The notes under the pieces are model-generated. The model had not been told where the DNA came from and made no database searches. It worked only from the letters and a program-made list of their open reading frames with translations. Positions 1 through 64,000 of a DNA stretch of 64,000 nt are shown piece by piece; the first letter of the stretch is position 1; every line of letters starts with the position of its first letter. The position numbers were made by a program, and so were the translations under genes. The stretch lies in contig OZ252100.1 in NCBI GenBank assembly GCA_965248435.1, forward strand, positions 5,280,001 to 5,344,000, read 5' to 3'. The DNA is from Candidatus Latescibacterota bacterium (GTDB taxonomy: Bacteria; Latescibacterota; UBA2968; GCA-2709665).

Positions 1-1929
1 AAGCGCTTTGTCTCGGGTGAGACCCGGGAAACGGGCGATCTCCCGATCAGTTGGGGAAAGGACCGCATAGAATGGAAGGGCCACGGTTCCAAACCGCACT
101 TCTTGAAAATCTCGATTCCGAGCGTAGACGTCCCCGACACCGTCTGTGTAGAGTTGGACGAGTACAAACCGTCCGAGCATTGAGCGGACATCGGGCTCCG
201 AGAAGATGTTCGCTTCCATCCAGCGGCAGTTTGTACAAGCGTAACCTGTAAAATCGATGAAGATAGGTCTGCCATCCCTCCGGGCCGTGGCGAGGGCCTC
301 TTCGTAGTTGTCCTCCCAGGATAGGTCTTCACCCCCTCGCATGTTTGAAATCGAGCCCTGACTTCCATACGGGGGAAGGAAGGCATCAAATTCACCCAGG
401 GGCGAGCCCTGGAGGCCCGATAGGAGGTAAAGGCTGAAGGCCAAGCACCCTAAACTCGTGATGAGGCGCACCGGACCCACTGACTCCAAAGGCGAATCGT
501 GAGGAAGCCGGACTTTGCCTAAGAGGTAGATCGCACAGATCGCGAAGATCGCGATCCACGTGGCGAGGAAGACTTCTCGAGACAAGACGCCCCATTTCCA
601 CACCAGATCGACGTTACTCAGAAACTTCATGGCGGCGGCCAGTTCAAGGAACCCCATGACGACCTTGACCGAATTGAGCCAGCCCCCACTCTTGGGCAAA
701 GACGCGAGACCTTGTGGGAAGAGTGACAAGAAGAAGAAAGGGAGGGCAAAGGCTGCCGAAAAAGCCAGCATCCCCAGTAGCGGCCACGTCCAGCTTCCCT
801 GAGAAGTGAGTACCAGAAGGGTACCTACGAATGGAGCTGTGCACGTAAAGGAGGTCAACGTAAATGCGAAGCCCATCGCAAGGATGGTCCAGTAGCCACC
901 TCCGCCGACGCTTCCAAACCTATTCACCAGACCCGTGGGCAGGCGTATCTCGAAGAGTCCAAACAGATTGAGCGCGAAAGCCACAAAGAGGCCGGCAATG
1001 AGCAAGTTGACAAAAGGGTTTGCCGCAAATCTGTTCGCTCCCGATGCCCCCAGGGTTGCGGCGAGAAGGAGTCCCAGGCCTGTGAACGTAAACACGATTC
1101 CCAGGCAGTAGACGAGCGACTTTAATACGGATTCGGCTCGATCCGTGTTTGCCTGTTTTGTAAAGAAGGAAACGGTGATCGGGATCATGGGAAATACGCA
1201 CGGGGTCAGCAGGGCGATGAGCCCCATGGAGAAGGCGAGAGACAGAAATGGCAAAAGTCCGCGTGAAACAGCCCGCTCTACGTCTAGAATGCTTCCCACT
1301 CCATCCAGTTGCTCTACTCCCGGTGCTGCAGGAGCGATAGTTGTGACGTAGATTTCACGGGGGGGTCCGGCGACGATGTGGAGGGGGACCTTGAATGGAA
1401 GGGTCGTAGGCGGAAGGCAGGTGCTTGGGTCGCAAAGCATGTAGGTGATGCTTCCTTTCAGGGCAGCCTCACCCTGGGGAACGCCTGGCACGACCTCGGC
1501 TCTCAGCCCGAATTTTACGGATTCGCCAAAGTACTCCACATTCATCTCGAAGTTGGGGTCGTAATCTCGAACCGGTTTTGGTTGAATGACCGGTCCGATC
1601 TGTCGAAAACGGTCACCGCTTTCGATTCGGATCTCCGTTGGGAGGGGTCCACCGGGAGGTGTTGTTGTGGAATAGATATGCCAATTCGGAAGCAATTCGA
1701 CGTCGACCCAGAGCGTGGCGGTCTCTCCGGGGCGCAAGACGGCGGGATCAACTTGGAAGGAGAATAATGCGGGAGTGTCTGACCGGGCGGGTGCCTGCGA
1801 CGCAGCGACCAGGGAGGCTAGAAGGACGAAGGCCCATCTGGACCTGAAGTTCCGAGACAGGAAAGCCGTAAATGAGCGAATTCCCGGCAGAACCGCAACG
1901 CGCTCGGGTTGGTTTATACGCGTATGCAT
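1..1929 (-). CDS. dsbD: Thiol:disulfide interchange protein DsbD (3' end runs off the window)
   Basis: Not in the ORF track. Manual translation from ATG 1929 shows an N-domain with MLCDPSTCLPP, a TM domain (LPKSGGWLNSVKVVMGFLE) and a thioredoxin domain FIDFTGYACTNCRWME; start and C-terminal segments share one frame. Confidence 0.88.
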   Translation of the reverse strand, partial: MHTRINQPERVAVLPGIRSFTAFLSRNFRSRWAFVLLASLVAASQAPARSDTPALFSFQVDPAVLRPGETATLWVDVELLPNWHIYSTTTPPGGPLPTEIRIESGDRFRQIGPVIQPKPVRDYDPNFEMNVEYFGESVKFGLRAEVVPGVPQGEAALKGSITYMLCDPSTCLPPTTLPFKVPLHIVAGPPREIYVTTIAPAAPGVEQLDGVGSILDVERAVSRGLLPFLSLAFSMGLIALLTPCVFPMIPITVSFFTKQANTDRAESVLKSLVYCLGIVFTFTGLGLLLAATLGASGANRFAANPFVNLLIAGLFVAFALNLFGLFEIRLPTGLVNRFGSVGGGGYWTILAMGFAFTLTSFTCTAPFVGTLLVLTSQGSWTWPLLGMLAFSAAFALPFFFLSLFPQGLASLPKSGGWLNSVKVVMGFLELAAAMKFLSNVDLVWKWGVLSREVFLATWIAIFAICAIYLLGKVRLPHDSPLESVGPVRLITSLGCLAFSLYLLSGLQGSPLGEFDAFLPPYGSQGSISNMRGGEDLSWEDNYEEALATARRDGRPIFIDFTGYACTNCRWMEANIFSEPDVRSMLGRFVLVQLYTDGVGDVYARNRDFQEVRFGTVALPFYAVLSPTDREIARFPGLTRDKAL

Positions 1930-2010
1930 AATGCGATCGCCAAATGGAAGAGGCTTCCGAAAGGCCGTGATTTTGGTACCCTTTTACGTCCCGGCTTTGG
2001 AAAGGTTGCT

Positions 2011-2922
2011 TCAAGAATCATCCGGAGCGAGGTCTCGGGGTTGCCTTTCGTTCGTCAGGACCTCGAGCAGTTTCTGTGTCGCGACCGAAAGGCTGCGTCC
2101 CCTCCTATACAGGATTCCCAATGGGCGCGTAAAGGGTTCGCCCACGAAAGGCAAAGCTATCAGCGTTTTTCTCATTTTCTCCTGTTCTACAGCGGGCTCG
2201 GGAACGATAGAGACGCCGAGATCGACTTCAACGGCGTTCTTGAGTGTGGCAATATGGTCTAACTCCATAACCACGTCGGGCTTTAGGCTGTGCTTCCTGA
2301 AAAATCGGTCGATCGCCCGTCGGGTAGGCGTTTCGGGCGTGAAGAGGATGAACGGTATTCCTTCAAGCTCCTTCGGTGAAACAGATTGCTGCTTTGCGAG
2401 CGGGTTTGAGGGATGGCAAATCAAGACCACTTGATCTTCAGTAAATGAAACGACGTCGACGTTGCGTTGAGGGCGTGGGTAGGCCACGATTCCGAGATCG
2501 ATTTCGCTGCTTGCGACATCTTCGTAGATCTTCTGGGCCTGGCCGTATTGGAGCCTTAAATCGACCTTAGGATACGATTTCAGGAAAGATTTCAGGTAGG
2601 GGGCAAGCTCCAGCATTCCCACACTGTATATGGAGGAGAGTCGAACTGTCCCTGAAACGACTCCACCAAGCGCCTGAATTCGATGCTGCATCTCTTCATA
2701 GCGTCTGACGATTTCCCTGGCATACCGATAGAAAACTTCGCCCTCGGCTGTGAGCGTCAGTCGACGCTTTTCTCGTTCCAGAAGCGGCCTGCCCTGTCTC
2801 TTTTCAATGCTTTTCAACTGCTGGCTAACCGCGGACTGTGTCACTGAATTGAGTACCGCTGTCTTGGAGAAACTTTGCGTTTCCACAAGATCACAGAAAA
2901 CCTTCAGACTTTCAATCAGCAC
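2011..2922 (-). CDS. LysR-family transcriptional regulator
   Basis: N-terminal HTH (SFSKTA...TQSAVSQQLKSIE) plus LysR substrate-binding domain. Confidence 0.95.
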   Translation of the reverse strand: MLIESLKVFCDLVETQSFSKTAVLNSVTQSAVSQQLKSIEKRQGRPLLEREKRRLTLTAEGEVFYRYAREIVRRYEEMQHRIQALGGVVSGTVRLSSIYSVGMLELAPYLKSFLKSYPKVDLRLQYGQAQKIYEDVASSEIDLGIVAYPRPQRNVDVVSFTEDQVVLICHPSNPLAKQQSVSPKELEGIPFILFTPETPTRRAIDRFFRKHSLKPDVVMELDHIATLKNAVEVDLGVSIVPEPAVEQEKMRKTLIALPFVGEPFTRPLGILYRRGRSLSVATQKLLEVLTNERQPRDLAPDDS

Positions 2923-2966
2923 CGTATTCGCCTCCAGATGAAGCGCTCGAAGGGTTGTGAAAAGGC

Positions 2967-3740
2967 TTATGGATGTCTGTGATTGCCCCTGATTCGAGCA
3001 AGGTCGAATGAGTTACGCAGGATGCTTTCCATCAATTTGGTCCGCGTGTCCGGATCGCTTGCCCATCTTACAGGTACTTCACAAACCTGGTAGTTCAACA
3101 AGCTTGCAAGGTGAAGAATTTCAACATCGAACGTAAATCGGTCAACGACGAGTCTTGAAAATATGTCCCGGGCGGCGTGTCTCTGGAACAGCTTGAACCC
3201 ACATTGTGTGTCCTTGAATCGACGCAAGGCTGGGAACATCGATTGAACCTCGAGATTGAACAGGCGAGAACCGATTTGTCTGGAGCGCTTCGGGAGATTT
3301 TGGATAACGGATTCCTTGAGCGTTCTGGATCCGATAACGATATCACATCCCAGCATCAACTTCTCCAAAGATTCTGTTAAGCAGGAGATATCCGTCTTGT
3401 AGTCTGCATCCATAAATCCCACATACCGTCCCCGCGTACGTCGAATTCCGGATTTAACGGCGTAGCCTTTGCCGCGATTTTGCTCATTTCGGACGGCGAC
3501 AAGCTGTGGGTAATCGTGGCTTGTCCTTCGAATGATGTCTTCCGTGCCATCTGTGCTTCCATCGTCGACAACAATCAACTCCCAGCCAAAATTGTTCCTC
3601 TCTAGGAAGCGCACGCTGTTCTGCAGGGTTGATTCGATCTTTTTCGACTCATTGAAGGCAGGCAATACGAGCGACAAAAGGGGTTCGGGACCCTTGCGGG
3701 TCCCTTCTGCTGGTTCTAGGAAAAAGCCCTTATCTTGCAC
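2967..3740 (-). CDS. GT2 glycosyltransferase (polyprenol-phosphate glycosyltransferase-like)
   Basis: LPAFNE, VDDGSTDGT, NRGKG, DAD, DTQCGFKLF motifs. Confidence 0.9.
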   Translation of the reverse strand: MQDKGFFLEPAEGTRKGPEPLLSLVLPAFNESKKIESTLQNSVRFLERNNFGWELIVVDDGSTDGTEDIIRRTSHDYPQLVAVRNEQNRGKGYAVKSGIRRTRGRYVGFMDADYKTDISCLTESLEKLMLGCDIVIGSRTLKESVIQNLPKRSRQIGSRLFNLEVQSMFPALRRFKDTQCGFKLFQRHAARDIFSRLVVDRFTFDVEILHLASLLNYQVCEVPVRWASDPDTRTKLMESILRNSFDLARIRGNHRHP

Positions 3741-3789
3741 CGGCCCACCCTATACAGTATTAATCTCCTTGGCTGATTAAGGAAATAAT

Positions 3790-3809
3790 TCTTATAGAAA
3801 AGTATAAGA
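3790..3809. promoter_or_regulatory. Palindromic operator candidate in AT-rich divergent intergenic region
   Basis: TCTTATA-GAAAAG-TATAAGA dyad between the GT2/LysR genes and accD. Confidence 0.3.
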
Positions 3810-4096
3810 TACGTAAAACAACACTAAAATAATCTATAAGAACCACGAAACTATGTCAATAGGAAAAGGACGGTCGGGAGGTGCAGGCCGGATCTCAAAA
3901 TGACCGGAATGTCCTTGTGCCCAGGTTGGGTTCGTTCTATATTATTCAGCCCATTTCATAAGATTTGGGCCTTAATCAATCCAATAAGTTTCACAACTTT
4001 AATGAACTTAGGAGAATCCTTGTCAAGGAAAGCTGATTTCGGAGTTTTTGTTCACGTTGATCACGATGACGCTCCAAAAAGGCAGGGGGCCAGCGA

Positions 4097-4972
4097 GTGA
4101 ATTGGTTCGAAAGGCTTAAATCCGGTATCAGGACGATCGTCAGGAAGGGGATGCCGGAGAATCTGTGGATCAAGTGCGAGCGGTGCCATCAGACTGTCTA
4201 CAGGAAGCAGATCGACCAGAACTATGGGACCTGTCCGAACTGTGGAGCACACTTCCGCATCGGTTATCGGGACTTTCTTGGCCACGTCGTAGACGAGGGA
4301 ACGTTTCAAGAAATCGCCTCGGAGGTCAAGTCTGCAGATCCACTAGAGTTCAAAGACAAATATCGGTATGCCGACCGCATCAAGGAGGACTGCAAGAAGA
4401 CCGGTCTCGAGGCCGCCGTCTGTACCGGCATAGCTAAAATCTCCGGGCGACCGGTGGGGATCGGAATTCACGAGTTCAGTTTTAGGGGCGGGTCTCTTGG
4501 CTCTGCGGAGGGAGAGCGAATCTGTCGCTTGGTTGACAGGTGCATCGCAGACAGCCTGCCCCTGATCCTGGTTTGTCGTTCGGGGGGAGCCAGAATGCAG
4601 GAAAGCATTCTCTCTCTTATGCAGCTGGCCAAGATCAACGCGAAACTCGCTCAGTTTGCCGAGAACGGCCTTCCCTTCATTTCGTTGTTGACAGATCCGA
4701 CGACGGCAGGTGTTTCGGCGAGCTATGCGTTAATCGGCGATATCAACATTGCAGAGCCGAATGCCCTCATCGGGTTCACGGGCGAGCGAATTACCGAGCG
4801 ATCCGTGGGGGAGGAGGAAATGGACGCGCTGAGAAGGGCGCAGCGGGCCGAGCAAGTGCTTGCCAACGGGTTTGTGGACATGATCGTTTCGAGAGGTGAA
4901 ATCAGGCAGACACTCTCCAATCTCCTCGGCTTACTCGCCGGGGAAAGGTCCTCCGCTCAGGTTGCAGTATAA
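4097..4972 (+). CDS. accD: Acetyl-CoA carboxylase carboxyltransferase beta subunit
   Basis: LWIKC..C...CPNC zinc finger, GGSLGS, SGGARMQE, AEPNALIGF. Confidence 0.95.
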   Translation: MNWFERLKSGIRTIVRKGMPENLWIKCERCHQTVYRKQIDQNYGTCPNCGAHFRIGYRDFLGHVVDEGTFQEIASEVKSADPLEFKDKYRYADRIKEDCKKTGLEAAVCTGIAKISGRPVGIGIHEFSFRGGSLGSAEGERICRLVDRCIADSLPLILVCRSGGARMQESILSLMQLAKINAKLAQFAENGLPFISLLTDPTTAGVSASYALIGDINIAEPNALIGFTGERITERSVGEEEMDALRRAQRAEQVLANGFVDMIVSRGEIRQTLSNLLGLLAGERSSAQVAV

Positions 4973-5047
4973 GCAGCAATGAAATACTCCAGGTGAAGCT
5001 GAGAGGGTTCCAGGCCGGGATTCCGTATTGGGAAAAGGAAGAGTCTA

Positions 5048-5554
5048 GTGGGAGCGGCGATCAGAGTCTACGTTGCCGTCTTTCTGTTTCGCAACGATCA
5101 CGTCCTTCTTCTTCGAAGGTCGAAGGATAAGACATTAGCCCCTGGTCTCTGGACCGGCGTAGGTGGTCGAGTGGAACCTGAGGAGATGGATGATGTGGAG
5201 CGAGCCGCGCTTCGCGAAATTCATGAAGAGACCGGTATATCACCTGAAGAAGTGCGTGACTTGAGAATTCGAGTCGTGTTCACGCAACCTGAAGAAGGTG
5301 ACATCTCGATTCTCGTTTTCTGCACGGGCTCAACCGACCGCGTGGACCTGGGTCCGTGTGAAGAGGGGGATCTCCAATGGATCGAACTAGACCGGGTCAA
5401 GGAGATCCCGTTGATCGAGAACGCGGCTCGTGCGCTCGAGTTCTCTGCGAAAACCGAAAACCTGGAATCGCACGACGTCCAGTTTGGAATCTGCATCCCC
5501 CAAAAAGGGGGGGATCCGCTGCTTGCCATATCCCCCGACTTGTCTTCCCTCTAA
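5048..5554 (+). CDS. NUDIX hydrolase
   Basis: Nudix box GGRVEPEE...AALREIHEETG. Confidence 0.9.
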   Translation: MGAAIRVYVAVFLFRNDHVLLLRRSKDKTLAPGLWTGVGGRVEPEEMDDVERAALREIHEETGISPEEVRDLRIRVVFTQPEEGDISILVFCTGSTDRVDLGPCEEGDLQWIELDRVKEIPLIENAARALEFSAKTENLESHDVQFGICIPQKGGDPLLAISPDLSSL

Positions 5555-5625
5555 GACCTGATATCGGTGGTGGATCGTCATTCGCTCTGAAAGCGGGTGA
5601 AAGCAGTGTATAGAAGGGAGCAGCA

Positions 5626-6066
5626 ATGAAGATCCTTGTTCTTCAAGGGCCCAATTTGAACATGCTCGGGAAGCGAAAGGCAGAGCACTACGGAGTGGAG
5701 ACGCTTGATGAGATCCACAAGCGCATGGTCGAGAAGGCTGATAGTCTGGGTGTCGAACTGATCCTCTACCAGTCCAACCACGAAGGCGACCTCGTAGAAA
5801 AGATCCACGCCGAACGAGAGAACGCACAAGGCATTGTCGTGAATCCTGCTGGGCTTACCGGGTTCGGGTATTCACTCCGAGACGCGGTAGAAGACAGCGG
5901 ACTCCCGGCGGTAGAGGTGCATCTCTCTAACATTTACGCTCGAGAAGAATTCCGTGAGAGTTCGTGTCTGTCATCCGTAGTCGTCGGACAGATTGCAGGA
6001 TTCAAATGGCGAGGGTATATCGCCGCGCTGGAGATACTAGCTGGGATGCTTAAGGAGGGGACCTGA
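5626..6066 (+). CDS. aroQ: Type II 3-dehydroquinate dehydratase
   Basis: GPNLNMLGKR, QSNHEG, EVHLSNIYAREEFR. Confidence 0.95.
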   Translation: MKILVLQGPNLNMLGKRKAEHYGVETLDEIHKRMVEKADSLGVELILYQSNHEGDLVEKIHAERENAQGIVVNPAGLTGFGYSLRDAVEDSGLPAVEVHLSNIYAREEFRESSCLSSVVVGQIAGFKWRGYIAALEILAGMLKEGT

Positions 6067-6068
6067 AC

Positions 6069-7523
6069 ATGCACAGGTGCTACAAGGTCATAATGAGTAT
6101 GAAACCACTTCGACTTCTCTTGTGCCTGGTGATGACCCTTCCCCTAACAGGTTCCGCGCTTTATGGGCAAGCCCGATCTAGAACGGCGCTTGAGGCGCTG
6201 GGGAGGTTGAGCCACTCATTCGAAGCGCTTGCAGAACAGGTGGGCCCGGCAGTCGTTCAGATCCTGGTGACGAGGTACGCCGCCCACCAGGGGTTGGTTC
6301 CAGCGGACGAGAACCTCGTTTCCCGGCAGAGAACATCCGGTTCAGGCGTCATCATTGATCCAGAGGGGTATGTGGTGACAAACGCTCACGTCGTATTGGG
6401 TGCCCGACGAGTCCGAGTCCTCTTACCAAACTCTCCTCGAGAGGTTGATGGACGAAGATCGATTCTCAAGACAAAGAGTCGCGCCGTTGGGGCCCAGGTG
6501 ATAAATGTGGATCGCGAGACCGATCTAGCCCTGTTAAAAATACATGAAAAGGGGCTGAGCCATCTGACTCTGGCAAATTCCGACGAAATCAAACAGGGCC
6601 AGGTCGTTTTCGCCTTCGGCAGTCCGCTTGGCCTGGAGAATACGGTGACGATGGGGGTTGTGAGTTCTGTCGCACGTCAACTCCGGCCCGAAGATCCCAT
6701 GATCTACATCCAGACTGACGCCCCGATCAACCCAGGAAATAGCGGCGGACCCCTCGTGGATGCCGCAGGGCAGGTGATCGGAATCAACACCCTGATTTTT
6801 TCGCAGTCAGGGGGCAACGAGGGAATCGGATTCGCCGCACCGAGCAACATCGTACGAAGTGTGGTTGAACAGATCCGTGAGACGGGCCGTGTGAGTCGTG
6901 GCGAAATCGGTGTCTATGCTCAGACCCTTACACCAACGCTTCAGTCCGCTCTGGGACTCGCTCAAGGCGGAGGTGTCGTCCTGGGTGACGTGTTTCCAGG
7001 GAGTTCTGCAGCCGAGGCCGGTTTGGAAAGGCAGGACATTATCTTGACGATGGATGGCAAGGCGATGGAAAATGCACGTCAGTTTAGCGTGAACCTATAC
7101 AGCAAACCTGTTGGGGAAACTGTTTCCGTCGAAGTACTGAGGCAATCTGAAAGGCTCGCTGTTGATGTGGTAGTTATCAAGCGGCCGGACGACCTCGAGC
7201 GATTTGCAGAACTGGTCAGCCCGGAACGGAATCTCATTCAACAACTCGGCATTCTGGGCATTGAGATGACGCGGGAGATTGCAGCGATGTTTCCCGTTTT
7301 GAGGAAAAGAAGTGGTGTCGTCGTCGCAGCAAGGGCTCTAGATGCACCTGAATGGGAGCGGGGGCTTATCCCTGGAGACGTTATCCACGAGATCAATCAC
7401 GTTTCGGTGAAGACCCTGGCAGGCTTACGGGAGGCGCTTTCGGCGTTGGAAGTCTTGGATCCGGTCGCGATTCTGGTGGAAAGGCAAGGAAAGTACAGGT
7501 TCATCGCGCTGGAAGTTGAATAA
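6069..7523 (+). CDS. HtrA/DegP-family serine protease with two PDZ domains
   Basis: Signal peptide, TNAHV, DLAL, QTDAPINPGNSGGPL, two PDZ-like repeats. Confidence 0.93.
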   Translation: MHRCYKVIMSMKPLRLLLCLVMTLPLTGSALYGQARSRTALEALGRLSHSFEALAEQVGPAVVQILVTRYAAHQGLVPADENLVSRQRTSGSGVIIDPEGYVVTNAHVVLGARRVRVLLPNSPREVDGRRSILKTKSRAVGAQVINVDRETDLALLKIHEKGLSHLTLANSDEIKQGQVVFAFGSPLGLENTVTMGVVSSVARQLRPEDPMIYIQTDAPINPGNSGGPLVDAAGQVIGINTLIFSQSGGNEGIGFAAPSNIVRSVVEQIRETGRVSRGEIGVYAQTLTPTLQSALGLAQGGGVVLGDVFPGSSAAEAGLERQDIILTMDGKAMENARQFSVNLYSKPVGETVSVEVLRQSERLAVDVVVIKRPDDLERFAELVSPERNLIQQLGILGIEMTREIAAMFPVLRKRSGVVVAARALDAPEWERGLIPGDVIHEINHVSVKTLAGLREALSALEVLDPVAILVERQGKYRFIALEVE

Positions 7524-7546
7524 AGGTTCCATCTACAAGCAAAAAG

Positions 7547-7576
7547 AAGCGCCTCGGTCGAAAGACCGAGGCGCTT
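7547..7576. terminator. Bidirectional intrinsic terminator
   Basis: Perfect 13-bp stem AAGCGCCTCGGTC-GAAA-GACCGAGGCGCTT between convergent genes. Confidence 0.85.
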
Positions 7577-7589
7577 TGTCGTTCTCGCT

Positions 7590-8789
7590 TCACGTTGATA
7601 CTTGCGATTCTTCCCCTGTTCTTTTCTGAAGTGTTTCTGGCGTTATCTTTGGCGTGATATAATTCAGTATCGATTCTCGATCTTGGATTGACAAGCTCAG
7701 AAATCTAGCCTGTGCGCCAATCGACGTCACCTCCATGATGCGACCAACCTTGTCCCCCAAGACTTGAGAAAGTTCCCCACCGCTTTCTATCTTGATGAGA
7801 TCCGTGACTTCGAGCTCTTCTTCAGCAGAGAACACGAACCCGCTTCCACTGAGCTCGTGAACGTGGATAGGCAGTGATTCAACTTCGTAGTCTTTCTCGA
7901 AAAGTGTAGCAGACGGGGGTGAGTCTCCGATCAGGGATGCCGGCAATCTCTGGGCGACGAGTGCGTGATCCACGTCGCACGAGATCGTCTTCCTCCCGTC
8001 AGGGTGAATCACTTCGTCCGAGTGACGAAGCATGAGATAGGGTACGGGCCGCTCGACCTCCTTGAGGACGCAGCTGCTGAACCGGTATTCACGACCCGGA
8101 TCACTCCAGAAGAATACCCACATGTCCTTATGCCTCTGAAACCGAACAGATCCTTCGCTGTCGTGAAATGTCTCGGTTGTAATCGCAAGCTCATCGAGGT
8201 TCACTACAGAGGCAGAAAGAAGACGGAAGCCTTTTTGCCCTCGAGCCAGCACATACAGCTTTTGATCAAGCGCCAATTCTCGTGTTGTACGGGGCGCCCT
8301 ATCAGCCGGAAGATGGCGAAAGCCAAGCTTTTCACGAAGAGAGGCGAGGCGTTCCACTTGCTCTTCCATTTTCAACCAGGGCATCTTCTGAGCCTCTTGC
8401 ATGCGTGCCGTGGCCGCCTGATCGAAGACATCAATCGACGTCAGGAGCTGGGCCGGCCTTTTCAGATTGGAAGCTTCTACCATCCGCTCTGCCGTTACCT
8501 GCTCCAGGTAATTCAACCCTTTCTCCCCAGCGATTTTCTCAAGATCATCGTAGCTACGCCTCTTCGCCATACGTTGTCTGGCTTTTTTCGTCAATATATA
8601 TGTAGCGACCAATATGAGCGGAATCGATACAAGGATGACCACGATCCAGATCAAAGTAGCTGTGTCTGCTGTCTCCCGGGTTTCCAGCATTCGGAAAACG
8701 GGGCCAAAACTCTCTACCTTGAGGGATTGGAGCAAATGAACCGGCCTTATGTGAGTTGCGCGAAACAACGGTGGGTTCACAGGCAACAT
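7590..8789 (-). CDS. Membrane-anchored protein with degenerate PilZ/YcgR-like C-terminus (start may be 8690)
   Basis: One N-terminal TM helix; C-terminal RKTISC and ELSGSG resemble altered RxxxR and (D/N)xSxxG motifs. Confidence 0.55.
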   Translation of the reverse strand: MLPVNPPLFRATHIRPVHLLQSLKVESFGPVFRMLETRETADTATLIWIVVILVSIPLILVATYILTKKARQRMAKRRSYDDLEKIAGEKGLNYLEQVTAERMVEASNLKRPAQLLTSIDVFDQAATARMQEAQKMPWLKMEEQVERLASLREKLGFRHLPADRAPRTTRELALDQKLYVLARGQKGFRLLSASVVNLDELAITTETFHDSEGSVRFQRHKDMWVFFWSDPGREYRFSSCVLKEVERPVPYLMLRHSDEVIHPDGRKTISCDVDHALVAQRLPASLIGDSPPSATLFEKDYEVESLPIHVHELSGSGFVFSAEEELEVTDLIKIESGGELSQVLGDKVGRIMEVTSIGAQARFLSLSIQDRESILNYITPKITPETLQKRTGEESQVST

Positions 8790-8865
8790 AAAAGATACGA
8801 AAAATTTGTGACCAGGCCAAGAAACCGGCCCTGCCGACCAAATCCTGGTCCGAAACCAAAACGCG

Positions 8866-10506
8866 CTATTTGTCGATCACGTCTGACGGGTTGCTACGAA
8901 CAACGGGGATGTGGATAAGAGTCGGGCAGGAAGATGTTAGTCCTTCTTCGATCGCGGGAGAGATCTGGTCGGCCTTCTCCACGCGCAAGCCCCGACAACC
9001 GAACGCCTCGGCCATCTTATCGAAACGGATGGGGCCGAGTTCGCTGGAGATTCCCTGCCCAAAGGTCCTCTGGTGACCTGTCAGTGTAATGCCCCAGGCC
9101 TCGTCGTCCGCCAGGAGCACCACGAAATTCATTCCCTGCCGGGCGGCAGTCTCGAATTCCGCGACGGTGAATGTAAGTGCACCATCCCCCGTAATCAGAA
9201 CAACTGGTCTTTTGGGATACACGAGCCTGGCCGCCATGGCCGCGGGAAGTCCAAAGCCCACCACACCAGCCGCGCCGTTGGAAATCCAGTGACCGGGGTA
9301 ACGCTCACTGCAGAGGATTTGATGAGCCCATTGGCCGATGTTTCCCCCGTCTATGATCAAGATGGTCTCATCCGTCAGGAGGGACTGGACGGCGCGCAAG
9401 ATATCGAGGGCGTGAAGTTTCCCTTCCTTATTTTGAGCGACGCTTTTACAATTCTTTCTGAACGCCTCCTGTCGCGTCTTGGCCTCCTTCAGCCAGTCCG
9501 TTTTTGAAGAAACACCGAGTGATGTGCAGGCATCGCCGATTTGAATCAGAACGGATTTCGGGTCGCCAAGAATCCTGACGTGGGCGCCAGCGCCCTGATC
9601 GATCTGGGCCGGATCCGCCTCGATGCGGACGATTCTAGCGTCTTCACGGACTTCAGGGGGCTGGAGGTATCCCACACGGTAATCACAGCGTGCCCCGATC
9701 ATCAGGATTAGATCCGCGTCGGCGAGAAGCCGAGGACCACCTGTTGCTGCACCGATCACACCCATGAATGGATCCATCGGCTGCAGAACGGAGCCTCGGT
9801 CCCACGTGGGTATGACGACGGGTATTGAAAGCCCGACGGCAAGATCGCGCAGGGCCTCCTCGCCTCCTGAATAAAAGAGTCCGCTTCCCGCGATCAAGAG
9901 GGGTCGTTTCGAAGCAGAGATCAGGTTTGCGGCTTCGTCGATCAGATCTGGATCTCCCAGGGATCGAGTTGGACTCGAGTCGTACACTTGAATCACGGCA
10001 TTGAGGTCCACATCGGCGGACTGGACATCCAGAGGAAAAGTGAGGTGTACCGGTCCCTGGCGAGGGGCTGTAGCTGCCGCGAAGGCCTCGTGGATGTAGT
10101 TGGGAATACGTTCGGGGCAATCTATGATCTTTGCGTACTTGCACACCGGTTCTGCCATCGCGACCTGCGGAAAATCCTGGAAGTGGCCCAGCCCGATCGT
10201 CTCGGAAGGTCCGCATCCAGTGACGAGCAACATCGGAGCACCATCGAAATGGGCGTCGACCACGCCCGTCAGTGCGTTTGCGTGCGCGACACCGCTGCTA
10301 ACCGCGCATACCCCAGGTTGACGCGTGAGACGTCCCGTGACTTCCGCGATGTAGCTTGCAGCCTGTTCGTTCCTCACGTCCACGAGTTGCAGGTCGAACT
10401 TTTTACAGGCCTCGTATAGAGGGTCTTGCCCGTGGCCGCAAAGGGTCGCAATGTAGGACACGCCCCGGGTCTTGAGCTCTCTGACAAACAGTTCCGCGCC
10501 GTTCAC
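8866..10506 (-). CDS. Thiamine-diphosphate-dependent enzyme (acetolactate synthase-like family)
   Basis: VRNEQAA, GPVHL, ThDP motif ITGDGA. Confidence 0.9.
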   Translation of the reverse strand: MNGAELFVRELKTRGVSYIATLCGHGQDPLYEACKKFDLQLVDVRNEQAASYIAEVTGRLTRQPGVCAVSSGVAHANALTGVVDAHFDGAPMLLVTGCGPSETIGLGHFQDFPQVAMAEPVCKYAKIIDCPERIPNYIHEAFAAATAPRQGPVHLTFPLDVQSADVDLNAVIQVYDSSPTRSLGDPDLIDEAANLISASKRPLLIAGSGLFYSGGEEALRDLAVGLSIPVVIPTWDRGSVLQPMDPFMGVIGAATGGPRLLADADLILMIGARCDYRVGYLQPPEVREDARIVRIEADPAQIDQGAGAHVRILGDPKSVLIQIGDACTSLGVSSKTDWLKEAKTRQEAFRKNCKSVAQNKEGKLHALDILRAVQSLLTDETILIIDGGNIGQWAHQILCSERYPGHWISNGAAGVVGFGLPAAMAARLVYPKRPVVLITGDGALTFTVAEFETAARQGMNFVVLLADDEAWGITLTGHQRTFGQGISSELGPIRFDKMAEAFGCRGLRVEKADQISPAIEEGLTSSCPTLIHIPVVRSNPSDVIDK

Positions 10507-10537
10507 TGATTTCTCCTTTCTGGTGATGCCATCGAGA

Positions 10538-11950
10538 TCAAGATGTCTCGTCTTTCGAAAGGAGCCGGTCTACCTCTTTCTCAACGTGGCGGGACGCTTC
10601 CTGTTCATCGTACTCTGATTTCAGTCGGCGAACTTCCGCATCGCTCAGCTTCTTGAAAGGCCAATCGTCATCATTGGCGATTCTCCAGGAAATCCGGGCG
10701 TATTGAAATGCGGCATCCCTCATAGCCAGCAGGTCCACTTTATCTGTTGTATCGTGGCGCGTGTGGTAAAAGGCGAATCCCCAGCGATGGTAAGGGGCGC
10801 CACCGAATGCCGACGGGACCCCCTCGGCGGCGAAGGGGTAGTGATCCGCAGACAGGTGATCGGGTTCGCTGTATGGATGGTCGTCCATATCGACCGGGAA
10901 TTCCACACCCATCCTTTTGCCCATTTCCCGCAGGTAGTCCGTCGTATCTACTCCATAGATGATTAATCCCTTTGGGCCGAGCCTGCCTGCCGAGTCCAGG
11001 TTCAACATGAACCTTGTGTTGCGGAGGTCTTCGTCGTGGCTGTCGACGTAGGCGTGCGCCCCGATCAGTCCAAGCTCCTCCACACCAAAAAAGATGAAAC
11101 GGACCTTCCGCTTGAGTCGGCTCGAATGGATGCTCATCGCTCGGGCGATCTCAAGCGTGGGAACGGTTCCCGACACCGGATCCTGGGCGCCCTGGGCGAG
11201 GTCGTGTCCGTCGTAGTGTACGCCGATGATGACCATCCCCTCACCTTCGTCTTTATCTCCAAGGTCACCGATGACGTTCCAGGAGACCTTCCTCTCCTGA
11301 GTGTCAGTGGTTTCAACCTCTGCATTTACAAAGCCTTTTCTGCGTATCGTCCTCTGAAAAAGCATTGCGGTCTCTTTGGAGACCACAATACCCGGTATCG
11401 GGCCCCACTTGTTGAACCCCAGGGCCCCGGTGACGGGTCCAAGACCCTCGTGCGAGCCCACGAAGATGAAGGCTTTTGCACCCGCCAGGACGGATCTGTT
11501 GTACTTTTCCGTACGCTGGATCCAACGGGTCTCGAATGCTGGATTTTCAACGCTAACGAGCGCGATGTTTCCGTCAAGCTCCGGTTTGAGATCATCGAAG
11601 GTGCTCGGCGATCCCAATCCTAGATCGATGACCTTACCCTGAACCCGTCCCGGAGGGGACATCGGCAGGGAGAGACACTCCAGCTCTCTCTGCCATGGGG
11701 ATGTGACAGTCAGCCTCGCAGGTCCCCGGGTCCAGCCGTTGTATTCGAACGGCTCATTGTGAACGTTGTCGAGAGCATACTCGTGCAGCTTTGATTCCAA
11801 GAACTCTGCTGCTGTTTTCTCGGACTCCGTCCCGCCGAAACGGCTGCCGAAATCATCGCAGAGGATTTCAAGGTTTTCCTGGAGTTCGTACGATGTAAAG
11901 ATTTCGCCAGCAAGCAGCTTGTCGAATTCCAATGCTTCTCGTTCATTCAT
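10538..11950 (-). CDS. M28-family peptidase with PA domain
   Basis: HYD, GAQD, EELGLIG, NLD, ADH, YHTRHDT metal-ligand motifs. Confidence 0.88.
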   Translation of the reverse strand: MNEREALEFDKLLAGEIFTSYELQENLEILCDDFGSRFGGTESEKTAAEFLESKLHEYALDNVHNEPFEYNGWTRGPARLTVTSPWQRELECLSLPMSPPGRVQGKVIDLGLGSPSTFDDLKPELDGNIALVSVENPAFETRWIQRTEKYNRSVLAGAKAFIFVGSHEGLGPVTGALGFNKWGPIPGIVVSKETAMLFQRTIRRKGFVNAEVETTDTQERKVSWNVIGDLGDKDEGEGMVIIGVHYDGHDLAQGAQDPVSGTVPTLEIARAMSIHSSRLKRKVRFIFFGVEELGLIGAHAYVDSHDEDLRNTRFMLNLDSAGRLGPKGLIIYGVDTTDYLREMGKRMGVEFPVDMDDHPYSEPDHLSADHYPFAAEGVPSAFGGAPYHRWGFAFYHTRHDTTDKVDLLAMRDAAFQYARISWRIANDDDWPFKKLSDAEVRRLKSEYDEQEASRHVEKEVDRLLSKDETS

Positions 11951-12674
11951 TGTAAAGCCCCATGGTTTCGATCTTGTCCTCGATTCTTCTGGGGACCCAA
12001 TCGCGAATGGACTCTCCTCGCATTTTACGACCCCGCACCTCGGTAGATGACATTTCCGAATAAGGAGGCTCGAGGTGAATGGTGTCCACTCGATGCTTGA
12101 ACTTGCTGCAATCGGCCTTGTTTAACAGGCCCCTGACTGCGTTCGCACCCGCTTCTCCACGATTTGCCGCCACCACCTTCGCACCCTCGAAGAGGCGGTT
12201 CAGGTCCATTTCCATGTCATCATAATACTTGGGATCGAACAATCTCCTGAGTGTATCGTAGCCTAGGATAAAAGAGATTTCTGTATCTGTCGGAAGGAGA
12301 CCGAGGAGGGCGGTCGCTTTGTCCACGAATCGGGCATGGCTGCATCCCGCTACTGAAACGTCATCGCAGTCTTCCGCGAAGGCAAGAAGCATAGAAAGGC
12401 GGTGTCCCAAATCTGCTCCGAACACCTCCTTGTCTACGTTTGTCTGCGAAAGCATCAGAACGATTTCGCTGAGATTCGAGGCCTCACGGGCCGCTTTGAT
12501 CATCTGTTCGTGGGCAAGCGTCATCGGGTTAAAAGAAGCGTCCAGAACACCGATGCTCTTCCCGGGGGTGGAGACGGCATTTGGGGCCCGCCTCAAGAAC
12601 CTCACCGAAGGCGGCCCATCTGGCCTCAAGCCAGACATGAATCTTCCGAGACACTCAACGTCTTGTTCGGCCAT
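11943..12674 (-). CDS. Nicotinamide/nicotinate-nucleotide adenylyltransferase-like (Pof1-type) protein
   Basis: LDASFNPMTLAH, ARFVDK, GYDTLRRLFDPKYY, MSSTEVR. Confidence 0.75.
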   Translation of the reverse strand: MAEQDVECLGRFMSGLRPDGPPSVRFLRRAPNAVSTPGKSIGVLDASFNPMTLAHEQMIKAAREASNLSEIVLMLSQTNVDKEVFGADLGHRLSMLLAFAEDCDDVSVAGCSHARFVDKATALLGLLPTDTEISFILGYDTLRRLFDPKYYDDMEMDLNRLFEGAKVVAANRGEAGANAVRGLLNKADCSKFKHRVDTIHLEPPYSEMSSTEVRGRKMRGESIRDWVPRRIEDKIETMGLYNE

Positions 12675-12981
12675 CTCTTATTTTTTTTTATGACTGCCGA
12701 TTCTTTCCTCGCGGTGGGCCTAACCAGAAATGTGCGAGTATGGTAGGTTTGAGGGGTGCCGAAGTCAATTGAAATTTGGCCCAATTTTAGACGAGTCATC
12801 GCGGTTAGGACCGGGTCTCTCGAGTCCTGAGATCCTTGGCGGTTCGGTCAGTTCTGATCATCAAAGGATGGGGTAAACGGTGCATTTGCGCCATGTCAAC
12901 ACGATTTTGGGTTTTGGGGACCCGAGAGCCTATCCTTGTAACGTGCTCTGAGACTGCATATAACATCATTTTTGGCTCGAA

Positions 12982-12997
12982 TGGTATGCGTTTTGCA
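12982..12997 (+). promoter_or_regulatory. Sigma54 (-24/-12) promoter candidate
   Basis: TGGTATGCGTTTTGCA with GG-N10-GC spacing. Confidence 0.6.
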
Positions 12998-13007
12998 ATC
13001 TCTGCTA

Positions 13008-13105
13008 GTGGTTATCCCTTTGCAGGGGGGATCGGAGTTCCTGGCCTTTGACAGCCCCGACCTGTCATTTGCCTCCAAAGACCCGGTTCCCTCTGCTTTT
13101 TCTAT
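13008..13105 (+). ncRNA. Candidate structured small RNA or attenuator
   Basis: 14-bp stem 13022-13035/13083-13096 (3 G-U pairs that form only on the + strand), inner TGACAG/CTGTCA hairpin, then a U-tract; lies just after the sigma54 motif. Confidence 0.45.
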
Positions 13106-13267
13106 TTCACAAGCGAGCGGGCGACTTTAAGCTTGACATCAGAGGGCCAGGAGCGCCATCTTATTTCCATAAGCACGTATGAAAATAAGACTTAACGGTT
13201 CTACTGATTTACCTCCCGACAGCATCACAGTGTCATTCTCAAGTCTAATCTTCATCCAGGACCGGCG

Positions 13268-14680
13268 ATGAAGCGTAAAGCGCAGCGTCCCTCTGCAAGT
13301 GTTTTGGTTGTCGACCCCGATGAAGCGACCAGTTCCGCCATTCAGCGGTTGCTGAGTGCCGATAACCATCGTGTTCGAATCGCGCGCTCCGGAGAAGAAG
13401 GTCTTGAACTGTGCGCCGAGGAGTCGCCCTCTCTCGTCCTCCTGGACATAAATCTTCCCGGAATTGACGGCCTGGAAACCCTGCGGCGGATAAAGGAGAT
13501 GGGGAAGGATTGCGCTGTCGTCATGGTCACGGCTTATGAGTCTGCCTCTACCGTGGTGGGGGCCATGAAGCTGGGCGCAGAGGACTATATTACCAAGCCG
13601 CTTCCGATGGAAGAGCTCCGGGTCCTCGTGGACAAGCTGGTCGGGCAACGTCAACATTACAGACATTCGACGGGCAGAGGTCTGGGAGAGATGGTCGGTG
13701 ACAGTGCTCCGATGCGGCAAGTCTATGACCTGATACGGCGAATTGCGAAGGCCTCGGTAACGGTGCTGATTACAGGGGAAAGCGGGACAGGCAAGGAGGT
13801 GGTCGCGCGGGCGATCCATCAGAACAGCGAACGTCAATCGCTGCCTTTTCTCTCGGTGAGTTGTGCCTCCATTCCTGGAAGTCTGTTGGAGGCCGAGCTG
13901 TTCGGCTATGAAAGAGGTGCGTTTACCGACGCAAAGGCCCGAAAGAAGGGGCTCATCGAAGTCGCCGGAGAAGGCACGCTCCTGCTGGATGAGATCGGGC
14001 TCATGCCCGTCGATCTGCAGGGCAAGCTGCTCAGCGTGCTCGAAACGCGCAGATTTCGCAGGCTTGGCGGGACAGGAGAGTTGTCAGCGCCCGCACGCTT
14101 TGTCGCGGCCACGAACGCGAACTTGGAGGAGGCGGTTAGAGCTGGCGAGTTTCGTGAGGATCTATACTATAGACTGAACGTGATCCCCATTCATCTTCCC
14201 CCTTTGCGAGAACGAGGGAAAGACATCCTCCTTTTGGCTCAGCAGTTTCTCAGAGAGTGCAGCCATCGACACGGCCTGCCGTTACGTACGCTGTCGCCTG
14301 AGTCCCAGACGTTGATGATGTCCTATGCCTGGCCTGGAAATGTCCGCGAGTTGAAGAACGTGATCGAGCGGGCCGTCCTGTTGACTGATGAAGCGGTGGT
14401 AGAACCGTCCGGCCTGGCAATAAACAGACGAGGTCAGGAAGACCTGGAGGGAAGCCCGATCGAGGTTTCGGACGCGGGCATCATTCAGGTCTCTTTTCCC
14501 CCCTGGGGAATTCCCCTGGAGGATCTTGAGCGGCAGGTGATCGAAGAGGCCCTGATTCACACAGAGGGGAACATCTCTCAGGCCGCCAGACTCCTCCACA
14601 TCAGCCGCTATGCGCTCCGCTACAGGATGCAGAAACACGGGATCCCGTTTCCTGAGGAGGGACATCAGGTAGGCGTGTAG
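13268..14680 (+). CDS. Sigma54-dependent response regulator (REC-AAA+-Fis HTH, NtrC/AtoC type)
   Basis: LLDINLPG receiver, [32 protein letters not shown]. Confidence 0.95.
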   Translation: MKRKAQRPSASVLVVDPDEATSSAIQRLLSADNHRVRIARSGEEGLELCAEESPSLVLLDINLPGIDGLETLRRIKEMGKDCAVVMVTAYESASTVVGAMKLGAEDYITKPLPMEELRVLVDKLVGQRQHYRHSTGRGLGEMVGDSAPMRQVYDLIRRIAKASVTVLITGESGTGKEVVARAIHQNSERQSLPFLSVSCASIPGSLLEAELFGYERGAFTDAKARKKGLIEVAGEGTLLLDEIGLMPVDLQGKLLSVLETRRFRRLGGTGELSAPARFVAATNANLEEAVRAGEFREDLYYRLNVIPIHLPPLRERGKDILLLAQQFLRECSHRHGLPLRTLSPESQTLMMSYAWPGNVRELKNVIERAVLLTDEAVVEPSGLAINRRGQEDLEGSPIEVSDAGIIQVSFPPWGIPLEDLERQVIEEALIHTEGNISQAARLLHISRYALRYRMQKHGIPFPEEGHQVGV

Positions 14681-14695
14681 TTACACAGCAGGGAG

Positions 14696-14735
14696 AAAAA
14701 CCGGATGTCCGGAATCAAAGGACATCCGGTTTTTT
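14696..14735 (+). terminator. Intrinsic terminator-like hairpin
   Basis: AAAAACCGGATGTCC-N9-GGACATCCGGTTTTTT directly after the regulator. Confidence 0.7.
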
Positions 14736-14796
14736 GTGCCGTGAGTTATCTATGCACAATGGTTTGGGCGATTTAATCGTGAAGACTGTTGAGAAG

Positions 14797-14963
14797 TATA
14801 TGTGTTATATAACACATATACTATCGGAAACTCATGTCTATTCAGGTCGTCCATATATTGATATAATTAATTATTATTATGCATATTTAATAGAAATTAG
14901 CGTTACCATAGCAAAGCCCGATCCTGAAGATTTGTAAGAATATATGTGTGATATAGCACATAT
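14797..14963. promoter_or_regulatory. Twin palindromic enhancer-like sites (UAS candidates)
   Basis: ATATGTG-N8-CACATAT at 14798 and 14942 (144 bp apart); the first is within a perfect 24-bp palindrome 14797-14820. Confidence 0.6.
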
Positions 14964-15106
14964 CCATCATACGGTATCGCTGAAGCCAGGTGAAGGCTTG
15001 ACGGATATCTCAAAGTTTCCCAAAAGGTTCGATTATACTGGCAGAGAGACTGTTACGAATCCAACGGGATGGGTACCCTCGTTGATTTACCTCAAAACTT
15101 GGGTTC

Positions 15107-15122
15107 GGGCACAAAGTTTGCC
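15107..15122 (+). promoter_or_regulatory. Sigma54 (-24/-12) promoter candidate
   Basis: GGGCACAAAGTTTGCC with GG-N10-GC spacing, about 145 bp downstream of the second palindrome. Confidence 0.6.
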
Positions 15123-15503
15123 TAGTGTCATCCTCATTCAAAAGCCACGATAGCGGTTTCGGCACAAGACTATGCGCGTTTATATAGGCTGTTGGACGCA
15201 CACCAACGCATTCCTAGCACACACAACGAAAAAGGCAGGTCGGGGCAAAATTCGCGCGGCGCAGATTGCGGTTTGAAGGGTTCATTGCTATCCTATGAGT
15301 AAGGAGGTTCATCCGAAATCATGTAGCCAAAATCCACCTTTGGAATTGGGTTTACCGGCCTGAATTGCGTCCCGGACTCGAGCCAGTGGATGAACAATGC
15401 TAGCCAGATGAGGGCACATAGGGACTGCCCCGAAAGATGTAAGACATTGCCCTGACAGAATTCCCCAATGGATGTTTTCCAACTCCCCAGGAGGTTTTAA
15501 GTC

Positions 15504-16229
15504 ATGAGGTACTGCAAGCACGGCCTGAGCAGGTATATCCTTTACGGCGTTATCTCAGGAATGAGTCTGTTGCTGTTGACCGCGTGCGCGGAACTTACGC
15601 CTTCTCCGCTTTCGCCACAGCAGACAGCCCAACTCGATCAGGCTGCGCTAAGCAGTTCCGGTTCCGTCAGTTTTGTTTTCTCCCCCGGTTCCCCTGATCC
15701 ATCGAGGGCATCGATGCCGGCAGGCAAGCTCGCTGACACGAAGACCGAATCCAGGACGGCCTCGGGGAAGATCACACCGAGACGTGGTGGAAAACTTCGG
15801 GTCAAATTCGATCGACGCGACGACGATGGCGACGATGATGATGGCGACGACGATGATCGTGATGACGACGGCGTTCGAGTCAAAAGTGCGACCTTCGTGG
15901 TGAAACGGGGTTCGATAGAGGAAGCGCACAGGATCAGAATGAGAGTCACTTCAGGGTCTACCCTTGATGACGTGTCGGTGGAATTCACGCCTTCAGGTCT
16001 CTCGTTCGATCCGCCCGCAAGACTCACGATTATCCTTGTCGGCGAGCTGGATGAGGAGGACCTCGAGAACCTCCACGTTTGGCACATCGAAGGGGACAAG
16101 GCCACCGAAGTACCGGTCAAGATTTCGTCTGACGATGATGAATGGGAACTTGTCATAGAAGTGCCCGGATTCTCTTGGTACGATTTGGGCGGGGATGAAG
16201 GGTGTGGTTGGGTTGGATTCTGTTACTGA
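15504..16229 (+). CDS. Lipoprotein with ZU5-like domain, Asp-rich loop and Cys-containing C-terminal tail
   Basis: Lipobox LTAC; GKI...GGKL, FTPSGLSFDPPARLTI and VPGFSWY match the ZU5 pattern; AGGAGG RBS upstream. Confidence 0.7.
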   Translation: MRYCKHGLSRYILYGVISGMSLLLLTACAELTPSPLSPQQTAQLDQAALSSSGSVSFVFSPGSPDPSRASMPAGKLADTKTESRTASGKITPRRGGKLRVKFDRRDDDGDDDDGDDDDRDDDGVRVKSATFVVKRGSIEEAHRIRMRVTSGSTLDDVSVEFTPSGLSFDPPARLTIILVGELDEEDLENLHVWHIEGDKATEVPVKISSDDDEWELVIEVPGFSWYDLGGDEGCGWVGFCY

Positions 16230-16277
16230 CTGAGCAAAGGCGTCAGCGTTTCCATATTCTAGAAATCCATATCGAGG

Positions 16278-17468
16278 GTGAAAGAATTGCAGATTTCAAC
16301 CATTCAAGCCTTGATCGAGAGACTCTCTGAATTCCGGAGGGAGGAGGAGGTTGACGACCTCCTTCAGAGTATTGTTTCGGAAGCGGCTCCAACGGAGCAT
16401 CATCTTCGACAGATTGAACAGGTTTTGGAAACCTTTGCAGGGTTGGCGGGGGCGGAGCAGCAGGATGCACCCGATCTCTTGCTTACCCTGGGTCGGACCT
16501 ACGAACGGTTGTCACACCTCGAAAAGGCACGTGAAACCTATGAGAAGGCCCTTAATCTGGCCGAAGGTCGCGATGAGCCGGCGTTCGTGGCGATTTTGCA
16601 TTGTCGACTCGGGAGAGTGTTATCCCGACAAGACAGCTGGGATGGGGCCCTAGGTCATCTCGATCTTAGCGAGAACGCGTTTCGTGAACTGGACGACGAA
16701 GGTGGATTGGCCAGAGTGGCGATAAATCGGGGTGTCGTCTTTCACGAGCGTGGGGATTACGACAGAGCAGCGGAACTCTACAGCGAGGCCCTGGATCTTG
16801 CTCGGAAAACTGGAGACAGAAAGATCGTGGCGAACGCCAGCAACAACCTCGCGGTACTAGCGACCATTCGAGGCGATTTGAGCGATGCCGTGGCCCAGTA
16901 TCAGGCCTGCCTGTCCGTCTCCGACCAGCTTTCAGACCAGCGTGTGAAGGCCCGCATCTATTACAATCTGGGCATGACGTACGTGGCTATGAATGACTGG
17001 AACGGAGCAACAGACTGTTATGAACGGTGTCTGGAGGTTGCACAGGAAGCTGGTTTGGTAGATGTCACGGCAAATGTTTACCGTTGCAGGGCGGAGCTAC
17101 TGCTCGAGTTAGGTGATAGCTCGATGGCCGCAACCTGTTGTGCCCGTGCCCTGGAGATTTACAGGGAAACCGGGGACAGACTCAGGGAGGCGGATGCCTA
17201 TAGGTGTCTGGGCAGGGTATTTACGCTAAAGCGGCAATGGAGCGTGGCTGATAGCCTTTTTCAGCACAGCTTGCGTCTGAATGAAGAATATCAACATCCC
17301 CTGGGAGTTGCCGAAGCACGGAGGGATCAGGGGAAGATGCAGATGGCCAGGAACCGCAAGACAGACGCTCGGACGTCTTTCGAAGTGGCCCTCTCCGACT
17401 TCCGTGGGTTGGGTGTGCAGGCGTCGGTCAGAGAAGTCGAGGGTCTACTCGGGACACTTGACAACTAG
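16278..17468 (+). CDS. Stand-alone TPR protein
   Basis: About 40-aa helical repeats (NRG, NNLA, YNLG, LGR). Confidence 0.9.
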   Translation: MKELQISTIQALIERLSEFRREEEVDDLLQSIVSEAAPTEHHLRQIEQVLETFAGLAGAEQQDAPDLLLTLGRTYERLSHLEKARETYEKALNLAEGRDEPAFVAILHCRLGRVLSRQDSWDGALGHLDLSENAFRELDDEGGLARVAINRGVVFHERGDYDRAAELYSEALDLARKTGDRKIVANASNNLAVLATIRGDLSDAVAQYQACLSVSDQLSDQRVKARIYYNLGMTYVAMNDWNGATDCYERCLEVAQEAGLVDVTANVYRCRAELLLELGDSSMAATCCARALEIYRETGDRLREADAYRCLGRVFTLKRQWSVADSLFQHSLRLNEEYQHPLGVAEARRDQGKMQMARNRKTDARTSFEVALSDFRGLGVQASVREVEGLLGTLDN

Positions 17469-17496
17469 CGAGTTTGCGTTTCGTAGCTTTTCTTAG

Positions 17497-17518
17497 AAAG
17501 CGGCCTACCGGCCGCTTT
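17497..17518 (+). terminator. Intra-cluster terminator-like hairpin
   Basis: AAAGCGGCC-TACC-GGCCGCTTT followed by ATTT. Confidence 0.55.
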
Positions 17519-17572
17519 ATTTGCATTGGTTCGGTCTTTCATTTACCAAACCAACTCGTCAGCGAGAAGCTT

Positions 17573-20500
17573 ATGGTGAATGGTGTATTGACTGGAGAAA
17601 AAATCGGGCAGTATGAGGTCCGAGAAAGAATCGGCCAGGGCGCGATGGGCACGGTCTACCGTGCCTGCGATACATCGCTGCAGCGAGAGGTGGCAATCAA
17701 GGTTCTTTCCACGATTGCTTCGCCGACGCCGAGGGAAGTCGAACGATTCTACCGAGAGGCGCGTGCTGCCGCGGGACTGTCTCATCCAAACGTAGTTTCT
17801 GTACACCAAATCGGGGAACACAACGGGGCTTACTACTTCGTTATGGAGCTCTGTGAGGGTGATTCCTTGCGAGAGCTGGTCCGGTCCGGAAAAAGGATGC
17901 CGTGGCGAAAGGGCCTGGACGTCGCGGTCCAGGTGTGCCGGGCTCTCGAGGCGGCCCACGGTCGGGACCTTCTTCACCGGGACATCAAGCCGGACAACGT
18001 CTGGCTGCTCTCGGACGGGCTTGTAAAGGTCCTGGACTTCGGGATCGTCCGCTTTTCGGCCGCGCAGACCCTTACGCAGGAAGGGGACGCGCTCGGGACC
18101 CCGGAGTATATGTCACCCGAGCAGATCCTGGGCGAAGAGCTGGATGCCAGATGCGACGTCTACGCTGTCGGGATTCTGATGTACGAGCTGTTTACAGGCC
18201 ATCCACCGTTTACCGGACCCAACCCGGTAACGATCATCTACAAGCAGATGGAGGAAGACCCCACACCGCCCGGCCAACTCTCCGGAGATCTGCCGATCGC
18301 CCTGGAGAGAATCATCCTGAAGGCGATCTCCAAGGATCGGGCTGAGCGCTATCCGTCCGCTGCCCGGATGCGTGAGGAGATGGAGGCACTACTGGAAGGC
18401 CGGGAAGCGGCGGACGTAGAAACAGGAGAACTTCCGGAAGAAAGGGCCAAGAAGACCGGCATTCGATTTGAATGCCGGCTGGTCGGGCGAGAAGACGAAC
18501 TGGGGTTGCTGAAACAGGCCGTGGATCGTCTTGATTCGGAGGCCGGGGGCTGCGTCCTGATCGGGGGGGAGGCGGGCATCGGGAAGACGCGGCTGGCCGG
18601 AGAGGCCATGGCCTATGCCCGGCGGAAGGGCGCTATGGTCTTTCAGGGATCGTGCCTCTACAGCGATGGACCCGACCCATATGCGCCCTTCATCCAGGCC
18701 CTGGAGGAGGCGCTGACGGCCGGCGACGAGGATGGGCAGAAACGGTTGCTCGCCTTCATTCGAGATGAGGCCCCGGAACTCCGAGAGCTCACTTCGCGGT
18801 TGATGACGGCAATAAACACCCGGCTGACCGGGAACCCGTTCGAATCCACGGAAACAGGGGTCGTCTCCAGGGAGCGTCTGTTCGAGGCGGTTTCGCAGAC
18901 GCTCTTGTTTCTTTCTGGCGAAAGACCGGTCGTGCTGCTCCTGGACGATCTCCAATGGGCGGACAGCGGCACCCTGCAGCTTCTACACTATGTCTTGCGC
19001 TACGCCTCCGAGCGGCGTCTCCTCATACTGGGGACGGTCCGTTCGGAGGACCTGCTCCCCGACAGGGAGGGAGAGGCACATCCCGTCGCTGACGCGCTGC
19101 AGCGGATGAACACGGAAGGTCTTATCCAGAAGGTGGAGCTCAGTGGGCTCGACCATCGCGGCGTCAGCCTGATGGCGAGGTTCATCTTTCGGCGGGCCCT
19201 GTTTTCTTCCGGGTTTCGAGCTTCGCTCTACAAGGAAACGGGCGGGAATCCGCTCTTCGTCCTAGAGGTCCTCAGGCTTCTTCGGGACGAGGGGATCATC
19301 TATGAGCGGAAGGGCATATGGCGTGAGCGGCGTGAGATAACGAGTGAGGATATTCCGGATCGGGTCTATGACGTCGTCGTTCGGCGAATCGAAAGGCTCG
19401 CGGAGAACCAGCGGGAGCTTCTGCAGCTTGCCGCGGTAGCAGGCGAGAGTTTCGGTTCAACGATGCTTTCCAGCATCTCAGGGGAAGAACGGGTCCCCGT
19501 CCTCCGGAAACTGGACCGTATGGAGCGGAAACATCAGCTTCTGCGTTCTGATGGGGAGGCTTACACCTTCAGCCACCCCAAGATCAGGGAGATCCTTTAC
19601 GAAGAAATCTCGGACGAACTGAGGCAGGAATACCACCTCATTTCCGGGAAATATTTGGAAGACCAGGCCGGGAAGGGCGCGAGAATCCCGGTTGGAGATC
19701 TTGCACGCCACTTCTTTCACGGGGGTGTGCCCGAAAAGGCCCTACCCTACCTCATTCGCGCTGGAGATCAGGCCACTCGCATGTTCGCTTTCAGAGAAGC
19801 GCTGGATCTCTACAGGTGGGCGTCTCAGTCGCTTACCTCGCGAAAACAATCACCGGAAACAATCAGGCTTAGTGCTTCGCTGCAATTTAGACTCGGCGGA
19901 GTATGTAAAAGATTAGGGGAAATTGAGGCGGCCCTCGATTACTTAACCTGCGCCGAAAACCTGGCACAGGGCGTGGCTGATCACAGGCTGATGGGGGAAG
20001 CCCAACTTGCCAAGGGGCAGATTCACTTCCGCTCAGGAAACTACGAGCTGGCGACTCAGCAGTACCAAGAATCCGCGAACCATTTCAGATTGGCGGGTGA
20101 TCTGAAGTCCGTCTGTTCAGTGCTTGTCAGTGCCGCTAATATCCCTTTTGAACAAGGAAAGTGGAGCAGTGTAGAAGCGTACTATACTCGGGCACTTGAG
20201 ATTGCTAGAGAATCCAGAGACCGACGCGAGATTGCCAAGATAAACATGAACCTGGGAATTATGGCGAGTATTCGCGGGAACGGGGAACGGGCACTCAAGC
20301 ACTACGAGAAAAGCAGACGAACTTTCGAGAAGCTGAAGGATTGGCAGAACCTGGCCAAGGTCTCCGTGAACGAAGGGTGGTTCTACGCAGGAAGGAAGGA
20401 CTGGCCCCGCGCCCAGCAAGCCTACAACGATGCCCTCTCGATCTGTAAGAAGACACGTAATATCGCGTCTGAGGCGAAGTGCTTCCTGAATCTTGCTGAA

Positions 20501-20887
20501 GTGATGTTAGAAACCCACGACCTCAAGGGTAGTAAACGCGCCTGCTTGAGGGCCCTGGAGATTTTCGATAAGATGGACAATAAGCTGCCGACCGCAGAAG
20601 TTTACAAGACCCTCGGGCAGGTAGCGAGAATCGAGCGTAAATGGGAAGAGGCCCGTACCTATTTCGAGAAAAGCATCTCGATAGGCGAATCTTTAAGAAG
20701 CCCGCAATCCGGAGGGGCTCACCTGGAATATTCCCGGATGCTCAAGGACATGGGCGACTTGAAATCCGCCGAGGAAGAGGCTGAACACTCAGTCTTCTGG
20801 TATGAAAAGATGGGAGCGAAGGAGGAGTTGAAGCTGGCAGCGACCCTGAAGAGGGAAGTCCAGGCCCTTCAAATTGCCTCGAATTGA
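17573..20887 (+). CDS. Hanks Ser/Thr kinase - STAND (AAA_16-type) ATPase - TPR protein
   Basis: GQGAMG, VAIK, HRDIKPDN, DFG, GTPEYMSPE; Walker A GEAGIGKT, Walker B LLLDDLQWAD, GGNP; C-terminal TPRs. ATG 17573 preferred over TTG 17474. Confidence 0.92.
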   Translation: MVNGVLTGEKIGQYEVRERIGQGAMGTVYRACDTSLQREVAIKVLSTIASPTPREVERFYREARAAAGLSHPNVVSVHQIGEHNGAYYFVMELCEGDSLRELVRSGKRMPWRKGLDVAVQVCRALEAAHGRDLLHRDIKPDNVWLLSDGLVKVLDFGIVRFSAAQTLTQEGDALGTPEYMSPEQILGEELDARCDVYAVGILMYELFTGHPPFTGPNPVTIIYKQMEEDPTPPGQLSGDLPIALERIILKAISKDRAERYPSAARMREEMEALLEGREAADVETGELPEERAKKTGIRFECRLVGREDELGLLKQAVDRLDSEAGGCVLIGGEAGIGKTRLAGEAMAYARRKGAMVFQGSCLYSDGPDPYAPFIQALEEALTAGDEDGQKRLLAFIRDEAPELRELTSRLMTAINTRLTGNPFESTETGVVSRERLFEAVSQTLLFLSGERPVVLLLDDLQWADSGTLQLLHYVLRYASERRLLILGTVRSEDLLPDREGEAHPVADALQRMNTEGLIQKVELSGLDHRGVSLMARFIFRRALFSSGFRASLYKETGGNPLFVLEVLRLLRDEGIIYERKGIWRERREITSEDIPDRVYDVVVRRIERLAENQRELLQLAAVAGESFGSTMLSSISGEERVPVLRKLDRMERKHQLLRSDGEAYTFSHPKIREILYEEISDELRQEYHLISGKYLEDQAGKGARIPVGDLARHFFHGGVPEKALPYLIRAGDQATRMFAFREALDLYRWASQSLTSRKQSPETIRLSASLQFRLGGVCKRLGEIEAALDYLTCAENLAQGVADHRLMGEAQLAKGQIHFRSGNYELATQQYQESANHFRLAGDLKSVCSVLVSAANIPFEQGKWSSVEAYYTRALEIARESRDRREIAKINMNLGIMASIRGNGERALKHYEKSRRTFEKLKDWQNLAKVSVNEGWFYAGRKDWPRAQQAYNDALSICKKTRNIASEAKCFLNLAEVMLETHDLKGSKRACLRALEIFDKMDNKLPTAEVYKTLGQVARIERKWEEARTYFEKSISIGESLRSPQSGGAHLEYSRMLKDMGDLKSAEEEAEHSVFWYEKMGAKEELKLAATLKREVQALQIASN

Positions 20888-20960
20888 CAAAAACCAAATC
20901 TGATCGGAATCGTGATCGACAAATAGTTCATTGTGCGTTTCGGACTATGGTTAGTCCTAC

Positions 20961-22013
20961 CCGAGTTCAATAAGGAAGTGCAACACTTAGGGTAGCAACT
21001 GTCCTATCCTAAGTGTATGGGAAACAATTACAAGCATCTTACGATAGACGAACGCGAGCAGATTGCGCTTTGTCGAGCCACTGGTGCAAGCCTTAGAGAT
21101 ATTGCCAAGGCCCTTGACCGGAGCGCCAGCACGATTTCAAGAGAGTTGAAACGTAATCCGTCCCCGATAGCTGAGAGTTACTCGGGCCTCCAGGCTCACA
21201 GAAGGGCTGAGAAACGTAAGCGGGAGGCCGGCAAGCGGAAACGGCTGAAGAATCCGGTTATCCGGCGATATGTCGAGACCAAACTCAAGCAAGGATGGTC
21301 TCCCGAGTTGATCGCTGGGAGGCTTCCCGAGGAGCGTCCGAGCGCGGGTATCAGCCACGAAGCCATCTACCAGTATATCTACGATCCAAAGGTGCACAAG
21401 CAGCGGGATCTGGTTGCTTGCTTATCCCGAGCTCACAAAAAACGAAAGCCGCGGTGGCATACCCGAAAACACCGGGAAAGCCACATTCCAGGCCGTATTT
21501 CGATCGATCGACGTCCCCGTTACATCGAAAAACGGAAACAACCTGGCCACTGGGAATCCGACACCATCATCTCTCGAGAGAGCAAACAGGCCGTTGGCGC
21601 TTGTCTTGAGCGATCGTCGAGATACCTACACCTGGCTAAGCTGGCAAAGAACGGACCCTCGGAGGTCGCCGAAGCGATTAATCGACGCCTTGGGCGACAT
21701 CCTCCCCACATGAGGAAGAGCATCACATATGACAACGGATCCGAAAACGGCCAACATCAACGGGTCAACGAGGTGCTTGGCACCAAATCCTATTTCTGCA
21801 AACCGTTCCACAGCTGGGAGCGAGGCGCTGTGGAAAACGCTATCGGTCTGGTCCGCAGATACCTCCCCAAGAAGACAGACTTCTCAAAGGTCAGCAAACA
21901 CGAGTTAAAGAAAATTCAGAACCGGATCAACAACCGACCAAGAAAATGTCTTAACTTCAAAACACCAGCTGAAGTCTTCAAGTCCAAGTGTTGCACTTAG
22001 TCATTGAATCCAG
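20961..22013 (+). mobile_element. IS30-family insertion sequence
   Basis: 28-bp imperfect IRs 20961-20988 / 21986-22013 (22/28 match) flanking the transposase. Confidence 0.9.
21017..22000 (+). CDS. IS30-family transposase
   Basis: HTH STISRELKRN, GHWESD, TYDNGSE, WERGAVEN, NNRPRKCL. Confidence 0.95.
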   Translation: MGNNYKHLTIDEREQIALCRATGASLRDIAKALDRSASTISRELKRNPSPIAESYSGLQAHRRAEKRKREAGKRKRLKNPVIRRYVETKLKQGWSPELIAGRLPEERPSAGISHEAIYQYIYDPKVHKQRDLVACLSRAHKKRKPRWHTRKHRESHIPGRISIDRRPRYIEKRKQPGHWESDTIISRESKQAVGACLERSSRYLHLAKLAKNGPSEVAEAINRRLGRHPPHMRKSITYDNGSENGQHQRVNEVLGTKSYFCKPFHSWERGAVENAIGLVRRYLPKKTDFSKVSKHELKKIQNRINNRPRKCLNFKTPAEVFKSKCCT

Positions 22014-22036
22014 CCTATTAAATAATAGAGTCTTGA

Positions 22037-22981
22037 ATGAACGAAGTTGATGCGCTTCGGCTGGAGCGGACCGCCCTCCTGGATGAACTCGAAACGATCT
22101 ACCGTCAGGTCGAGGTGGAGTTCTACGCCCGGGGGCGCGAACAGGAGATTACTTACCAGGAGCTGAGAGAGCGAAACAAGGAGCTCCAGAGACGGCTGGA
22201 CGAGCTGCAGGAGACGCAGCGCATGCTGATCCGCTCTGAGCGGCTTGCGGCCATGGGTGAGATGGCTGCGGCGATTGTGCACGAAATTCGGAATCCCCTG
22301 ACAGTCATCCTCGTGAGAACCGAAATGATGCAGGAGCACCGGGACCGTTCGGCGCAGAATCTGGAAATGATTCTAAGATCGGCGGAATACCTCAAAAAGC
22401 TGACCGAGAACGTACTCCACTTCTCCCGCGCCCAGATGGGGGATGCCCGGTCTCTCGACCTCAACGAGGTCGTGTTTGAGCTCGAGGCGTTCGTGAAGCC
22501 GATCGTCAGAAACGTGGAGATGCAGCTGGAGGTCGATCCTGAAATTCCCAAGGTCCTGGCCGATCCGAGCCAGGTCGAGCAGGTCCTGATGAATCTGGTC
22601 CTCAACGCCCTGGACGCCGTTGGATCGAATGGTCAAGTCACGCTCACAACCGGCAGGGGCAGTGTCGAGGAAACGGTGAAGCAAGAGATCGAGGCCAACC
22701 GACCACACAAACTGGCGATCGAGATGCGTGAAAGCGGTCTCGCGGGTGATTTCGCCTACGTCGAGGTCCGTGACAGGGGGCCGGGCATCAGGCCGGGAGA
22801 TCTGGACCACCTGTTCGAGGCGTTTTTTACGACTAAGGAGACGGGGAAGGGGACGGGCCTCGGACTCTCGATCGTCCGCACAATCGTCGCAGAATGGGGT
22901 GGGAATGTCCTTGTTGCCTCTACGGAAGGCGAGGGTACAAGCTTCAAGGTCTTCCTGCCCTGTGTCCGCGAAACTGCGTGA
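22037..22981 (+). CDS. Cytoplasmic sensor histidine kinase with N-terminal coiled coil
   Basis: H-box HEIRNPL, N-box NLVLNA, DRGPGI, FFTTK, GTGLGL; no TM segment. Confidence 0.93.
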   Translation: MNEVDALRLERTALLDELETIYRQVEVEFYARGREQEITYQELRERNKELQRRLDELQETQRMLIRSERLAAMGEMAAAIVHEIRNPLTVILVRTEMMQEHRDRSAQNLEMILRSAEYLKKLTENVLHFSRAQMGDARSLDLNEVVFELEAFVKPIVRNVEMQLEVDPEIPKVLADPSQVEQVLMNLVLNALDAVGSNGQVTLTTGRGSVEETVKQEIEANRPHKLAIEMRESGLAGDFAYVEVRDRGPGIRPGDLDHLFEAFFTTKETGKGTGLGLSIVRTIVAEWGGNVLVASTEGEGTSFKVFLPCVRETA

Positions 22982-23041
22982 GCAACGAGGGTGTAGTCCC
23001 CCGGTGACGCAGACTCCGACCTATTTCGCAGAAGGCTGAAG

Positions 23042-23356
23042 ATGCACGATACATACCCACAAGGTCTTACGTGCAGCATATGCAGCGCCAGCTACCAAGT
23101 CGGAGATCGCTACTGCCCGCAGTGTGGTGAACGGTGCTCCTCCGCCTACGCGCTGGAAGGGATGAGCACGCACAGATCCTTGAATATCCTTGAAATTCAG
23201 TACAGGCTTGGCATGGTCTACTTCAGGAAAGGCGACTATGTAAGGGCTGTCGCTGTCTGGGAAAAGGTCAAGAAGGGGCGTCCTCGCGACAGCAGATTGG
23301 ATGGTATACTGGATGATGCCAGAAGCCGTCTCCAGGAATCCGAAAGGGTTAGTTGA
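23042..23356 (+). CDS. Zinc-ribbon + single TPR protein
   Basis: CSIC...CPQCG followed by YRLGMVYFRKGDY TPR. Confidence 0.8.
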   Translation: MHDTYPQGLTCSICSASYQVGDRYCPQCGERCSSAYALEGMSTHRSLNILEIQYRLGMVYFRKGDYVRAVAVWEKVKKGRPRDSRLDGILDDARSRLQESERVS

Positions 23357-23357
23357 G

Positions 23358-23735
23358 ATGAACTGTGTTTCGTGTGGACGTCGAAACGGGGAAGATGGAC
23401 GGTTCTGCACGGCCTGCGGGTCGTGCCTTTTGGAGAATGGTTTGGTCGCGCACCTCACCTGGGGCGAAGGCACGGCACAGAAGGAGTATCTCATCTCCGA
23501 AAAGGCGCGCTGTCTGGGCCGGGATGCGGAAGCCGACGTCATTCTTGACGACGATCAGGTCTCCAACCTGCATACCCGGATAATGCTGAACGGGGGTAAA
23601 TTCAAGATTGAGGACCTGGGCAGCCGGAACGGCACCTACGTGAATGGACAGAGGTGTGTGGATGATGAGGAGTTAGAGAACGGTGATTTAATCAAGATTG
23701 GGAGGACCATCATAAAATTTGTGATTTGTGGCTAA
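23358..23735 (+). CDS. Zinc-ribbon + FHA domain protein
   Basis: CVSC...CTACG; FHA motifs GR, VSNLH, DLGSRNGTYVNG; ATG 23358. Confidence 0.9.
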   Translation: MNCVSCGRRNGEDGRFCTACGSCLLENGLVAHLTWGEGTAQKEYLISEKARCLGRDAEADVILDDDQVSNLHTRIMLNGGKFKIEDLGSRNGTYVNGQRCVDDEELENGDLIKIGRTIIKFVICG

Positions 23736-23789
23736 TTACTAATCGAATCTAAGAACCGTCGATCGGCCGGAGGAGGAAGATCACGCTGT

Positions 23790-25013
23790 CTAATTCCGCT
23801 GTATCATTTGCAGTTTGGTGCGCTCAGTTTTCTCATCGAGGATTTTCTGGGTAACAAGGGCATCATAGTGCGCGCCCAACCTTTGGAAACCTTTTCGAGC
23901 TGTTTCCAAGAGGCTCGAGGCTGCTTCAATCTCTTTTTGTTCAGCGTAGAATACTCCAAGTTCGCGCTGCGCTTCGGCCTCCCCTAAGGGATCTTTGAAC
24001 TGTTGATAAAGGCGCAGGCTCTGCTCCAGGAGGCCCCGTGCCGTTGACCAGTCGCCCTTGTGTGTCAAAAGTCGTCCCAGAAATTTATAGACTTCCGCAA
24101 TGCCGAGAGAATAGTTTGTCTCTCGAAAAATATCGAGTGCCCTTGCGCATAAAGCCGCACCCATTGTATACTCTCCCATTTCTATGTATACAGCTCCTTT
24201 GTTCTCGTAGTTCAGCGCGACCGGGTGCATGTCTCCTCGTTCAAGGTTGATCTCAAGTGCCCTTTCAAAGGCCTCAAGGGCATCGTTCCATCTGTTTTCC
24301 TGCCTGTAGCACATTCCCAGGTTGTGGTAAATCTGTGCGACACCTCTAACGTTCCGCATTTGTTCGTGTAAGGCCAGGGCGTTCCGCAGGTACCCTTTAG
24401 CCTCATCAAAATCCCCACGTATGGTGCCAAGGATTCCGAGGTTCATGGTGACGTCAGCAATAATTGATGTAAGGTTAAACTGCTCCGCAGTCTCCAATGC
24501 TTGCAGGTAAGTAAGCTCCGCCGCAGCATGGTCCCCGCATTTCAGCTTTACGTTTGCCTGGAGAACTTTGCATCGTGTGTAGCCTTCATTGTCGTTCAAG
24601 GACGAAAAAATTTCAGCACTTCGTCGTAAATGTGCCTTCGCCTCTTCCCACCTGGAATGCTTGATCAGGATCGTGGCGATCTTGCGAAGTAGTGTCGCTT
24701 CTGCTGATCGATCATTCAATTGCTTTGCTAGAAGAAGTGCTTCCTCGTTGACGGAAAGCGCCTGCTCATAACAGCTCAAGGTGCGATAAGACTCGCCGAT
24801 ATTCATCAAGGAATTGAGGGTTTCAGACCGGTCCTGACTGCTCCGCAGCGCTATTTCCCTGTGGGTGCTGAGCACCTGATCAACCTTTTTGATCGCCTCT
24901 GCCGCCGAAACGTTGTCCTGAAGGGCTACAGCGAGCAGGGACTCGATGCGCGCCTTCCATTCAGGTTCGGACGGGTCAGGTACAGTCCGTTTGTTATCTT
25001 CATCCTGGTTCAA
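23790..25013 (-). CDS. Stand-alone TPR protein, paralog of 16278-17468
   Basis: TPRs with NLGILGTIRGD, HNLG, CARALDIF matching the other copy. Confidence 0.9.
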   Translation of the reverse strand: MNQDEDNKRTVPDPSEPEWKARIESLLAVALQDNVSAAEAIKKVDQVLSTHREIALRSSQDRSETLNSLMNIGESYRTLSCYEQALSVNEEALLLAKQLNDRSAEATLLRKIATILIKHSRWEEAKAHLRRSAEIFSSLNDNEGYTRCKVLQANVKLKCGDHAAAELTYLQALETAEQFNLTSIIADVTMNLGILGTIRGDFDEAKGYLRNALALHEQMRNVRGVAQIYHNLGMCYRQENRWNDALEAFERALEINLERGDMHPVALNYENKGAVYIEMGEYTMGAALCARALDIFRETNYSLGIAEVYKFLGRLLTHKGDWSTARGLLEQSLRLYQQFKDPLGEAEAQRELGVFYAEQKEIEAASSLLETARKGFQRLGAHYDALVTQKILDEKTERTKLQMIQRN

Positions 25014-26044
25014 GATTGGTTCTCCTCAGAACTCTCCAAGTTGCTAACTCGGCGTCTGTATTCACTTGCCTGGATACCGTGTTCGGCCATTCTTACCTGA
25101 AAATACTGCCTCCCGATTCCGCTTTCCCGTGCAGCCCGTGAGACGTTGCCGCCTGCGCAGAGAAGTGCCCGATGCAGGTACTCTCGCGTGAACCACTCGA
25201 GGCTCCGTCTGCGCGCCTCCTTATAAGGATGAGCGAAGATCTCTTCGGGGGAGTCGTCGTCTCTTTCGCCAGATATGTGACCCGGCAGGTCCTCCGGGCA
25301 GATCGATTCTCCCTCGGCGAGAAGGAGTGCCGCGGAGATCGCGTGGGAAAGCTCTCTGACATTTCCCGGCCAGGGGTAGCTGATAAGCTGTCTCAAAGCC
25401 TCAGGAGTCAAGGGTCGTTCTTTGAAACCTTCATCTCTGCATTTGTCCTTGAAATGTTCGATCAGGATCGGAATGTCACTGCGACGATCCCGAAGCGACG
25501 GCAGGTGGATGTGGAGCACATTCAGTCTGTAGAAAAGGTCCTGTCGGAATCGCCCTTCGAGCACCTCGCGGTCGAGGTCTCGGTTTGTCGCTGCAATCAG
25601 TCTTACATCCGATCTTCTCACCCGGGTTTCGCCAACCGGCCTGAATTCCCCCTCCTGGACGAAGCGGAGCAGTTGGAGCTGAAGGTCAGGTTGCAGATCT
25701 CCGACTTCGTCCAGTAGCAGCGTCCCTCCATCGGCGTGCTCGACCATTCCACATCGATTGTCCAGGGCGCCTGTGAACGCACCCCGCAGGTGGCCGAACA
25801 GTTCGCTTCGCGCTATCTCTCGGGATAAGACGCCACAATCTACGACGACGAACGGGCCTGCTGCCCGTGAACTCGCTGCGTGAATTGCCCCGGCAAGAAG
25901 CTCCTTCCCTGTTCCGGTTTCTCCAGTAATCAAGACCGGGAGATCACACTTGGCTGCCAGAATGGCCAATCGCTGGACTTCCAGAATGGCTGGATGGCAA
26001 CCCACGATTGGCCTGTTGGAAGTAGACTCTAAGCTGACTGGCAT
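25010..26044 (-). CDS. Sigma54 enhancer-binding protein lacking an N-terminal regulatory domain
   Basis: Start at ATG 26044 (MPVSLES); [33 protein letters not shown]. Confidence 0.9.
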   Translation of the reverse strand: MPVSLESTSNRPIVGCHPAILEVQRLAILAAKCDLPVLITGETGTGKELLAGAIHAASSRAAGPFVVVDCGVLSREIARSELFGHLRGAFTGALDNRCGMVEHADGGTLLLDEVGDLQPDLQLQLLRFVQEGEFRPVGETRVRRSDVRLIAATNRDLDREVLEGRFRQDLFYRLNVLHIHLPSLRDRRSDIPILIEHFKDKCRDEGFKERPLTPEALRQLISYPWPGNVRELSHAISAALLLAEGESICPEDLPGHISGERDDDSPEEIFAHPYKEARRRSLEWFTREYLHRALLCAGGNVSRAARESGIGRQYFQVRMAEHGIQASEYRRRVSNLESSEENQS

Positions 26045-26099
26045 CGTCACGACCCCTTTAGCCCTCGAGCTTTCAAGGTTAACACTCTTGCCATTCCAT

Positions 26100-26115
26100 A
26101 ACAAGAAGGGTGCCA
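26100..26115 (-). promoter_or_regulatory. Sigma54 (-24/-12) promoter candidate
   Basis: TGGCACCCTTCTTGTT on the minus strand, 56 bp before ATG 26044 (TTGT variant of TTGC). Confidence 0.6.
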
Positions 26116-26227
26116 GTAAGTGAAAAAGAGGCAGGTGGAATTGGGCACGTCTATTTAAGTATTTGATCGTAAGATGTTTATTGAAATCATTCGAACGAAA
26201 GCCGGATGTCCGATTCGCATCTTGCGA

Positions 26228-26271
26228 TAAAATAAGAAAGGGGCAAATCACCCGATCGGGTAATCTGCCCC
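26228..26271 (-). terminator. Intrinsic terminator
   Basis: GGGGCAGATTACCCG-AT-CGGGTGATTTGCCCC then TTTCTTATTTT on the minus strand. Confidence 0.75.
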
Positions 26272-26313
26272 TCGTCATTCGACCTTGTTGACTTTAGTGC
26301 GCTTTCATCCGGA

Positions 26314-27300
26314 TTATGTCTGATTGTTCAGGCGGTGTTTCTTCAACCGATACCTGAGTGCATCCCTGGACACGTGAAGCAGCTGGGCCGCCCTTGTAAC
26401 GTTGCCCTTGGCCTCTCTGATTGCTTCCTCGATGAGTCTCCGCTCAACGCCTCCAGGGAGATGCCCCAGGGCGGAAAACTAATTCGGATTTCTCCCAGTT
26501 CGTTCACATCGAGGGAGGCCTGACGCTTCTGCTCTGCAAGTTCCCTTTCTTCTTTTCCGATCGCCAGGTCATCTACGCCTACCAAGTCATTTCGACTCAA
26601 CAACACAACCCGTTCGATCACGTTCCGCAGTTCGCGGACGTTACCGGGCCAGGAATAGTTGCGCATCCATTGCTCTGCACCTTTCGAGAAGCAGTACTCC
26701 TGCTTCTGGTAGCGTAAGGAGGATGTCCTCACCGCGCTGGCGGAGAGGAGGCAGTGGAATGCGGACGACATTCAGTCGGTAGTAGAGGTCTTTACGAAAA
26801 CGACCTTCAGAAACGGCTCGCTCCAGGTCTTCATTCGTAGCGGCAATGAATCTCACATCCGAACCGATTTCGTTTGTTCCACCCAGCCTTCGGAACGTTT
26901 GTGTTTCCAGCACAGTAAGAAGCTTGGCCTGCAGTTCCGTCGGCATCAGGCCGATTTCGTCCAGGAAGAGCGAGCCCCCCTCAGCAGTTTCGAGTAGCCC
27001 CTTCTTGGATATCTTGGCGTCCGTGAATGCCCCTTTTTCGTAGCCGAACAGCTCGGCCTCCAGCAGGGTGGAAGGAATTGCAGTACAGCTTACGGCCACA
27101 AACGGATGGCTTGCGCGGTTTCCCTGGTGATGGATCTGACGCGCAACCATCTCCTTGCCGGTGCCGCTTTCTCCCGTGATCAACAGCGTGGCCGGTGTGC
27201 TGGCCACACGATCCATCAGGTGAAATACCTCCTGAAGAACCGGGCTTTCACCGACGATGCCGTCCAGGGGTCCCAGGCCGTTGGCCCCGGTCGCCTTCTG
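26314..27300 (-). pseudogene. Degraded sigma54 enhancer-binding protein, paralog of 13268-14680
   Basis: No REC domain; deletion plus frameshift near 26715; second frameshift near 26450 restores VERRLIEEA...[13 protein letters not shown]; shares the SFPPWGI.LE linker. Confidence 0.85.
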
Positions 27301-27333
27301 ACTGATGGCAATTTGGGATGGGGATGGAGTGAG

Positions 27334-28206
27334 CTATGCCGCCATGGCGCGCTGGACGGTCTCTCCGATATCCGCAGGGCTCTTACAGACGTGGATACCG
27401 GCCGACTCGAGGGCCGCCATCTTTTCGGCCGCGGTCCCGTGCCCCCCTGAGATGATGGCGCCGGCGTGGCCCATACGCCTTCCGGGTGGAGCAGTTTGTC
27501 CTGCGATGAAGCTCACGACCGGTTTGTTCAGATTCTGCTTCACATATTCGGCTGCTTCTTCCTCGGCGGTTCCTCCGATTTCACCGATCATAACGATGGC
27601 ATCGGTTTCAGGGTCTTTCCCGAAGAGCTTTAGGCAGTCTATGAAATCGGTCCCGTTAACGGGATCTCCACCTATTCCTACACAGGTGGACTGCCCAAGT
27701 CCGCAGGAAGAGAGCTGGTAAACGGCTTCGTAGGTCAGAGTCCCGCTTCGAGAGATAACGCCGATGCGTCCTTCCTGGTGAATGTCTCCTGGCATAATGC
27801 CAATCTTGCACTTTCCAGGAGAAATGACACCCGGGCAGTTCGGGCCGACGAGCCGCGTTTTTCGCGACGCGAGGTATTGCTTTGTGCGGACCATGTCTAA
27901 AGCGGGGACTCCCTCTGTAATACAGATGACGAGGTCCAAGCCGGCATCAGTGGCTTCGGTAATTGCATCCGCTGCAAAGGGTGCGGGAACGAAGATCACG
28001 GATGCGGTTGCCCCCGTCTCCTCGGATGCGTCGGAGACCGTGTTGAAGATCGGTACGCCCTCAAATTCCTGACCTCCCTTCCCGGGGGTCACTCCTGCCA
28101 CTACATTCGTGCCATATTCTATCATTTGACGAGCGTGAAAAGATCCTTCGCTTCCCGTAATCCCCTGTACCACAAGACGAGTGTCTGCATCGACCAGAAT
28201 GCTCAT
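27334..28206 (-). CDS. sucD: Succinyl-CoA synthetase alpha subunit
   Basis: MSILVD...[28 protein letters not shown]. Confidence 0.97.
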
Positions 28207-28226
28207 ATTATCCCCCTGGAGCTTGA

Positions 28227-28901
28227 TCACGGTTCCTGGGATCGGGACCGAGTTTCAACCGTTCCGTCGTCGTGGCCGATGACGACGTGATCGGCCAGGC
28301 CAACAAAAAGACCACATTCGACAACCCCCGGAATGCACAGAATCTCTCTTTCGAGTCCCGGAGGGTCTTCTATGCGGCCGAACTCGCAGTCGAGTATGTA
28401 ATGACCCCCGTCTGTAATGAAGGGGCCCTCTCCATCCATTCGAATCGAAACCTGACCCCGGGGTTCAAGCCGATCCCTAACGAGTTGCCAACCAAAAGGC
28501 ACGACTTCGACCGGCAAAGGGAAGTCGCCCAGCTCGGTTTTGAGCTTGCCCTCATCAACGACGATGACTTTTAGTTGACTCGCTGACAGAATTATCTTTT
28601 CCCGGAGGAGGGCGCCGCCGCCGCCCTTGGTCATGTTGAAGCCAGAGTCAACCTCGTCAGCGCCGTCAATGGCCAGATCGATCTTTGTGCCTTCTGAAAA
28701 GTCTGTCAGCTGGATTCCAACCTCTTCCGCCAGTGCGCGGGTCGCTTCTGAGCTCGGTATCCCTCTGATCGCGAGCTGGAGTTCGCCCAATTTTCTGACC
28801 ACGAGGGATGCTGTGGACCCGGTGCCCAGTCCAACCAGCATACCGTCTTTCACAAAGGTTATGGCGTGTTCGGCGGAAACTTGCTTTGGATTTGAGCGCA
28901 C
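28227..28901 (-). CDS. rpiA: Ribose-5-phosphate isomerase A
   Basis: [29 protein letters not shown]; GTG 28901 probable start. Confidence 0.95.
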
Positions 28902-29100
28902 GTCTGTCTCTGGTTTTGGGTAGTCGGGTGTGAATTCAGCGCGGCAAGATACACATTGGTAGATTTTTTGGCAATGGTTTTGAGCGTCGTCGCGCACGCC
29001 AAATTCAGGCGAACTCTAAGAAATTGAATGCCTTGAATCCACTCCATCTTTTTGATATCATAGTCGGTCTTTTTAGCGCACGCTTATTTAACCAAAGGGG

Positions 29101-29952
29101 ATGATCGTGGCATACTCGACTTTAGAGGATTTTTTTGGAGATATCGTGGGCAAAGCCAGAAATGGCATGGGCGTCTCTCAGGAAGAATTGGCCAGGGCCG
29201 CGCAGCTTACTTCAGCGGATATTGGTCGTGTCGAATCTTATGAACTCACGCCTGACAAGGACCGAATTCGGGCCTTGGCCGGCGCGTTGGGCCTTCATGG
29301 AGAGAAATTGGCTGGGATTGCCGGAGGCTGGATGCCTAGAAAGCCGAACGACTCCGAAGATGGGCCGAGTGCGGCCGTCGAGAGACAGATTCTCGACGTG
29401 GGAATGGAAGTAAACTGCTATATCCTAAAGTGCAAAACCACTGGGAAGGGCGCGATCGTGGACCCTGGTGGTGGGGCAAACCTCGTTTTGAACCTTGTAG
29501 ACAAGATGCAGGCCGGCATCACGCACATTCTGCTGACACACGGTCACGCAGACCATATCGGGGCTTTGGGAGAAGTGAAGGACGCAACCCAGGCTCCGGT
29601 TTATTGCAGCGAGCTGGACTTTCCCCTGCTGGGCGGAAGGGTCGATCTGGTCTCTGAGAAGGTTGACGAAGGATGGAGGACGAAGGTGGGAGAACTGGAG
29701 GTAGAGGCCGTGAATCTGCCCGGCCACACGCCCGGGGGGGTCGGTTATCGCGCGGGCGAGCTCTTCTTTTCGGGCGATGCTCTATTTGCGGGTTCGATGG
29801 GCGGTGCCCGCGGTGCGTCCGTCTACAAAGGGCAGATCGAAGCGGTTCAGAACAGAGTACTGTCCCTGGAGCGTGAGGTGAGGATTTTTCCTGGACACGG
29901 ACCGATGACTACGGTGGGGGAAGAACAGGACCACAATCCGTTCTTCGCTTAG
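29101..29952 (+). CDS. XRE-HTH fused to MBL-fold hydrolase (glyoxalase II-like)
   Basis: N-terminal SQEELARA HTH; THGHADH, GHTPG, GD, PGHG. Confidence 0.88.
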   Translation: MIVAYSTLEDFFGDIVGKARNGMGVSQEELARAAQLTSADIGRVESYELTPDKDRIRALAGALGLHGEKLAGIAGGWMPRKPNDSEDGPSAAVERQILDVGMEVNCYILKCKTTGKGAIVDPGGGANLVLNLVDKMQAGITHILLTHGHADHIGALGEVKDATQAPVYCSELDFPLLGGRVDLVSEKVDEGWRTKVGELEVEAVNLPGHTPGGVGYRAGELFFSGDALFAGSMGGARGASVYKGQIEAVQNRVLSLEREVRIFPGHGPMTTVGEEQDHNPFFA

Positions 29953-29970
29953 TGAGGAGACTGGACTGGC

Positions 29971-30279
29971 CTAAGGTTTGTTTGGGCTCGCGTGTGCGTG
30001 GGCGATCAGGGAGACCTCTTCTTCGCTGAGCGCCACAGTGAGTTCATGATCTTCAACAAAGGTCGAAATCGGCCCGTCGGAGCCTTCACCGACCTCTTCG
30101 GCCATTGCGACCCACTGGCGCAATGCATTGCAGACGTTTTCGACGGCTTCCTTTCTGTGCTCCAGGCGATTCAACCTGGTCCTGAGGCGATCGATCTCAC
30201 TGACAAGATCATCAGCTTCCGTAAGGGCCGCTTCCAGTGTATCTTCGTAAAGGGACTGTTGGCGGTCGGAATCATACAT
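29971..30279 (-). CDS. Small acidic coiled-coil hypothetical protein
   Basis: ATG 30279 with GGAGG upstream; heptad-like helix. Confidence 0.6.
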   Translation of the reverse strand: MYDSDRQQSLYEDTLEAALTEADDLVSEIDRLRTRLNRLEHRKEAVENVCNALRQWVAMAEEVGEGSDGPISTFVEDHELTVALSEEEVSLIAHAHASPNKP

Positions 30280-30701
30280 GGTCGGGTCCCTCCACCGCAA
30301 TGATGAGCCCTTCGTGAGGGGGGGTTGGGCGATCGAACTATTTAATGGACCAAAACAGAATAAACATAGGGATTTCAGGCACTTGAAGTCAAGATTTAAA
30401 TAGGTCAGATTCACGGACGGAACGCGCAAAGACCAATATTTATGCAACTTTCACCCGGTTCAGGGAATTAAAAGAAACAGCAAGGCGCGGAATTAGCCCG
30501 GTGCATAATGCGTACGTGAGAAGGCCGGGAGAGGTCATCCGCTGGAAGCAGAAGTTTGGTTGTTGTAACTGTATGTTATATTGTTTGTTATGGCCCCGTC
30601 TTGGCAGCGGAACAAAGCCGGGCACGTTTGTTGCGTTAAATGTCTCCTGTCGTGCAGGCCTTAAAGTACTAGGTTTGGTTTCTCTGGGAAAGGAGTGAGC
30701 A

Positions 30702-33700
30702 ATGGCACCTCGACTTTCGATCGTGATTGCGGCCGGGTTCGCTGCTTTGATGAGCTTTCTTGGGCCGGCATCGGCTCAAGAGTATTTCGGGAAGAACAAA
30801 GTTACGTACGGCAGTTACGATTGGCATTTCATCGAGTCTGAGCATTTTATCATCTATTTTGATAAGGGCTCGCTCAAGGTGGCAGAGTTTGCCGCCAAGG
30901 AGGCGGAGCGCTCGCTCGTAAAGCTGGAAAAGGATCTCAAGTATACGCTCAAGGGCAGATATCCGATCGTGTTATACAACTCACATAACGGCTTTACTGA
31001 GACGAACATCCAGCTTTCTGAGATACCAGAGGGCACGGGTGGATTTACCGAATTCGCCCAGGGGAGAGTAGTGATCCCGTACACGGGATCTTATTCAGAT
31101 TTCCGTCACGTCATTCACCACGAACTTGCCCATTCGATTACGATCGAACTGTGGACCGGAGGTGGATGGTTGGGCGCGATGGTGAACCAGTCGGCAACGC
31201 TCCCTCCCCTCTGGGTCGCAGAAGGACTGGCTGAGTACCTCTCTCATCCGGGCGGAATGGAGAAAGAGACCGACGACTTCATGCGGGATGCCACGATAAC
31301 TGGCTATGTGCCTCCTGTAGAGTTTCTCAATGGCTTTTTTGCATACCGAGGAGGGCAGTCGGTATTCTACTTTATGGCGCAGGAGTATGGAAAAGACAAG
31401 GTTGCACAATTTGTGTCGAGTATTCGAACGGCGCGGACCATAGACAAGGCTTTAAAGTCATCGCTGGGAAAGCCTTTGGAGGAGCTGGATGAAGCGTGGC
31501 AGCGCTGGCTCAAGCGCCAGTATTGGAACGAGATCAACCTGCACGACGATCCTGAGGAAGTTGCAAAGAACATGACGGATCATCGTGAAACCGGCAGTAC
31601 ATACAATATCGCGCCGAGTTTTTCCCCGCAGGGAGACAAGATTGCCTACCTGACGAATAAGAGGAATACGTTTGATATCTATCTGATGTCGGCGATAGAC
31701 GGAAAGGACCTCGGTCGACTTGTTTCTGGAGAGAGGTCCTCCGATTTCGAATCGATGTTTGTCCTGCGTCCCGGGATATCGTGGTCTCCGGACGGCCGAC
31801 GGATCGCTTTTGCGGCAAAGTCAAACAATAAGAACACACTATACATAATGGATGTCCGGAAAAAGAAGGTCGAGAAGCGCTTCAAATACGACCTGGATGG
31901 ACTGTTCGAACCCACCTGGTCGCCGGATGGCAAACGGATCGCTGTCGTAGGATTGAAGGACGGCTGGTCGGATGTTTTTGTCGTCAACCTGGAAGATGAC
32001 TCTCTGCACCGAATTACGAGTGATCCGTACGACGAAAAACACCTCGATTGGTCTCCGGATGGCGAATGGATTGCCATCAGTTCAGATCGGCCCAGTGTGG
32101 GCATGGCGTTCGAAGAGGGAAAAGACTTCGCCTTTGGCCAGTACGACATCTTCCTACTCCGCCCGGACGGATCCGAGATGCGTCGCGTGGTTTCGGGCGA
32201 AGCCACGGATATAGATCCTTCCTGGGGGCCTGATGGAAAGAAGCTGGCCTTTGTTTCCGACCGAACTGGGGTGAAGAACGCCTTCGTCGTCGAACTTGCC
32301 GATTCTTCAATTTACCCTGTCACCAATCTCCTTTCAGGGGCTAAATATCTGGACTGGTCGGCAGATGGCAAGAAAATGGCATTTACGTCATTTCATAAAG
32401 GTGGATTCGACGTCTTCGTGTTGAAGGATCCCCTTGAAAATAGGAAGAAAATGGAGGATCTTCCTTTGACTCGGTTCGCAAAGCGAACAAAGGGCATCGA
32501 TGACAAGTCTTTTGTCGAGCTTCAGCGAGAGCATGAGAAAGAGAAGAAGAAGCAAGCGGAAGCAGCCTTGGAATCCGAGAAGCCCGAAGAGGTCCAGGTC
32601 AACGAGGAGACTTCCGATACTACCCTGATCGAACGAAAAATCGAGAAGTGGGTTTCTGATCAGATGCTGCTTGCTGCTGCAGAATCAGAAGTCGTTCCCG
32701 ATACAGAGCAGAAGGAAGAAGCTGATGCTGACACCAGTGGGATCCAGGACCAACTCCAGCCATCCTTGAAAGATTGGAACAAGGAATTCCAGGTCCACAA
32801 ATACAAAGTTCAGTTCAAGCCCGAGATTTTTTCTGCGAACGCGGGGTTCGACACATTCTACGGTGTCAGCAGTCTGGTCTCGCTCTCTTTGAGTGATGTG
32901 CTGGGCGACCACCGTTTGATCATACAGACCGGCCTGAGCTTTTCGCTCAAAGACAGCGACTTATTCGTAACGTATGCGAATCTGAAGCGTCAGACGAATT
33001 ACTATGCGCAGGTCTTTCATACGAGACTCTTCTTCTTCAGCAACAACGTCCTGAATGCGGACCGATACTATGGCCTGGTGTTGGGGATTGAAAAACCCTT
33101 CAACCGGTTTAGCCGTTTCGAGGGGGGTGCACGATTCATCACCATCTCAAGAGAGCGGCTGGACACCTTTAACAACCAATTCGTGCGCGGTGGTTTCGTG
33201 GGCGGGACGACTCGAGGCCTTAATGGGACGCCAATCGCGACGGAGCGGTCCTTAATCTCGGAAGTGGCATTGGTGGACGACAGTACGATGTGGGGACTCT
33301 ACGGTCCGGTCGACGGACGCAGGGCTCGGATCTCTTTCGAGGGGAGTGCTGCCGGGATGAAGTTCGGCACGGCTCGCATGGATTTGCGTAAATATTTCCG
33401 GGTGCTCAAGGAGTATACGTTCGCACTGCGACTCGCAGGCGGGGCGAGTTTCGGACGAAACAAAGAGGTCTTCTACGTCGGAGGGGTGAACAACCCGGTC
33501 AATCCGAGGTTCTCCACCGCGAGTACTAATGTGGATCCCAACAGGGTCGGTTTCTCCAGTTTCGTTTGGCCGCTGAGGGGCGTAGAGCTGTTTGACCTGG
33601 CCGGAGATAGCTTTGTCCTGGCGAATGTCGCGTTTCGATTTCCTTTGCTCCACAAGTTGGCGATGGGATGGCCGTTGCCCTTCCTTTTCCAGAACGTCCA

Positions 33701-33932
33701 GGGCGAGCTCTTCCTCGACGTCGGGAGCGCCTTTAATCGGGATGGCTTTAATCCCTGGGAATATCGGGACGGAGGTTTCGAACTTCGGGACCTCAAGGCG
33801 GGCTACGGACTGGGTGCACGGGTGAATCTGGGCATTTTCCTCTTCCGATACGATCTGGCCTGGCCGACCGATTTCGCTCAGACCTTCAGTCCCTTGCAGT
33901 ACTTCTCTGTCGATGTGACCGGTCTGTTTTAA
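30702..33932 (+). CDS. Omp85-family outer membrane protein with N-terminal zinc-peptidase-like domain and PD40/TolB repeats
   Basis: Signal peptide, HELAH...EGLAEY, multiple WSPDG repeats, beta-barrel with LRG motif and terminal Phe. Confidence 0.85.
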   Translation: MAPRLSIVIAAGFAALMSFLGPASAQEYFGKNKVTYGSYDWHFIESEHFIIYFDKGSLKVAEFAAKEAERSLVKLEKDLKYTLKGRYPIVLYNSHNGFTETNIQLSEIPEGTGGFTEFAQGRVVIPYTGSYSDFRHVIHHELAHSITIELWTGGGWLGAMVNQSATLPPLWVAEGLAEYLSHPGGMEKETDDFMRDATITGYVPPVEFLNGFFAYRGGQSVFYFMAQEYGKDKVAQFVSSIRTARTIDKALKSSLGKPLEELDEAWQRWLKRQYWNEINLHDDPEEVAKNMTDHRETGSTYNIAPSFSPQGDKIAYLTNKRNTFDIYLMSAIDGKDLGRLVSGERSSDFESMFVLRPGISWSPDGRRIAFAAKSNNKNTLYIMDVRKKKVEKRFKYDLDGLFEPTWSPDGKRIAVVGLKDGWSDVFVVNLEDDSLHRITSDPYDEKHLDWSPDGEWIAISSDRPSVGMAFEEGKDFAFGQYDIFLLRPDGSEMRRVVSGEATDIDPSWGPDGKKLAFVSDRTGVKNAFVVELADSSIYPVTNLLSGAKYLDWSADGKKMAFTSFHKGGFDVFVLKDPLENRKKMEDLPLTRFAKRTKGIDDKSFVELQREHEKEKKKQAEAALESEKPEEVQVNEETSDTTLIERKIEKWVSDQMLLAAAESEVVPDTEQKEEADADTSGIQDQLQPSLKDWNKEFQVHKYKVQFKPEIFSANAGFDTFYGVSSLVSLSLSDVLGDHRLIIQTGLSFSLKDSDLFVTYANLKRQTNYYAQVFHTRLFFFSNNVLNADRYYGLVLGIEKPFNRFSRFEGGARFITISRERLDTFNNQFVRGGFVGGTTRGLNGTPIATERSLISEVALVDDSTMWGLYGPVDGRRARISFEGSAAGMKFGTARMDLRKYFRVLKEYTFALRLAGGASFGRNKEVFYVGGVNNPVNPRFSTASTNVDPNRVGFSSFVWPLRGVELFDLAGDSFVLANVAFRFPLLHKLAMGWPLPFLFQNVQGELFLDVGSAFNRDGFNPWEYRDGGFELRDLKAGYGLGARVNLGIFLFRYDLAWPTDFAQTFSPLQYFSVDVTGLF

Positions 33933-33957
33933 CGTGTAACCTCAACACGGTGGCGGC

Positions 33958-34188
33958 GTGGCAGCAGCATCTGGTCTTCAGCCGGGACAGAAATCCAGAA
34001 TCTGTTCTCATTGCGGGTGTGGGATTCCCGCAAAGGTATCAACCTGCGACTTCTGTGGTGGGAGTCTGGATCCAGTTACGTCGAAAGGTGAGGGAGTATG
34101 CTGGAGTTGTCGTATCGTGGCGGGAATCTCTGGTCTGATTCTCCTGGTTGGGCTGGCGATGTTTCTGTTTCAGACCAGCCAGCCCTGA
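33958..34188 (+). CDS. Small Cys-rich zinc-ribbon membrane protein
   Basis: CSHCG, CDFCG, CWSC then a TM helix; stop abuts the IS end. Confidence 0.45.
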   Translation: MAAASGLQPGQKSRICSHCGCGIPAKVSTCDFCGGSLDPVTSKGEGVCWSCRIVAGISGLILLVGLAMFLFQTSQP

Positions 34189-34189
34189 G

Positions 34190-35439
34190 TGATGTGGCCT
34201 TGAAAAAGTGGACGGTGAACTAAGCCGCTTTTTGGTGTTCGAAGGCGGCTGGAGATACGTAATCCAAAGACGCGTGCAGCCGCTGGTTGTTGTAGAAGAC
34301 CTCGATGTATTCGAAGAGTTCTGGCTCGGCGTGCTCGAGGTCGTCCAGGTCGATGTGGTAAGCCCACTCGGTCTTGAGGGACCGGAAAAGGGACTCGGAC
34401 ACTGCGTTGTCCCAGCAGTTCCCCTTTCGGCTCATGCTCTGGACGAACCCATATTCGGCGATCTTTTCCCGGAACCCCTCGCAGCAGTATTGGATGCCGC
34501 GGTCGGAGTGGATCATCAGCCCCTTTGGCGGACGCCGGGCACGGATAGCACGCGAGAGCGCCTTGAGGACCATCTCGTGCCGCAGGCTGGTGCTCACGCA
34601 CCACCCGACGATGCGCCGCGAGAACAGGTCGATGAAGACCGCCAGATACAACCAGCCAGCCTTGCTCGGCAGATACGTAATGTCGCTGGCCCACACCCTG
34701 TTCGGCGCGTCGATGTCAAAATTGCGATCCAGCAGGTTCGGCGCCGCAGCCAGATGGTGATTCGAGTCCGTTGTGGCCCTGAACTTCCGTGCGACCTTCG
34801 ACCGCAGGCCCTGCCGGCGCATCGATTGGGCAACTCGCGTGCGGCTGCACGGATGGCACTGGCCGGTCAAATACCGGGCGATCTTCGTGCTGCCGTAGCG
34901 AGCTTTGTGCGCCTCGAACGCCGCTCTGACTCGGGCGTCCAGAAGCCGCCGGGCCCTCTTTCTGGCGCTCTCGGGCCGCAGCAGCCAGGCATAGAAACCG
35001 CTCTTGGATACCTCCAGGACCTTCGCCATCCTCTCCACCGAAAATTCCCAGCGGTGGTCCCTCATGAACCGGAACCGGCTTTCGGTGTCTTTGAAAAGAT
35101 GGCGACTGCTTTTTTTAGGATGTCCCGTTCCTCACGAGCGATCTCCAGCTCGCGACGCAGACGGCGGTTCTCCTCCTCCAGGGGCTTCTGGTGCCCCGTA
35201 CCCGGGAAGGACTCTTCAGGGTCGGCTTCAAGTTCCTTGCGCCACGTGCGGATCGCTCCCTGGTACAGCCCCAGGTCTCGCTCTACCTGCCGATCCGTCA
35301 CGTCGCCGGCATCCGCGATCCGGACTGCTTCACGCTTGAAATCGGAATCAAATGTCCGTTTCGGTTTCCCTTTCATAGACACACCTCCTGACGGAAGATA
35401 CTTTGGTTCTCGGTGTGTCCACAATTTCAAAACGCCTCA
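34190..35439 (-). mobile_element. IS3-family element copy 1 (orfA 35062-35376, orfB 34220-35065)
   Basis: TG...CA ends, 1250 bp, DDE integrase WASDITY/HSDRG/WDNAVSE, A7G slippery site. Confidence 0.95.
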
Positions 35440-35753
35440 AGGGGGCTGTTCACCTTTTACGATTTCCCGGCCGCTCCCTGGCGACACCTCCGGTCCACCA
35501 ATCCCATCGAATCCACCTTCAGCACCGTTCGAGACCGCACACGCCAGACCAAAGGATGCGGCTCTCGAAATGCCACGATGATGATGGTCTACAAACTGGC
35601 AGACCAAGCCCAAAAACACTGGCACAGATTACACAGTCACAAACTCATTGAACTCGTCGTCCAAGGCGTCGAATTCCAGGATGGAGACGTTAAAGCCGCA
35701 GCTTAATCCATCAGGATCCGCTCCCCGCCATCCACAACATTTGACAATATCTC
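35440..35753 (+). pseudogene. IS256-family transposase 3' remnant with probable right end
   Basis: FYDFP...STNPIESTF..VR.RT motif; ends CACAACATTTGACAATATCTC; truncated by the IS3. Confidence 0.8.
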
Positions 35754-35880
35754 GTTGCGCTATCTGGCGAGGAATCGCTACAACAGTAATCTTCTTGTTG
35801 AAAAGCAGAAAAACCGGAAAAACAGAGAAAGTGATGTCCGCTCCTTTATTCCATTCCTGATGACAAAAAACAACACGGAC

Positions 35881-35984
35881 GCTTAACACGCGATGCCCGC
35901 TACACTCCCTTCGGTCATTCGGCCCTCCGGGCACATTACCTCCGCTACGCTCCGGCAACGTCGGGTATCGCGAGGCCGTTAACG
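35881..35984 (+). other. attC-like integron recombination site
   Basis: GCTTAAC...GTTAACG, 104 bp, stem CGCGATGCCCG/CGGGTATCGCG; an upstream reading frame stops at the TAA inside R''. Confidence 0.75.
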
Positions 35985-36017
35985 GAAATCGCCCCTACCA
36001 CCCCAAAGGAGGGAAAA

Positions 36018-37331
36018 ATGAAACTCTGGGTATTCACCTGCAGTGACAGCCCGTTCGAACACTGGCTCGACGGGTTCGAGGAGCGGTTCGACGCCTGGGC
36101 GGATAGCGGCGTGCGCGGTCTGGCCGTCGGCCGCATGGCATTCCTCCAAGAGGATGGCACCGCCATTCCGGCGTGGGCTCCCGACCCGAAGGTGTACGAG
36201 GCCCTGGGGGCGGAAGTCCCGGAGCAGCGTCCGCGCGACCTCTCAAAAGAGAAGAAGCTGCACGCAATGCTGGACAACGCCGCGGAGCGGGGCTGGCGAC
36301 TACTGATTTTCGCCGGAGGCGGCCCGACCGCCCACGTGCAGGACCAAATGAACGCCTTTCCACAGGTGCACGGCGTCATTGTCGACGGTCCGGGCGAAAA
36401 CCACTACGAGCTGGCCTTCCACCACGGGGGCGAGCTCCTGGAGATCCGTCCGGGTGAGGAGGGCCGCTTCGCCCAGGTCGGCGCCGAGATTGATCGAATA
36501 CAACGCGGCATCACCCACTTTCGGGAGCGTTTGCACAATCTGACACCGGAAATGGTGCGGTACCACGCCGACGGGGGGATGCTGGGGGCAATGCTCCTGT
36601 TCGACGTCAACGAGGACGTGCTCTACTGGCTGCGCAAGCGGCAGGAGCTCTCTCGCTTCGACTGGCAGTACATGCGGCAACAGGTCGACGCCGTCGATCG
36701 CAAGGTGGAGTTGGGCGGTATCCCGCGGGCCGTGACGTGGTCATCGCTCACCGGACAGAATTACTGTCAGATGGCGGAGTATTTCGACTATATCTTTCCG
36801 AAACACTATTTTTGGCACCGCGGCATGGACGGCATGTACGGAACCATATCCCGCTGGGTAAGACGATTGCGAAAGTGGAATCCGTCCCTGAGCGAGGCGG
36901 AGTGTTTCGCTGTAGTGAAGGCGCTGTTGGGCATCGAGCTGCCTGGCATCAACTCGCTTATGGACATGGAGATGGGTTTCCCCGACGAATTCTTCTCCAG
37001 GGTGGTCTACAACGAGACTCGGCGGGCCCTGGCGGCCATAGGTGATCCCGACAAGGTGATAGCCTGGGTGTCCACGGGGCGCCGCCCCCACGGCGGCGAC
37101 CCGATGCAGGCGCGCGATCTCTACGGCATCCTGACTGCTTCGCAGGAGGCGGGGTTGAAGCGCTTCCTATACCATCCCGAGCCGGATTTCAGGGCGGCGG
37201 AATGGACCATCATCTCGTCGCTGTGCGGAAACCAATGGGATGAAGACGCCGACGGGTACTGGCCGACGGGGACCGACAAGCCAGGCGTCTGGGACGGCGG
37301 GCGCGAGGTACCCGAAGGGGGCCGAATATGA
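36018..37331 (+). CDS. Hypothetical protein (possible TIM-barrel hydrolase-like)
   Basis: 437-aa GC-rich ORF with GGAGG RBS directly after the attC; no diagnostic motif recognised. Confidence 0.75.
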   Translation: MKLWVFTCSDSPFEHWLDGFEERFDAWADSGVRGLAVGRMAFLQEDGTAIPAWAPDPKVYEALGAEVPEQRPRDLSKEKKLHAMLDNAAERGWRLLIFAGGGPTAHVQDQMNAFPQVHGVIVDGPGENHYELAFHHGGELLEIRPGEEGRFAQVGAEIDRIQRGITHFRERLHNLTPEMVRYHADGGMLGAMLLFDVNEDVLYWLRKRQELSRFDWQYMRQQVDAVDRKVELGGIPRAVTWSSLTGQNYCQMAEYFDYIFPKHYFWHRGMDGMYGTISRWVRRLRKWNPSLSEAECFAVVKALLGIELPGINSLMDMEMGFPDEFFSRVVYNETRRALAAIGDPDKVIAWVSTGRRPHGGDPMQARDLYGILTASQEAGLKRFLYHPEPDFRAAEWTIISSLCGNQWDEDADGYWPTGTDKPGVWDGGREVPEGGRI

Positions 37332-37445
37332 GCAAGATCTCTGACTCGTTGCGGGAGGGTTTCCCGCGGGCGCGAACGATAAGCGGCAAAAACTGAAGGC
37401 GCGCAAGAACCACTGCCTGCCACCTCGAAATTTTGGAGATGTGAA

Positions 37446-39433
37446 ATGAATGATTCCCCGTCATACTCAGTTGCGGTAATTGCAGATATTCACGGCAACG
37501 TCGCTGCACTCAACGCTGTTCTTGAGGATCTGCAAAGCCAACCCTATGATCGTCTGGTGGTCGCCGGCGACCTGGTGCTGAACGGACCCCGCCCGGTCGA
37601 GAGTCTTGACGCGATACGAAATCTGGGCGCTCCCACGATTTACGGGAACGCAGACCTGTTGGTCTTTGATGAACAGTATTCCGAGGAAAGACTGGACTGG
37701 GTGAGAGAGAAGCTGGGAACAGATGGCTTGAGCTATCTGAAGGGTCTGCCCTTTGAGTACAGGATAACGCCACCGGGAGGGCAGTCTCCGGAGGATGATC
37801 TTCTCATTGTGCACGCAACGCCTACTGATGTGACCGGTATGTATGAGGCGTTTTGAAATTGTGGACACACCGAGAACCAAAGTATCTTCCGTCAGGAGGT
37901 GTGTCTATGAAAGGGAAACCGAAACGGACATTTGATTCCGATTTCAAGCGTGAAGCAGTCCGGATCGCGGATGCCGGCGACGTGACGGATCGGCAGGTAG
38001 AGCGAGACCTGGGGCTGTACCAGGGAGCGATCCGCACGTGGCGCAAGGAACTTGAAGCCGACCCTGAAGAGTCCTTCCCGGGTACGGGGCACCAGAAGCC
38101 CCTGGAGGAGGAGAACCGCCGTCTGCGTCGCGAGCTGGAGATCGCTCGTGAGGAACGGGACATCCTAAAAAAAGCAGTCGCCATCTTTTCAAAGACACCG
38201 AAAGCCGGTTCCGGTTCATGAGGGACCACCGCTGGGAATTTTCGGTGGAGAGGATGGCGAAGGTCCTGGAGGTATCCAAGAGCGGTTTCTATGCCTGGCT
38301 GCTGCGGCCCGAGAGCGCCAGAAAGAGGGCCCGGCGGCTTCTGGACGCCCGAGTCAGAGCGGCGTTCGAGGCGCACAAAGCTCGCTACGGCAGCACGAAG
38401 ATCGCCCGGTATTTGACCGGCCAGGGCCATCCGTGCAGCCGCACGCGAGTTGCCCAATCGATGCGCCGGCAGGGCCTGCGGTCGAAGGTCGCACGGAAGT
38501 TCAGGGCCACAACGGACTCGAATCACCATCTGGCTGCGGCGCCGAACCTGCTGGATCGCAATTTTGACATCGACGCGCCGAACAGGGTGTGGGCCAGCGA
38601 CATTACGTATCTGCCGAGCAAGGCTGGCTGGTTGTATCTGGCGGTCTTCATCGACCTGTTCTCGCGGCGCATCGTCGGGTGGTGCGTGAGCACCAGCCTG
38701 CGGCACGAGATGGTCCTCAAGGCGCTCTCGCGTGCTATCCGTGCCCGGCGTCCGCCAAAGGGGCTGATGATCCACTCCGACCGCGGCATCCAATACTGCT
38801 GCGAGGGGTTCCGGGAAAAGATCGCCGAATATGGGTTCGTCCAGAGCATGAGCCGAAAGGGGAACTGCTGGGACAACGCAGTGTCCGAGTCCCTTTTCCG
38901 GTCCCTCAAGACCGAGTGGGCTTACCACATCGACCTGGACGACCTCGAGCACGCCGAGCCAGAACTCTTCGAATACATCGAGGTCTTCTACAACAACCAG
39001 CGGCTGCACGCGTCTTTGGATTACGTATCTCCAGCCGCCTTCGAACACCAAAAAGCGGCTTAGTTCACCGTCCACTTTTTCAAGGCCACATCAGTTCAGT
39101 CTTCGGACGGTTACTCCGGAAGAGGAAGCCAGGACATTGCTGGGGGATGCGGAGGCCAATCTGATTGTGGCAGGACACCTTCACTACGCGTCCTATGGCG
39201 TTCCGTGCGGTCAGCGATATAGCATCATTGATTCAGTTGGGTTTCCGTTTGATGGGGATCATCAAGTTGGATATGCCAGAGTGTGGTGGGATGGGCAGGA
39301 ATGGCTTGTGGAAAACCACAGATTAAGTTACGATTACCACAAGGTTGTGGAGGATGTCAGGTGTTGTGGTGCGCCTTTTGGTGAGTTGTCAGCCAAAAGG
39401 ATCCTTCAAGCCAGATTCAGGCCGGTCATGTAG
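37446..39433 (+). pseudogene. Calcineurin-like metallophosphoesterase interrupted by IS3 copy 2
   Basis: 5' part ADIHGN, GDLV, GNAD, HATP (to 37843); 3' part GHLH, SVG (39094-39433). Confidence 0.88.
37844..39093 (+). mobile_element. IS3-family element copy 2 (orfA 37907-38221, orfB 38218-39063)
   Basis: 1250 bp, nearly identical to copy 1 (orfB Cys/Gly difference); slippery AAAAAAAG at 38167-38174 joins orfA to orfB by a -1 shift. Confidence 0.95.
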
Positions 39434-39548
39434 AATCAGAAGCCTGATGGTGCGCGCTTTATCTCTGCCCGTGATAGGCTTCGCCGTGATGGGGCTGCCA
39501 GCGGTTTACAGGCCGTTATGCGAAGCGGCGAAAAGGAAATAAAGCGCC

Positions 39549-40199
39549 ATGCTGAATGCCATTCTTTGGGACAACGACGGCGTCCTGGTCGACACCGAAG
39601 GCCTGTACTTCCAGGCCTGCCGCGAAACCCTGGAACGCCTCGGCGTCCGCCTGAGCGAAGCCCGTTTCATCGAGCTCTTCCTCAAGGCCAGCGAAGGCCT
39701 TACCAGGATCGCCGCCGAACACCGCATAGACGAACAGGCGCTGGAGCCCGCCCGCATCTGGCGCAACGCCCGCTACACCGAACTGTTGCGCGCCGGCGTA
39801 CCCGTCATCGACGGCGCCCGCCAGGTGCTGCACCAACTCCACGGCACGGTGCGCATGGGCATCGTCACCAGTTCGCGGCGGGAGCACTTTGAGATCATCC
39901 ACGCCGCCACCGGCCTGCTGGACTGCATCGATTTCACGCTCGTGCGCGAAGACTACCGGCATTCCAAGCCCGACCCCGAGCCCTACCTCACGGCCATGCG
40001 GCAAAACGGCCTCAGCGCCGCCGAATGCGTCGTAATCGAAGACTCGGACCGGGGGCTGCGCGCCGCACTGGCGGCCGGGCTGCGCTGCATCGTCATACCG
40101 CAGGGCCTGACGCGCGGCCTGGACTTCACCGGCGCCCTGCGGCAACTGACCGATATCCGTCAGGTCCCACCGCTGATCCATGAACTTATGCAAACTTAG
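39549..40199 (+). CDS. HAD-IA family phosphatase
   Basis: WDNDGVLVDT, KPDPEPY, IEDS; GC-rich; preceded by a GTTATGC R'-like box at 39515. Confidence 0.9.
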   Translation: MLNAILWDNDGVLVDTEGLYFQACRETLERLGVRLSEARFIELFLKASEGLTRIAAEHRIDEQALEPARIWRNARYTELLRAGVPVIDGARQVLHQLHGTVRMGIVTSSRREHFEIIHAATGLLDCIDFTLVREDYRHSKPDPEPYLTAMRQNGLSAAECVVIEDSDRGLRAALAAGLRCIVIPQGLTRGLDFTGALRQLTDIRQVPPLIHELMQT

Positions 40200-40363
40200 T
40201 ACTGTTTCAATTAAGTTTCTTGCGTTCAATCCCACCCGTTACGGACGAAAAGCTTGAGGGGTAGGATTTGAAAATCAAAGGGGGCAAAAGCAAAGACAAT
40301 AATATCCACGTCTTTTGGACATGCACTGGATTTCCTCAAGAAAGGACATAAAACGAAAGACCC

Positions 40364-40762
40364 CTTCAGAGTGTCTACGACTGTCTCGTTCCCGGGGGAC
40401 GTTTGCTATTGAATTTCTACGTTCCGTCCTACGTAGACGATTTGCTCCTCCATCAAGAATCTCCACATGCTGAAGAGAGATTTGGCGAGTTTATCAATCC
40501 CGAGACCGAGAAAGAGATCGAGGTAAGCTACTCGAAGATCTGCGACCATTCGTCACAAACGGAAAGCTACACCTGGACCTTTAGGCATGACTGTGAGACA
40601 GCAAAAGTGCCGATGCGTGCACGATGGATCTACCCGGAAGAGTTCCAATTGCTGTTGCGTCTGGGAGGATTCGATCGTTGGCAGTTCTTCGGAAGCCAAG
40701 ATTGTGAGCCATACGTCGGATCGGCGAAGGAAACCAACACCTATTGGGTGGTCGCCAGGTAG
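40364..40762 (+). pseudogene. 5'-truncated class I SAM methyltransferase
   Basis: LQSVYDCLVPGGRLLL and RWIYPEEFQLLLRLGGF C-terminal motifs; no N-terminal motif I. Confidence 0.65.
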
Positions 40763-40814
40763 ACGTGTCGAACCGCGTTACGTTGCGGGCGATACAATTT
40801 GGGTATCGCACGTC

Positions 40815-40911
40815 AGATAACAGCACAGTTTGCGCTGCTGCTGCGGTCGCCGCCTTGGCCATCGGCAACGCCTCGTCAGCTCGGCCCTCGCAAACCGGCA
40901 TAACGTTAACA
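40815..40911 (+). other. attC-like site
   Basis: AGATAAC...GTTAACA, 97 bp, inner stem GTTTGCG/CGCAAAC. Confidence 0.6.
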
Positions 40912-41116
40912 GAAAGCACGCGCCAAAGTCAAAACAGGCGGCCGTCCCGGCCGCCAGGAAAATCTTTGAACCACTTCTCTTGCTTGATGGATTTGTTCGA
41001 CAGCGAATGAGCTATACGGAGTTTTTTCGACCAGATTTTTCCGTATAGGCAAGAGTTCGCGGCGAGAAGACCAATATGAGTGCACAATAAGTGAAAGGCT
41101 ACCCGGTGACGGTCAA

Positions 41117-41992
41117 ATGAAGCTACACATTCTCGGTAACGGTGGTCCGCGTCCCAGCCGTATGGGTGAACGCTACGGGTGTTCCTGCATTCTCGAGATC
41201 GGTGACGATCGTATCATGGTTGATTGCGGCCCCGGCACCACCTACAAGATGGCGCGCATGGGAATGAGTCCTACACAGGTGAATTCGGTTTTCCTAACTC
41301 ACCATCATTCGGATCATATCGTTGATTTCCCGTGTTTTGCCTTGCTACGGTTCGATCTAGACCCCGGCGATCTTCCTCCCCTCAGAATCTTTGGTCCGCC
41401 TCCGACTGTCGAATTCGTCGATCGCCTTTTTGGCAAGGACGGCGCCTTCCTTTCCGACATTGTTGCGCGTCGAGAACACCACATCAGCCACCACGGGCAC
41501 GTGGGGAGAGGCGGAACGCTTCCCCGTCCGGGCATGAAGGTCGATGTATCCGACATCAGTTCAGGAGCGGTTGTCGAGGGGAAAGGTTGGAAGGCGACGG
41601 CTGTACAGGTTCCTCATGTCGAGCCTTACCTAACCGAGCTAGCGTACCGGATCGATACGGATAGCGGCAGCGTGCTCTTCCTGTGCGATGCAGCGGACTG
41701 TCCCGAACTGAGGCCATTGGCCAGGGGGGTTGATACATTCGTTACGGGGCTCTCTATGCGCAATTTCAAGGAGAATGACGAAGATGCTTCGCATCCGATC
41801 CGGGGCGTCAGCGCGGACATATCAGAGGTCGGTGACATCGCTAATGAAGCTGGAATCTCGAGGGTCGTGGTCATCCACTGCGGTTCGCCGCGCAGTGAGG
41901 ACATCGTCGGCAGGCTCCGCGGAGGCTACCATGGGAATGGATATAGCGGTTGTATCGTGCGTCCTGACGAGCTTACGACTGTTGAGATATAG
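41117..41992 (+). CDS. MBL-fold metallo-hydrolase (RNase Z/AtsA-like)
   Basis: VDCGPG, THHHSDH, VPH, AYRID. Confidence 0.88.
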   Translation: MKLHILGNGGPRPSRMGERYGCSCILEIGDDRIMVDCGPGTTYKMARMGMSPTQVNSVFLTHHHSDHIVDFPCFALLRFDLDPGDLPPLRIFGPPPTVEFVDRLFGKDGAFLSDIVARREHHISHHGHVGRGGTLPRPGMKVDVSDISSGAVVEGKGWKATAVQVPHVEPYLTELAYRIDTDSGSVLFLCDAADCPELRPLARGVDTFVTGLSMRNFKENDEDASHPIRGVSADISEVGDIANEAGISRVVVIHCGSPRSEDIVGRLRGGYHGNGYSGCIVRPDELTTVEI

Positions 41993-42117
41993 GTTGTGTA
42001 AGAGCGAGGAATCGGCCTCAACCCAGCACGGATAATTGATCTTCGACATTCTACCGTATGTTGGGGATTTCTATGTAGCAGCTGTGGTGTCTGGCGCAAT
42101 AAGAGAAGAGACCGAAA

Positions 42118-42258
42118 CGCCAACCAGTTGCTCCTTCTGACCGGATTCCGCTTGGCCCTTCGGGCACACCTGCTTCTGTCACGTCATTTGCTCAGTGACG
42201 CAAATGCCGCGCCAGCCCAGCGGGACAGCAGGCGTCGTAAACCTGAAGAACGTTATGC
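42118..42258 (+). other. attC-like site (long, possibly chimeric)
   Basis: GCCAAC...AGAAC-GTTATGC; nested stems CCTGCT/AGCAGG and CATTTGC/GCAAATG. Confidence 0.5.
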
Positions 42259-42426
42259 AAAACTGGCGCAAGAAACCCAACACCCCCACCCAGAAAATCG
42301 CGCACAAGAAACAATAACCACTCCATCCTGATTTCTTCACAGCGAATGGATTTACCTCTCGATCTCATTGTAAGCTCTGCGGGTTCACGCGAAGATCAGG
42401 GAGTAATTCAATACCAGGAGAAACCA

Positions 42427-43884
42427 ATGACGGACGAGAAAGCGGCCTTCCTATTCATCGACAATACGTTAATCGAGAATCTCGACAGCGTCGTGCAAGG
42501 GGTCGTACCCGCAAAGAAGGCTTCGCAACAGCCGCTGATTGAGAAGGATCGGGCCTGGGAAGAGGAGTGGCTGATCGGCGGCTACGTCAACGTCCTGTAC
42601 GACGACGACGAAAATATCTTCAAGATGTGGTACGGCGTGGGCCGAAGATTGAGCGAAGCGCGTGGCGACGTGGCGGACGGACTGGCCTACGCCGTGTCCC
42701 AAGACGCGATCCACTGGGAAAAACCCGTCCTCAACCTCGTCGAGGACAGCGGCAGCAAAGAGAATAACCTGGTCTTTCCCTTTTTGAGGTGGGGGGCCGG
42801 GACAGGAGTCATGAAAGACCCCATCGAAACAGACCCAGCCAAGCGCTACAAGATGCTCTTTATGTTCCAGAGCGGAGACATGATATTCGCCGGCATTGTC
42901 CAGCCGGTCTGTGTGGCGTATTCTGCCGACGGGATTCATTGGAACGTGCCCCAACGCTGGCTCAACCCGGTCATTCCACAGGGTTCGGATACCCACCTGG
43001 TCGCTTATTGGGATGCAAAAATTCACCGCTACGTCGTTAATCTGCGGGGCCGGCCTAACGTGCGCATCATTTGCATGGCCGAGAGCGATGATTTCGAAAA
43101 CTGGACCCCGCGCAAGATCATCGTCGCACCCGATGAGCACGATCCCCCGCAGGACCAGGAGTTTTACGGCATGAGTTCGCTGGCGTATCGCGACTTTCGT
43201 ATCGGCTTCCTGTCCGTGTTTCACACGCTCCACGAGGGGTGGATCGCCCAGAACCAGATCGAAGATTGGATGCCCGAATGGATGAACCAGATGGACATTC
43301 AGTTGACCTACTCGAAGAACGGCCGGACCTGGCATCGGGCGGGCAACCGTGAACCCATTCTGGAATGTGGCCCCCGCGGTAGCCACGACAGTGGAAATGT
43401 CTATCCGTCTCATGCCCCCTTTGTCCGCGGCGACGAGATCTGGGTCTATCACAGCTGCTCAAACGAATTGCACGGCGAGGGGACGCGCTACGGCGAAGAA
43501 TCCCGGCGGGGAATCAATCTGGCAAAGATCGAAAAGGATCGGCTGGTCTGTCTGAAGACGGAGGCGCAGGGGGTCGTGACCACGGTCCCGCTGAGTATCG
43601 AGCCCAATGCATTGTGGATCAACGCCGATGCGACCGGCGGGTCACTGCGAGTGGAGATAGTCGATCCGTTTGACCGGGTCGTGCCGGGTTTTGGCAAAGA
43701 AGACTGCAGACTCTTCTCAGCGAATGAAACAGAATACCGGGTACAATGGAAAAGCGATCCGCAAGGCGCAGTCGGAGATAAAGAGGGTGGGCTCGAAGAG
43801 AAGATGGTCTCACAGGCACGCGGGGGGGGCAAGGTCAAAGTGTACCTTGACCGCGCCAAGCTATTTGCTCTTTATGCGTCCTAA
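42427..43884 (+). CDS. Beta-propeller glycoside hydrolase-like protein (GH32/43 clan-like, Asp-box motifs)
   Basis: SQDAIHW, SADGIHW, SDDFENW, SKNGRTW repeats; AGGAG RBS before ATG 42427. Confidence 0.75.
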   Translation: MTDEKAAFLFIDNTLIENLDSVVQGVVPAKKASQQPLIEKDRAWEEEWLIGGYVNVLYDDDENIFKMWYGVGRRLSEARGDVADGLAYAVSQDAIHWEKPVLNLVEDSGSKENNLVFPFLRWGAGTGVMKDPIETDPAKRYKMLFMFQSGDMIFAGIVQPVCVAYSADGIHWNVPQRWLNPVIPQGSDTHLVAYWDAKIHRYVVNLRGRPNVRIICMAESDDFENWTPRKIIVAPDEHDPPQDQEFYGMSSLAYRDFRIGFLSVFHTLHEGWIAQNQIEDWMPEWMNQMDIQLTYSKNGRTWHRAGNREPILECGPRGSHDSGNVYPSHAPFVRGDEIWVYHSCSNELHGEGTRYGEESRRGINLAKIEKDRLVCLKTEAQGVVTTVPLSIEPNALWINADATGGSLRVEIVDPFDRVVPGFGKEDCRLFSANETEYRVQWKSDPQGAVGDKEGGLEEKMVSQARGGGKVKVYLDRAKLFALYAS

Positions 43885-43924
43885 AGCCATTTAGGGGTTC
43901 AACAATCAACAGAGCTCAACAGGG

Positions 43925-44459
43925 TCGTCGTCTCCGTTCTCGGGCCGGTTCAGGGGGATTCCCAGGATCTCCGAGGCTTTTTTTTGGATCTCCAGGATCT
44001 TCTCTGCCTGTTCCAGACGTCGCCGTAGCCGGGCGTTCTCTTTGCGAAGTTGCTCGTTCTCCCGGGCTACGGGGTCACGTCGGCGCCCTTTCGGGCCACG
44101 CTCCTTCGAGAGTGTCCCCAGAGCCCCCTCACGACGAGCGCGTCGCCATTCTGTCAGAAGCGAGGAATAAAGACCTTCCCGTCGCAGCAATGCCCCAACC
44201 TCGCCTGGCTGTCGGCAGGCGTCGGCCTCTTCGACGATCCGCAGCTTATACGCGGCGCTGAAATGACGTCGCTTAGCTTTCTCCGGAACCTCTGCATCGG
44301 GCCGTGCTTCGTTGGAGCTCCCTTCACTCAGCACGGGGTGCTCCAACGACGGACGCTCCTTGACTTTGCTGTTACCGTTCATCTTTGATCTCTCCTCCGC
44401 CCTCAATTACTCATTAATTTCTGTGGGGGAGGTGTCTCGCTAATTATAGGCACGTAGGG
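43925..44459 (-). mobile_element. Partial copy A of a second IS3-like element (left end + orfA only)
   Basis: Matches 52346-52880 apart from a synonymous change; breaks off at the end of orfA. Confidence 0.9.
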
Positions 44460-45200
44460 GGGTATCTGAACGACATTGGCCTTGCCGATGACGTCACACA
44501 GGAGGCGTTCATTGCGGCCTTTACTGATCTGTCGAGCCTCAGGGAGGCAGACCAGTTCAGGAGCTGGGTCTGTTCAATAGCCATTAACCTCTGCAAAATG
44601 CAATTGCGAAAGCCCAAGATCGAGGAGAACGGCATTGACCCTGACGGGATGCCGGGACTAGACCTCTCTCCAGACGAGGTATACGAACGGGAGGAACGCA
44701 GGCTTCAGATTCTTGGTGTCCTGGACTCCCTGCCGGAAGGAGAAAGGGAGGCTGTCGTCCTCTACTACCTTCTTGGGATGCGTGTGGATTCTGTGAGTGA
44801 ATCACTCGCTATCTCGAAGAACGCCGTGAAAGTCCGCCTGCACCGTGGCCGTCAAAGACTAAGACAGGAGTTGATCGCCATGGATGAGAAATCAGATAAA
44901 GTGGATGTGGAATCCTTCGCGGACTGGTCAAAACTGACAGATGAGGAGATGGTGGCCACGCTCAGGAAGACCTTTACCGAGGATCTCGCGATTGCCCTGG
45001 TGAGGAAAGACAACGCCACACGCCGGGTTCAAGACAAGATCATGCGGAACATTTCAAAGCGTGTTCAAGAAATCATGCAACGCATGATTGAAGAGAGGTC
45101 ACCATCAGAGGCTGAGATTGACAGATCCCGCACGACGATCCTGAAAACTATCCATGAGCTACAGAGTGCAGGCACTATTAGGCCCTCTCTAGTTGACTGA
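44460..45200 (+). pseudogene. 5'-truncated ECF sigma factor fused to a FliG C-terminal-like domain
   Basis: In-frame ADDVTQEAF...FRSWVCSIAINLC (sigma region 2), AVKVRLHRGR (region 4), then DLAIAL...KIMRNISKR...ILKTIHELQSAGTI; N-terminus removed by the IS. Confidence 0.75.
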
Positions 45201-45227
45201 CAAGGTTAACCGGCGTCAAATAGTATA

Positions 45228-45256
45228 CCGCCCAGGGGGAATCTCTCTCTGGGCGG
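45228..45256 (+). terminator. Terminator-like hairpin
   Basis: CCGCCCAG...CTGGGCGG after the sigma gene. Confidence 0.5.
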
Positions 45257-45443
45257 CTTGTCTGTTCACTGGCAGGTGGCGGCACGGCTTGTAAAAGCGG
45301 ATTGCCGGCTCGCTTTGTTGACGCTCTTCGCAGGGGGCTGTGAGCTTTTAACCTCCCTCACAATAAGGCTTTTCTGTATATTCCTGAGTGACGCCCTCAA
45401 AGATTTGCCTGGAAAGCAACGCTATGAATATCTATCCGTTTGG

Positions 45444-45606
45444 CCCTACGTGCCTATAATTAGCGAGACACCTCCCCCACAGAAATTAATGAGTAATTGA
45501 GGGCGGAGGAGAGATCAAAGATGAACGGTAACAGCAAAGTCAAGGAGCGTCCGTCGTTGGAGCACCCCGTGCTGAGTGAAGGGAGCTCCAACGAAGCACG
45601 GCCCGA
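45444..45606 (+). mobile_element. Partial copy B of the second IS3-like element (left end + start of orfA)
   Basis: Identical to 52346-52508; fused in frame to the adhesin ORF. Confidence 0.9.
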
Positions 45607-45646
45607 CTGGCGGGCAGTTGAGCCTAAATATCGGCGAGAGGCGAAC

Positions 45647-48600
45647 ATGGTTGACGGCATATCCAATGCCAGCACGGCTGACATGAACACCGAAAGCTCC
45701 AAATACTCGGCGCCATGTCGAGCCGGCGCAGGCGGAAAGGCGATTGCCACGAGAACTATTTCCCGGCCGAAAATCATCGGCGCAATCTCGCCGCCTCCGT
45801 ACGCTCAATCGAGCCCGCCTAAGCCTGATGTCGAAGGGGCGCAGTCCCCTCCGGCGGCACACAGGGACGATTCTCTCGCTCCCAATCCATCGGCGGGGCT
45901 GGTTACCGAAGACCATCCCCCCAAGCGCCGCCGTGGCGGCTGGGGGCGTGCAGGCGTCCTCGCCGTCGTCGCCTGGCTGGCCTGGCCGACCGCGGCCTTC
46001 GCGCAGGGTATAGGCGTGTATTCCATTGCGAGCAATGACGTGGTCGACGCCTCGGAGAAGTGGGCCGGCTTTACCATCACCGGCGGCACGGGTACGGAAA
46101 GCAGCGTGACTGTCACGGTGAACGTCAACGGCACACAGGTGGGGACCGCAACCTCGGACGCCAGTGGAAATTGGGTGGTGAACGTGGACGGTGATGCGAG
46201 CTTCGTTACCACGACCGTAAGCGGCCAATACGCCGAAGCGACGCGCGGGACTCCTGGCAACCTTGATTTCCTATCGCATCAGAGGTCCTTTACCGCGAAT
46301 CTGAAGCTGCCGCTGGTGGTGAACGCCGTTACGGGCGACGACACGATCAATATTGCGGAGAAGGCGAGCGGCTTCACCATCAGCGGCGACACGGGTACGG
46401 AAAGCGGCGTGACTGTCGATGTGAGCATCGACACGGGGACGCTGAGCACTACCTCGGGCGCCGCGGGGGCTTGGTCGGTGGTCGTGCCGTCCAATGCGAA
46501 CTACATTACCGAAACGAGCGTGGACCTTACGGTGACGGCCACCAAGACCGGTTCTGTCAGCGCGACGGTTACTCGGACGCTGCCGGTGGATTTGACGGCG
46601 CCAACGGTGAGTTACAACACGACGCCATCGAGTCTGAAGGTGGGCGTGGCGATCTCGGCGATGGCTCCGACCACGAGCGATACGGATATTGCTTCCTATG
46701 GCGTCCACGACGATGACTCGCTGCCGCCGGGACTGGCGATCGACGAGAGCACTGGCGTGATCAGCGGCGCGCCGACGACGGCCAACAACAGTACACGGGA
46801 GGTGAGGGTGCTGGCCACCGACGACGCCCGCAACGAAACCACAGAGACGATCACCTTCCCCAAGGTCGACATGGGCGACCAGACGCTGGTTGGGTTCGCA
46901 TACGGCGCGGCGCGAATCAGGTACGGCGATACTGCGCCGAGGGTGACCGAGCCGACCGGCGCCCGGACCCCGGTGACGTATTCGGCGGTGCCTGCGACGG
47001 TGTGCACCGTCAATTCGTTGGGTGCGCTGACGATTAGAGCCGGGGGGACGTGCACGATCACGGCATCGGCCAACGGCGACGCCAACTACAACGCGGCGGC
47101 GGACGTGACCCTTGGCCTGGAGGTGGCCAGGGTGACGGTCGACCCGCCGCCGGAGAGCCTGCCGCCGGAGGGCCTGCCAGTACCGGAGGGCGGCTCGGCC
47201 GGCTACACGGTGGTGCTCGACACCCAGCCGACGCATGACGTCACGATCAACGTGAACCGCCGGGGGTCCGGGGGCGACACGGATCTGACGGCGAGTCCGG
47301 TTGGGTTGACCTTCACGGACTCAAACTGGAACACCCCACAGACGGTGACGCTCTCGGCGGCCGAGGACGACGACGGCGCGCGCGGCATCGTCAATTTTGG
47401 ACACAACGCGGTCAGCGCCGACAGCATCTATGGCGGCATTGGGGCCCCCGCCGTCAAGGCAGTTGAGGACGACAACGACCCGATCGGGGTGACGATCTGG
47501 CCGCAGGTACTGAGGATGCCGGACGGCGGATCGCGGAAATACACAGTGGTTCTCAACACCCAGCCGACGGACGATGTCACGATCACGGTGACCCGGGATC
47601 ACGGGGGTGACGACGACCTGACGGCGGACCCGAATACGTTGATCTTCACGGAGGCAACCTGGTATACGCCGCAGACGGTAACGGTCTCGGCGGCCAAGGA
47701 CGACGACCAGGTGAACGGCGTCGCGATCTTCAGCCACAGCGTGGAAAGCAACGACGAGAACTACCAGTCCGACGATGAAATCACAATCGCTCCGGTAAGG
47801 GTGACCGAGGACGAGACCAGACCGAGGGTAGCGATTCAGACGGAGGCGTCGTCTCCGGTGGGCGGCGCCTTCGAGGTGACGATCCGCTTCTCCGAGTCGG
47901 TGGAAGGCTTTGAACTGGAAGATATCGAGGTGAGCAACGGGACGGCGTCGAATTTCAACAGGGTGTCCTCACGGACCTACACAGTGACGATCACGCCGGA
48001 AGAAACAGGTGAGGTCAGGGTGGAGGTGGGATCGAACGTGGCCCGGGACGGCGTCGGCAACCGCAACCGGGCGGCGGAGCCTCTGGTGATCGAGGCGGAT
48101 CTGGAGCGGCCGGAGGTAACGATCGAAGGGCCGACGGAGCCGGTGGGAATGGCGGTGTTCGAAGTGACGATCACCTTCTCCGAACCAGTGACGGGCTTTG
48201 AGCTTGAAGATATCCGAGTCACTAATGGAACGGCTTCGAACTTTACCAAAGTCTCGCCGCAGGAGTACACGGCGACGATCACGCCCTCTGCGAGCGGCGC
48301 GGTGAAGATGGAGGTTGCGGAGGACGTGGCTCGGGACGGGGGCGGCAACGGCAACCGGGCGGCGGAGCCTCTGGTGATCGAGGCGGATCTGGAGCGGCCG
48401 GAGGTAACGATCGCAGGACCGACGGAGCCGGTGGGAATGGCGGGGTTCGAAGTGACGATCACCTTCTCGGAGCCGGTGGAGGGCTTTGAGCTTGAAGATA
48501 TCCGAGTCACTAATGGAACGGCTTCGAACTTTACCAAAGTCTCGCCGCAGGAGTACACGGCGACGATCACGCCCGAAGGGATCGGTGCAGTGAGGGTGGA

Positions 48601-51600
48601 GGTCCCCAAGGACGTGGCCGAGGACGGGGGCGGCAACGGCAACCGGGCGGCGGAGCCTCTGGTGATCGAGACGGATCTGGAGCGGCCGGAGGTAACGATC
48701 GCAGGACCGACGGAGCCGGTGGGAATGGCGGGGTTCGAAGTGACGATCACCTTCTCGGAGCCGGTGGAGGGCTTTGAGCTTGAAGATATCCGAGTCACCA
48801 ATGGAACGGCTTCGAACTTTACCAAAGTCTCGCCGCAGGAGTACACGGCGACGATCACGCCCGAAGGGATCGGTGCAGTGAGGGTGGAGGTCCCCAAGGA
48901 CGTGGCCGAGGACGGGGCTGGCAACGGCAACCAGGCGGCGGAGCCTCTGGTGATCGAGACGGATCTGGAGCGGCCGGAGGTAACGATCGCAGGACCGACG
49001 GAGCCGGTGGGAATGGCGGGGTTCGAAGTGAGGATCGCCTTCTCGGAGCCGGTGGAGGGCTTTGAGCTTGAAGATATCCGAGTCACCAATGGAACAGCTT
49101 CGAACTTTACCAAAGTCTCGCCGCAGGAGTACACGGCGACGATCACGCCCGAAGGGATCGGTGCAGTGAGGGTGGAGGTCCCCAAGGACGTGGCCGAGGA
49201 CGGGGCTGGCAACGGCAACCAGGCGGCGGAGGCCTTCGAATTGGAGACGAAGCTGGCGGTGAGCTACCAGGAGGAGAGCTACACGGCCAGGGAAGGTGGA
49301 GAGACGGTGACGGTGACGGTGAAGCTGAGCCAGGGCTGGGACGAGGAGCTGGCGATCCCGATCCGGGTGACGCGGCCGGAGACGACGGAAGTCGCCGACT
49401 ATACCCTAGATGGTTTGCAGGAGTGGGATGCCCAGGAGGGCGCCGGGACGCTCACCTTCCCAGCCGAGGAAACGGAACAGACGTTTAGGATTGCAGCCAA
49501 CCATGACGGGGACGGGGACGACGAGACCTTGAAGCTGGGATTTGGGGAACTGCCGGAGATCGTACTGACAGGTGAGCCGGGCGTGGCGACAGTGATGCTG
49601 GAGGACAAAGGACTGGTGGAGCTGAAGGTGAGCTTTGGGCAGGCGGAGTACCAGATTAGGGAAGGCCAGCAGGCCGACATCGAGGTGAAGGTGGCGCCGA
49701 CGGCGGATCGGCGGGTGGAAGTACCGCTGGTGGTGAGCTTGAAAGGAGGGGCGAGCGAGGCCGACTACAGTGGGGTACCGGTGTCGTTGGTGATCGAGGA
49801 AGGCGAGAGTGAGGGGACGATTTCCGTGGAGGTGCTGGCGGATGAAGTGAACGATCCTGGGGAGGGGATTGTGCTGAGCTTTGGAGAGTTGCCGGAGGCG
49901 GTCAGTGAAGGAGAAATCCCGCAGACAACAGTGAACTTCAGGCAGCGGCGCACGGCGGAGCAGTTCTCGCAAACGCTGGAGGTGGCGCTGGCGGTGATGG
50001 CGCGGTCGATGGGGGAGAGTGTGCAGACGGCCATTGAGGGTCGCTTTGAGCGGCATCGGCAGTGGAGTCGGCTGGGGGCAGCCGGAGGAGCGGTGTCGAC
50101 AGCGCAGCCGGGAAGCGACAATAGCGCCACGGGTCTGGGTGAGGGAGAATCGCAGCGGATAGACAGCGAGAGCCTCGAGGACGCCGGCAGGCGAAGAGCT
50201 GAAGGCCCGGTAGTGCCGAGCGCTGGGGGCGGGGCCGGGGGCCGAGCAGTGATGGGATCGAGTGGGGAGTTGGGAGACCGGGAAAGTGACGTGCAAGGAG
50301 CGTGGCTGCAGAACGTCTCGCTGGGTGGATTAGCGGGCCTGTTCGGCTACGGCCAGGGCGATGCGGGCGTCTCGACCGGCTCCAGCATGGGGCCGAGTGG
50401 GACCGGCCCGACTGTCGGGTTGGGAGGGCAGCCAGGTCACGGTCAGAATCGATTCCAGGGTGCGGGGACCAGGAACTCGTCGCTGAGATCGGGATCGGGC
50501 GAGTACTCGGGGAGGAGGAATCGAGAGCTCAACCTTGCGGGAGTGTCCTTGGAGCTGCCCTTGGCAGGACAGCAGAAGGGGACGAGCAGGAGCTGGGTAC
50601 CGGCGTTGTGGGGGCAAGGGGACCTGCAGCACTTCAACGGGAACCTGGCGCGGTACGAGATGAGCTATCGAGGAGGTCTCGAGGCCGCCCATGTGGCGCT
50701 GGACCTCTATGCCAACGACAAGGTGCTGACCGGGCTGTCGTTCATGCGCAGCTGGGGGAACATGGATTACAGCGACGATGGGATCGATGGGGTGTTGAGG
50801 AGTCGCATGAGCACGTTTCATCCCTATCTGTACTGGCAGCCGACGGAACGGGTGAGCGTGTGGGGCATAGGAGGCTTGGGACGAGGGCGAGTGGACGTCA
50901 ACGAGCCGGGGAGGAGTCACGACTTCGAGGCTGACTTTCGGATGTTCGCCGGGGGATTGAGGACGGTGCTGACGCGGCGAGGCAGCAATGAGTTGGGGCT
51001 GCGGGCGGACGCCTTCTCGGCGCAACTGAGGACCGAAGCCTCCGAAGACATCGCGAAGGTGCGAGGTGAGGCCCACCTGGCGCGGTTGATGCTGGAGTGG
51101 GTGCACACCAAGCAGCTGTCAGTGGGGCGATCCCTGAGCCTGAAGGCGGAGGCCGGCGGGCGTTTCGACGGGGGCGATGCGGAACGGGGCAGCGGCGCGG
51201 AAACAGGATTCCGTCTGGGGTATCTGGATGCGAACAGTGGACTGGACGTGGCCATGTATGGCCGGGTGCTGATGGTGCACACAAGCGACTACCGGGACTG
51301 GGGATTGGGGGTACAGGCGAGCTGGGACCCGGGCGAGAAGCAGCGCGGGTTCCGAGTGTCGGTGACCTCCACGCGGGGCCAGGACGGCGGCGGGCGAACG
51401 ACGCTGTGGAACAACGCTAATATGGTCACGCGCCCAGCGGGGATGGGGGCGATGGGGCTGAGCTCCCAGTACCGGATGGAAAGCGAGGTGGCCTACGGCG
51501 GCCTGAAGGCGCCGGGCGTACCGGGTCTGCTGACGCCCTATAGCCGGCTGCGATGGGCCGGACAGGGTCGGGAGCTGGCCTGGGGGACCGCTTGGAGCCT

Positions 51601-51718
51601 GCCTCCACGCTCGCAGCTGGCGCCGCCATTGATGTTGGAAACGGAAGCCATGAGACGGGAAAGCGCAACAGGTCCGGCTGATCTAGCGGTGCTGGTGCGA
51701 ATGTCGATCCCCTTCTGA
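45647..51718 (+). CDS. Large Ig-repeat / Calx-beta-like autotransporter adhesin (native start uncertain)
   Basis: Signal-like RRRGGW...AAFAQ, Ig-like domains, LPPGLAIDESTGVISG (He_PIG-like), five FSEPV.GF repeats, C-terminal beta-barrel ending in Phe. Confidence 0.85.
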   Translation: MVDGISNASTADMNTESSKYSAPCRAGAGGKAIATRTISRPKIIGAISPPPYAQSSPPKPDVEGAQSPPAAHRDDSLAPNPSAGLVTEDHPPKRRRGGWGRAGVLAVVAWLAWPTAAFAQGIGVYSIASNDVVDASEKWAGFTITGGTGTESSVTVTVNVNGTQVGTATSDASGNWVVNVDGDASFVTTTVSGQYAEATRGTPGNLDFLSHQRSFTANLKLPLVVNAVTGDDTINIAEKASGFTISGDTGTESGVTVDVSIDTGTLSTTSGAAGAWSVVVPSNANYITETSVDLTVTATKTGSVSATVTRTLPVDLTAPTVSYNTTPSSLKVGVAISAMAPTTSDTDIASYGVHDDDSLPPGLAIDESTGVISGAPTTANNSTREVRVLATDDARNETTETITFPKVDMGDQTLVGFAYGAARIRYGDTAPRVTEPTGARTPVTYSAVPATVCTVNSLGALTIRAGGTCTITASANGDANYNAAADVTLGLEVARVTVDPPPESLPPEGLPVPEGGSAGYTVVLDTQPTHDVTINVNRRGSGGDTDLTASPVGLTFTDSNWNTPQTVTLSAAEDDDGARGIVNFGHNAVSADSIYGGIGAPAVKAVEDDNDPIGVTIWPQVLRMPDGGSRKYTVVLNTQPTDDVTITVTRDHGGDDDLTADPNTLIFTEATWYTPQTVTVSAAKDDDQVNGVAIFSHSVESNDENYQSDDEITIAPVRVTEDETRPRVAIQTEASSPVGGAFEVTIRFSESVEGFELEDIEVSNGTASNFNRVSSRTYTVTITPEETGEVRVEVGSNVARDGVGNRNRAAEPLVIEADLERPEVTIEGPTEPVGMAVFEVTITFSEPVTGFELEDIRVTNGTASNFTKVSPQEYTATITPSASGAVKMEVAEDVARDGGGNGNRAAEPLVIEADLERPEVTIAGPTEPVGMAGFEVTITFSEPVEGFELEDIRVTNGTASNFTKVSPQEYTATITPEGIGAVRVEVPKDVAEDGGGNGNRAAEPLVIETDLERPEVTIAGPTEPVGMAGFEVTITFSEPVEGFELEDIRVTNGTASNFTKVSPQEYTATITPEGIGAVRVEVPKDVAEDGAGNGNQAAEPLVIETDLERPEVTIAGPTEPVGMAGFEVRIAFSEPVEGFELEDIRVTNGTASNFTKVSPQEYTATITPEGIGAVRVEVPKDVAEDGAGNGNQAAEAFELETKLAVSYQEESYTAREGGETVTVTVKLSQGWDEELAIPIRVTRPETTEVADYTLDGLQEWDAQEGAGTLTFPAEETEQTFRIAANHDGDGDDETLKLGFGELPEIVLTGEPGVATVMLEDKGLVELKVSFGQAEYQIREGQQADIEVKVAPTADRRVEVPLVVSLKGGASEADYSGVPVSLVIEEGESEGTISVEVLADEVNDPGEGIVLSFGELPEAVSEGEIPQTTVNFRQRRTAEQFSQTLEVALAVMARSMGESVQTAIEGRFERHRQWSRLGAAGGAVSTAQPGSDNSATGLGEGESQRIDSESLEDAGRRRAEGPVVPSAGGGAGGRAVMGSSGELGDRESDVQGAWLQNVSLGGLAGLFGYGQGDAGVSTGSSMGPSGTGPTVGLGGQPGHGQNRFQGAGTRNSSLRSGSGEYSGRRNRELNLAGVSLELPLAGQQKGTSRSWVPALWGQGDLQHFNGNLARYEMSYRGGLEAAHVALDLYANDKVLTGLSFMRSWGNMDYSDDGIDGVLRSRMSTFHPYLYWQPTERVSVWGIGGLGRGRVDVNEPGRSHDFEADFRMFAGGLRTVLTRRGSNELGLRADAFSAQLRTEASEDIAKVRGEAHLARLMLEWVHTKQLSVGRSLSLKAEAGGRFDGGDAERGSGAETGFRLGYLDANSGLDVAMYGRVLMVHTSDYRDWGLGVQASWDPGEKQRGFRVSVTSTRGQDGGGRTTLWNNANMVTRPAGMGAMGLSSQYRMESEVAYGGLKAPGVPGLLTPYSRLRWAGQGRELAWGTAWSLPPRSQLAPPLMLETEAMRRESATGPADLAVLVRMSIPF
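48071..49231 (+). repeat. Intragenic tandem repeat, 288-bp (96-aa) unit, four near-identical copies plus a diverged copy upstream
   Basis: GCGGCGGAG anchor at 48071, 48359, 48647, 48935, 49223. Confidence 0.95.
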
Positions 51719-51959
51719 GGAGCTGACCCCGAGCAGTGCGTGAACCCCGTGCCAGTCCCTATGAGCGGCGTGCATCAGCACCAGGGTGAACGACGACCCA
51801 GATATCCTGGTCCCGACGTTGGAGAGGGGTCTTTCTTGACCAGCGGGGCGGAAATGTGCTTGACAACGCTTCCGCCTCTCGCGAGTCGCCAGATTTTCGT
51901 AACTCCCTGTCGCAGAAGCGTTTATTCTCCAGGGCCGAACGGTGAGTGGTTATGAAGAG

Positions 51960-52345
51960 GGTTGCGCAAGGGGAGCCAGATTGTAGCTCTCACTGAAACT
52001 CTCGCCATTGTGGTTAACAACCGGGGCTTCAGTTGGAGTCTCATATACAGCCAGATCAACCTCAGTAGGTTTCCAGACGACTTTGCAGACGTGCATCTGC
52101 ATCAACTGCTTTTTCTCGTCTGGAGTGGCGGCTGAGATGAGTTCAGAGAATGTCGCCAGTGTGTCCTGAATTGTGGATGCATTGGCGACTTTCTTTTTTG
52201 CCTCCTCAATATCAAGATCAATGGTAAGAATTTCCTGATCCAGCTGGTCTTTTCGTTCTTCAAGGGCCAGTATTTTTGGGTGATGGATTGATTTCTACCT
52301 TGTTGGTGGCAATACTCTCAACGAGTGCATCTATTTTCTTGACTA
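51960..52345 (-). pseudogene. C-terminal remnant of a large serine recombinase
   Basis: Manual translation with indels: KIDALVESIA...ILALEERKDQLDQEI...ATPDEKKQLMQMHVCKVVW...WLP; cut by IS copy C. Confidence 0.5.
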
Positions 52346-53820
52346 CCCTACGTGCCTATAATTAGCGAGACACCTCCCCCACAGAAATTAATGAGTAATT
52401 GAGGGCGGAGGAGAGATCAAAGATGAACGGTAACAGCAAAGTCAAGGAGCGTCCGTCGTTGGAGCACCCCGTGCTGAGTGAAGGGAGCTCCAACGAAGCA
52501 CGGCCCGATGCAGAGGTTCCGGAGAAAGCTAAGCGACGTCATTTCAGCGCCGCGTATAAGCTGCGGATCGTCGAAGAGGCCGACGCCTGCCGACAGCCAG
52601 GCGAGGTTGGGGCATTGCTGCGACGGGAAGGTCTTTATTCCTCGCTTCTGACAGAATGGCGACGCGCTCGTCGTGAGGGGGCTCTGGGGACACTCTCGAA
52701 GGAGCGTGGCCCGAAAGGGCGCCGACGTGACCCCGTAGCCCGGGAGAACGAGCAACTGCGCAAAGAGAACGCCCGGCTACGGCGACGTCTGGAACAGGCA
52801 GAGAAGATCCTGGAGATCCAAAAAAAAGCCTCGGAGATCCTGGGAATCCCCCTGAACCGGCCCGAGAACGGAGACGACGAATGAGGGCAACTGCCGAACA
52901 ATTGGCGCCGGTGGTGGGGGTGGCAGCGGCCTGCCGTGCACTGGATGTAGCACGGGCGTCTCTCTACCGCCACCGAAAGTCCCCTTGTGTCTCTCCGCCC
53001 CGGCCGCGACAACCCTCCTCACGCAGCTTGACGACTCCGGAGCGGGCCCAGGTGCTGAAAACGCTTCACGAGGAACGGTTCGTAGACCGCGCTCCAGCGG
53101 CCGTGTATGCGACCCTGCTGGAGGAAGGGCGCTACCTGTGCTCGATTCGAACCATGTACCGCGTGCTGGCAGCGGTCGCAGAAGTGAAGGAACGCCGCAG
53201 GCAGCGCCGTCACACGCATCGAGAACCGCCGCAATGGGTGGCAACCGCCCCCAACCAGGTCTGGACCTGGGACATCACCCGACTGCCCGGTCCGCGGAAG
53301 TGGACAACCTTCGCCCTCTACGTTGTCCTGGATCTGTTCTCGCGCTACGTCGTCGCGTGGATGGTGGCTTTGCGGGAGACAGCAGCCCTGGCCAAACGGC
53401 TGGTGCAGGGCGCTTGTCAGAAGCAGGACATCCAGCCTGGACAGCTCACGCTGCACCAGGACCGCGGTGGCCCAATGACGGCCAAGACGTTCTCCCAACT
53501 CCTGGTGGATCTCGACATTCTGGCCAGCTACAGCCGACCCCGAATATCCGACGACAACCCGTACTCAGAAAGCCACTTCAAGACCCTGAAATACGCACCG
53601 GCTTATCCCGGGGGTTTTTCCAAACCGGAAGAGGCGCGGTCATACTTCCGAGTCTTCTTCCCCTGGTACAACACCCAGCACCGACACAGCGGACTCGGCC
53701 TGTTCACGCCCGAAGCTGTGCACTACAACCGCGCCGGGGATCTTTAAGCGGCCAGGCAACAGGTTCTGGACGATGCCTACCTGCGACATCCTGAACGCTT
53801 CGTCAACCATCCGCCCCAGT
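52346..53820 (+). mobile_element. IS3-like element copy C (orfA 52399-52884, orfB 52881-53747 with premature stop; right end missing)
   Basis: WTWDIT, HQDRG, DNPYSESHFKTLKY; homology continues past the TAA (RHPERFV). Confidence 0.9.
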
Positions 53821-53948
53821 TATAATCAACAAACGGTTGTTGAAAACCGTCATGCCGTTCGCACTGCCTAATGCTCCCCCAGTCGGCAAGGCGCGCAACC
53901 TCGTTCCTTCCGTATCTGAACCATCGGGGTCTGCCAATCCCAGTTTCT

Positions 53949-54764
53949 TCAGCCCAAGATAGGACCACCCGCAATCGAATCATCACACCTTCCACAGGTA
54001 ACATTCTCACAGTGGGTTATATAGGGATCTTCCTGGATGGCCTGCGTTGCAGCTTCCAATGCGTCTGAGGCGGGGTAGGCCAGCCACCTGCTATTTCCAA
54101 CACTTCCTTCCCTCACAAATGGAGACATCACCGATTCAAACTTGAGAAAACCACCAGAACACCCCCCTGCCTCCACTGCTAGGGGCTGGCCATCTGGGCC
54201 GTTGGCCCACCTCCTGAAAAGAACCCGACCAGCTTTCTTCTCCGCCAGATGAATCAGAGTCATTTTAGTCGGATCGACTCCAGCCAGAAGCACATATCCT
54301 TCGACAGAAGCCAGAGCGTCCAGAGGAGCGTAGACGTCATCCGCCTTTTGCCCCTTAAGCAGTTGATCCGCCAACGGGCCCATCGCTGAAAAAGAACAGA
54401 CCGGATGGTTTCCTCTTCGACTTTCATTCCGTTTTACCACGGCTGCGGAGATCGCTCCCATGTCCTCGTCAATTTCCGTGCTCGTCTCTGGATTGAAGAT
54501 ACATTTCACGTTGTTCCGGGTCCGAGCAAGGTACTCGTAGTCGGCAGCATTGCGTCGGAATTGGAGATGCACAGGCGGGGAAACAGAGTATGCCCAACTG
54601 AAAGAAGGCACTAACAGGGTGCACCCTCCAAAGAGAAACGCGTCAACTACCGCCGATGCACCCCCCTCAACTCTTCCGAAGGAACTCAGAGATCAGTGCA
54701 GACAAACGGACTGGCCCTCAAGCTGCAGCTCGCGGATTCCGCCTCGGATCTCATCAAGTGTCAC
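53949..54764 (-). pseudogene. AAC(3)/YokD-family N-acetyltransferase with in-frame TGA
   Basis: VCLH*SLSSFGRVEGG (stop at 54693-54695 in the HSS motif), MGAI, HPVCSF, TLIHLAE, GGCS..F. Confidence 0.8.
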
Positions 54765-54832
54765 CGACTGTGCTCCAATGGATCTGGTTCTGGTCCGCTC
54801 CAAACTGTTTATAGACCATACACCTGTGTTGC

Positions 54833-54920
54833 GGATAACGTTCTCGGCACCTACGAACCTGCCGCAGGCAGGTATTCAGTGAGGGGCGAATGCCCCGATC
54901 CGCGCACGGGCGTGTTATAG
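54833..54920 (-). other. attC site (family B)
   Basis: CTATAAC...AGAAC-GTTATCC, 88 bp, two inner hairpins. Confidence 0.8.
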
Positions 54921-54993
54921 GAAGTGCCAGCAGTTTGAGTTTAAGAGCTTGTCGTGGACTCTACGGAACACCTCAAGACGAAATATCCATTTC

Positions 54994-55913
54994 TTACTTC
55001 TCAAACATAGCTCTGTATTCTGGAATCATCCAGTCCCGATTGGTGAAATCGGGGAGACTGTTTCGGCGGAACAAATCCAGCAGGTAAAGGCATTGATCCT
55101 TTCGAATGCTTTTAGCGAGATTTGGGCCATACGATGCCCCGCCGAAGTGAAGCACACCCCGGCTGGAGGTCAGATAGACCATCTCGTGGGTAGTCATCAC
55201 AGCTGTCATCAGACCCATGGTGTCATAGTAGCCCGCGCCCTCCAAGGTGTCTTCATACATCCAGGCGCAGCTAAAACCTATACGATCAGCTACACGACGA
55301 AAAACCTCCGAGTTCTTGACCAAAGTGCAACACGGCAAACACCGTGGATGGTTCGTGCCCACCATTGTAGCCAAAGGCTCTCCAGTGTCCTCTGGAGTTG
55401 GAGCAAACAGGTTTCTTAGATTAGGTGATGAAGGTACAACTTATTCTTCTGAGCACGCTCTTTGGACCGGTATTGCGAAAGGTCCTGAGTAAGAACATTC
55501 CTATCGCCATGAAATAGACTCAAGCTGTCTGGATCTTCATTGGCTTGAATCGCCCACGTTTCCTCTCGGTCTTCGATCTCCAGAATCATTTGGTCGATCG
55601 TATCCGACATCACAAAGCAAATATCGGAGTCGAGAAGGAGGTAGTAATCACAATCGGGGTCATCCATCACGAACTGTCGAAGAACCTCACCGTGCGAGTT
55701 GGCCTGTCTCCCCTCGGCCTCCCAGCCGCTTTGTCTGAACTCAATTCCGACGCTTTCGGCGTAATCCTTTAGATCCTCCGTTCGCTCTGTGGACGAATTG
55801 TCCATGATGACGAACTTCAGATCACTACGCGCACTGTGCATGGCGAAGTAGGATCTGGCCGCCAGCTCGGTGAAACCGGAACTGTTGTGATTGATGATAA
55901 CCGCGTTGATCAT
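54994..55913 (-). pseudogene. Frameshifted GT2-like glycosyltransferase cassette gene
   Basis: DNSST, LLLDSD in the 5' ORF; the 3' ORF frame (..YDT..HFGGASY) is open up to 55440 and overlaps the first ORF's end. Confidence 0.6.
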
Positions 55914-55965
55914 CGAACTAGAGGTCCTGATTGTCTACTCTGTTATCAGGAAAGGCTGGCATTTC

Positions 55966-56051
55966 CTATAACGTTTCCGGCACCCACGAACCTGCCGAGC
56001 GGGGTTGGGCGAAGGTGCGGGTGCACCGAGCGGCGCACGGTCGTGTTAGCG
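55966..56051 (-). other. attC site (family B)
   Basis: CGCTAAC...GAAAC-GTTATAG, 86 bp, homologous to 54833-54920. Confidence 0.8.
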
Positions 56052-56246
56052 GAAGTCGCTCTAAGGGTAGTATCGTTCGGATTAGGTCGGGGGCACAGAA
56101 ACAGCTCGACATACCACCATCCTGTTAGCAATATACGGAATCTGTACACCTTAGACCTTAGGTTCGCCACCCTCCTTGTAGAGGGCCTTCCCGCAAAGTC
56201 CCGCAGGGAATTCAATGCTAAGCCCGTTATTGGAGAGGTTTTCAGG

Positions 56247-58163
56247 ATGGACCTCATTTCAACAGTTGAGAAGGCCCAGGCAGGGGATCTGGAGGCCTTT
56301 GATTCTCTCGTACGACGCTTTCAGGATATGGCGGTTGGGTACGCGTACTCCTTGTTGGGCGACTTTCATCTTGCAGAAGATGCTGCGCAGGAAGCCTTCT
56401 TGGGAGCCTACACGAACCTGCCTCAGCTGCGTACTCCAGCTGCTTTCGTCACATGGTTCCGTCAGATCCTCTTTCGCCAGTGCCGGCGGCACAATCGCAG
56501 ACGAAGCCTCGATACCGTCTCGATTGGCTCGACGCCTGAGCTTGCTGCGGAAGCCCCGCATCCTGACCAAATTGCCGAGCAGTTGGACTTGCGCGACAGG
56601 ATTCTTGATCTGATCAGCGGCCTGCCAGAGCAGGAGGCGCAGTCGATTACCCTCTTCTACATCAGCGATTACTCACAAGCGGAGGTAGCGGCATTTCTCG
56701 GTGTATCCATAGACACCGTTAAGAACCGTCTCCGCTCAGCGCGTGGCAAACTGAAGGAAAGGATGTTAACAATGGCCAAACAGACCTTACGCGAAGAAGC
56801 TCCCTCCAAGGACGACTCGTTTGCCACTGTCGTAAGCCTTTGTAATGCTGCCCAAGCAGGTGACAGCGACCGCGTGAAGCAACTACTGGAGACACATCCC
56901 CAACTGGCAAAGCGAACGATCAGCCAATACGGGCAGATGGCGATTCAGTTTGCGGCACGGGAAGGCCATGCCGACGTCGTCCAGCTTCTGCTCAAGGCTG
57001 GAGCAGATCCGACATCAGGTATCTATCCGAACCGGTCGGCAACAAGTGCGCTGTCATTCGCACACGATCGGGGTCACGGCGCTGTGGTCAAAGTGATCGA
57101 AGATTTCCAAGCGGCTCACCCGCCCAAAACCGGTGAATCGCGTGCTGAAGATGGTCTTCTGACGGCTATTAAGGAAGAAGCCGTGGAAGCCGTGCGAACG
57201 ATGCTGGAAGCGAACCCGACACTCGCGCGCCACCCGTCGCGTCCTCTGACAAAAGCCGCAGCCATCGGCAATCTCGACATCGTGCGCTTGCTGCTCGACC
57301 ACGGCGCCGACCCAGACGATCCCTCCGACCTCGACCTAGGTGACGAAGGGACACTCAGAAATGCTGGCGAACCGCTGTGGAAGGCGGCTCAAGGGAACCA
57401 CTACGATGTGTGCAGGCTGCTGCTCGAGTGCGGCGCTGATCCGAGCGCTTATGTCTTCGCATCGGGGCCGGCGGCCGAAAGGGCAATAGAGAGTGGATAC
57501 GATGACATCCTTAGCCTCATCTACCGGTTCGGTGGAGCCGGGTTCGCGGATTGTGCGGCCCTGTCTGGTCAGATCGCTGTTCCTGCGGAGGTTTTGCATC
57601 TCCAGCCCGAGAAGGCCCCGCGTATGCTCTGGGGTGCTGCTCTTGGCGGCAACGTAGACCTTGCCGCTGTATGCTTCAAGTACGATCTGGAATCGGCAGA
57701 CTGGTTCGACCTGCTGTATCAGCCTCTCAGGGGTCGGAGAGGCCAGGCACGCTTGCGATATGCTGATGAGTCACGAGACGAACTGGCGGATAAGGTTGAG
57801 ATCTTAAGGATGATGCTGGAGCACGGTGCGTACCCAAACGTGCACGGCGAGGGAAATCAGAGCCTGCTGCATCGACTGCTTGGTGAGACGGGCCTTTGGA
57901 AAGATGAAGAGAAGAAGCCATTCGCAGAGCTGCTCCTCGACTTCGGCGCGGACATCGACGCCAGAGATGACGAACTGATGTCTACGCCGTTGGGGTATGC
58001 AGCACGCTTTGGTCACGCTGCAATGGTCCGTCTCCTGCTGGAACACGGTGCCCGAACCAACCTCCCGGGCGGCGAGCCCTGGGCGACGCCTTTAGCTTGG
58101 GCGGAAAAGATGGGGCACGAGGAGATCGCTGAAGTACTGAGGAATCACGGCGCAGAAGAATAG
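56247..58163 (+). CDS. ECF sigma factor fused to ankyrin repeats
   Basis: ATG 56247 with GGAGAGG; AEDAAQEAF and TVKNRLRSAR sigma regions; AAREGH, AAAIGN, TPLGYAARFGH ankyrin repeats. Confidence 0.9.
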   Translation: MDLISTVEKAQAGDLEAFDSLVRRFQDMAVGYAYSLLGDFHLAEDAAQEAFLGAYTNLPQLRTPAAFVTWFRQILFRQCRRHNRRRSLDTVSIGSTPELAAEAPHPDQIAEQLDLRDRILDLISGLPEQEAQSITLFYISDYSQAEVAAFLGVSIDTVKNRLRSARGKLKERMLTMAKQTLREEAPSKDDSFATVVSLCNAAQAGDSDRVKQLLETHPQLAKRTISQYGQMAIQFAAREGHADVVQLLLKAGADPTSGIYPNRSATSALSFAHDRGHGAVVKVIEDFQAAHPPKTGESRAEDGLLTAIKEEAVEAVRTMLEANPTLARHPSRPLTKAAAIGNLDIVRLLLDHGADPDDPSDLDLGDEGTLRNAGEPLWKAAQGNHYDVCRLLLECGADPSAYVFASGPAAERAIESGYDDILSLIYRFGGAGFADCAALSGQIAVPAEVLHLQPEKAPRMLWGAALGGNVDLAAVCFKYDLESADWFDLLYQPLRGRRGQARLRYADESRDELADKVEILRMMLEHGAYPNVHGEGNQSLLHRLLGETGLWKDEEKKPFAELLLDFGADIDARDDELMSTPLGYAARFGHAAMVRLLLEHGARTNLPGGEPWATPLAWAEKMGHEEIAEVLRNHGAEE

Positions 58164-58194
58164 CATATACCGGTCAGGCAACTGGAGCGATATC

Positions 58195-58240
58195 CGCTAA
58201 CGTTCTTTGTGTGCGCGAACCTGCGCAAGCAGGCAGAGTC
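58195..58240 (-). other. Partial attC (right half)
   Basis: CCTGC..GCAGGTTCG...AGAAC-GTTAGCG; R'' half missing. Confidence 0.65.
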
Positions 58241-58245
58241 GAGTC

Positions 58246-58905
58246 TCAAATGCCTTTCGATCGTCCAAAGTAGATCGCGACTCTAAACTCGACGATGCGT
58301 TTTGCTTCAGCCCCATTTCGACGTCCGTTGAAGTTCCAGAAAAACTCTAGGAGCCTCTCGGCCTCCTCCACTGAGTCAAATCGGAACTCTGTCTCAACTA
58401 CTTCGCAGTTAAACCCTCGATTACTCCACCACACAGGATCGCTGGCGATCTTCCTCTCGAAGAGACCCGAAAACTCGTCGTCACCCGCGTTATCCACCAC
58501 CACAATTTGCCCGCCAGGCTCCACAACTCGGTTCGCCTCTGCTAGTCCGTCTTCCCCGTATCCAGCACCTGGGAAGAAGTATGCCCACGTGGCGTAGGCT
58601 CCAGCAAATCCACAAGATCGAAAGGGTAATTCTTGCGCGACAGCTGTAACCCAGAGAAACTCCTTCTGGGCATCTATCATCTTTGGTGCTGGTTCACAGG
58701 GGATAACTAGCCGATCTTCTGTCGTAAGCTGAGCTGCAGTGTGACCATCCCCGGCTCCAATGTCGAGCACTTTTCCATCTGGAAGAAGTGATTGAAGATG
58801 CGCAATCACAACACCATCGCGATCCATACATCGGCGCTCGATTTCAAATAGTTCCGGATATTGTGACCCGTAGAATGGAACTTGCTTGGGTATAGGCTCA
58901 GGCAT
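58246..58905 (-). CDS. Class I SAM-dependent methyltransferase
   Basis: VLDIGAGDG, LPF, RVVEPGG. Confidence 0.88.
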   Translation of the reverse strand: MPEPIPKQVPFYGSQYPELFEIERRCMDRDGVVIAHLQSLLPDGKVLDIGAGDGHTAAQLTTEDRLVIPCEPAPKMIDAQKEFLWVTAVAQELPFRSCGFAGAYATWAYFFPGAGYGEDGLAEANRVVEPGGQIVVVDNAGDDEFSGLFERKIASDPVWWSNRGFNCEVVETEFRFDSVEEAERLLEFFWNFNGRRNGAEAKRIVEFRVAIYFGRSKGI

Positions 58906-58958
58906 GGTAGATTGGCCGGCATTAGGGTAAAGATTATTCTCACACCCGCCTTTCGAGT

Positions 58959-59209
58959 GCTCAACGTTCCACTCCCCTATGCTTCTAGTTGGCCTCCTGA
59001 TTCTAGTGAACGAGGAACAAATCTCAAATTCGCTCAGATTTCGTCACTCTTAGACCCCTGCCCCTGACCAGAATCAAAAAGACCCTGAGCCAGAGGTGGA
59101 AAACGGTTCAAATTTCGTCGTTCTCGACGCGATCTATATCTGAACAGGGTCAGGGTAGAGAACTCACGGGAGAGAACGAGGAACTGTCGCTGAGCGATTG
59201 CTGTTAGAA
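58959..59209 (-). other. Degenerate attC possibly split by an insertion
   Basis: TTCTAAC overlapping the HAD stop codon and GGAAC-GTTGAGC at 58959; 11-bp direct repeat GAACGAGGAAC at 59008 and 59174. Confidence 0.35.
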
Positions 59210-59983
59210 ATATTGCTCGATGAATCTTCCAATGGCGTCGCTATTACAGTCTGCAATCACATGATCCGCAATTTCCTTAACTTCGGTTGTGGCATTCCCC
59301 ATCGCGACCTTGACGCCTGCGAGGTTCAGCATTCCCAGGTCAGGGATGTCATCGCCGAACGCAACCAAGTCTTCTGGAGCGATGCCTATCGAATCCAGAA
59401 GTCTCTGTAGCGTTACGGACTTGTCTATCGACGCATCGACGACGTTCAGAAAGGTTCCATTCATCGCTGGTATTGCTCTTCCACCCAAGCTTCGAATCCA
59501 ACCCATGTGATGGAGCAAAGAAGCGCCTAGACCATCAATTGCCACCTTTGAAACAGAGTCAAATTTAACACGATGCAGAGGCACAACCATGTCGGGAGTT
59601 GCACTGTGCCTTTGTGCAAGCTCTTCATCTGTCAGCCAAGCATTGGTCGCGAATTCATGCCCGTAAAACTCAATTGACAGATGAGTCTCACGGGCTAGTA
59701 TCGGATGCTCGACAATCTCTTTCGCCAATTTCCCTAGCTTTACCTCGGCACTTGGCTTCTCCAGACCGAACTGCCAAACCGCTCCATTAAGAGTAACGTT
59801 ATAACATCTTTCAAGAAGCTCCATTTCGACAAATCGTTTCACCGCTCTCATAGGACGCGAAGTTGCCAAGAATACATAGTTGCCGTTACCTAGCCATCGG
59901 CAAAGTACCTGCTTGGTATGCGCACCAATCTTCTTATCAGAGTTTAGCAGCGTATCGTCAAGGTCGAACGCGAGAACAGTCAT
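59204..59983 (-). CDS. Cof-type HAD-IIB hydrolase
   Basis: FDLDDTLL, ATSRP, DK, AFGDDIPD, AMGNA; ATG 59983. Confidence 0.9.
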   Translation of the reverse strand: MTVLAFDLDDTLLNSDKKIGAHTKQVLCRWLGNGNYVFLATSRPMRAVKRFVEMELLERCYNVTLNGAVWQFGLEKPSAEVKLGKLAKEIVEHPILARETHLSIEFYGHEFATNAWLTDEELAQRHSATPDMVVPLHRVKFDSVSKVAIDGLGASLLHHMGWIRSLGGRAIPAMNGTFLNVVDASIDKSVTLQRLLDSIGIAPEDLVAFGDDIPDLGMLNLAGVKVAMGNATTEVKEIADHVIADCNSDAIGRFIEQYF

Positions 59984-60025
59984 GTCGTGCTCATAATCGA
60001 GATTCGTCAGAAAGAACAGCCATAC

Positions 60026-60113
60026 GCATAACGTCCTGGCCATTCCGCAAACCCGCGAAGGCAGGTTGAGCGGAGGCGCGAATGCGCCAGAGCCGTGGGT
60101 GCGCGTGTTATAC
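60026..60113 (-). other. attC site (family B)
   Basis: GTATAAC (contains the stop of the upstream gene)...AGGAC-GTTATGC, 88 bp, same two hairpins. Confidence 0.8.
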
Positions 60114-61079
60114 GCAGCACTGCCTATCAATTGCGTTCAAGACATCCTGTTGCAGTCTCTCTAAATCCGGGTCTTTCCAATCTTTGGTCTTTACGTGATC
60201 CCGAATGGACGAATCACAGAATGGAGTTTCACGCAGTTTCTCTAAGGCTTCTAAACAACGGCCTTCGTCATTAGCAAGTTCCGTCAAAACAAACTCCCGA
60301 TGCTCGGCTAGAAAGTAGGTTTCAAATTCTCGAGTCTTTTCACACAGTCCTCTGAGTTTCCCGCGACCTTCTTTTGAATCTGGCACTCCGTAGTTCAGAT
60401 TTGTCCTGCAATACTCGAAGAGTGAAGTGAGGTAGGCTCCCCACTCATGCGGTAGATGTTCTGGATGCTCCCGTAGCAGATCCGCTTTACTGGTCAGATA
60501 CTGTCCCGATGATCGGGCAGTGAGTGCAGTGGCTGCCCAAGAAATCGCTCTTACCAAGTCCTTAGTAGTGCCTTCGCTGCCTTGGTTGTTTCCGCGATTT
60601 GTGTTGTACCCGTAGAATTCACCAGAGGCATTCGGGAAGTCCATCGGGACCTTGGCGACCCCTGGTCGTCCGAACAAATGGCAGATCAGCCAGGAGCCCG
60701 CGTACATCCGTTCACGAATCCACTCGCGGATCGACATTACAGCAAGCTGGTCTCGAACCTCGTCTCCATATACCAAGACGCTATTCAGTTTCAGGGCCGG
60801 TCTAACCTTCTGATTCCTGCAAACAAGCTCAAGATCCAACTCCATTGGACTGGATTGATCTAGGTTCGCCGTCAATTCCAAAGCCATTTGCCGGTCCTTC
60901 TCGCTGACGACGTCCCCCAAGATGATCACCAAATCCAAGTCGCTGCCGGGAACGACATAGTCTGCAGCGTAGCTCCCCTCCGCGTAAATTGCATCGATTC
61001 GGTTGGGGAACGCTATCGTGAACGCGTCAGCTATATCAGCGATTACGTCTTTGACGTCTTGGAGGTTTGTGTAAACCAA
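60108..61079 (-). CDS. Nucleotidyltransferase-domain protein
   Basis: GSYA...SDLDL pol-beta-type motif plus helical C-terminal domain. Confidence 0.8.
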   Translation of the reverse strand: MVYTNLQDVKDVIADIADAFTIAFPNRIDAIYAEGSYAADYVVPGSDLDLVIILGDVVSEKDRQMALELTANLDQSSPMELDLELVCRNQKVRPALKLNSVLVYGDEVRDQLAVMSIREWIRERMYAGSWLICHLFGRPGVAKVPMDFPNASGEFYGYNTNRGNNQGSEGTTKDLVRAISWAATALTARSSGQYLTSKADLLREHPEHLPHEWGAYLTSLFEYCRTNLNYGVPDSKEGRGKLRGLCEKTREFETYFLAEHREFVLTELANDEGRCLEALEKLRETPFCDSSIRDHVKTKDWKDPDLERLQQDVLNAIDRQCCV

Positions 61080-61100
61080 GTGCTATCCTTGCAGTGTTGC

Positions 61101-61119
61101 ATTTAACGTTCTCGGCACC
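61101..61119 (-). other. Partial attC cut by an IS
   Basis: GGTGCCGAGAAC-GTTAAAT; core identical to the right end of the 54833 site. Confidence 0.75.
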
Positions 61120-61437
61120 TGACCTGCCCCCACCTATGTATCCAGATCCAGAGTTAGGATGCGGTTGCGACTAGCCCGATTCGAGCTCTTTCAGGCGCCG
61201 GGCCTGATCGACTTCCATTCCGCCGTATTCACGGCGCCAACGGTAGTAGGTCTGCTCGCTGATGCCGAGATGGCGGGCAGCCTCACCGATGGTCTTGCCC
61301 TCGGAGATGAGGATCTCCGCTTGCCGGAGGTGCCCGATGATCTGCTCTGCGGTATAACGCTTCCTGGCCATAATGACCCCTTTCTGGTTACCCATATCCT
61401 AACTCTAGGAATGGGAACAATCCAGGGGGTCAGGTCA
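61120..61437 (-). mobile_element. Internally deleted IS3-family (IS407-like) mini-element
   Basis: Both IRs present (TGACCTG.CCCC...AGAGTTAGGAT) around a truncated orfA MARKRYTAEQII...ISEQTYYRWR. Confidence 0.85.
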
Positions 61438-62222
61438 GGAGTTCAAGATACACATCACAGGGTGTCTTTCGCAAGTCTTTCTGGTAAGCCGGTAGAAGCC
61501 ACCTTCGACGGAGGCATCCTGACCAGCGACAGCGGGGTGCTGCTGCTTCGTGAGGTGGAGGCCAGAACCGGGATTTTGCATAGGATGGTTGCGGCGCTCA
61601 CGGATCGCCGACATCAAAGTTACGTACATCATTCGATGACGGACCTGATCAAACAACGTGTGTTTCAGATGGCCTGTGGCTATGAGGATGCGAACGATTG
61701 CAATACGTTGCGCGAGGACCCCGGCTTCAAGGCGGCCTGTGATCGGTTGCCGCTTTCCGGTGCGGATCTGGCCAGTCAGCCCACGATGAGTCGGTTCGAG
61801 AACCGGATCAGCAGAACCGATTTGTATCGGATCGCCAAGGCCTTTGCGGATGTGTTTGTCGCCTCGTATGAGGAACCGCCCGAAGCCATTCTGTTGGATA
61901 TCGATGACACGGAAGACAAGGTGTATGGGTCTCAACAGTTGTCGTTGTTCAATGCGTATTTCAATGGCTATTGCTACCAGCCCCTGCATATCTATGAAGG
62001 CCAGACGGGCAAGTTGATCACGACGGTCTTGCGTCCTGGCAGGCGGCCCACGGGTAAAGAGATCGTCACCATCCTCAAACGGGTGATCGCCTACCTGCGC
62101 CGCGCCTGGCCCGACGTGGCGATCCTGTTGCGCGGCGATGCGCATTTTTCTTGCCCCGAAGTTCATACGTTGTGTGAGGAAGAAGATGTGTATTTTGTCT
62201 TTGGACAAAACGGCAACGCCAA
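61438..62222 (+). pseudogene. IS1380-family transposase fragment
   Basis: FDGGILTSDSG, GYEDAND, LASQPTMSRFEN, LDIDDT, LRGD; truncated at both ends. Confidence 0.9.
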
Positions 62223-62225
62223 TTC

Positions 62226-62777
62226 CCAGTCAAGGTCGTAGAGGATACCTCGAGTCGAATCTCCGTCTACATCGCTCCCGGGACGCCATTCATGGCACCA
62301 GCCTGTAGTCGCGATGAGCATTTGTTTACAATTGCCAGCCGAAGGTGGCGGCTCAAAGAGGAAACATGGTTTGACCAGCCCATGCTCTGGACTTCAATGC
62401 CTGGAGAATCCTGCTCGATCTGGACGATCTGGCAGGGTGCGGACTGGCAACATTGGGGATGGAAGGTGAACCCAGAAACCCCTTGGAGGCGGACCAGCAT
62501 TGGATTCGATACTGCCGACCTTGTGCTTGATGCCGTCATCGAACCTGATTTCAAATCCTGGTCTTGGAAAGATGAAGAGGAGTTAGATGAAGCGCAGAGC
62601 CTCGGATTACTGACCCTGGATGAAGTTGCTTCGGTTCGTGATGTAGCAAACCGTGTTCTGCGGCGGGTTCTCGATAGCGAGCAGGAGCAGGTTAGAGCGT
62701 GGGCTAGTTGGCGCCCAGATCCAGATTGGGACATTCCCGAGTTGGCACCTGGATGGGAGACTCCTGATCTAGCATAG
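62226..62777 (+). pseudogene. DUF402-like protein, 5'-truncated
   Basis: PVKVVEDT...APGT, WKVN.E.P, DT.DLVLD, WKDEEEL. Confidence 0.7.
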
Positions 62778-62822
62778 TGAAGCGTTCTTCGTGAATGCGC
62801 GACAATACAAAGGATTTTGTCT

Positions 62823-63386
62823 ATGGAAAATTCTGTGTTACGACCTTGGAAGACTTTATCACGGCGAACTATCTTGAAACACGGTAGATTTCTTACCGTC
62901 GAGAGTCATACAGTGGAGTGGCCTGATGGTCAGGTGATCTCTGATTGGCCGTGGATAATCGCGCCGGATGCTGTGATTGTTCTCGCAGAGACGGCAGACA
63001 ACAGATTCCTTTGCTTCAGGCAGACGAAATACGCCGTGGAAGGCTCATCACTAGCGCCTGTTGGAGGCATGGTAGAAAAGGGCGAGATTCCGCTCGATGC
63101 AGCAAAGCGAGAGTTGTTGGAGGAAACTGGGTTCGAGTCACAAGATTGGATGCCTCTTGGCAGCTACAAAGTCGATCCTAACCGTGGAATCGGGGTCAGG
63201 CATCTGTTCCTGGCGCGCAATGCACAGAAGGTAGCCGAGCCAAATAGCGATGACTTGGAAGACCAGCAACTCCTATTTCTAACTCGGTCAGACTTGCAGG
63301 CAGCCCTGGAAGCAAATGATTTTAAGGTACTATCGTGGACCACAGTCGTAGCATTGGCTTTACATCACCTGAACCAGAAAAGCTGA
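62823..63386 (+). CDS. NUDIX hydrolase (ADP-ribose pyrophosphatase-like)
   Basis: GGMVEKGE...AAKRELLEETG. Confidence 0.9.
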   Translation: MENSVLRPWKTLSRRTILKHGRFLTVESHTVEWPDGQVISDWPWIIAPDAVIVLAETADNRFLCFRQTKYAVEGSSLAPVGGMVEKGEIPLDAAKRELLEETGFESQDWMPLGSYKVDPNRGIGVRHLFLARNAQKVAEPNSDDLEDQQLLFLTRSDLQAALEANDFKVLSWTTVVALALHHLNQKS

Positions 63387-63415
63387 TAAAATCCAACAGC
63401 TGAGTAGGATCAAAT

Positions 63416-64000
63416 ATGATTCCGATGCACGAGGCCAATCGTCGAATCTGGGATGAGCAGGCCACAACGTGGGAAGACCGCCTCAATCGCAGCGATCGGT
63501 GGCGAAGGTGTCACAAGGAACCGGAATTGGCTTTTGAGGGCGCGACTCTAGAGACAATTCGAGAGATGGTTGGAGATCTCTGCGGCAAGCAGGTGTGCAT
63601 CATTGGCAGTGGAGATAACCTCGCGGCCTACGCCCTCGCAGGGTTAGGGGCAGAGGTGATTTCGACAGACATCTCTGAGCAGCGATTGAACCTGGCCGCG
63701 GGCCGGGCTGAGCAGCTCGGTTTGTCGATCGATTTTGTTCGTGCGGATGCTGCATCTCTAGAGTTCGCAGGCGACTCGACCTTTGATCTTGTTTGCTCCA
63801 CGAATGGCTTTTTTGTATGGATTGCTGATGTCGCTGCAGTTTTCCGCGAAGTGTCGAGAATACTGAAGCCGGGAGGAGCCTACGTTTTCTACGACATCCA
63901 TCCGTTCATGCGCCCGTGGAAAGATCAAGAAAAGCCTATTGAAATGGAGAAGCCTTACTGGGAGACCGGACCATTTCGAGTGTCGGAGGAGGAATCTTAC
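63416..64000 (+). CDS. Class I SAM methyltransferase (3' end runs off the window)
   Basis: Manual translation from ATG 63416: IIGSGDN, TDISE, FDLV, RILKPGG.Y.FYDIHPF. Confidence 0.85.
   Translation, partial: MIPMHEANRRIWDEQATTWEDRLNRSDRWRRCHKEPELAFEGATLETIREMVGDLCGKQVCIIGSGDNLAAYALAGLGAEVISTDISEQRLNLAAGRAEQLGLSIDFVRADAASLEFAGDSTFDLVCSTNGFFVWIADVAAVFREVSRILKPGGAYVFYDIHPFMRPWKDQEKPIEMEKPYWETGPFRVSEEESY

Follow-up and report, generated by a model that had tools for sequence, protein, structure and literature searches.

The gene at positions 15504 to 16229 of the window (the whole 64-kb stretch of DNA that was analysed) encodes an exported lipoprotein. We take this protein, with a probability of roughly 60%, to be a lipid-anchored member of the ZU5/GAIN superfamily that cuts itself at a predicted F223|S224 bond and serves as at least an output of a sigma-54 signalling cassette. 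It would be held by its N-terminal lipid anchor and have a ZU5/GAIN-superfamily beta-sandwich as its sole folded module. Ser224 would attack the peptide bond preceding it in an N-to-O acyl shift, followed by hydrolysis, with the buried Phe223 as strain anchor and His194 as base, in the distal-His geometry of the NLRP1 and CARD8 FIIND. Since residues 225–229 form an edge strand of the sandwich, the cut would initially leave the 18 C-terminal residues attached to the domain, with their release following later. The variable acidic/aromatic tail, which carries two cysteines in the window protein, would hang free.

The lipoprotein and its family

The gene is present in one copy in the source genome, and the features of the protein and its surroundings are collected in Table 1. 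The only hydrophobic segment of the protein is the N-terminal stretch that runs into L-T-A-C, and this tetrapeptide agrees with the lipobox consensus of bacterial lipoproteins, the substrates of Lgt and Lsp, which is [LVI][ASTVI][GAS]C. The corresponding column of the family alignment holds Cys in 120 of 125 sequences, so the lipobox noticed in the first-pass annotation is borne out. The same annotation read the C-terminus as EVPGF-SWYDLGGDEGCGWVGFCY, which is what the ORF translation gives, and the 18-residue piece with a C-x5-C spacing does begin at S224 exactly as it claimed. In the family motif RAxKP, the Lys is replaced by Met at residue 71 of the window protein. The length of the Asp-rich loop differs from homologue to homologue.

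Table 1. Positions of the lipoprotein gene, its parts and the neighbouring cassette genes in the window
Feature	Position	Strand	Remarks
Sigma-54-dependent response regulator (receiver + AAA+ + HTH)	13268..14680	+	Homologue in 14/25 loci
Weak sigma-54-type -24/-12 site	15107..15122	+	GGCAC-N5-TTGC core, 9/12 consensus positions, 396 nt upstream of start codon
Ribosome-binding site AGGAGG	15489..15494	+	9 nt 5' of ATG, read directly from the sequence
ZU5-type lipoprotein gene	15504..16229	+	241 aa, ATG start, stop codon included
Lipoprotein signal peptide	15504..15587	+	Lipobox L-T-A-C (residues 25-28); Cys28 is the predicted lipidated mature residue 1
Linker, residues 29-79	15588..15740	+	Includes one strand (55-61) that lies against the domain when the full-length chain is modelled
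ZU5-type beta-sandwich, residues 80-229	15741..16190	+	Domain model, Foldseek, PF00791 on homologues
Asp-rich low-complexity loop, residues 103-123	15810..15872	+	Between two strands, low pLDDT
His194 codon	16083..16085	+	Putative general base; distal-His arrangement of the NLRP1/CARD8 FIIND type
Phe223-Ser224, predicted scissile bond	16170..16175	+	F223 at 16170-16172, S224 at 16173-16175
18-aa piece after the site	16173..16226	+	Strand WYDLG (225-229), then variable tail with Cys234 (codon 16203-16205) and Cys240 (codon 16221-16223)
396-aa all-TPR protein	16278..17468	+	48 nt downstream of the lipoprotein gene; no signal peptide or TM
Ser/Thr kinase - AAA_16 (STAND) - TPR protein	17474..20887	+	1137 aa, soluble
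Soluble histidine kinase (HisKA + HATPase_c)	22037..22981	+	Cassette partner
Small zinc-ribbon + FHA-like protein	23301..23735	+	Cassette partner; homologue of the G005 132-aa protein

The family to which the lipoprotein belongs has no name. HMMER searches of metagenomes gave 196 cluster representatives at E <= 1e-3 and 83 at E <= 1e-10, and 26 of 168 genomes of the source phylum contain members. A word-index search with the single lipoprotein sequence returned nothing beyond itself; the relatives surfaced in the full HMMER search. Pfam and NCBIfam gave zero matches for the window lipoprotein, PADLOC had no match for it and only generic ones for the cassette kinases, and Rfam gave nothing across the entire window. 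Longer or fused forms of the family came down to one weak match, a 1726-aa beta-helix protein (E 1.2e-4), and a search for related loci from a narrowed alignment found four. Among sequencing runs, no RNA run is listed as containing the locus, and its DNA was in four runs of one study.

A ZU5-type fold

On the evidence of structural modelling, the folded part of the lipoprotein is a ZU5-type beta-sandwich. The domain-only model has a pLDDT of 86.4 and a pTM of 0.81, and in a Foldseek search of the PDB its ranks 1–7 are occupied by ZU5 domains only, at probabilities of 0.95–1.00 and TMq of 0.41–0.49. The top ZU5 matches are ankyrin-B (6m3q_E, 4d8o), UNC5b (3g5b) and ankyrin-R (3kbu, 3ud2, 3kbt); 3f59_C stands at rank 22 with a TMt of 0.51, and the GAIN domain of BAI3 (4dlo_B) has a probability of 0.96. 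The search with the full-length model was weak, with the ZU5 domain of ZO-1 at probability 0.89. GAIN domains appear among the matches of both models, and with both there were zero matches at E <= 1e-3 and TM-scores of about 0.5.

Sequence profiles lead to the same domain by a longer route. Pfam ZU5 is the commonest weak match in the family, found in eight of 125 members, and when PF00791 was run on ten chosen members four matched, two of them above the curated cut-off of 21 bits (26.6 and 23.4 bits). These two homologues match the family profile with E-values of 4.4e-22 and 1.8e-28, and six-frame ZU5 matches coincide with family genes in three related genomes. PF00791 found nothing in the source genome, even at E <= 10, so any assignment of the window protein to ZU5 by sequence is transitive and runs by way of the family profile. 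Full-length and domain-only family profiles retrieved no ZU5 chain from the PDB, the full-length profile matching lipoprotein signal peptides only. The 'conserved domain protein' 3sz6/3sik, a marginal match of the domain-only profile (E 0.009), was taken as chance. In the ESM Atlas the nearest named cluster, with a score of 0.86, has ZU5 in 50% of its members; this serves as a lead only. The ZU5-pattern residues and ZU5-like fold proposed from the sequence at first sight are upheld by the Foldseek ranking and by the two homologues above the Pfam cut-off.

Many ZU5 domains, including those of ankyrin, UNC5b and ZO-1, do not cleave themselves, and the non-cleaving domains of ankyrin and UNC5b are common among the best fold matches. 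The canonical His at position -2 is also missing in the window protein, which has Gly there. Both points favour an alternative in which nothing is cut: VPGFSxY would serve as a structural turn within a binding module, and the protein would be an envelope lipoprotein (an adaptor or adhesin) expressed under the control of the cassette. We regard this alternative as unlikely, and the conservation around the site speaks against it.

The predicted cleavage site and its histidine

The F223-S224 pair lies between strands 213–222 and 225–229 of the domain model. In the alignment of 125 family sequences F223 is present in every one, and position 224 is Ser in 124 and Thr in one, an invariant nucleophile for which a structural turn would have no need. 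The flanking positions are also well conserved, P221 in 113, G222 in 117 and Y226 in 118 of the 125, and chance does not account for the tripeptide. H194 is found in 124, and the lone exception has H-F-T.

The placing of the histidine is not uniform but is strictly alternative. Members with G-F-S or S-F-S keep the His 30 residues upstream (H194), and members with H-F-S are without it. Of 32 members derived from the loci, the seven with His at -2 are all without the distal His, which is present in each of the 25 that lack His at -2. A single one of the two positions is thus occupied in 32/32, never both and never neither. On the tree, the His at -2 and the distal His undergo four changes each, always coupled, although a sign test on the swap gives p = 0.25 with just 3–4 independent events. 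A structural turn would not need such a pattern of exactly one His kept through four coupled changes. The caution in the first-pass annotation that His is replaced by Gly is correct as to the Gly, but its corollary, a purely structural motif, largely falls away, as the G/S-type members keep H194. Nor does the Gly hold throughout: divergent syntenic homologues have HFS or HFT at this position and lack the distal His, with one His each.

Cleaving ZU5 domains of animals employ both arrangements. PIDD, Nup98, FIIND, GAIN and MAIN are described as cutting at the equivalent position (PMC3210808; 10.1101/2020.08.13.250241; 10.64898/2026.05.12.724683). For CARD8 it is reported that the residue before the Phe is nearly dispensable and that cleavage requires His270, located 27 residues ahead of the Ser (PMC3210808), and in the crystal structure of rat NLRP1 the equivalent His942 adjoins Ser969 and is needed for cleavage (10.1101/2020.08.13.250241). 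In UNC5b, which does not cleave, Leu takes the place of the Phe found in the cleaving proteins (PMC3210808), a further point against a merely structural role for the motif. The window protein possesses the signature of self-cleaving ZU5/GAIN/MAIN domains, namely x-F-S, a distal His and a following strand (225–229). The invariant F-S/T together with one His at either position makes it likely, by sequence pattern and by analogy, that the lipoprotein self-cleaves at the predicted F223|S224 bond, and the animal proteins suggest His194 as the predicted base.

The signalling cassette and its regulation

The lipoprotein gene, in one to three copies, belongs to a cassette that also encodes a sigma-54 response regulator, a TPR protein, a Ser/Thr-kinase-STAND-TPR protein, a histidine kinase and an FHA protein. 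In 17 of 25 loci a homologue of the TPR protein lies immediately beside a family gene, and in five further loci a TPR-bearing kinase-like protein directly follows it. Within the cassette the lipoprotein alone has a signal peptide or transmembrane segment, all of its partners being without either, and it would thus be the single exported member of a set of soluble signalling proteins. The cassette holds no importer gene. The 173-aa minus-strand ORF at 23021-23542 is not counted among the genes, being an antisense shadow of the FHA gene, and the 820-nt spacer at 14681-15503 contains no remnant of a family or neighbour gene.

Sigma-54-like matches in the window as a whole are at the chance level, with 26 found against 26 expected. 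At the homologous loci, where sites scoring at least 10 of 12 were sought in the region -300 to +100, 13 of 37 family genes have one, against about 0.8 expected; the remaining 24 have no site at this threshold. The weak site in front of the window gene gains its weight from this enrichment. The lipoprotein gene is therefore probably transcribed from a sigma-54 promoter under the adjacent regulator, which would make the lipoprotein at least an output of the cassette. The context fits a role as output at least as well as one as input.

The soluble members may have an understanding of their own, independent of the lipoprotein. The 396-aa protein consists entirely of TPR, has no output domain and shares homology with the TPR region of the kinase (phmmer E 5e-32). 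It could regulate the TPR-fused kinase by TPR-TPR contact, in the manner of RcbA acting on RcbB in Vibrio vulnificus (PMC12282931), and the proteins concerned are all soluble. The lipoprotein would then be co-expressed cargo with no link to TPR signalling. We find this arrangement rather unlikely, though the most credible of the alternatives, as it leaves unexplained why genomes across the phylum retain a lipoprotein gene, often in two or three copies, immediately upstream of the TPR gene.

The C-terminal tail

Past the post-cut strand the tails of the family are variable and often missing, with between 6 and 38 residues after the predicted cleavage site. The tails are short and mostly acidic, and many have an aromatic or Pro C-terminus; tails of the SRYSLGG type are common. 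Endings tend to be common to the paralogues of one genome and to differ between genomes. AlphaFold gives no confident structure for the tail of the window protein (residues 229–241, pLDDT < 50). A sorting signal of the PGF-CTERM, PEP-CTERM or LPXTG kind was considered and rejected: no transmembrane helix or hydrophobic segment follows VPGFS, there are no NCBIfam matches, and the tails are acidic.

The first-pass annotation had proposed that cleavage frees the 18-residue piece as a disulphide-ringed, pheromone-like ligand of the neighbouring TPR proteins, after the RRNPP model. Acidic peptides with an aromatic or Pro C-terminus are a type of ligand bound by TPR domains, so the character of many of the tails suits this idea, as do their genome-specific variation and the frequency with which a TPR or TPR-bearing kinase-like gene directly follows the family gene. 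When the TPR protein was co-folded with the ZU5 domain and its tail, the score was 0.00, which is no answer either way. The lipoprotein is exported, whereas its TPR partner and the other members are soluble and the cassette has no importer. The commonest tail is only nine residues long counting the Ser (26 of 128), at least two Cys are present in just six of 128, and several syntenic homologues terminate 6–9 residues after the Phe. The ringed peptide therefore does not hold as a family feature; going by the sequences, the Cys-bridged ring is particular to the window protein. Loss of the tail in syntenic homologues is the observation that the annotation had itself named as refuting its peptide. 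The lack of an output domain in the 396-aa protein and the sigma-54 promoters in front of family genes, which fit an output role, count further against the ligand, and we hold it to be highly improbable.

The likeness to RRNPP systems (Rap, NprR, PlcR, PrgX, AimR) lies in a gene for a short exported peptide beside one for a soluble TPR protein, and an AimR profile does touch the 396-aa protein, weakly and below threshold (E 5.8e-4; 19 bits, cut-off 70). RRNPP precursors are small Sec/PptAB substrates that are cut by an external protease and re-imported by Opp, and their receptors have output domains. Neither re-import nor a receptor output domain was found at the lipoprotein cassette, where the receptor candidate is all TPR.

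Relationship to known self-cleaving domains

The self-cutting lipoprotein that we favour would likely be a variant of known self-cleaving ZU5-type domains, as judged from its motif and its parallels elsewhere. The closest in geometry is the FIIND (ZU5-UPA) of NLRP1 and CARD8, which shares the ZU5-type sandwich, an x-F|S cut with a residue other than His at -2, an upstream catalytic His (required at 27 residues in FIIND, predicted at 30 here) and a post-cut strand that remains in the sheet, here according to the model. FIIND is however cytosolic, animal and inflammasome-related, with a full UPA domain and a CARD after it, whereas the lipoprotein is exported and lipid-anchored and has no UPA and little sequence of any kind beyond the site. 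Like the lipoprotein family, PIDD1, UNC5CL and the Nup98 C-terminal domain carry an invariant Phe-Ser pair on the C-terminal edge of their sandwich, and the exact H-F-S/T of this group recurs in 7 of the 32 locus-derived homologues. The F-S-[RK]-Y of the family resembles the Nup98 cleavage site. The window protein differs in its Gly at -2, and the PDB searches with the family profiles gave no match to PIDD1, UNC5CL or Nup98.

In bacteria, HFS-type self-cleavage has been shown experimentally for the GAIN-like MAIN (Microbial Autoproteolysis INducing) domains, for example of B. subtilis YfkN, which cut at HF|S and whose fragments stay together (Brogan and Rudner, bioRxiv 10.64898/2026.05.12.724683). 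MAIN domains and the lipoprotein domain are both exported, envelope-tethered bacterial beta-sandwiches with a site of the HF|S type. MAIN proteins average 158 kDa, with large N-terminal ectodomains and a surface anchor C-terminal to the domain, whereas the lipoprotein (241 aa, about 22 kDa when mature) is the domain alone on an N-terminal anchor, sits in a signalling cassette and comes from a family that mostly uses the distal His. The available text of the preprint draws no link to signalling and does not mention lipoproteins or ZU5 (10.64898/2026.05.12.724683). The unification of ZU5, GPS and the Nup98 domain into one superfamily is due to Zhang et al. 2012 (PMC3482391), who also predicted self-processing ZU5 autopeptidases in secreted bacterial proteins, the polymorphic toxins and surface proteins. 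Those domains lie N-terminally in giant RHS or adhesin proteins, and neither a stand-alone lipoprotein form nor a sigma-54/TPR/kinase context is mentioned in the available text (PMC3482391).

Implications

Self-cleaving ZU5/GAIN modules play a central part in the inflammasomes of animals, the PIDDosome, nuclear pores and adhesion GPCRs, and in 2026 cleavage of this type was demonstrated in large bacterial surface proteins. The lipoprotein family represents a minimal form, reduced to the domain and its lipid anchor and leaving hardly anything to be released, and it is tied to a conserved sigma-54/Ser-Thr-kinase/TPR cassette in poorly known, uncultured phyla. This combination of minimal form and signalling cassette suggests that the lipoprotein serves signalling and not the shedding of cargo. 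The natural swap of the His offers evidence from evolution for the interchangeability of the two catalytic geometries that animal proteins use.

By analogy with the Stachel of adhesion GPCRs, a far more speculative circuit for diderm bacteria can be drawn, which we think has little chance of being right, in which the self-cut tail is clamped as an edge strand until envelope stress, force or a binding partner releases it. The genome-specific tail would be sensed by the TPR/STAND-kinase proteins, directly or after uptake, and the signal would be relayed via the FHA protein, histidine kinase and sigma-54 regulator to the promoter of the lipoprotein gene itself, making the caged-peptide circuit self-amplifying. 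Such a circuit would be unrelated to RRNPP or AHL systems, and, should a freed tail indeed act as a signal, bacteria of the Gram-negative type would have a new mode of peptide communication.

The lipoprotein and its family

The sequence features first picked out in the first-pass annotation, namely the ORF, the lipobox and the C-terminus, are confirmed, at the positions given there, by the ORF and its translation. An AGGAGG ribosome-binding site lies 9 nt before the ORF, the lone hydrophobic stretch of the protein is N-terminal and closes in L-T-A-C (Cys28), and the chain ends in EVPGF-SWYDLGGDEGCGWVGFCY. The 18 residues from Ser224 to the end include Cys234 and Cys240, five residues apart.

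Pfam and NCBIfam hold no match for the lipoprotein, and a word-index search with it retrieved itself alone. A HMMER search of 1.84 billion cluster representatives returned 196 proteins at E <= 1e-3, of which 83 reach <= 1e-10 and 7 reach <= 1e-30. Nearly all have 190-260 aa and end in [VI]PGFS[R]YSLGG plus 0-35 extra residues. In a second search of the family 'hypothetical protein' was the sole name given by the sources, and there were no precomputed Pfam domains. Judged by these sequence comparisons, the family is real but unnamed. F168 and F223 are invariant in an alignment of 125 sequences, and C28, M146, G151, F161, P163, G165, A172, L174, H194, P221, G222, S224 and Y226 are conserved in at least 90%. 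The named records are metagenome-assembled genomes labelled Candidatus Latescibacterota and Gemmatimonadetes. Within the phylum of the window the family profile matches 26 of 168 genomes (E <= 1e-5), often with 2-5 copies side by side; a single copy was found in the window's genome, and none in its only same-genus relative (97% complete).

Residue 71 is Met in the window protein, the sole such member, and Lys in 113 of the 125; the position is near-invariant and part of an RAxKP motif inside an otherwise variable linker. Residues 103-123 form an Asp-rich, low-complexity insert, found likewise at two related loci (L013 and L058). Such inserts, within or ahead of the ZU5 domain, vary greatly in length, reaching about 40 residues in other members, and a cation-binding role is possible. 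One genome carries five copies in 36 kb (L011/L012; G004:C1:7930000-7966000): three are intact, and the other two are fragments, one an N-terminal and one a C-terminal half. Three TPR genes and several sensor kinases lie between them, and the four copies that retain the C-terminus share the tail ending DDEGW(W). In another the gene is broken into two overlapping frames (L068; G077:C2:4073121-4073766) and is probably a pseudogene, an intact copy being present elsewhere in that genome.

A ZU5-type fold

In an AlphaFold2 model built from the family alignment the domain is all-beta, pLDDT exceeding 90 across approximately residues 80-225, and the tail is disordered. A second, domain-only model (residues 80-241), from an alignment of 32 rows, reaches a mean pLDDT of 86.4 and a pTM of 0.81; in it the F-S dipeptide comes after strand 213-222 and leads into a short strand, 225-229. 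Foldseek matches of the whole chain to the PDB are weak, the top probabilities being 0.89 for the ZO-1 ZU5 domain and 0.82 for the GPR56 GAIN domain. With the domain alone, ranks 1-7 are all ZU5 domains (ankyrin-B 6m3q_E and 4d8o, UNC5b 3g5b, erythroid ankyrin 3kbu, 3ud2, 3kbt) at probabilities of 0.95-1.00 and TMq 0.41-0.49; 3f59_C stands at rank 22 (TMt 0.51), with the BAI3 GAIN domain next (probability 0.96). Neither search gave a match at E <= 1e-3, so the similarity to ZU5 is remote but consistent.

Sequence matches to Pfam ZU5 (PF00791) agree with the fold. This is the commonest weak Pfam match in the family (8 of 125 members, best E 0.0028), and in three related genomes its six-frame matches coincide with family genes. 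In a hand-chosen sample of ten, HFS-type members plus some others, four matched and two exceeded the curated 21-bit cut-off (26.6 and 23.4 bits). PF00791 found no match in the window protein or its genome even at E <= 10, and family profiles retrieved no ZU5 chain from the PDB sequences. Through transitive homology and the modelled fold we conclude that the domain is probably a member of the ZU5/GPS/Nup98 superfamily in the sense of Zhang et al. 2012 (PMC3482391). The earlier assignment to ZU5 is thereby supported.

The predicted cut site and its histidine

All 125 aligned sequences have Phe223, followed by Ser in 124 and by Thr in one, so that position 224 always holds a nucleophile. The first-pass annotation had cautioned that Gly replaces the expected His at -2, so that the motif might be purely structural. 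The Gly is real, but the G/S-type members, with Gly or Ser at -2, keep a His at the H194 position (124/125 in the family alignment; 25/25 in the locus-derived set). Alignment of the homologues finds canonical H-F-S or H-F-T in 7 of 32 locus-derived sequences, more divergent members in like loci, and all seven are without the distal His, with L, L, V, C, Y, W or Q in its place. The sole exception among the 125 is the one H-F-T sequence. In each sequence examined, therefore, one histidine is present and the other absent. With both histidine columns left out of the tree, each trait changes at least four times and both always change together. There are three independent contrasts on well-supported branches and four on all branches, one of them separating two closely related sequences, on branches of length 0.23 and 0.20; a sign test gives p = 0.25, significance being unreachable with so few events.

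The cleaving ZU5 domains described in the sections available of PMC3210808 and 10.1101/2020.08.13.250241 show both geometries. PIDD and Nup98 use H-F-S. The site of CARD8 is S-F|S, and its cleavage hardly depends on the residue at -2 but requires His270, which lies 27 residues upstream (PMC3210808). In the crystal structure of the rat NLRP1 FIIND, His942, the counterpart of CARD8 His270, adjoins Ser969, and cleavage depends on this His (10.1101/2020.08.13.250241). The candidate in the lipoprotein is His194, 30 residues ahead of Ser224, and we infer that the two are in contact.

The C-terminal tail

In the first-pass annotation the 18-residue tail was a candidate Cys-ring signal peptide. As a family property this pheromone reading is not supported: among 128 family proteins, 13 have any Cys in the tail and only 6 have two or more, so the ring is particular to the window protein. 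Tails counted from Ser are most often 9 residues (26 proteins), 16 (14), 18 (11) or 7 (11), and syntenic homologues end in, for example, SRYAWA, SRYSIDD or SRYSLGGGR, so an extended tail is no family requirement, judged by the refuting observation that the first-pass annotation itself had named. Conservation is confined to S-x-Y-x-L-G, which forms the strand after the predicted cut. Beyond it the tail is variable, mostly acidic and often has W, Y, F or P at its end. Paralogues within a genome tend to a common ending and endings differ from genome to genome.

One clade (L056, L057, L058, L060 and L062) has short, basic tails (e.g. ...GLRRN), not acidic ones, and there a kinase-STAND-like neighbour of ~690-810 aa replaces the 400-aa TPR protein, a pairing confounded with phylogeny.

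The gene neighbourhood

Features of the window at and around the lipoprotein gene
Feature	Position	Strand	Remark
Sigma-54 response regulator	13268-14680
Candidate sigma-54 site	15107-15122		score 9/12
ZU5-type lipoprotein	15504-16229	+	241 aa
Residue 71 codon	15714-15716		Met
Asp-rich insert	15810-15872		residues 103-123
TPR protein	16278-17468
Ser/Thr kinase-STAND-TPR	17474-20887
IS30-like transposase	21017-22000	+	HTH_38 + rve
Histidine kinase	22037-22981
173-aa ORF	23021-23542	-	shadow ORF
FHA protein	23301-23735	+
Second TPR + sigma-54 activator pair	23790-26278	-	no lipoprotein gene
Third sigma-54 activator	26317-27333	-	three reading frames

Profiles of the window's neighbours served to compare 25 distinct loci, the window and 24 from related genomes, with three duplicates dropped and many loci cut by contig ends. 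A TPR protein (~400-470 aa) directly adjoins a family gene in 17 of them, and in 5 more the adjoining gene encodes a ~690-810-aa relative of the kinase-STAND-TPR protein. Of the 25 loci, 14 include a sigma-54 response regulator or activator, 12 a Ser/Thr-kinase-AAA_16-TPR protein of ~1100 aa (two clipped by the end of the sequence compared) and 9 a small zinc-ribbon/FHA protein; a soluble histidine kinase also recurs nearby.

In the window the transposase gene splits the kinase-STAND gene from that of the histidine kinase, which are adjacent or close in related loci. The TPR protein of the second, paralogous pair (407 aa) matches the first at E 3e-58, and its activator (422 aa) is without a receiver domain. 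The third activator, whose frames match the intact regulator over residues 139-324, 323-421 and 419-459, is either a pseudogene broken by frameshifts or the product of an assembly error. The 173-aa ORF, antisense to the FHA gene and without a family match, was rejected as a gene, since a related locus gives a signal in the same antisense frame.

Of 37 family genes, 13 have a sigma-54-type -24/-12 site (score >=10/12) within -300..+100, usually close to -85, where about 0.8 would be expected from a background of 45 sites in 791,280 nt (0.023 per 400 nt), and a stricter core pattern agrees. From this enrichment the family is very probably sigma-54 dependent. For the window gene such dependence is plausible but weak, its own site lying 396 nt upstream and matches of that score being at chance level window-wide.

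Mechanism and relation to known systems

The best-supported reading is of a lipid-anchored ZU5 domain that would likely cleave itself at F223|S224, with His194 as the predicted base. The C-terminal piece would be kept in place by its strand after the cut, and the adjoining sigma-54 regulator would control expression of the lipoprotein, the arm of the cassette that is exported. Of the cassette proteins in the window, the lipoprotein alone carries a signal or transmembrane segment, and the earlier proposal that a freed peptide is the ligand of the TPR proteins is topologically awkward. By analogy, the small TPR protein may alternatively control the kinase through TPR-TPR contact, as described for RcbA/RcbB in the accessible part of PMC12282931.

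Bacterial ZU5 autopeptidases were predicted in 2012 within secreted giant proteins (PMC3482391, available text). A 2026 preprint by Brogan and Rudner (10.64898/2026.05.12.724683) shows, in its available text, that bacterial GAIN-like MAIN domains cut themselves at HF|S and that the pieces stay associated; the proteins have a mean of 158 kDa and an anchor C-terminal to the domain, and that text contains no link to signalling and neither of the words 'lipoprotein' and 'ZU5'. Literature searches on bacterial ZU5 autoproteolysis, ZU5 lipoproteins and YfkN/GAIN brought up no account of the stand-alone lipoprotein family or the cassette, although the supplementary tables of both papers may list members. 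Unlike the large MAIN proteins, the lipoprotein has almost nothing to shed, and a role for the predicted self-cleavage in signalling or switching is therefore more attractive than the release of cargo.
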